IMG/VR virus record: IMGVR_UViG_3300045988_004318
Length of the DNA stretch: 5,757 nt
From: a virus
Direction: 5' to 3' (one strand)
Part shown: positions 1-5,757 of the stretch, piece after piece
Layout: the number at the start of each line of letters is the position of its first letter
Position numbering within the stretch: the stretch's first letter is position 1
Notes under the pieces: model-generated
The model's input: only the letters and a program-made list of their open reading frames with translations
Database searches by the model: none
Told to the model about the DNA's origin: nothing
Program-made: the position numbers and the translations under genes

Positions 1-39
1 AAAAAAAAAATAAAACAAGGTGGAATTTTGTCCACCTTG
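1..39 (-). terminator. Rho-independent terminator (duplicate copy at 5703..5741)
   Basis: Minus strand reads CAAGGTGGA-caaaat-TCCACCTTG, a perfect 9-bp stem (31..39 pairs with 16..24) with a 6-nt loop. It is followed by TTTTATTTTTTTTTT. It lies 11 nt downstream of the stop codon at 50..52. Confidence 0.8.
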
Positions 40-55
40 CTGATTTTAGTTATTT
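1..55. repeat. Terminal direct repeat, copy A; circularisation overlap of a 5,702-nt circular genome
   Basis: Bases 1..55 (aaaaaaaaaataaaacaaggtggaattttgtccaccttgctgattttagttattt) match 5703..5757 base for base. The match runs to the last base of the window. Confidence 0.95.
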
Positions 56-205
56 GTTTTCGTATTCTTTGAGTTTTTCACAGATTGCATCTGTCCATTC
101 ATCATCCATGTTGTATTCTTTTTTCAGCTCGTCTCTGTCTTTGCTTCTCCAACCGCCGTCATATAATGCTGCTGCGCTTGCTTCTACTTCTTCATTGAAA
201 AACAT
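50..205 (-). CDS. Hypothetical small acidic protein, 51 aa (MFFNEEVEASAAALYDGGWRSKDRDELKKEYNMDDEWTDAICEKLKEYENK)
   Basis: ATG at 205..203 is preceded by AAGGAGA (217..211) with a 5-nt spacer. The ORF-track start at 256 is a GTG inside the -10 box of the upstream promoter, so it was trimmed. Composition is 15 D/E versus 8 K/R. I recognise no family. Confidence 0.65.
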   Translation of the reverse strand: MFFNEEVEASAAALYDGGWRSKDRDELKKEYNMDDEWTDAICEKLKEYENK

Positions 206-225
206 ATTGATCTCCTTTCGGTTGT

Positions 226-257
226 GTGTGTTCCTTTCTACACCTTTATTATACACC
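226..257 (-). promoter_or_regulatory. Candidate operator box overlapping the -10 and transcription start of promoter P1
   Basis: Minus strand reads GGTGTAtaataaaGGTGTAgaaaggaaCACAC. The same GGTGTA-N7-GGTGTA-N7/8-CACAC layout recurs at 1832..1863, with 17 of the first 19 nt identical. Confidence 0.35.
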
Positions 258-276
258 TAAAACATACACTTGTCAA
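248..276 (-). promoter_or_regulatory. Consensus sigma70/sigmaA-type promoter P1
   Basis: Minus strand has TTGACA (276..271), a 17-nt spacer (270..254) and TATAAT (253..248). An A-rich UP-like tract (aaaaacttaaaaaaatac) lies immediately upstream. The predicted start near 241 gives a leader of about 36 nt to the ATG at 205. Confidence 0.75.
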
Positions 277-295
277 GTATTTTTTTAAGTTTTTG

Positions 296-337
296 GCTGT
301 CCGATCGGCCGTGGTCGGCCGACGATGAGAGGACAGC
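296..337. repeat. GC-rich compound hairpin in the intergenic region between VP4 and the acidic ORF
   Basis: Outer stem gctgtcc (296..302) pairs with ggacagc (331..337). Inner stem tcggccg (305..311) pairs with cggccga (316..322) around a 4-nt loop tggt. It contains two CGGCCG palindromes 10 nt apart. Flanking sequence is AT-rich, and no U-tract follows on the minus strand. Confidence 0.8.
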
Positions 338-400
338 GTAGCTTTTAGGTTAGATTTCGGTTTGTGCTCTTATTGGCCGTTCTCGTGGTTTGTAGATGGC

Positions 401-1504
401 TTAGACCTCTGTGCGTATGAGTTTGCTCATTCGTTCTTGCATTTTTTTGTCTTTCAGGTTATAATATTCCTGCATGGTCAGGCCGGTCTGCTTGAGCTGA
501 GCAAAGAGAGCGTCGTTTGCGATTCTTCGGCGTTCTCGTTTAATTGCTTTCAGTTCTTCGGATTCGGCTTTTTCTGTTATATCTTCAATTTTTTGCACTT
601 CTTCATCTGTCAGCGGTTTCGCTCCGTGGTCGATGTCGAACAGCTTGTCAAAGTATCTTGGCGGTTTACAGATTTTACCGTTTTTTAGTTGTATTTGATC
701 TCTTTCGTAGATTTCCGCTGCATGGTCGTAATAGTATTGTGCGCCGATCGCCGGTTTTTTGCTCATAAGGCATTGTTCTGGCATGATGCCTAATTCTTCA
801 TAAAATTTTTTACCGTCCTTTCCGTAAATCTTTTTTGTTGTGTACCTTGCTGTGTATGCCATAGATCGCCATTCTGCTGGTGCTAGGATGACGTGTCCCA
901 TGCCCCAGATTTTTTCTAGCCATTCGCAGTTATAGTATGTGAATCCTCTTTCTTTCTTGTAAACTTTTAAATCTTCCTGTTTTATCGGTAGATCGTAGAC
1001 AATTGCGTGATAGTGCGGTCTGTGTGTCTGGCTGCCGTATTCGCCAGCTTGGAAATACATCAGCTTGCCTTTTCCTTTTTCGTGGTATTCTATGTGTCTT
1101 CTGAGACGTTTCCAGAATTTTTGCATGTCCTCATAGTTTAGACTGAGGTTTTCTGTTATCACTTCTCCTGTCAGTGTGTCCCATGTCGCTCGATATGGGA
1201 CATTTTCGTTATTATAGGTGATTGTTAGGAACCAGGCGTTTTCATGGTATGGCAGCTCCATTTCCATTCGGTTCGCCCAGGATGCTGCATTTGCCATTTT
1301 GCATCCAGGACAGTGCCCGCATGGCAGCAGTTGAGCGTTCTGTTCTTTGAGCAGCTTTTTAACTCGCTGTTCGTTCCACTTCTGTTGTCTTTGATCTGCG
1401 TCAAACTCTAGCCTTTCGCCTGTTTTTGACAAGTATGCCTTCAGGCTGACTACTCTTTCTTGTCTGTTGATGACGGTTCTAATCAATGGTCTCGTACATG
1501 GCAT
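401..1504 (-). CDS. VP4: Replication initiator protein VP4 (HUH rolling-circle endonuclease, Microviridae gene A/VP4 family), 367 aa
   Basis: Motif I is FLTITYN. The HUH motif is HYHAIVY, with H-Y-H encoded at 1007..1015. The tyrosine motif AYTARYTTKK has its Y codons at 854..856 and 842..844. The PCGHCPGCK cysteine cluster is typical of gokushovirus VP4. Start was moved to the ATG at 1504..1502, with AAGGAGG at 1523..1517 and a 12-nt spacer. The ORF-track start at 1540 is a TTG lying inside the upstream hairpin. Confidence 0.93.
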   Translation of the reverse strand: MPCTRPLIRTVINRQERVVSLKAYLSKTGERLEFDADQRQQKWNEQRVKKLLKEQNAQLLPCGHCPGCKMANAASWANRMEMELPYHENAWFLTITYNNENVPYRATWDTLTGEVITENLSLNYEDMQKFWKRLRRHIEYHEKGKGKLMYFQAGEYGSQTHRPHYHAIVYDLPIKQEDLKVYKKERGFTYYNCEWLEKIWGMGHVILAPAEWRSMAYTARYTTKKIYGKDGKKFYEELGIMPEQCLMSKKPAIGAQYYYDHAAEIYERDQIQLKNGKICKPPRYFDKLFDIDHGAKPLTDEEVQKIEDITEKAESEELKAIKRERRRIANDALFAQLKQTGLTMQEYYNLKDKKMQERMSKLIRTEV

Positions 1505-1528
1505 AGATGTTTCATGCCTCCTTCCTTG

Positions 1529-1569
1529 AATGAGCCCCAATAACCTTCTTGATGTTATTGGGGCTCATT
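1529..1569. repeat. Perfect 16-bp inverted repeat (stem-loop) immediately upstream of the VP4 ribosome-binding site
   Basis: aatgagccccaataac (1529..1544) pairs with gttattggggctcatt (1554..1569) around a 9-nt loop cttcttgat. On the minus strand the 3' arm ends 5 nt before the VP4 SD. No T-tract follows on either strand. Confidence 0.9.
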
Positions 1570-1644
1570 GACACAAAATTTAGATGCTGCTCGCTTCTCG
1601 TGATGGACAAATGTTGCTTCCCTGAGTGAGGCGGTAGCCGTAAC

Positions 1645-1812
1645 TCATGCTGTTTTGTATCCTAGCGCTTCTGCATATACATCAATTGCATCCCTTATGA
1701 TATCGCTGTCGATGTATTTATCATACAGTTTGCATGTTTTGATGTACTCTATTTCTTCGATCTGTTTTTGTGTTAGGTTGATGTTCATTCTTTTTGCCAT
1801 TTGGCTTCTCAT
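1645..1812 (-). CDS. Ribbon-helix-helix-like small DNA-binding protein, 55 aa (MRSQMAKRMNINLTQKQIEEIEYIKTCKLYDKYIDSDIIRDAIDVYAEALGYKTA); absent from the ORF track because it is under 60 aa
   Basis: ATG at 1812..1810 has AGGAGGG (1825..1819) 6 nt upstream and a TGA stop at 1647..1645. The pattern is a basic N-terminus, a beta-strand-like RMNINLT, a helix (QKQIEEIEYIK) and a second helix (SDIIRDAIDVYAEAL). This matches the CopG/Arc/MetJ RHH layout by eye. Confidence 0.6.
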   Translation of the reverse strand: MRSQMAKRMNINLTQKQIEEIEYIKTCKLYDKYIDSDIIRDAIDVYAEALGYKTA

Positions 1813-1831
1813 GGTATGCCCTCCTACTTTA

Positions 1832-1863
1832 GGTGTGCGATTCTTACACCCATATTATACACC
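1832..1863 (-). promoter_or_regulatory. Candidate operator box overlapping the -10 and transcription start of promoter P2
   Basis: Minus strand reads GGTGTAtaatatgGGTGTAagaatcgCACACC. The second GGTGTA and the CACACC form an imperfect inverted repeat (5 of 6). The layout parallels 226..257. Confidence 0.35.
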
Positions 1864-1882
1864 TCCTTTTTGTGTCTGTCAA
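1854..1882 (-). promoter_or_regulatory. Consensus sigma70/sigmaA-type promoter P2
   Basis: Minus strand has TTGACA (1882..1877), a 17-nt spacer (1876..1860) and TATAAT (1859..1854). The -35 box abuts the VP2 stop codon (1885..1883). The promoter drives the 55-aa RHH-like ORF and, downstream of it, VP4. Confidence 0.75.
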
Positions 1883-2857
1883 TTACCATTTTCGCATTGC
1901 TTTTCCGAGACCGTACAGGGCTGCACCTGCTGCTTTTGTTTTCGCTTTGTTTCCAGCGTCTGCGATCTTTTTGCCTGCTTCTACGGTTGTCGGCGTTGTA
2001 GTCTGTCTTCCAGACTGTTCGTTGTTGTAGGTGTTGTTTGCGGTCTGTGCAATGTTTCCAACTGTTTTTGCGCTGCTTGAACCGATGTTTTGCATGATGC
2101 TCTGCATGTAACTGGCTTCTTCCCAGTTTTTGGTTTCTTTTGCTGTGTTGATCGCCTGCATGGCGTTCTGCAGAAATTGCGCTGTGTTGTTTCCGTAGTC
2201 ATACATAGCTTGCATTGTGGCCGTGTGTGCTGCTGGAATTGCTGATGCTTGAGCGTGGCTAAACGTTGTGTTTCCTACAGCTGCCTGGCCTCCGCTGCCG
2301 GCTGACGCGCCGAATCCGTTGTATGCTGCCAGTGCCGGGTTTAGACCTGCTTTCTTTAGGTCTTCTACTCCTCTCTGGTAGGCTGTGCTGGACATCATCT
2401 GTTGCCAGTCTCGATTCTTTTGGCTCTCTTCCCGGTTAAATGCCATTGCTGAAGCTTGGCTCTGTGCTGTCAGCTCGTTTGCCCTGGCGTTTGACCATAG
2501 GTTCATCAGGTTTCCTAGTGCCCACTGTCCGCTCTGGAGGTTGTTTGCGGTTTGTGCCTGTCCGGCGTTAAAGTTGGCTGCTGCCCCTGAGTTGTTTCCC
2601 GTGATGCCCGTTAAAGCTTTTCCCAGGATATCAGATATTCCAGACGTGTTACCCTGCGTTACCTGTCCGCCTTGGGTTCCTGTTGCCTGGTTCATGTTTC
2701 CTGACATGGTCGTGTTTCCAACTTGTTGGTTCATGGTGTTTTGGTTCATTGCGCTGCTGTTCGACCCTTTCGAGTTGATATAGCTGCTTGCAACGTTTCC
2801 TAAGGCTCCTACCACGCTTGGCAGTAGCTGCAAAGCGATTGCTCCCCATCCTGCCAT
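1883..2857 (-). CDS. VP2: VP2 minor capsid / DNA pilot protein, 324 aa
   Basis: It sits immediately downstream of VP1, as in gokushoviruses. AAGGAGG (2870..2864) overlaps the VP1 stop and lies 6 nt before the ATG at 2857. The N-terminus is hydrophobic (MAGWGAIALQLLPSVVGALGNV). The body is low-complexity and rich in G/A/N/Q/S/T, typical of VP2. The call rests on position and composition rather than a sharp motif. Confidence 0.8.
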   Translation of the reverse strand: MAGWGAIALQLLPSVVGALGNVASSYINSKGSNSSAMNQNTMNQQVGNTTMSGNMNQATGTQGGQVTQGNTSGISDILGKALTGITGNNSGAAANFNAGQAQTANNLQSGQWALGNLMNLWSNARANELTAQSQASAMAFNREESQKNRDWQQMMSSTAYQRGVEDLKKAGLNPALAAYNGFGASAGSGGQAAVGNTTFSHAQASAIPAAHTATMQAMYDYGNNTAQFLQNAMQAINTAKETKNWEEASYMQSIMQNIGSSSAKTVGNIAQTANNTYNNEQSGRQTTTPTTVEAGKKIADAGNKAKTKAAGAALYGLGKAMRKW

Positions 2858-2868
2858 TTTGCACCTCC

Positions 2869-4506
2869 TTAGATCGTATCAAGGCCCGGTACGCTGTAGA
2901 TCGGCATGGGTCGTGTCCAGGTTTGGTCAAAGTAAAAATTGCAGATGAACTGATAGCTGTGGTTGGTGTCCTCAACTGCCAGCGTTCTGGCGATGTTTTC
3001 GGTACCTTCTTTGATCCAGTCGTTGGATAGTGTCGGTAGGCTTGTGTAATGATCTGCATAGTGCCATGCATCCAGGCTCTGAGCGTAGGTGCTGCGCATT
3101 TCGGATGTTACTATGTTTGTGCGGTACCTGTAATCGGCCCAGGCTTCTTGGTAGCCGAAAACTTCTTCATCCTGTGTGTTTCCCTGTGCATAGATTTCTT
3201 GATTCAACACTGGCTGCTCTCCCAAGTTTGCCAGCATTGGATCGTAGTAGCTGAATCGTGTGCTTCTCGTCCACAATCTGCCCAAACCCTGCTGATAGCT
3301 GTGATCTACTCGCACGCAGCACAGGCCCAGCACATAGCCGTGTTCTGTTGCGCTGTAGGTGCACATGTGTCTGGACATTGTTGTCATGCTGTAGGCTGCC
3401 GTGTTGCCCTGCGGACTGGTCGTGCTTGTGCTTGATGTTTGAACGACCTGGTTGATGTTGATTGGCATTCTGTAGCCGCCGATGTATTCGCTTCGGTCAA
3501 GTCGTGCGTCCGGTGAGGTTACACCCCAGGCCCCTTTCAGGATTTCTTTGTACCTGGTTCCAGTCCTGGCATCTCGCTCTAGGATGTGCTGTACTGCGAT
3601 GGAGTTTCGGAGTTCGTTGATGCTGATTCCTGATACAGCGGTAAGGTCGGCTTGCAGGTTGCCGGTGGCTACTTTCAGTACATTGCCTGTAGGTTCGCTG
3701 TATCCGGTAATTCTTGTTGCGATTGTATTTGGGTCATTTACAGCGTTTGAAATGTATGATGTTGCGTCATTGCTTGTCGTGTCCAGATAAATTACTTTAT
3801 CTGTTTTTTGTCCGTTTTCAGTCAGCCATACCGGTGCCAGGCCTGCCAGGCCGATTTCTACTCCCTGGCCTTTTTGCGGCTGCGGCAAACTGCTGGTGAA
3901 GTAGTCTTTGTGTTTGCAGACTTTGAGGATCCCCAGTCCTCTTTCTGGTTTTTCGATGTCTTTTAGGTTTTCTTTGTATTCGAGTGTTTCGTCTCCTGTG
4001 TAGACATCCACTGGCTGCTGAAGGTTTTCATCTCTGAACCACTCGTTCCAGATCTTCGCATAGGCATTGAACGGCATTCTGTTCACTTCAAGGTTGGGCA
4101 CTCCCGTTGGGATTCCCATGTAGTCTGCGATTGATCCGACTTCCCAGCCTGTTGTAGGAGGTGCTTTTGCCGTGGGTGTTGTGTATTCTACTGTTTCTGC
4201 CCAGAAGCTGCTGTCATTCTGGCCCATCATGTTTACAAAGTGGTTCCAGAGCAGGCGGCTCGGTACGAAGAAGAAGAAAATATCCATGTTACAGTTGTCC
4301 ATAACAGGATAAAGCGGAGTAGCCATGCGCACCAAACCGTTTACATCGATTTTGAAAGTATCGCCGGGAAGCACCTCGTCAACATAGATTGGCACCAGAT
4401 CGCCTTCGTTGAGTGTGGTCAGCAGTGAAAAATCTCTTTTGAATCGGCTTCTTCTGATTTCTGCGTGCGGCACTTGGGAATAGTGCTGTTCACTGTTTCT
4501 GTTCAT
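2869..4506 (-). CDS. VP1: VP1 major capsid protein (Microviridae F/VP1 family), 545 aa
   Basis: The N-terminus is canonical: RSRFKRDFSLLTTLNEGDLVPIYVDEVLPGDTF...MATPLYPVMDN...IFFFFVPSRLLW. Later blocks include INELRNSIAVQHILERDARTGTRYKEIL, and the C-terminus is YSVPGLDTI. GGAGG lies 8 nt before the ATG at 4506. Length fits gokushovirus VP1. Confidence 0.97.
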   Translation of the reverse strand: MNRNSEQHYSQVPHAEIRRSRFKRDFSLLTTLNEGDLVPIYVDEVLPGDTFKIDVNGLVRMATPLYPVMDNCNMDIFFFFVPSRLLWNHFVNMMGQNDSSFWAETVEYTTPTAKAPPTTGWEVGSIADYMGIPTGVPNLEVNRMPFNAYAKIWNEWFRDENLQQPVDVYTGDETLEYKENLKDIEKPERGLGILKVCKHKDYFTSSLPQPQKGQGVEIGLAGLAPVWLTENGQKTDKVIYLDTTSNDATSYISNAVNDPNTIATRITGYSEPTGNVLKVATGNLQADLTAVSGISINELRNSIAVQHILERDARTGTRYKEILKGAWGVTSPDARLDRSEYIGGYRMPININQVVQTSSTSTTSPQGNTAAYSMTTMSRHMCTYSATEHGYVLGLCCVRVDHSYQQGLGRLWTRSTRFSYYDPMLANLGEQPVLNQEIYAQGNTQDEEVFGYQEAWADYRYRTNIVTSEMRSTYAQSLDAWHYADHYTSLPTLSNDWIKEGTENIARTLAVEDTNHSYQFICNFYFDQTWTRPMPIYSVPGLDTI

Positions 4507-4509
4507 GCT

Positions 4510-4992
4510 TTATTCCTCCTTTTTTGGTGATTCTGCTGTGTCTGGCTGTTGTACTGCAGAATTGTCTTTCGGCATAATGCCCATTTTTTCAATCCACTCC
4601 GGTTCTCCTGCGGTTGCTGCCCAGGCATTGAAGTTGTTCCCGAACCTGTTTCGGATTTCCAGTGGCAGCGTTTCGAACTTCTCTTTCTGCTCGTTCATCA
4701 TGTTTCGCCATTCGATGTAGTTTGCAGGCAGCTTGCTGGTGTCGATGTACCAGCCAGGATTAGCCATGACCGTGGTGTCGCCTGCTGCATACCTTGCAAG
4801 GATGCTCATGGGGTCTACTTCGTCTTTGTAGCTCTGGATTTTTTCATACGTGTTGATCTCTCCGACCTGTTCAAGATAAGGTCTGCCGTCTTTATCGTAC
4901 CGCTCTTTGTATTGCGGCTCCAGAATATTGCCCGGCTCGTTTGGCTTCCTTTTCGGTTTTTCATCTCCATAGGGTGTAAAGATTTTAACCAT
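4510..4992 (-). CDS. VP3: VP3 internal scaffolding protein, 160 aa
   Basis: It lies directly upstream of VP1. Motifs resemble gokushovirus VP3: IQSYKDEVDPMSILARYAAGD, and LPANYIEWRNMMNEQKEKFETLPLEIRNRFGNNFNAW. GGAGG lies 9 nt before the ATG at 4992. The start overlaps the preceding ORF by 8 nt. Confidence 0.85.
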   Translation of the reverse strand: MVKIFTPYGDEKPKRKPNEPGNILEPQYKERYDKDGRPYLEQVGEINTYEKIQSYKDEVDPMSILARYAAGDTTVMANPGWYIDTSKLPANYIEWRNMMNEQKEKFETLPLEIRNRFGNNFNAWAATAGEPEWIEKMGIMPKDNSAVQQPDTAESPKKEE

Positions 4993-5242
4993 CCTTTTTT
5001 TCCTCCATGCTCTTTTTCACCTGTTCGATGTTCCATTCCAGCTCCGGCATACACGGTGCGATCATGCCGGTTTCGGTGTCGTACTGCCCCAGATGATAGA
5101 CCCGCTTATCCTCGCAGTCGCTTTTTTCCATCTCTTGGGTCATCCACTTGAAGGTTCTTTCCTTAACAATCGGGTTGATGACCATGATGTTGCCAAAGGT
5201 TCCTGCCAGCTCGTCCTTGATAGCATAAAGTTCAAAAGTCAT
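4985..5242 (-). CDS. VP5-like small nonstructural protein, 85 aa (MTFELYAIKDELAGTFGN...LGQYDTETGMI...)
   Basis: The pattern M.F.LY.IKD...G.F......R.F......LG.YD..TG.I resembles my recollection of gokushovirus ORF5/VP5 proteins, as do its size and its position upstream of VP3. Start was trimmed to the ATG at 5242..5240, with GGAGG 9 nt upstream. The ORF-track start at 5278 has no SD. Confidence 0.6.
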   Translation of the reverse strand: MTFELYAIKDELAGTFGNIMVINPIVKERTFKWMTQEMEKSDCEDKRVYHLGQYDTETGMIAPCMPELEWNIEQVKKSMEEKKDG

Positions 5243-5432
5243 TGTTGTTATCCTCCATAACCTCGTTGATGATATCATTTTTGTGATATTTCATCCCATA
5301 TTCGATTGCTTTTCGTGTCGCTGCCGGCACGCTGCATCCCAGTTCTTCTGCCAGATCATCAATATCGGCTGCTGTGTCGTACCTCAGTCTCACTGTCAGT
5401 GTGCAGCATGCCATGTTCTTGATGCTCTTCAC
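5232..5432 (-). CDS. Second ribbon-helix-helix-like small protein, 66 aa (from the GTG) or 60 aa (from the ATG at 5414)
   Basis: The layout is strand-like TLTVRLR, helix TAADIDDLAEELG, then helix SVPAATRKAIEYGMKY, which fits an RHH fold. The GTG at 5432..5430 overlaps the upstream TGA (GTGA) and has GGGGAGGG 9 nt upstream. The C-terminal tail is acidic. Confidence 0.55.
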   Translation of the reverse strand: MKSIKNMACCTLTVRLRYDTAADIDDLAEELGCSVPAATRKAIEYGMKYHKNDIINEVMEDNNNDF

Positions 5433-5548
5433 AGTCGAATCCCTCCCCGGCTCGGTTTCGGATTGACGTTGATCTTTTTGGTTTTCTTTGCCGTGTTGGT
5501 GAAAACCTTTTTGTCAGTCTTCGGTTTTACAGTGCTCCGATGTGCCAT
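5429..5548 (-). CDS. Small basic DNA-binding/packaging peptide (J / ORF8-like), 39 aa (MAHRSTVKPKTDKKVFTNTAKKTKKINVNPKPSRGGIRL)
   Basis: It is highly basic and ends in RGGIRL. I recall this resembling gokushovirus/SpV4 ORF8-type peptides that end RGG.R[LF]. AAGGAGG lies 7 nt before the ATG at 5548. The start overlaps the upstream stop as TAATG. Confidence 0.7.
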   Translation of the reverse strand: MAHRSTVKPKTDKKVFTNTAKKTKKINVNPKPSRGGIRL

Positions 5549-5655
5549 TACTCTTCCTCCTTGTCGAGTTCCAGTGCGTGGTAAATTTTATCCAGCATGT
5601 GCAGGATTTTCTTCAGGTGTCGGAAAATTGCGTTGATGTCTTGTAAAGTTACCAT
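5548..5655 (-). CDS. Hypothetical 35-aa protein (MVTLQDINAIFRHLKKILHMLDKIYHALELDKEEE), predicted amphipathic helix
   Basis: GGAGG lies 9 nt before the ATG at 5655..5653. The TAA stop overlaps the next ATG, suggesting translational coupling. I/L spacing is heptad-like. The ORF is very short, so coding status is uncertain. Confidence 0.4.
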   Translation of the reverse strand: MVTLQDINAIFRHLKKILHMLDKIYHALELDKEEE

Positions 5656-5702
5656 TTTTTTCAGCCTCCTTTTGGTAATTTTGTTTATATTCCCATTCTA
5701 TC

Positions 5703-5757
5703 AAAAAAAAAATAAAACAAGGTGGAATTTTGTCCACCTTGCTGATTTTAGTTATTT
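5703..5757. repeat. Terminal direct repeat, copy B; duplicates the terminator and the last codons of the 51-aa ORF
   Basis: Identical to 1..55. Offset is 5702 nt. Confidence 0.95.

Follow-up and report, generated by a model that had tools for sequence, protein, structure and literature searches.

A conserved promoter–terminator slot with exchangeable small genes in a human-gut gokushovirus, and a candidate anti-CRISPR-type protein within it

In tailed phages, morons are reportedly units composed of a promoter, a gene and a terminator, a concept associated with Juhala and Hendrix. Among the phage proteins that act on host immunity, AcrIC5 is a validated inhibitor of type I-C systems, active against those of P. 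aeruginosa and Eggerthella lenta (Leon et al. 2021, PMC7913775), and its orthologues are found in Firmicutes and Actinobacteria (PMC7913775). AcrIC5 is highly acidic, blocks the binding of target DNA and is predicted to be positioned at the PAM site of Cas8c. Another anti-CRISPR protein, AcrIE4-F7, is a natural Acr–Acr fusion (PMC8887544). In gokushoviruses, a hypervariable region of VP2 confers superinfection exclusion, according to the accounts of Kirchberger et al. 2021 given in PMC9239249 and PMC10002423. Otherwise, microviruses are said to carry few accessory genes and to exchange genes rarely (PMC9239249). CRISPR targeting has been recorded for hundreds of Microviridae genomes from the gut (PMC8530359), and therefore a selective pressure for inhibitors exists. 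Neither a moron-like slot nor anti-CRISPR genes turned up for Microviridae in our searches of the open-access literature.

The window, by which we mean the whole stretch of 5,757 nucleotides that was analysed, begins and ends with the same 55 bases (100% identical direct repeat, spacing 5702). It is thus a circular genome of 5,702 bp with an assembly overlap, and the terminator is listed twice in Table 1 only because of this recurrence. The source is a human-gut gokushovirus with all of its genes on the minus strand, and the window contains several further small ORFs besides the core genes. Its nearest records are Microviridae from human gut and pig faeces, the IMG/VR contig L011 is about 95% identical to it, and the metagenome contigs with the same promoter are nearly all labelled human gut metagenome.

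Table 1. Coordinates of the slot, its signals and the surrounding genes in the window
Feature	Position	Strand	Remarks
Intrinsic terminator	41..1	-	11-bp stem (41..14), 6-nt loop, then TTTTATTTTTTTTTT (13..1); downstream edge of the slot
Cargo ORF, 51 aa	205..53, stop 52..50	-	MFFNEEVEASAAALYDGGWRSKDRDELKKEYNMDDEWTDAICEKLKEYENK; acidic
SD	218..211	-	AAAGGAGA; 5 nt before the ATG at 205
Three direct (A/G)GTGTA repeats	271..239	-	AAGTGTAtgttttAGGTGTAtaataaAGGTGTA; 13-nt spacing; repeat family D2
Promoter, sigma-70/sigma-A type	276..248	-	TTGACA (276..271), 17 nt, TATAAT (253..248); 12/12 matches
A-rich UP-like tract	296..277	-	CCAAAAACTTAAAAAAATAC; directly 5' of the -35 hexamer; read from the sequence
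Conserved stem-loop	337..296	-	Lies past the Rep (VP4) stop codon, ahead of the cassette promoter; marks the upstream edge of the slot
Rep/VP4	401-1540	-	Likely true start at the ATG at 1504; stop at 401
orf55	1645-1812	-	G+C 35.7%; second perfect promoter in front
Second perfect promoter	1882..1854	-	In front of orf55 and Rep
VP2 pilot protein	1883-2857	-	
VP1 major capsid	2869-4506	-	PF02305, E 1e-163
VP3 scaffold	4510-4992	-	Chlamy_scaf
ORF5-like	4985-5278	-	
Second copy of bases 1-55	5703..5757	-	ORF end, stop codon and terminator; terminal overlap of the circular assembly, no separate element

Comparison with related genomes points to a feature that the original prediction, which described an autonomous moron-like cassette, had overlooked: the promoter, leader and terminator constitute a conserved slot, and the small gene inside it is exchanged. 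Scans of IMG/VR and of metagenomes with the promoter pattern brought the set to about 45 contigs from IMG/VR, GenBank and human-gut metagenomes, which are partly redundant; a shorter pattern gave chance matches on unrelated large contigs, and these were discarded. Four elements are retained downstream of VP4 in the relatives, namely the hairpin at the boundary, the promoter, the leader with its final GGTGTAGAAAGGA, and a structurally conserved terminator. The promoter is kept almost base for base regardless of the cargo, with the form TTGACAAGTGTAT-N5-AGGTGTATAATAAAG across cargo types, and the leader is kept up to the point where the cargo sequences diverge. All of the approximately 45 contigs retain the promoter, the terminator and a cargo gene, and neither an empty slot nor a missing shell was found among them.

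About ten cargo types occupy the slot in these contigs, most of them without detectable mutual similarity and three of them being versions of the family of the 51-aa protein. The commonest (type 1) is this family in its usual form. Type 2 is colinear with it and charge-reversed (pI 8.9), the motif ALYDGGWR being replaced by ELHKRHCK, and type 3 comprises longer versions of 72-84 aa with the ALYDGGWR motif. Type 4 is an AcrIC5-type protein, present in L098, L103, L215 and L225. Types 5-10 are six further small, unrelated proteins, among them the Cys-rich type 9 (L196). The GenBank genomes KX513873 and MG945569 display the same shell with unrelated ORFs of 60 aa and 64 aa. The exchange is also visible in the genome alignments, where the alignable backbone starts at base 232, in the promoter, if the cargo differs, and at base 1 if the cargo is the same. 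Two relatives, L097 and L061, share about 91% identity with the window over the whole genome, but the 5' two-thirds of their cargo gene has been replaced, with sharp breakpoints just past the conserved leader and inside the gene. The charge-reversed cargo sits in a near-identical backbone and is not predicted by a simple "acidic mimic" model.

The signals of the cassette had been read as a perfect promoter with an A-rich tract, a strong SD, a 51-aa acidic ORF and a terminator, and all of these are present on the minus strand. The promoter is perfect but not unique to the gene, as the exact TTGACA-17-TATAAT pattern occurs twice in the window, versus 0 in 200 dinucleotide shuffles. Both perfect promoters have AGGTGTATAATA..GGTGTA in common, and the (A/G)GTGTA repeats span the promoter spacer, the -10 hexamer and the start region of the cassette promoter. 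In L022, the spacers of both promoters have changed together. These repeats may be an operator shared by the two promoters, and would then have a regulatory role. The tract upstream of the -35 hexamer is A-rich in most relatives as well, and it may act as a UP element. The conserved stem-loop at the upstream edge of the slot consists of a 7-bp outer stem and an inner G+C-rich stem, folds at -24.7 kcal/mol (z = -4.7) and is also found in relatives, in which the outer stem is 98% paired, with changes on both sides in five of its seven pairs. It could be an origin or priming site, or an RNA element.

The downstream edge was correctly identified as the only canonical terminator, since it is the sole terminator-like site on the coding strand. 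It folds at -16.4 kcal/mol (z = -4.8) and ends in a T-rich run of about 13-15 nt. The structure is conserved, with 96% of the cells paired and three pairs changed on both sides among 14 relatives, and in most relatives the sequence is near-identical, with CGTGAGGTTGACGAAAATCAGCCTTGCG followed by the T-run. Since the genome is a circle and its coding strand has no other terminator, it most likely ends all transcripts, including that of the cassette, and it probably serves the whole genome. Between the stop codon of Rep and the cassette there is no canonical terminator, only the upstream hairpin, which lacks a T-run, and insulation from the replication module is therefore not supported. The proposal that the gene is insulated from both the replication and the structural modules is only partly right, because no terminator lies upstream and the one downstream is probably genome-wide.

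Judged from its sequence, the locus is a single non-core gene with its own promoter on the 5' side and a terminator on the 3' side, as in morons. It shares with them the autonomous unit, the strong promoter and terminator, and the position of a non-core gene between conserved modules; the conservation of the promoter, leader and terminator in relatives, together with the covariation in the terminator stem, supports the proposed autonomous, accessory and non-core nature of the cassette. As in morons, the cargo is shared horizontally with other phages. Its G+C content is 37.8% and that of the genome 46.6%, with 35.7% in the conserved core gene orf55. On the other hand, the gokushovirus shell is a part of the backbone that is never absent, the coding cargo alone is exchanged, with about ten alleles, the carrier is a 5.7-kb ssDNA microvirus instead of a tailed dsDNA phage, and the terminator is probably shared by the whole genome. 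We also considered orf55 as a second variable slot, and this was ruled out by its conservation in all relatives. As far as the accounts cited above describe it, the VP2 hypervariable region resembles the slot in being a fast-exchanging and apparently conflict-related gokushovirus locus. However, that region lies inside the pilot protein gene, whereas the slot is a separate unit downstream of VP4 in which whole genes are exchanged, and the two are thus distinct. What is new here is that an ssDNA phage has a moron- or acr-like locus whose shell stays fixed while its cargo changes, along with a candidate inhibitor family.

The pattern of substitution identifies the 51-aa ORF as a genuine gene: the 16 microvirus copies, compared in 105 pairs, have a median dN/dS of 0.21 at a mean dS of 0.75. 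The encoded protein has 15 D+E and 8 K+R residues, a net charge of -7, in agreement with the earlier estimate, a pI of 4.37, and no hydrophobic segment. A first homologue search found 43 clusters, of which about 20 were on microvirus contigs of 5-6 kb (70-98% identity) and about 20 were 49-aa proteins on contigs of 8-57 kb (57-69% identity). A profile search of 1.84 billion representatives returned 553 clusters at E <= 0.001, including 204 at <= 1e-10. The family is built on a domain about 46 aa long. Its signature can be written as AAALYDGGWR..D...L..EY.L...EAD.ICE.L..YE or as AAALYDGGWR...EY.L...EAD.ICEKL.EYE, and the domain is found alone, in tandem or fused to other regions. Acidity is uniform among the stand-alone members of up to 65 aa (93/93 with pI 4.05-5.27, median net charge -9). 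Since the stand-alone form is dominant and under purifying selection, the domain must function alone.

Neither PHROG nor Pfam related the protein to a core microvirus protein, as originally stated; it is unlike the core Gokushovirinae proteins VP1-VP5 and VP8, and the core genes are all located elsewhere in the window. The profile searches and structure prediction that had been suggested for it yielded a model and no annotated relative. AlphaFold2 predicts a three-helix fold (helices 2-16, 21-31 and 35-50; pLDDT 87.7). The protein has no Pfam family, no significant PHROG match and no PDB relative by sequence or fold, and a Foldseek search against BFVD retrieved only uncharacterised Siphoviridae proteins. 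It does not match the AcrIC5 profile PF22147, and Pfam and PDB revealed no sequence or fold likeness to any known Acr, AcrIC5 included, and no homology to the DNA-mimic proteins Ocr or ArdA. As for an HTH or RHH domain, only winged-helix matches were obtained, in 10 of 40 family members, all weak and sub-threshold (best E 0.0096, under the gathering score). The family is labelled hypothetical protein in every source, the ORF is left unannotated in most GenBank relatives, and no paper with the family motif LYDGGWR was found in the open-access literature.

Homologues in other phages, which were to be sought according to the original prediction, proved to be numerous, and most of the family resides in tailed phages of Gram-positive hosts. 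The homologues lie on phage contigs of 25-115 kb together with Glyco_hydro_25, CHAP or Peptidase_M15_3 endolysins and with Sipho_Gp157, ERF and SSB, a gene content that points to Gram-positive hosts. The four matches in MAGs were from Clostridia, Gallacutalibacter, Pradoshia and one 5.5-kb contig binned as Babeliales. In the tailed phages, the gene belongs to islands of small genes flanked by the lysis genes on one side and the CI/Cro/integrase region on the other, and it often has the same orientation as the integrase and repressor; an island next to an integrase, CI or Cro, and lysis genes is a typical accessory position. A Pfam scan of the neighbours in three other tailed-phage clades detected only choline-binding repeats (L063). 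Most neighbours are unannotated, so most of these contexts are uninformative.

The family is connected to AcrIC5 by shared position, by adjacency and by fusion. The type 4 cargo, which occupies the same slot, matches PF22147 over the full profile with 91.9 bits (cut-off 27, E 2.7e-26) and aligns to the AcrIC5 crystal structure 7YHR (E 1.1e-11). The tailed-phage fragment L114 carries an AcrIC5-family gene (42.4 bits) whose end lies 26 nt ahead of a homologue with 63% identity to the 51-aa protein. On L123, which was found among 80 AcrIC5 loci from IMG/VR, the ORF at 2842-3180 encodes a 112-aa protein consisting of the family domain followed by AcrIC5 (80.5 bits); this fusion has its own TTGCAA-17-TATAAT promoter and comes after a lysin-like gene. 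The same arrangement was found in six of the 148 best representative clusters (P0059, P0074, P0127, P0151, P0167 and P0184), and fusions to AcrIC5 thus occur in at least seven proteins, always with the family domain at the N-terminus. In these 148 clusters, no Pfam domain except AcrIC5 is fused more than once, if two sub-threshold WXG100 matches are set aside; single fusions involve HTH_3, RHH_1 and GGACT. The AlphaFold2 model of the P0074 fusion has a pLDDT of 91, and its C-terminal half matches 7YHR with a probability of 1.00, 48% identity and an rmsd of 1.4 Å. Because 7YHR was recovered with this model, the negative fold search with the family domain alone is meaningful. Within a family of hundreds of members, the connection to AcrIC5 comprises one adjacency, about seven fusion clusters and 3-4 genomes of microviruses.

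A second cargo type has a similar background. Homologues of the L196 cargo are located 66 nt upstream of a homologue of the 51-aa protein in tailed phages of 55-60 kb, and the slot thus samples neighbouring genes of tailed-phage islands. Taken together, AcrIC5, the L196 cargo and the family of the 51-aa protein are three slot cargo types that are neighbours or fusion partners in tailed phages.

On balance, and with restrained confidence, we favour the reading that the locus is a slot for immune-inhibitor genes, here holding a candidate new anti-CRISPR-type protein. The presence of a known inhibitor among the cargoes, the repeated joining of the family to AcrIC5 and the precedent of AcrIE4-F7 make defence inhibition the most likely function. 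An anti-defence role had initially been no more than a guess, and it now draws comparative evidence from AcrIC5 in the same slot of sibling genomes and from the adjacency and fusions in tailed phages. The protein has the associations by which anti-CRISPRs are traced, as its homologues in tailed phages are adjacent to or fused with AcrIC5 and its gene is allelic with AcrIC5 in the microvirus slot, and it is a small protein (51 aa) on a mobile element, a microvirus. The uniform acidity and small size of the family fit small acidic Acrs, AcrIC5 being likewise highly acidic. Guilt by association often fails, and fusion to an Acr could also be explained by a helper or regulatory domain.

The comparison with known inhibitors shows both common and distinct traits. 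Like the AcrIC5 loci (PF22147, 7YHR), the cassette provides a small acidic phage protein with a strong promoter, in the very slot that holds AcrIC5 in siblings. It differs in that neither the sequence nor the predicted fold of the 51-aa protein relates it to AcrIC5 or another known Acr, that there is no aca-type regulator gene in the cassette, and that inhibition is a proposal. The AcrIC5 fusions recall AcrIE4-F7 in combining two small inhibitor-like domains in one polypeptide. However, both halves of AcrIE4-F7 are proven Acrs, whereas in the fusions described here only the C-terminal half is from a proven family.

We propose the following scheme for the slot. The backbone of the gokushovirus clade supplies the boundary hairpin, the promoter with its A-rich tract, the leader, the RBS and the terminator, with one cargo gene between the leader and the terminator. 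This cargo is replaced by recombination, with crossovers at the conserved flanks and sometimes inside the gene. It is drawn from a pool of small accessory genes located between the lysis and the lysogeny or early-switch regions of tailed phages that infect Gram-positive gut bacteria. Transcribed from the cassette signals, the 51-aa acidic protein would be made in quantity once the incoming single strand has become double-stranded DNA. It would then inhibit an immune system of the host, most likely a type I CRISPR-Cas surveillance complex, by binding the surface of a Cas protein, as AcrIC5 is thought to do at the DNA/PAM-binding site of Cas8c.

More tentatively, and with somewhat greater doubt than belief, we suggest that the ALYDGGWR domain is a widespread, unrecognised anti-CRISPR or anti-defence family, and that the slot is the first plug-in anti-defence slot described in Microviridae. 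If so, at least 550 clusters would belong to a new anti-defence family, stand-alone or fused to AcrIC5, and the slot cargo would be exchanged with tailed dsDNA phages that share Gram-positive gut hosts, which would contradict the view of microviruses as genetically isolated and nearly devoid of accessory genes. Few gut phages are as small or as abundant as microviruses, and a conserved expression slot with about ten interchangeable cargo genes, several of them shared with tailed phages, shows that even a 5.7-kb genome sets aside about 5% of its length for genes of the conflict type. The slot also supplies a natural set of candidate inhibitors of immunity in Gram-positive gut bacteria, each with AcrIC5 as a positive control in the same genetic setting, and the family, which is large and unnamed, can be tested directly for Acr activity. 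Small Acrs can be used as switches for CRISPR tools, and the shell itself (promoter, leader and terminator; about 120 nt) is a possible compact expression cassette for engineered microviruses.

Another possibility, which we regard as unlikely though deserving of serious attention, would be that the gene is an accessory gene directed at some other host or phage target, as in host takeover, superinfection exclusion or the modulation of a host enzyme. The link to AcrIC5 would then reflect mere co-residence in generic accessory-gene islands. Such islands in tailed phages mix many functions, about eight other cargo types have no assigned function, several of them being basic (pI 8.9-9.5), and one family member is fused to a GGACT/AIG2 enzyme domain. 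The only gokushovirus superinfection-exclusion determinant described in the accounts cited above is a different locus, inside VP2, which likewise leaves room for this explanation. Co-residence is hard to square, however, with an in-frame AcrIC5 fusion that recurs in a fixed order in 6-7 separate clusters, the more so as no Pfam domain other than AcrIC5 is recurrently fused.

The N-terminal HTH of AcrIIA1 represses its own operon, and one may ask whether the domain is an Aca-like regulatory module, a three-helix DNA- or partner-binding domain controlling the strong promoter. The predicted three-helix bundle of about 46 aa, the position of the domain, always N-terminal in the Acr fusions as in AcrIIA1, the sub-threshold winged-helix matches and the operator-like repeats in the promoter are all compatible with this idea. 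We nevertheless consider it quite improbable. The narrow acidic pI range of all 93 stand-alone members is unusual for DNA binders, no HTH model scored above threshold, and the sole gene regulated in this genome would be the regulator itself. Moreover, the promoter and its GGTGTA repeats are the same under every cargo, AcrIC5 included, so any regulator has to be a backbone product, a role that the cargo is unlikely to fill; the invariant promoter and the uniform acidity thus argue against an Aca-like role.

A core life-cycle factor for lysis, assembly or replication that merely looks accessory is a less credible explanation still. To our knowledge, the lysis genes of gokushoviruses are poorly characterised, and the gene follows Rep, the slot is never empty, and in L025 and L027 a Peptidase_M15_3 gene comes next after the cargo gene. 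Yet unrelated genes replace it in siblings with the same core genes, its product lacks a hydrophobic segment and is unlike VP1-VP5 or VP8, and the family is abundant, in non-structural positions, in tailed phages that have holin-endolysin systems of their own.

Finally, a chance ORF between real signals, without a protein product, would agree with the very short length and the missing annotation in most GenBank relatives, but it is refuted, and its probability rendered negligible, by the dN/dS of 0.21, the confident fold prediction, the conserved SD and the 553 homologous clusters, multi-domain proteins among them. Two other ORFs that overlap the gene were also rejected. The antisense ORF at 54..260 (+) is interrupted by stop codons in relatives. 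The 68-aa, GTG-started version (256..50) would begin inside the promoter and leader, and the SD precedes the ATG at 205, with GGAGG, AGGAG or AAGGA at the same place in the relatives.

In several relatives, the slot (the conserved promoter, leader and terminator shell) carries a colinear homologue of the target, the acidic protein of the window with three predicted helices. These cargos, found in the contigs L061/L096/L228, L097/L226, L211 and L213, have a basic motif of the ELHKRHCK type instead of the acidic ALYDGGWR, with pI values of 7.9-8.9. The window is about 91% identical in nucleotide sequence to L061 and L097 genome-wide, and the L061 cargo gene is a mosaic, its 3' third being the same as that of the window. 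In one microvirus, L196, the slot cargo is a Cys-rich 55-aa protein (…YRYEHCDGACEKCPCHD…), whose homologues, 48% identical, are encoded directly upstream of the target homologue in tailed phages of 55-60 kb (L064 and L067, 5743-5925). In the more distant microviruses L025 (3489-3860) and L027, a Peptidase_M15_3 gene (E 2e-24), and not the terminator, comes after the target homologue, whose promoter is unlike that of the slot.

The target family also includes tandem duplications, as well as a protein in which the domain is joined to a GGACT/AIG2-like enzyme domain (E 8.5e-9); these forms are represented by the protein clusters P0044, P0045, P0052 and P0156. In the contig L109 (7165-7485), a 106-aa neighbour has ELYAEGKR where the family has ALYDGGWR, and is apparently a distant paralogue. 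The target domain also forms the N-terminus of a 113-aa protein encoded by L007, which is among the four 'bacterial genome' matches. This contig was binned as a Babeliales MAG, and its length of 5465 bp points to a small phage, or a fragment, that was placed in the MAG by the binning, rather than to a chromosome.

Additional features of the window outside the cargo gene
Feature	Position	Strand	Description
Structured element	296-337		between Rep stop and slot promoter
Perfect inverted repeat	1529-1569		16 bp, 9-nt loop; between orf55 and likely Rep start (ATG at 1504)
orf55	1645-1812	minus	55 aa, MRSQMAKRMNINLTQKQIEEIEYIK...
Second perfect promoter	1854-1882	minus	TTGACA-17-TATAAT, ahead of orf55 and Rep
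VP1 variable stretch	3621-3869		about 250 nt within VP1
orf35	5655..5548		first gene of structural block
Extended -10-like motif	5695-5703	minus	TGATAGAAT, immediately 3' of terminator T-run

The second promoter and the slot promoter region (239-271) have AGGTGTATAATA..GGTGTA in common on the minus strand. In the relative L022, the spacers at both promoters are altered jointly, to TACATCAAAT, which suggests an operator common to both promoters and a single regulator encoded by the backbone. Another relative, L021, lacks the -10 hexamer upstream of 5347; the sequence looks like a deletion between the two AGGTGTA repeats, and may stem from faulty assembly or be a naturally occurring promoter-down variant.

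By its conservation in all relatives, at identities of 40-96%, orf55 is a core gene. Its G+C content is low (35.7%). The product, with no match in Pfam, resembles by eye a ribbon-helix-helix protein, and is a candidate repressor of both promoters.

The inverted repeat downstream of orf55 (-26.1 kcal/mol, z = -5.5) is not followed by a T-run; it might serve in attenuation, in the control of translation, or as a site related to Rep. The structured element beyond Rep has a TTTTCAT-like internal loop conserved in many relatives and displays strong covariation, both sides being changed in 5/7 outer pairs; possibly the ssDNA genome uses it as an origin or for priming.

The extended -10-like motif, conserved among the relatives in the form TGGTAAAAT, lies upstream of a strong SD and orf35, and probably acts as promoter for the structural operon. 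Within VP1, the variable stretch does not align even to genomes 91-95% identical elsewhere, which matches the hypervariable loop known from the surface of gokushovirus capsids.

What the first reader, a model, noticed from the sequence alone, without database searches (positions are those of the whole stretch)
226..276. Two perfect consensus promoters share a GGTGTA-N7-GGTGTA-N7/8-CACAC box across the -10 and start site (second copy at 1832..1882)
Both promoters are exact TTGACA-17-TATAAT. Beyond the hexamers they also share GGTG immediately upstream of TATAAT and A-NN-GGTGTA downstream, giving 17 of 19 identical nt. A CACAC(C) half-site then follows, inverted relative to GGTGTA. The GGTGTA copies start 13 nt apart in both promoters. 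Four of the few GGTGTA hexamers I noticed by eye fall in these two 32-nt boxes. This looks like a common operator, so one regulator could co-control the Rep operon and the acidic-ORF cassette. The two RHH-like proteins are the obvious candidate regulators.
Basis: seen in the sequence. Interest (0 to 1): 0.75.

Follow-up and report, generated by a model that had tools for sequence, protein, structure and literature searches.

The report
Shared repressor sites on two microvirus promoters
Two perfect promoters of a gut microvirus carry the same evenly spaced six-base motifs, which most likely form the binding array of a small virus-encoded repressor that limits its own gene, the replication gene and a swappable accessory gene; no such transcription factor was found described for this phage family in the literature searched.

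Summary
All genes lie on the minus strand. The only two 12/12 sigma-70 promoters (P1 276..248, P2 1882..1854) share GGTGTATAAT-N3-GGTGTA. Four of the six GGTGTA copies in the genome fall in these two promoters.

In about 60 related gut gokushovirus genomes both promoters are conserved, while unconstrained spacer bases and the gene driven by P1 vary. The element is an array of RRTGTA hexamers spaced exactly 13 bp centre to centre. Sites occur in either orientation, from beside the -35 box to about +16.

Distant relatives keep the site that overlaps the -10 box and place its partner 13 bp upstream or downstream. Some partners are inverted and lie upstream of the start site, so RNA folding cannot explain the array as a whole.

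The array co-occurs with a 55-aa ribbon-helix-helix-like protein encoded directly downstream of P2 and ahead of Rep. That protein's inferred DNA-reading residues are invariant. Six relatives without the gene have no array, and 111 unrelated phage promoters with the same -10 context lack partner sites.

The second candidate, a 66-aa protein, occurs in only 11 of 65 genomes and is not supported.

Best reading: an autorepressor operator shared by the Rep operon and an accessory cassette. Binding has not been tested.

The parts
1877..1882 (-). P2 -35 hexamer, TTGACA
   Evidence: 12/12 consensus promoter; sequence read
1871..1876 (-). P2 site 0: GACACA, an imperfect inverted site (ACAC core) abutting the -35 box
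   Evidence: Lies 13 bp from site 1. This position is variable in relatives: exact ACAC in 21, one mismatch in 7, GTGG in 8 and none in 14 of the 58 unique regions tabulated
1858..1863 (-). P2 site 1: GGTGTA; its last two bases (TA) are the first two bases of the -10 hexamer
   Evidence: Invariant in 32 distinct main-clade P2 sequences. Present as RRTGTA in every distant RHH55-family microvirus promoter examined
1854..1859 (-). P2 -10 hexamer, TATAAT
   Evidence: About half of the related lineages have TATATT here
1845..1850 (-). P2 site 2: GGTGTA over the predicted transcription start
   Evidence: GGTGTA or AGTGTA in all main-clade P2 sequences
1832..1837 (-). P2 site 3: CACACC, an inverted site 13 bp from site 2 and also the 3' arm of a possible leader hairpin
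   Evidence: Inverted in all main-clade P2 sequences. Six core pairs with site 2 are never broken in 32 distinct sequences, and one pair occurs as G-C, G-U and A-U
1645..1812 (-). RHH55: a 55-aa ribbon-helix-helix-like protein, the candidate regulator and first gene transcribed from P2
   Evidence: Invariant R8, N10, N12, L13, T14, S36, R40. Present in every genome that carries the array
401..1504 (-). Rep (VP4) replication initiator, second gene of the P2 operon
   Evidence: Pfam PF23343 (E = 1.6e-14) and phrog_942 (E = 1.6e-96)
271..276 (-). P1 -35 hexamer, TTGACA
265..270 (-). P1 site 0: AGTGTA, a direct site abutting the -35 box
   Evidence: At least 90% conserved in 31 unique P1 sequences
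252..257 (-). P1 site 1: GGTGTA overlapping the -10 hexamer
248..253 (-). P1 -10 hexamer, TATAAT
239..244 (-). P1 site 2: GGTGTA over the predicted transcription start
   Evidence: GGTGTA in most relatives, with GATGTA or AGTGTA in a few
223..230 (-). P1 (CA)n tract, CACACACA; one base out of the 13-bp register and an optional element
   Evidence: Relatives with short leaders lack it; long-leader relatives have CACACC or CACACA in phase instead
50..205 (-). 51-aa acidic ORF, the accessory gene driven by P1
   Evidence: This slot holds at least 8 unrelated small ORFs across relatives
14..41 (-). Intrinsic terminator that closes the P1 cassette
   Evidence: 11-pair stem followed by a T-run

Best explanation
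The window is a circular gokushovirus-like microvirus of about 5.7 kb, with every gene on the minus strand.

Its two perfect-consensus promoters carry an operator array of 6-bp RRTGTA sites spaced exactly 13 bp centre to centre. Sites can point in either direction. Counting from the first T of TTGACA as 0, they occupy positions 6-11, 19-24, 32-37 and 45-50. Site 1 (19-24) shares its last TA with the -10 hexamer, and site 2 (32-37) lies over the predicted start site.

P2 reads inverted, direct, direct, inverted. P1 reads direct, direct, direct.

Proposed mechanism (inferred, not shown): dimers of the 55-aa ribbon-helix-helix-like protein RHH55 occupy these sites cooperatively and block RNA polymerase at the -10 box and the start site. 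RHH55 is the first gene transcribed from P2, directly ahead of Rep. Very strong promoters would then fire early and shut themselves down. This would hold RHH55 and Rep at a set level and switch off the P1 accessory cassette in parallel.

In P2 the downstream direct and inverted sites lie in the transcript. They can also fold into a small 5'-terminal hairpin of about -4 to -6 kcal/mol, which may add mRNA stability. This is a secondary possibility.

What is shown: the motifs, their phasing, their conservation and their co-occurrence with the gene. What is inferred: the transcription start site, binding by RHH55, and repression.
For: 1. Non-chance in the window: 3 strict 13-nt site pairs, all in the two promoters, against 0.0165 expected per shuffled genome. 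It is also the top repeat family.

2. Purifying selection in relatives. Both promoters are kept in about 60 related genomes. The sites are near-invariant, while bases in the middle of the spacer, the upstream flank and the downstream leader vary. P1 and P2 keep distinct signatures (AAA versus ATG between the -10 box and site 2, and different spacers). This argues against recent copying between them.

3. DNA-level sites rather than only RNA. In distant family members the site over the -10 box persists as GGTGTA, GATGTA or AGTGTA, and its partner is always 13 bp away.
   - L125, L166 and L167 have TACATC-N7-GATGTA or TACATC-N7-AGTGTA inside the -35/-10 spacer, upstream of any transcript.
   - L128 has site 2 flipped to TACATC, with TACACT still in phase, so no hairpin is possible.
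   - L127 has three direct GGTGTA sites.
   - L164 has AACACA, GATGTA, GGTGTA and TACACC.

4. Link to RHH55.
   - 54 of 58 unique regions upstream of RHH55 homologues have at least one phased pair.
   - Six RHH55-lacking relatives (L004, L119, L120, L170, L171, L172) have none. L004 and L119 keep a homologous P1-like promoter and acidic ORF, and L170 and L171 have near-perfect consensus promoters.

5. RHH55 looks like a DNA-reading ribbon-helix-helix protein.
   - The invariant residues are R8, N10 and N12 (the alternating, inferred outward-facing positions of the N-terminal strand), T14 and S36 (inferred helix N-caps), and R40. The rest of the protein falls to 35% identity.
   - 15 of 38 members weakly match Pfam RHH_1/CopG.
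   - The AlphaFold model has pLDDT 84, with an extended N-terminus and two helices.
   - The top structural matches are nearly all ribbon-helix-helix proteins, including CopG-DNA 1ea4 (TM 0.73).

6. Not a generic promoter feature. Of 111 unrelated phage promoters with TTGACA-N13-GGTG-TATAAT, only 1 each has a partner motif at site 0, site 2 or site 3.

7. Precedents. CopG is co-transcribed with the initiator gene repB and contacts about 50 bp across the -35 and -10 boxes of its own promoter (PMC2724298). The omega repressor binds arrays of non-palindromic repeats in either orientation at several promoters (PMC2441792).
Against: - No binding, footprint, start-site or expression data exist.
- The link to RHH55 rests on co-occurrence that may reflect a single evolutionary gain, so it is confounded with phylogeny.
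- Rep is also present in every genome.
- A 13-bp spacing puts neighbouring sites about 85 degrees apart around the helix. I know of no characterised ribbon-helix-helix operator with this spacing. The CopG and Arc boxes are 9 bp centre to centre, and omega heptads are 7 bp.
- The fold assignment is weak by score: Pfam matches are below threshold, Foldseek E-values are above 1, and no strand was called in the monomer model.
- L064 has F at reading position 12 but unchanged sites.
- In L127 the downstream inverted arm is out of phase yet still complementary to site 2, which fits RNA pairing better.
- At the one variable P2 stem pair only G-C, G-U and A-U occur, and never A-C.
Confidence: 0.6

Rival explanations
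1. The elements act only in cis, with no dedicated regulator. The shared bases tune RNA polymerase contacts and the first transcribed bases. GGTGT together with ACACC forms a 5'-terminal mRNA hairpin that protects the transcript from 5'-end-dependent decay.
For: - The P2 stem (6 core pairs) is never broken in 32 distinct sequences. One pair shows G-C, G-U and A-U but never A-C, and two sequences have U-G.
- Every variant is predicted to fold, at -4 to -5.3 kcal/mol.
- L127 keeps complementarity with a different loop length that is out of the 13-bp phase.
- Both mRNAs would begin with (G)GUGUA.
Against: - Sites 0 and 1 lie upstream of the transcript, and most P1 promoters have no 3' arm.
- L111 P1 has an A-C mismatch in the stem.
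- L128 has two same-sense sites, so no hairpin can form. L125, L166 and L167 have the inverted pair inside the spacer.
- The hairpin is weak, and the z-score for the full leader is -0.34.
- Unrelated promoters and promoters from gene-lacking relatives do not carry the partner sites.
- The absence of A-C can also arise by descent from a G-T ancestor.
Confidence: 0.13
2. The direct repeats are iterons bound by the Rep (VP4) initiator, as in geminiviruses, where repeats around the TATA box of the Rep promoter serve both origin recognition and Rep autorepression. P1 sits beside a structured origin-like element.
For: - One array precedes the Rep operon. The other lies about 20 nt downstream of a conserved GC-rich nested hairpin (7 outer pairs, 4 of them compensatory, none broken).
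- The sites are direct repeats that flank a TATA-like box.
- Rep is present in every genome that has the array.
Against: - Six relatives have Rep but neither RHH55 nor an array.
- Rep drops to 49% identity within the clade while the sites stay the same.
- Distant relatives have only the P2 array, with no second promoter.
- From my own knowledge, iteron binding is not known for microvirus A/VP4 proteins.
- Two Rep-binding loci flanking the Rep operon would risk sub-genomic replication products.
Confidence: 0.1
3. The sites are bound by a host transcription factor or nucleoid protein, or by another phage protein, rather than by RHH55.
For: Conservation and phasing indicate that a protein binds, but do not identify it. 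The host is unknown.
Against: - The array tracks the RHH55 gene across divergent lineages and is absent from gene-lacking relatives out of similar gut samples.
- The 66-aa candidate is restricted to 11 of 65 genomes.
- By my own reading, the sites do not match the CcpA cre, extended -10, IHF or dif consensus sequences.
Confidence: 0.1
4. The similarity is an accident or the remnant of a promoter duplication, with no function beyond the -35 and -10 hexamers.
For: Both are perfect consensus promoters, so 12 of the shared bases come for free. GGTG ahead of TATAAT is common in other phages (more than 111 unique cases).
Against: - Outside the -10 hexamer, 11 of 13 bases are identical.
- The sites are retained in about 60 diverged genomes while neighbouring bases drift.
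- The shuffle expectation is 0.0165 pairs per genome against 3 observed.
- The repeats carry a cost: 13-nt and larger deletions between them are seen in L013, L012 and L029.
Confidence: 0.02

Closest known systems
CopG / Pcr autoregulation of the copG-repB operon of rolling-circle plasmid pMV158
   Same: - A small ribbon-helix-helix protein is encoded first and co-transcribed with a rolling-circle (HUH-type) initiator from one strong promoter.
- The repressor contacts extend about 50 bp across the core promoter and exclude RNA polymerase (PMC2724298).
- The best structural match with DNA bound is CopG, 1ea4.
   Different: - The CopG primary site is a 13-bp pseudo-symmetric element over the -35 box, with 4-bp boxes 5 bp apart. 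Here 6-bp sites are 13 bp centre to centre and lie over the -10 box and the start site.
- A second, unlinked promoter is co-equipped with the array.
- The replicon is a phage, not a plasmid.
- No antisense RNA partner was looked for.
Omega repressor of plasmid pSM19035 (inc18 family)
   Same: Arrays of short, non-palindromic repeats are read by ribbon-helix-helix dimers in direct or inverted orientation, overlap several promoters and form a small regulon (PMC2441792).
   Different: Omega heptads are contiguous at a 7-bp period, with 7-10 units per promoter. Here 2-4 hexamers occur at a 13-bp period. There is no detectable sequence relationship.
Arc and Mnt repressors of phage P22
   Same: Phage-encoded ribbon-helix-helix repressors whose operators overlap core promoter elements. 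The Arc reading strand uses alternating residues (Q9, N11, R13, from my own knowledge), comparable to R8, N10 and N12 here.
   Different: The P22 operators are palindromic 21-bp sites bound by dimer pairs in a dsDNA temperate phage. They do not control a replication initiator.
Geminivirus / CRESS-DNA virus Rep iterons around the Rep promoter TATA box
   Same: Short GGTGT-like direct repeats flank a TATA element of the promoter for a rolling-circle Rep gene and allow autorepression (from my own knowledge).
   Different: In those viruses Rep itself is the binding protein and the repeats adjoin the nonanucleotide origin hairpin. Here the array tracks a separate small protein and is absent from relatives that have Rep only.
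phiX174-type microvirus transcription
   Same: Same virus family, with constitutive sigma-70 promoters and terminators.
   Different: From my own knowledge, phiX174 is described as lacking any trans-acting transcription regulator. The literature searches here found nothing on ribbon-helix-helix proteins or repressors in Microviridae.

Membership tests
Sigma-70 (sigma-A) consensus promoter | TTGACA, a 17-bp spacer and TATAAT, oriented toward a downstream gene with a ribosome-binding site | tested here: met
   Both score 12/12 with a 17-nt spacer, and are the only such sites in the window. ATG codons preceded by GGAG/AGGAGG ribosome-binding sites begin 41-42 nt after the -10 hexamer.
Extended -10 (TGn) promoter element | TG at -15/-14, one base upstream of the -10 hexamer | tested here: not met
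   The sequence is GGTG immediately followed by TATAAT, so TG sits at -14/-13. The scan reports 'TG_before_second: no'.
Ribbon-helix-helix (Arc/MetJ/CopG) superfamily, for the 55-aa protein | N-terminal beta-strand followed by two helices | tested here: inconclusive
   The AlphaFold model (pLDDT 84) gives an extended N-terminus through residue 14 and helices at 15-27 and 35-49. No strand is assigned, which I would expect for a monomer model because the ribbon forms only in the dimer.
Ribbon-helix-helix (Arc/MetJ/CopG) superfamily, for the 55-aa protein | Significant sequence or structure match to known members | tested here: inconclusive
   - 15 of 38 homologues match Pfam RHH_1, best E = 0.0008; the window protein itself has no match.
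- The PDB profile search found nothing relevant.
- Foldseek top hits are AtaR, CopG, PrpA, ParD, Arc and AmrZ, all with E > 1.
- One source (JGI) labels a homologue an Arc/MetJ-type regulator.
Ribbon-helix-helix (Arc/MetJ/CopG) superfamily, for the 55-aa protein | Dimer that binds DNA through the paired strands | not testable with these tools
   No multimer or protein-DNA modelling was available. Indirect support only: invariant R8, N10 and N12 at alternating strand positions.
Ribbon-helix-helix superfamily, for the 66-aa protein (5432..5232) | Strand-helix-helix fold or a family match | tested here: inconclusive
   Pfam gives no ribbon-helix-helix match. PHROG 876 (repressor) scores E = 0.017. 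The AlphaFold model has pLDDT 63 and is all-helical.
CopG-type autoregulated repressor-initiator operon | Repressor gene first, initiator gene second, one promoter | tested here: met
   The order is P2, then RHH55 (1812..1645), then Rep (1504..401). No other near-consensus promoter lies between them. The order is conserved in all relatives.
CopG-type autoregulated repressor-initiator operon | 13-bp pseudo-symmetric operator (4-bp boxes 5 bp apart) centred on the -35 box | tested here: not met
   The sites here are hexamers 13 bp centre to centre and overlap the -10 box and the start site. The CopG definition is taken from PMC2724298.
CopG-type autoregulated repressor-initiator operon | The repressor binds its own promoter and represses it | not testable with these tools
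   Needs gel-shift, footprinting or reporter assays.
Omega-type repeat-array operator | Non-palindromic units used in direct and inverted orientation at several promoters | tested here: met
   P1 reads direct-direct-direct and P2 reads inverted-direct-direct-inverted. Distant relatives read inverted-direct or direct-direct-inverted-inverted.
Omega-type repeat-array operator | Contiguous 7-bp heptads of sequence WATCACW | tested here: not met
   The period is 13 bp and the motif is RRTGTA. The omega definition is taken from PMC2441792.
Rep iterons (geminivirus-like) | The repeats occur wherever the cognate Rep occurs and adjoin the origin | tested here: inconclusive
   Relatives with Rep only lack the repeats, though their Rep proteins are divergent (36% identity in L004 and L119). 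P1 adjoins a conserved hairpin. The origin has not been mapped.

The most novel reading that the evidence does not exclude
A clade of gut gokushoviruses encodes a dedicated transcription factor, something not described for Microviridae in the literature searched. A tiny ribbon-helix-helix protein would read an unusual operator made of RRTGTA hexamers in either orientation at a strict 13-bp period. The same operator-equipped perfect promoter would serve twice: once to autoregulate the regulator-Rep operon, and once as a conserved, regulated expression platform into which at least 8 unrelated small accessory genes have been swapped.
Probability: 0.5. Interest if true: 0.65.

Novelty: new variant of a known kind. 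Interest (0 to 1): 0.55.

Why it matters
Microviruses are treated as minimal phages whose gene expression is fixed by promoter and terminator strength. A virus-encoded autorepressor with a defined operator would add feedback control of the replication initiator to this family.

It would also define a compact, portable regulatory module of about 45 bp of DNA plus a 55-aa protein. Its unusual 13-bp site spacing could inform how ribbon-helix-helix dimers assemble on DNA.

The P1 cassette stands out as a regulated hotspot for accessory-gene exchange in abundant human-gut and animal-gut phages.

Every part of the model can be tested directly with a gel-shift or footprint assay and a two-plasmid reporter.

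Tried and rejected
- **Extended -10 or -16 element.** TG is one base too close to the -10 hexamer, so this was rejected as an explanation for GGTG.
- **Generic promoter property.** I used the 111 unrelated hits as a background set instead.
- **Host-factor consensus sequences.** By my own reading the sites do not match CcpA cre, IHF (8 of 9 specified bases in one variant, but not conserved) or XerCD dif. These are not tool results.
- **The 66-aa protein as regulator.** It is restricted to the window's sub-lineage, and its fold is unsupported.
- **Sequence search of RHH55 against solved structures.** Only chance ribosomal-protein matches were found.
- **Metagenome scan with a very diverse alignment.** The scan with the closer alignment returned mostly the same clade.
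- **Known RNA families.** The Rfam scan of the window found none.
- **Host identification.** I tried a 48-kb contig that carries a relative (L115). The phage occupies the terminal 5.68 kb of the part of the contig that was fetched. The join could be an integration or an assembly chimera, and this was left unresolved.
- **Head-operator co-variation.** The one homologue with an altered reading strand (L122, R-V-N) has GTATATA-type repeats instead of RRTGTA. This is suggestive, but it is a single case on a 1.4-kb contig.

Full report
**What the window is**

The 5757 bases are one circular microvirus genome of about 5.7 kb; by my reading, bases 1-57 repeat at 5701-5757. All genes lie on the minus strand. 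Pfam and PHROG searches identify:
- the major capsid protein F/VP1 (4506..2869);
- the pilot protein VP2 (2857..1883);
- the Chlamydia-phage-type scaffold protein VP3 (4992..4510);
- an ORF5-like protein (5278..4985);
- the replication initiator VP4/Rep (1504..401).

The minus-strand order around the finding is P2, a 55-aa ORF (1812..1645, called RHH55 here), Rep, a GC-rich structure, P1, a 51-aa acidic ORF (205..50), a terminator (41..14), and then the structural genes.

**Checking the observation**

- The promoter scan finds exactly two 12/12 matches, at 1882..1854 and 276..248, both with 17-nt spacers. Every other candidate scores 9/12.
- GGTGTA occurs six times against 1.48 expected, and four copies sit in the two promoters.
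- The two 19-mers that begin at the GGTG before the -10 box are identical at 17 of 19 positions.
- CACAC follows after 8 nt in P1 and 7 nt in P2.
- The repeat finder ranks this as its first direct-repeat family.
- With a strict motif and an exact 13-nt offset, the genome has three site pairs, all in these promoters. Shuffled genomes average 0.0165.

**Relatives**

An exact scan of IMG/VR for GGTGTATAAT-N3-GGTGTA returned 86 loci. About 50 are microvirus contigs of 4.5-6 kb, and several carry two copies about 1600 nt apart, as in the window. GenBank holds related gut gokushoviruses from human, pig and other animals.

Two promoter classes recur across the clade:
- **P2** always sits directly upstream of an RHH55 homologue, whose N-terminus reads MKSQ.AKR.N.NLT.
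- **P1** follows Rep and drives a small ORF that differs between genomes. At least eight unrelated families fill this slot.

Within each class the hexamers and the RRTGTA sites are near-invariant. The middle of the spacer, the upstream flank and the leader beyond about +15 vary. P1 and P2 keep separate signatures in every lineage. Their shared bases are therefore maintained independently, not homogenised by copying.

**Anatomy**

Positions count from the first T of TTGACA as 0. The motifs occupy 6-11, 19-24, 32-37 and 45-50, so their centres are exactly 13 bp apart.

| Promoter | Site 0 (6-11) | Site 1 (19-24) | Site 2 (32-37) | Site 3 (45-50) |
|---|---|---|---|---|
| Window P2 | GACACA, inverted, imperfect | GGTGTA | GGTGTA | CACACC, inverted |
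| Window P1 | AGTGTA | GGTGTA | GGTGTA | (CA)n tract, one base out of register |

Site 1 shares its TA with the -10 hexamer. Site 2 covers the predicted start site.

In the 58 unique regions upstream of RHH55 homologues tabulated, every main-clade P2 has sites 1 and 2 direct and site 3 inverted, while site 0 is variable. In P1 the third arm appears only when the leader is long. Short-leader P1 promoters run straight into the ribosome-binding site.

**DNA sites or RNA hairpin?**

In P2, site 2 and site 3 can pair. Six core pairs are never broken in 32 distinct sequences. One pair occurs as G-C (9), G-U (10) and A-U (13) and never as A-C. Small hairpins of -4 to -5.3 kcal/mol are predicted for every variant. 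This fits pairing on the sense strand. The absence of A-C could also follow from descent from a G-T ancestor.

More distant family members argue that the primary constraint is on the DNA. They were found with a profile search of 1.84 billion proteins, which returned only 47 clusters, and their contigs were then read (sequences).
- L125, L166 and L167 carry TACATC-N7-GATGTA or TACATC-N7-AGTGTA inside the -35/-10 spacer, with nothing downstream. That pair is never transcribed.
- L128 has AGTGTA, GGTGTA, TACATC and TACACT, all in phase. Site 2 is flipped, so no hairpin can form.
- L164 has AACACA, GATGTA, GGTGTA and TACACC.
- L127 has three direct GGTGTA sites plus an out-of-phase TACAC that could still pair. 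This is the one case that favours RNA.

The family-wide constant is RRTGTA over the start of the -10 hexamer, plus a partner exactly 13 bp away in either orientation. That pattern points to protein binding. An inverted operator pair that lies in a transcript forms a hairpin automatically, so the two roles are compatible.

**Which protein?**

- RHH55 homologues number 385 at E <= 1e-3, almost all of those listed on contigs no longer than a microvirus genome (at most about 5.9 kb).
- Identity falls to 35%, yet M1, R8, N10, N12, L13, T14, S36, R40 and I43 are invariant. R8, N10 and N12 are alternating residues of the N-terminal strand. T14 and S36 sit where I infer the helix N-caps to be.
- Fifteen of 38 members weakly match Pfam RHH_1/CopG.
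- The AlphaFold model (pLDDT 84) has an extended N-terminus and two helices.
- The top PDB matches by fold are almost all ribbon-helix-helix proteins, including CopG bound to DNA. None is statistically significant for so short a chain.

Co-occurrence with the array:
- 54 of 58 unique regions upstream of RHH55 homologues contain a phased pair. The four exceptions are L122 (altered reading strand), L160 (a one-base variant, GGTGTT), L123 (an 874-nt contig with no recognisable promoter) and one apparently spurious locus.
- Six relatives without the gene have none. L004/MZ821031 and L119 retain a homologous P1-like promoter and acidic ORF. L170 and L171 have near-perfect consensus promoters.

Its model is poor and all-helical. 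It cannot be the conserved partner.

**Is the array just what strong promoters look like?**

A scan for TTGACA-N13-GGTG-TATAAT gave more than 111 unique promoters in unrelated phage contigs, so GGTG ahead of the -10 box is not special on its own. Only one of those 111 has a partner motif at each of site 0, site 2 and site 3. The array is therefore specific to the genomes that carry RHH55.

**Mechanism proposed**

RHH55 dimers occupy the phased sites, cover the -10 box and the start site, and exclude RNA polymerase. The two strongest promoters would then fire at once after the double-stranded form is made and be throttled as RHH55 accumulates. This sets the Rep level and silences the accessory cassette in step.

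This copies the logic of CopG, which is co-transcribed with repB and contacts about 50 bp across its own promoter (PMC2724298). It also copies the omega repressor, which reads non-palindromic repeats in either orientation at several promoters (PMC2441792).

It differs from both in motif and in the 13-bp period, which places neighbouring sites about 85 degrees apart around the helix. Binding, repression and the start site are all inferred. I put confidence in this reading at about 0.6.

**Rivals**

- A purely cis-acting promoter and leader-hairpin role (about 0.13).
- Rep iterons (about 0.10), disfavoured because relatives with Rep only lack the array.
- A host protein or another phage protein (about 0.10).
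- Chance or a duplication remnant (about 0.02).

**Novelty**

Full-text searches found nothing on ribbon-helix-helix proteins, repressors or regulated promoters in Microviridae. The repressor-operator principle is well known. Its presence in a microvirus, the operator geometry and the second regulated cassette are new variations on it.

Noticed in passing
window 1529-1569 (minus strand, between RHH55 and Rep): A perfect 16-bp inverted repeat with a 9-nt loop lies just upstream of the Rep ribosome-binding site and has no T-run after it. Relatives keep a 16-20 bp stem at this position with very different stem sequences, which indicates heavy covariation. The loop is conserved, roughly ATCAAGAG. 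It could be an intra-operon attenuator, a processing or stability element, or a replication origin.
   Followed up: partly
window about 294-343 (minus strand, about 20 nt upstream of the P1 -35 box): A GC-rich nested structure: outer stem GCTGTCC/GGACAGC enclosing CGGCCG-acca-CGGCCG. The outer stem has 7 pairs in 9 relatives, 4 with compensatory changes and none broken. In other lineages the 5' arm can also pair with an upstream copy to form a hairpin followed by TTTT, which suggests alternative terminator-like pairings. No T-run follows the structure in the window.
   Followed up: partly
window 50-205 and the equivalent slot in L001-L172: The ORF driven by P1 is a swappable cargo. At least 8 unrelated small proteins occupy this slot behind a nearly identical promoter and before a terminator, in the manner of a moron cassette. 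The window's acidic protein belongs to the commonest family, which shares the motifs AAALYDGGWRS and EWTDAICEKLKEYE.
   Followed up: partly
L013, L012, L029 (P1 region); L004 and L119: Deletions end at the repeats. L013 has lost exactly the 13 nt between sites 1 and 2, including the -10 box. L029 joins GGTG of site 2 to the GGTGGA terminator stem. L012 fuses the promoter to the 3' end of the acidic ORF. The L004 and L119 promoter looks like P1 with the stretch from site 0 to site 1 collapsed (TTGACAAGTG-a/g-TATAAT). The repeats therefore appear prone to recombination.
   Followed up: partly
Its fold is uncertain.
   Followed up: yes
window 5655-5715 (minus strand, after the terminator): No consensus promoter precedes the structural-gene block. 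In the window's sub-lineage the region after the terminator T-run keeps GATA(G/A)AATGG-N4-TATAAACAAAATTAC. This may be a weak or atypical promoter, or late genes may depend on terminator read-through.
   Followed up: no
L115 (ENA ERZ27281030 k141_41694, 48.4 kb), locus coordinates 6174-11856: A relative's genome (5683 of its 5756 nt) forms one end of the fetched part of a 48-kb contig. The neighbouring genes encode an actin-like segregation protein (ALP_N), DUF5720, HTH_3 regulators and an FtsX/ABC transporter. This is either an integrated or plasmid-borne copy that could reveal the host, or an assembly chimera.
   Followed up: partly
L122 (Logan SRR32334798 contig), 1110-1181: This RHH55 homologue has an altered reading strand (KRSVINFT, i.e. 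R-V-N instead of R-N-N). Its promoter carries GTATATA and TATATAC repeats over the -10 box and start site in place of RRTGTA. This may be co-variation of protein and operator, but it is a single case.
   Followed up: partly

Follow-up and report, generated by a model that had tools for sequence, protein, structure and literature searches.

A close described counterpart of the locus analysed here is the copG-repB region of pMV158. There, as here, a small ribbon-helix-helix (RHH) gene (45–55 aa) is located just upstream of a co-oriented HUH initiator gene, a single strong promoter serves the pair, and a nick-site hairpin is close by. The pMV158 initiator is RepB (Rep_2), the origin is upstream of the promoter, and a countertranscribed antisense RNA is present; the CopG site is reported to be 13-bp pseudosymmetric and located at −35 (PMC2724298). 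In pRN1, an RHH copy-control repressor (ORF56) is co-transcribed with the replication protein (ORF904) (PMC4234260). The RHH partners of relaxases (TraY, TrwA, NikA, MobC and Aux1/Aux2 of pLS20) are encoded next to an HUH hairpin nick site and act beside it, and several of them autoregulate their own operon (PMC5675868, PMC4175270). Among microviruses, the origin of phiX174 shares CTTGAT with the element described below; it reads CAACTTG^ATATTAATAAC (rep_origin annotated at 4306) and lies inside gene A, outside any long hairpin. In Chp2 (2904–2951) and SpV4 (512–544), a hairpin of the same type as ours is found upstream of the J and Rep genes.

The window, i.e. the whole analysed stretch of 5,757 nucleotides (IMG/VR record IMGVR_UViG_3300045988_004318), is a complete circular gokushovirus genome (5.7 kb) with every gene on the minus strand. 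On this strand, promoter P2 is followed by the 55-aa RHH gene, the hairpin and VP4, and every related genome fetched keeps promoter, ORF and hairpin. VP4 (401..1504, minus strand, 367 aa, ATG at 1504..1502) is the rolling-circle replication initiator, as the preliminary description had supposed in calling it an HUH protein: it matches PF23343 (1.6e-14) and phrog_942 (microvirus Rep, 1.6e-96), and its translation contains the HUH motif HYHAIV and the YxxxY motif YTARY. Judging by these profiles and motifs, VP4 is a Rep of the phiX-A type, outside the pMV158 RepB family. Its purine-rich Shine–Dalgarno region GGAAGGAGG (1525..1517, minus strand) is 12 nt upstream of the ATG. The spacer between the RHH stop codon and the VP4 ATG measures 140 nt (1505–1644) instead of the 133 nt given before. 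It contains a conserved block GCAACATTTGTCCAT (1603..1617, minus strand), which reads GCAACATTTRTCCAT in divergent relatives, and a sequence scan found no terminator-like or strong promoter-like sites between the RHH gene and VP4. The sole strong intrinsic terminator of the coding strand is at 14..41 (minus strand; its copy at 5716–5743 results from the circular overlap) and could either end the P1/P2 transcription unit or attenuate read-through into the structural genes.

This layout had been interpreted as a plasmid-style copG-repB module. The order of promoter, RHH gene and HUH initiator agrees with that interpretation, whereas VP4 is not RepB but a protein of the phiX-A/VP4 type (PF23343, YxxxY), and the hairpin is not an intergenic control element of the copG-repB type. 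Moreover, the origin-like element is situated between the RHH gene and rep, and the candidate operator consists of direct GGTGTA boxes over −10/+1 at two promoters. A second control layer formed by an antisense RNA, also implied earlier, found no counterpart in the sequence: the plus strand has no promoter-like site in 1400–1650, the nearest one (9/12) is at 1697–1724, and the Rfam scan was negative. The CopG-RepB analogy is partly supported, and membership in the plasmid family is not supported. The relationship with pRN1, which has an archaeal host and a primase-polymerase as the replication protein, is limited to the fold, although one member of our RHH family weakly matches NCBIfam ORF56. 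The relaxase partners serve conjugative transfer and not phage replication, and the hairpin considered here has no adjoining box.

The RHH gene (1645..1812, minus strand) is preceded by a Shine–Dalgarno sequence AGGAGG (1825..1820, minus strand, read from the sequence) 7 nt before the ATG. Its dN/dS equals 0.04–0.2 with synonymous sites saturated, which means strong purifying selection, so that the RHH-like ORF noticed initially is a real conserved gene. A survey of relatives for a small ORF between VP2 and VP4, suggested in the preliminary description, retrieved a family of 30 clusters at 50% identity, whose members are always found at this place and only in related gut gokushoviruses. The gene has no annotation in GenBank records, and the microvirus literature, as far as searchable, does not mention it. 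The tblastn search of the 55-aa protein against GenBank phages yielded one match only; this search is insensitive, and it missed the family members encoded in KX513873 and MT135351. The role in a carrier state suggested initially stays hypothetical, and no integrated or cellular copy of the gene was found in GTDB genomes. The sole match there, to the N-terminus of an RsmG-like gene in a Tenericutes MAG, was rejected as a false positive and hence provides no host or prophage clue.

The structure of the window protein was predicted with AF2 as a single chain. The model built from a single sequence had pLDDT 71 and no Foldseek matches, and the alignment-based model (pLDDT 85) was used instead. 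It has an extended segment (residues 8–14) and two helices (15–27 and 35–49), that is, the beta-alpha-alpha topology within about 45–55 residues. The best Foldseek matches in PDB were mostly RHH proteins (YiiF, HicB, AtaR, Arc, ParD, PrpA) with TM-scores 0.5–0.68, and the top named matches in BFVD were CopG/Arc-like phage proteins; the Foldseek E-values were 0.3 or higher in both cases. At the sequence level, Pfam RHH_1 matches 14 of 36 family members (best E-value 9e-4, below the gathering score), and NCBIfam gives weak matches of the family to aCcr1, NikR and ORF56, all of them RHH families. The window protein itself has no match in the Pfam and NCBIfam searches, and its RHH sequence matches are all below curated thresholds. 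Searching PDB sequences with a profile of the close homologues gave no matches, and the PDB profile search retrieved CopG (1b01/2cpg) with E = 0.7 and TTHA0139 with 0.054. Comparison by hhalign with the CopG sequence gave a probability of 77% and E = 2e-5, full-length CopG covering residues 6–48 of the window protein and KRMNINLT pairing with KKRLTITL. Based on the model, the fold-search matches and the profile comparison, the product of this ORF is a ribbon-helix-helix protein and the founder of a small family.

The segment K7-R8-M9-N10-I11-N12-L13-T14 has the alternating pattern of the beta-strand, in which polar residues face the DNA and hydrophobic ones the core. In 36 sequences, conservation at R8, N10, N12, L13 and T14 is complete or no lower than 90%, and hhalign aligns this strand with R4, T6 and T8 of CopG. 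R8, N10 and N12, invariant or nearly so in the family, are the predicted DNA-reading residues. At the other end of the protein, 7 of the 30 clusters and many loci have a C-terminal ...(D/E)(D/E)(D/E)LPF tail, absent from the window protein. It resembles the C-terminal tip of SSB, DDDIPF/DDDLPF (PMC5872125, PMC5531588); alternatively, the -LPF ending may be a ClpXP degron (PMC5143411).

Promoter P2 (1882..1854, minus strand) consists of TTGACA (1882..1877), a 17-nt spacer and TATAAT (1859..1854). The match to the sigma-70 consensus is 12/12, as first described, and the promoter is conserved in 40 distinct relatives. There are only two 12/12 sites in the genome, the other being P1 (276..248, minus strand; 239..276 with its box pair). 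An operator-like region at P2 (1832..1863, minus strand) comprises GGTGTA boxes and a short inverted repeat. One box (1863..1858) overlaps the −10 element and the other (1850..1845) is around +1, with the spacing of 13 nt. In characterised RHH operators the box spacing is typically 7–11 nt, so that 13 nt counts against an operator of this kind. At P1, GGTGTA occurs at 257..252 and 244..239, and AGTGTA at 270..265 adjoins the −35 element. In total, the window contains six copies of GGTGTA against 1.5 expected, four of the six being within the two promoters. The hairpin flank and the P2 spacer also have the 9-mer GACACAAAA in common, its copy in the spacer being inverted.

In the alignment of relatives the box columns are invariant among 40 P2 variants and 25 P1 variants. 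Of 9 genomes of the RHH clade, 8 have the box pair and all nine the RHH gene, as opposed to none of 90 other microvirus genomes in both cases. The RHH-less sister clade retains the same gene order and yet has neither P2 nor the boxes. In a distant homologue with an altered beta-strand (RSVINFT), the promoter differs and is covered by a palindrome. The inverted repeat at P2, GGTGT (1850..1846) and ACACC (1836..1832), has one covarying pair, observed as GC, AU and GU and never as A.C; conservation 3’ of the −10 element could instead partly reflect a stem in the 5’-UTR.

The origin-like element (1529..1578) is on the plus, that is, non-coding, strand. The two 16-nt arms of its stem (1529–1544 and 1554–1569) are 100% complementary, which bears out the perfect 16-bp hairpin of the preliminary description. 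They enclose the invariant 9-nt loop CTTCTTGAT (1545–1553), and the flank (T)GACACAAAA follows (1569/1570–1578). This hairpin is the strongest in the genome and ends 3 nt from the GGAAGGAGG block before VP4. Compensatory changes affect 13 of the 16 pairs, the observed values being reached in none of 500 shuffles. The loop together with the flank TGACACAAAA agrees with the nick site of phiX174, CAACTTG^ATA, and with a hairpin that most gokushoviruses have upstream of Rep. Plus-strand positions 1545–1578 contain both the nick sequence CTTG^AT adjoining the Rep gene and the downstream TGAC(A/C) recognition flank, and the putative nick site would be between G1551 and A1552. Matches from DNA pattern scans are mostly due to chance and were filtered by hairpin formation. 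Hairpins with the CTTGAT loop and the TGACAC flank occur upstream of Rep in genomes with or without the RHH gene. Chp2, SpV4, the genomes labelled L130, L134 and L245/252/271/276, and no fewer than 55 of 80 Rep-related genomes carry this element as well, there on the coding strand; in L300, the loop plus arm CAACTTGATATTAAC coincides exactly with the first 15 nt of the origin of phiX174. Given the covarying stem and the match of the loop and flank to the phiX174 nick site and to the gokushovirus-wide hairpin, the element is probably the replication origin, with cleavage by VP4 predicted.

Every genome of the RHH clade has the element on the non-coding strand, in contrast to phiX174, Chp2, SpV4 and all others examined, which carry it on the coding strand. 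The inverted element was found in none of the other microvirus genomes examined, and genome comparison shows that acquisition of the RHH gene coincides with the inversion. With the element inverted, nicking would affect the non-coding strand. Among the stem mismatches, seven read A:C on the coding strand (G:T on its complement) and none the reverse, an asymmetry that favours folding of the non-coding strand and that mutation bias could explain equally; canonical genomes have too few mismatches for calibration. At four-fold degenerate sites, the AT skew is +0.4 to +0.7 in the RHH clade and −0.4 to −0.65 in the sister clade. As 80 genomes with the canonical orientation span −0.83 to +0.54, the skew was rejected as evidence of inverted polarity. 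We tentatively suggest, considering this somewhat short of an even chance, that the origin is inverted in function, so that VP4 nicks and displaces the non-coding strand and the antisense DNA is packaged, P2, the RHH gene and the boxes being an adaptation to this. If so, phages of the RHH clade would be the first negative-sense microviruses, and their joint gain of P2, the RHH gene and the boxes at the two promoters would suit the inverted origin. For example, shut-down of transcription might spare replication forks running head-on against every gene, and the SSB-tip-like tails of some relatives might bring host replisome factors to the origin.

On balance, we consider it slightly more likely than not that the locus is a clade-specific replication-control module, in which RHH dimers act on the GGTGTA boxes of P2 and P1 and the hairpin serves as the origin. 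P2 would drive a bicistronic unit of the RHH gene followed by VP4. RHH dimers would bind the boxes and either occlude RNA polymerase or block open-complex formation, so that the RHH protein would repress both promoters. The expected outcome is negative feedback on the synthesis of RHH and Rep at P2, and on the unit reading towards the structural genes at P1. The hairpin would remain outside this transcriptional loop: its stem would offer CTTG^AT in the loop, with the TGACAC flank following, and VP4 presumably nicks the loop. A second small DNA-binding-like ORF is located at 5232–5432. Its product could bind the boxes instead of the RHH protein; however, several genomes that retain the boxes lack this ORF. 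The SSB-tip-like ...DLPF tail of some family members points to a role in replication, counter to pure repression.

Alternatively, the RHH protein may be mainly an origin accessory factor that sits beside the nick hairpin and aids melting or nicking by VP4, its promoter binding being secondary or absent; in relatives whose tail resembles the SSB tip, it would also bring in replication proteins of the host. The RHH gene directly flanks the origin-like hairpin, its acquisition coincides with the inversion, GACACAAAA is shared by the hairpin flank and, inverted, the P2 spacer, and relaxosome RHH accessory proteins with autoregulation are documented (PMC5675868, PMC4175270). The tails resembling the SSB tip (PMC5872125, PMC5531588) in 7 of 30 clusters agree with such a role, but the window protein has none, and -LPF could be a ClpXP degron (PMC5143411). 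Besides, the neighbourhood of the hairpin lacks GGTGTA, containing GTGTC only, whereas the boxes are exactly on −10/+1 of two promoters, which is the geometry of a repressor. As the main function this seems rather unlikely to us, although it is compatible with the control module and both may hold.

Concerning the hairpin, covarying hairpins upstream of Rep in small microviruses were proposed as negative-strand initiation signals (PMC9865509), and ours could be a complementary-strand origin recognized by the primosome or primase, as in phiX174 and G4, rather than the Rep nick site. Since its loop carries the viral-strand nick sequence of phiX174 (with the identity of CAACTTGATATTAAC in L300) and the genome has no second origin-like hairpin or candidate nick hairpin, we regard this as improbable; the consequence for strand polarity would be unchanged. 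Finally, it is very improbable that the hairpin works as RNA in the P2 transcript, controlling VP4 translation, mRNA stability or attenuation: its stem ends 3 nt from the Shine–Dalgarno block, the RNA fold of 1490–1650 has a z-score of −2.6 and the Shine–Dalgarno-to-ATG spacing of VP4 is long (12 nt), but, relative to transcription, the sister clade, Chp2, SpV4 and at least 55 other genomes carry the element (loop, flank and covarying stem) the other way round, so that the conserved loop as RNA would differ between them, and, furthermore, the loop agrees with the nick site of phiX174, no U-tract follows the stem, neither an antisense promoter nor an Rfam match was found in the window, and the stem mismatches (seven A:C on the coding strand, none reverse) point the other way.

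Gene expression in microviruses is usually described as unregulated and set by the strength of promoters and terminators alone (phiX174). With a dedicated DNA-binding regulator beside Rep, the smallest DNA phages would have one more level of control, and the RHH-bearing gokushoviruses are abundant in human and animal gut. The proposed module offers a testable pair, one protein and a 6-bp box at two promoters. The long-undefined origin of gokushoviruses seems to be the phiX174-like CTTGAT hairpin upstream of Rep, a by-product that may outweigh the RHH finding itself. That the hairpin is inverted precisely in the clade with the RHH gene puts the polarity of the packaged strand in question, a point that is easily tested.

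The window spans a gokushovirus genome that is circular and complete: bases 1–57 recur at 5701–5757, so the genome unit is 5700 nt. The closest GenBank records, gut Microviridae, share ~75% DNA identity with parts of it. All genes are carried by the minus strand. They encode the VP1 capsid (PF02305, E = 1e-163), the VP2 pilot, the VP3 scaffold (PF09675), ORF5 (PF20577), a J/VP8-like basic peptide, ORFs of 35, 51 (50–205) and 66 aa (5232–5432, between the J-like gene and ORF5), the 55-aa ORF (1812..1645) between VP2 and VP4, and the replication initiator VP4 (PF23343; phrog_942, E = 1.6e-96). All elements named in the preliminary description were found. The VP4 translation shows the HYHAIV (HUH) and YTARY (YxxxY) motifs of the proposed HUH initiator, and its start (ATG 1504..1502) is kept as M-x-C-x-R-P among relatives; with this ATG, the spacer behind the 55-aa ORF is 140 nt long instead of 133 nt. 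A GC-rich nested inverted repeat (298–345, GCTGTCC...TCGGCCG-tggt-CGGCCGA...GGACAGC) is located just 3' of the VP4 stop codon and 5' of the promoter P1.

The 55-aa ORF had been described as resembling ribbon-helix-helix (RHH) proteins. Its ATG is preceded by AGGAGG at 7 nt. A word-index search yielded 23 homologues with 65–95% identity, and an exhaustive profile search expanded the family to 30 clusters (50% identity) consisting of short proteins throughout. Gene placement was surveyed in 32 IMG/VR loci (37–96% identity) and in further contigs fetched via the encoded protein. The gene lies between VP2 and VP4 in 5.1–5.9-kb genomes wherever the contig holds both neighbors. Pairwise dN/dS relative to the window equals 0.04–0.2, even with synonymous sites nearing saturation. 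The family consensus is M-K-S-Q-x-x-K-R-I-N-I-N-L-T-(helix)-...-S-D-I-I-R-D-A-I-x-x-Y-A, with R8, N10, N12, L13 and T14 invariant or almost so.

The AlphaFold2 model built with the alignment (pLDDT 85) has an extended N-terminal segment followed by helices 15–27 and 35–49, and this predicted fold is the RHH monomer topology. The top Foldseek matches in PDB were YiiF, HicB, AtaR, Arc, ParD, PrpA, MazE-mt1 and ParB of pCXC100, with TM-scores of at most 0.68 and weak E-values, as expected for a protein of only 55 residues; the best named BFVD matches were CopG/Arc-like phage proteins. Pfam RHH_1 matched 14 of the 36 family members below threshold, and the weak NCBIfam matches, aCcr1 (9/36), NikR and ORF56, are all RHH families. 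The family aligned with full-length CopG with 77% hhalign probability (E = 2e-5), and the CopG entries PDB 1b01/2cpg were matched independently (E = 0.7). Judging from conservation, structure prediction, fold search and profile comparison, this ORF is a genuine gene and encodes an RHH protein.

The promoter proposed ahead of this gene, P2 (minus 1882..1854), is indeed a TTGACA-17-TATAAT sequence matching the consensus at 12 of 12 positions. The only other 12/12 site in the window is P1 (minus 276..248), and these two stand apart among the 13 promoter-like sites found (5.7 expected). The consensus of P2 (40 distinct sequences) is TTGACA-aacacagAAAaGA-GGTGTATAwT-ATGr-GTGTA-cnAATCacACACyt, and that of P1 (25 sequences) is TTGACA-AGTGtATa....A-GGTGTATAAT-AaAg-GTGTA-gaaAGga. 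In both, one GGTGTA spans the −10 box and a second lies in the start-site region, 13 nt further on. The window contains six GGTGTA copies (1.5 expected), four of them at these box sites, and the conserved box positions, as read from the consensus sequences, go beyond contacts with RNA polymerase alone. Boxes 13 nt apart are not typical of RHH operators.

The RHH gene, detected by the family profile, is present in all nine sampled genomes of the clade and in none of 90 other microvirus genomes, and the box-pair motif occurs in 8/9 and 0/90, respectively. The sister clade (L276, L245, L252 and L271) has the same gene order as the window, with VP1 ~55% and Rep ~48% identical; P2, the RHH gene and the box pair are all absent from these genomes. 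A remote RHH homologue (protein P0048, encoded by contig L287) has the β-strand RSVINFT and lies behind a different promoter, TTGACT-17-TATACT, overlapped by the palindrome GTATATAT/ATATATAC, which suggests that operator and reading residues co-varied. These patterns are those expected from a repressor and its operator, and from them we infer binding. In a short inverted repeat 3' of the second P2 box, one pair covaries (GC 7, AU 6, GU 4, A.C 0); this repeat may form a 5'-UTR stem instead of belonging to an operator.

In the scheme considered most likely, P2 would drive the RHH gene and then, by read-through over the probable origin, VP4; between the two genes, neither a terminator-like nor a strong promoter-like site was found. 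The accumulating RHH protein would bind the box pairs of P2 and P1 and thereby limit the production of itself and of Rep as well as the output of the P1 unit. This unit comprises a small clade-variable ORF (here 51 aa, 50–205) and would stop at the only strong terminator of the window (41..14), immediately ahead of the structural genes. No promoter of their own is evident for the structural genes past this terminator, and hence they may depend on read-through.

By analogy with RHH proteins that assist HUH relaxases, the protein might also help at the origin, a role compatible with repression. Many RHH relatives end in ...EEEDLPF, DDDLPF or EDKLPF extensions (loci L025–L028, L030, L034, L035, L038 (KX513873), L285 and L286; proteins P0024, P0030, P0033, P0034, P0037, P0040 and P0050); the window protein has no such tail. 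Such endings resemble the C-terminal tip of bacterial SSB (PMC5872125, PMC5531588); alternatively, a ClpXP degron role has been described for the -LPF ending (PMC5143411). The product of the 66-aa ORF, found in only a part of the RHH-clade genomes, likewise looks like a small DNA-binding protein (84% hhalign probability against CopG, E = 7e-6; weak HTH matches).

The arrangement is functionally similar to CopG-RepB of pMV158, as had been suggested, and to ORF56-ORF904 of pRN1. However, the module falls outside the pMV158 system, from which it differs in Rep family, in where the origin lies and in the type of operator, and no sign of an antisense RNA was found. The RHH fold is well known, as are rep operons under autoregulation, and the microvirus setting is new, given that the gene is not annotated in the microvirus records examined (KX513873, MG945569 and MT135351 carry it unannotated) and that the literature searched links no microvirus to RHH or CopG proteins. 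The idea of a carrier state has no support, since no cellular or prophage copy of the gene was found in GTDB genomes.

The hairpin between the RHH gene and VP4 has perfectly complementary 16-nt arms (1529–1544 and 1554–1569) and a 9-nt loop, and no hairpin in the genome is stronger. Among 20 distinct stem variants, 13 of 16 pairs vary in both arms, and pairing is kept in 92.7% of cells; none of 500 shuffles attained the observed values, and slid controls collapsed. No variation was seen in the loop, ATCAAGA on the coding strand, or in the 5' flank TTGTGTCA. On the plus strand the element reads stem-CTTCTTGAT-stem-TGACACAAAA. Of the stem mismatches, seven have A:C on the coding strand (G:T on the other) and none the reverse, which fits folding of the CTTGAT-bearing strand; mutation bias could be an alternative.

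The 9-mer GACACAAAA at the hairpin flank (1570–1578, plus) has an inverted copy in the P2 spacer beside the −35 box (1868–1876, plus). Both sites might be contacted by Rep or the RHH protein, or the recurrence could be a by-product of the TTGACA hexamer. Two other non-coding blocks are conserved, GCAACATTTRTCCAT in the RHH–VP4 spacer (1603–1617, minus) and GAAACATCT between the VP4 Shine-Dalgarno sequence and ATG (1505–1516, minus); the latter spacing is unusually long, 10–14 nt, throughout relatives.

The annotated viral-strand origin of phiX174 is CAACTTG^ATATTAATAACACTATAGACCAC. Chp2 (L282) has CTAGCGTATAACAG-tctacttgat-CTGTTATACGCTAG-gtgatagc at 2904–2951, between VP3 and the J and Rep genes; SpV4 (L284) has TGGGGCATAT-attacttgttata-ATATGCCCCA-ttgacgac at 512–544; and in the sister clade, stem-CCTTCTTGAT-stem-TGACACAAAA directly precedes the Rep Shine-Dalgarno sequence. 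At least 55 of 80 genomes fetched via a Rep relative (L288–L367) contain a hairpin with a ..(A/C)CTTGAT.. loop followed by ..CTGACAC; in L300 the loop and arm, CAACTTGATATTAAC, reproduce the phiX174 origin exactly over its first 15 nt. Hairpins of the same type were seen at L130 2267–2311 and L276 ~4650–4700, and in most gokushovirus-like genomes one with a ..CTTGAT.. loop followed by ..TGACAC sits 5' of the J or Rep genes. Judged by this comparison, the element is probably the previously undefined gokushovirus origin. No description of it was found in the literature searched; one paper has described conserved hairpins with compensatory changes 5' of Rep for other small microviruses, their role left open (PMC9865509).

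The preliminary description had implied a plasmid-like control layer at the hairpin. Action in the P2 transcript, on translation, stability or attenuation, is unlikely because the conserved loop, once transcribed, would not read the same from clade to clade; also against it, no U-tract, antisense promoter or Rfam family was found. The hairpin is instead a covarying, origin-type DNA element.

Outside the RHH clade all such elements examined are on the Rep-coding strand, whereas every genome of the RHH clade has it in inverted orientation, and the window has no second copy. Four-fold-site composition was considered for the whole window, L276, L130, L134 and L283. The coding strand of the window is extremely A-rich and T-poor (A 0.46, T 0.12), and the syntenic sister clade is T-rich (T 0.42–0.70). 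The AT skew at these sites flips between the two clades; since canonically oriented genomes span −0.83 to +0.54, it is uninformative on polarity. Should VP4 cut CTTG^AT in the manner of phiX174 protein A, nicking and displacement in the RHH clade would affect the non-coding strand, and the virions would carry antisense DNA. We regard packaging of antisense DNA by this clade, as suggested by the inverted element, as a tentative proposal, somewhat less probable than its opposite.
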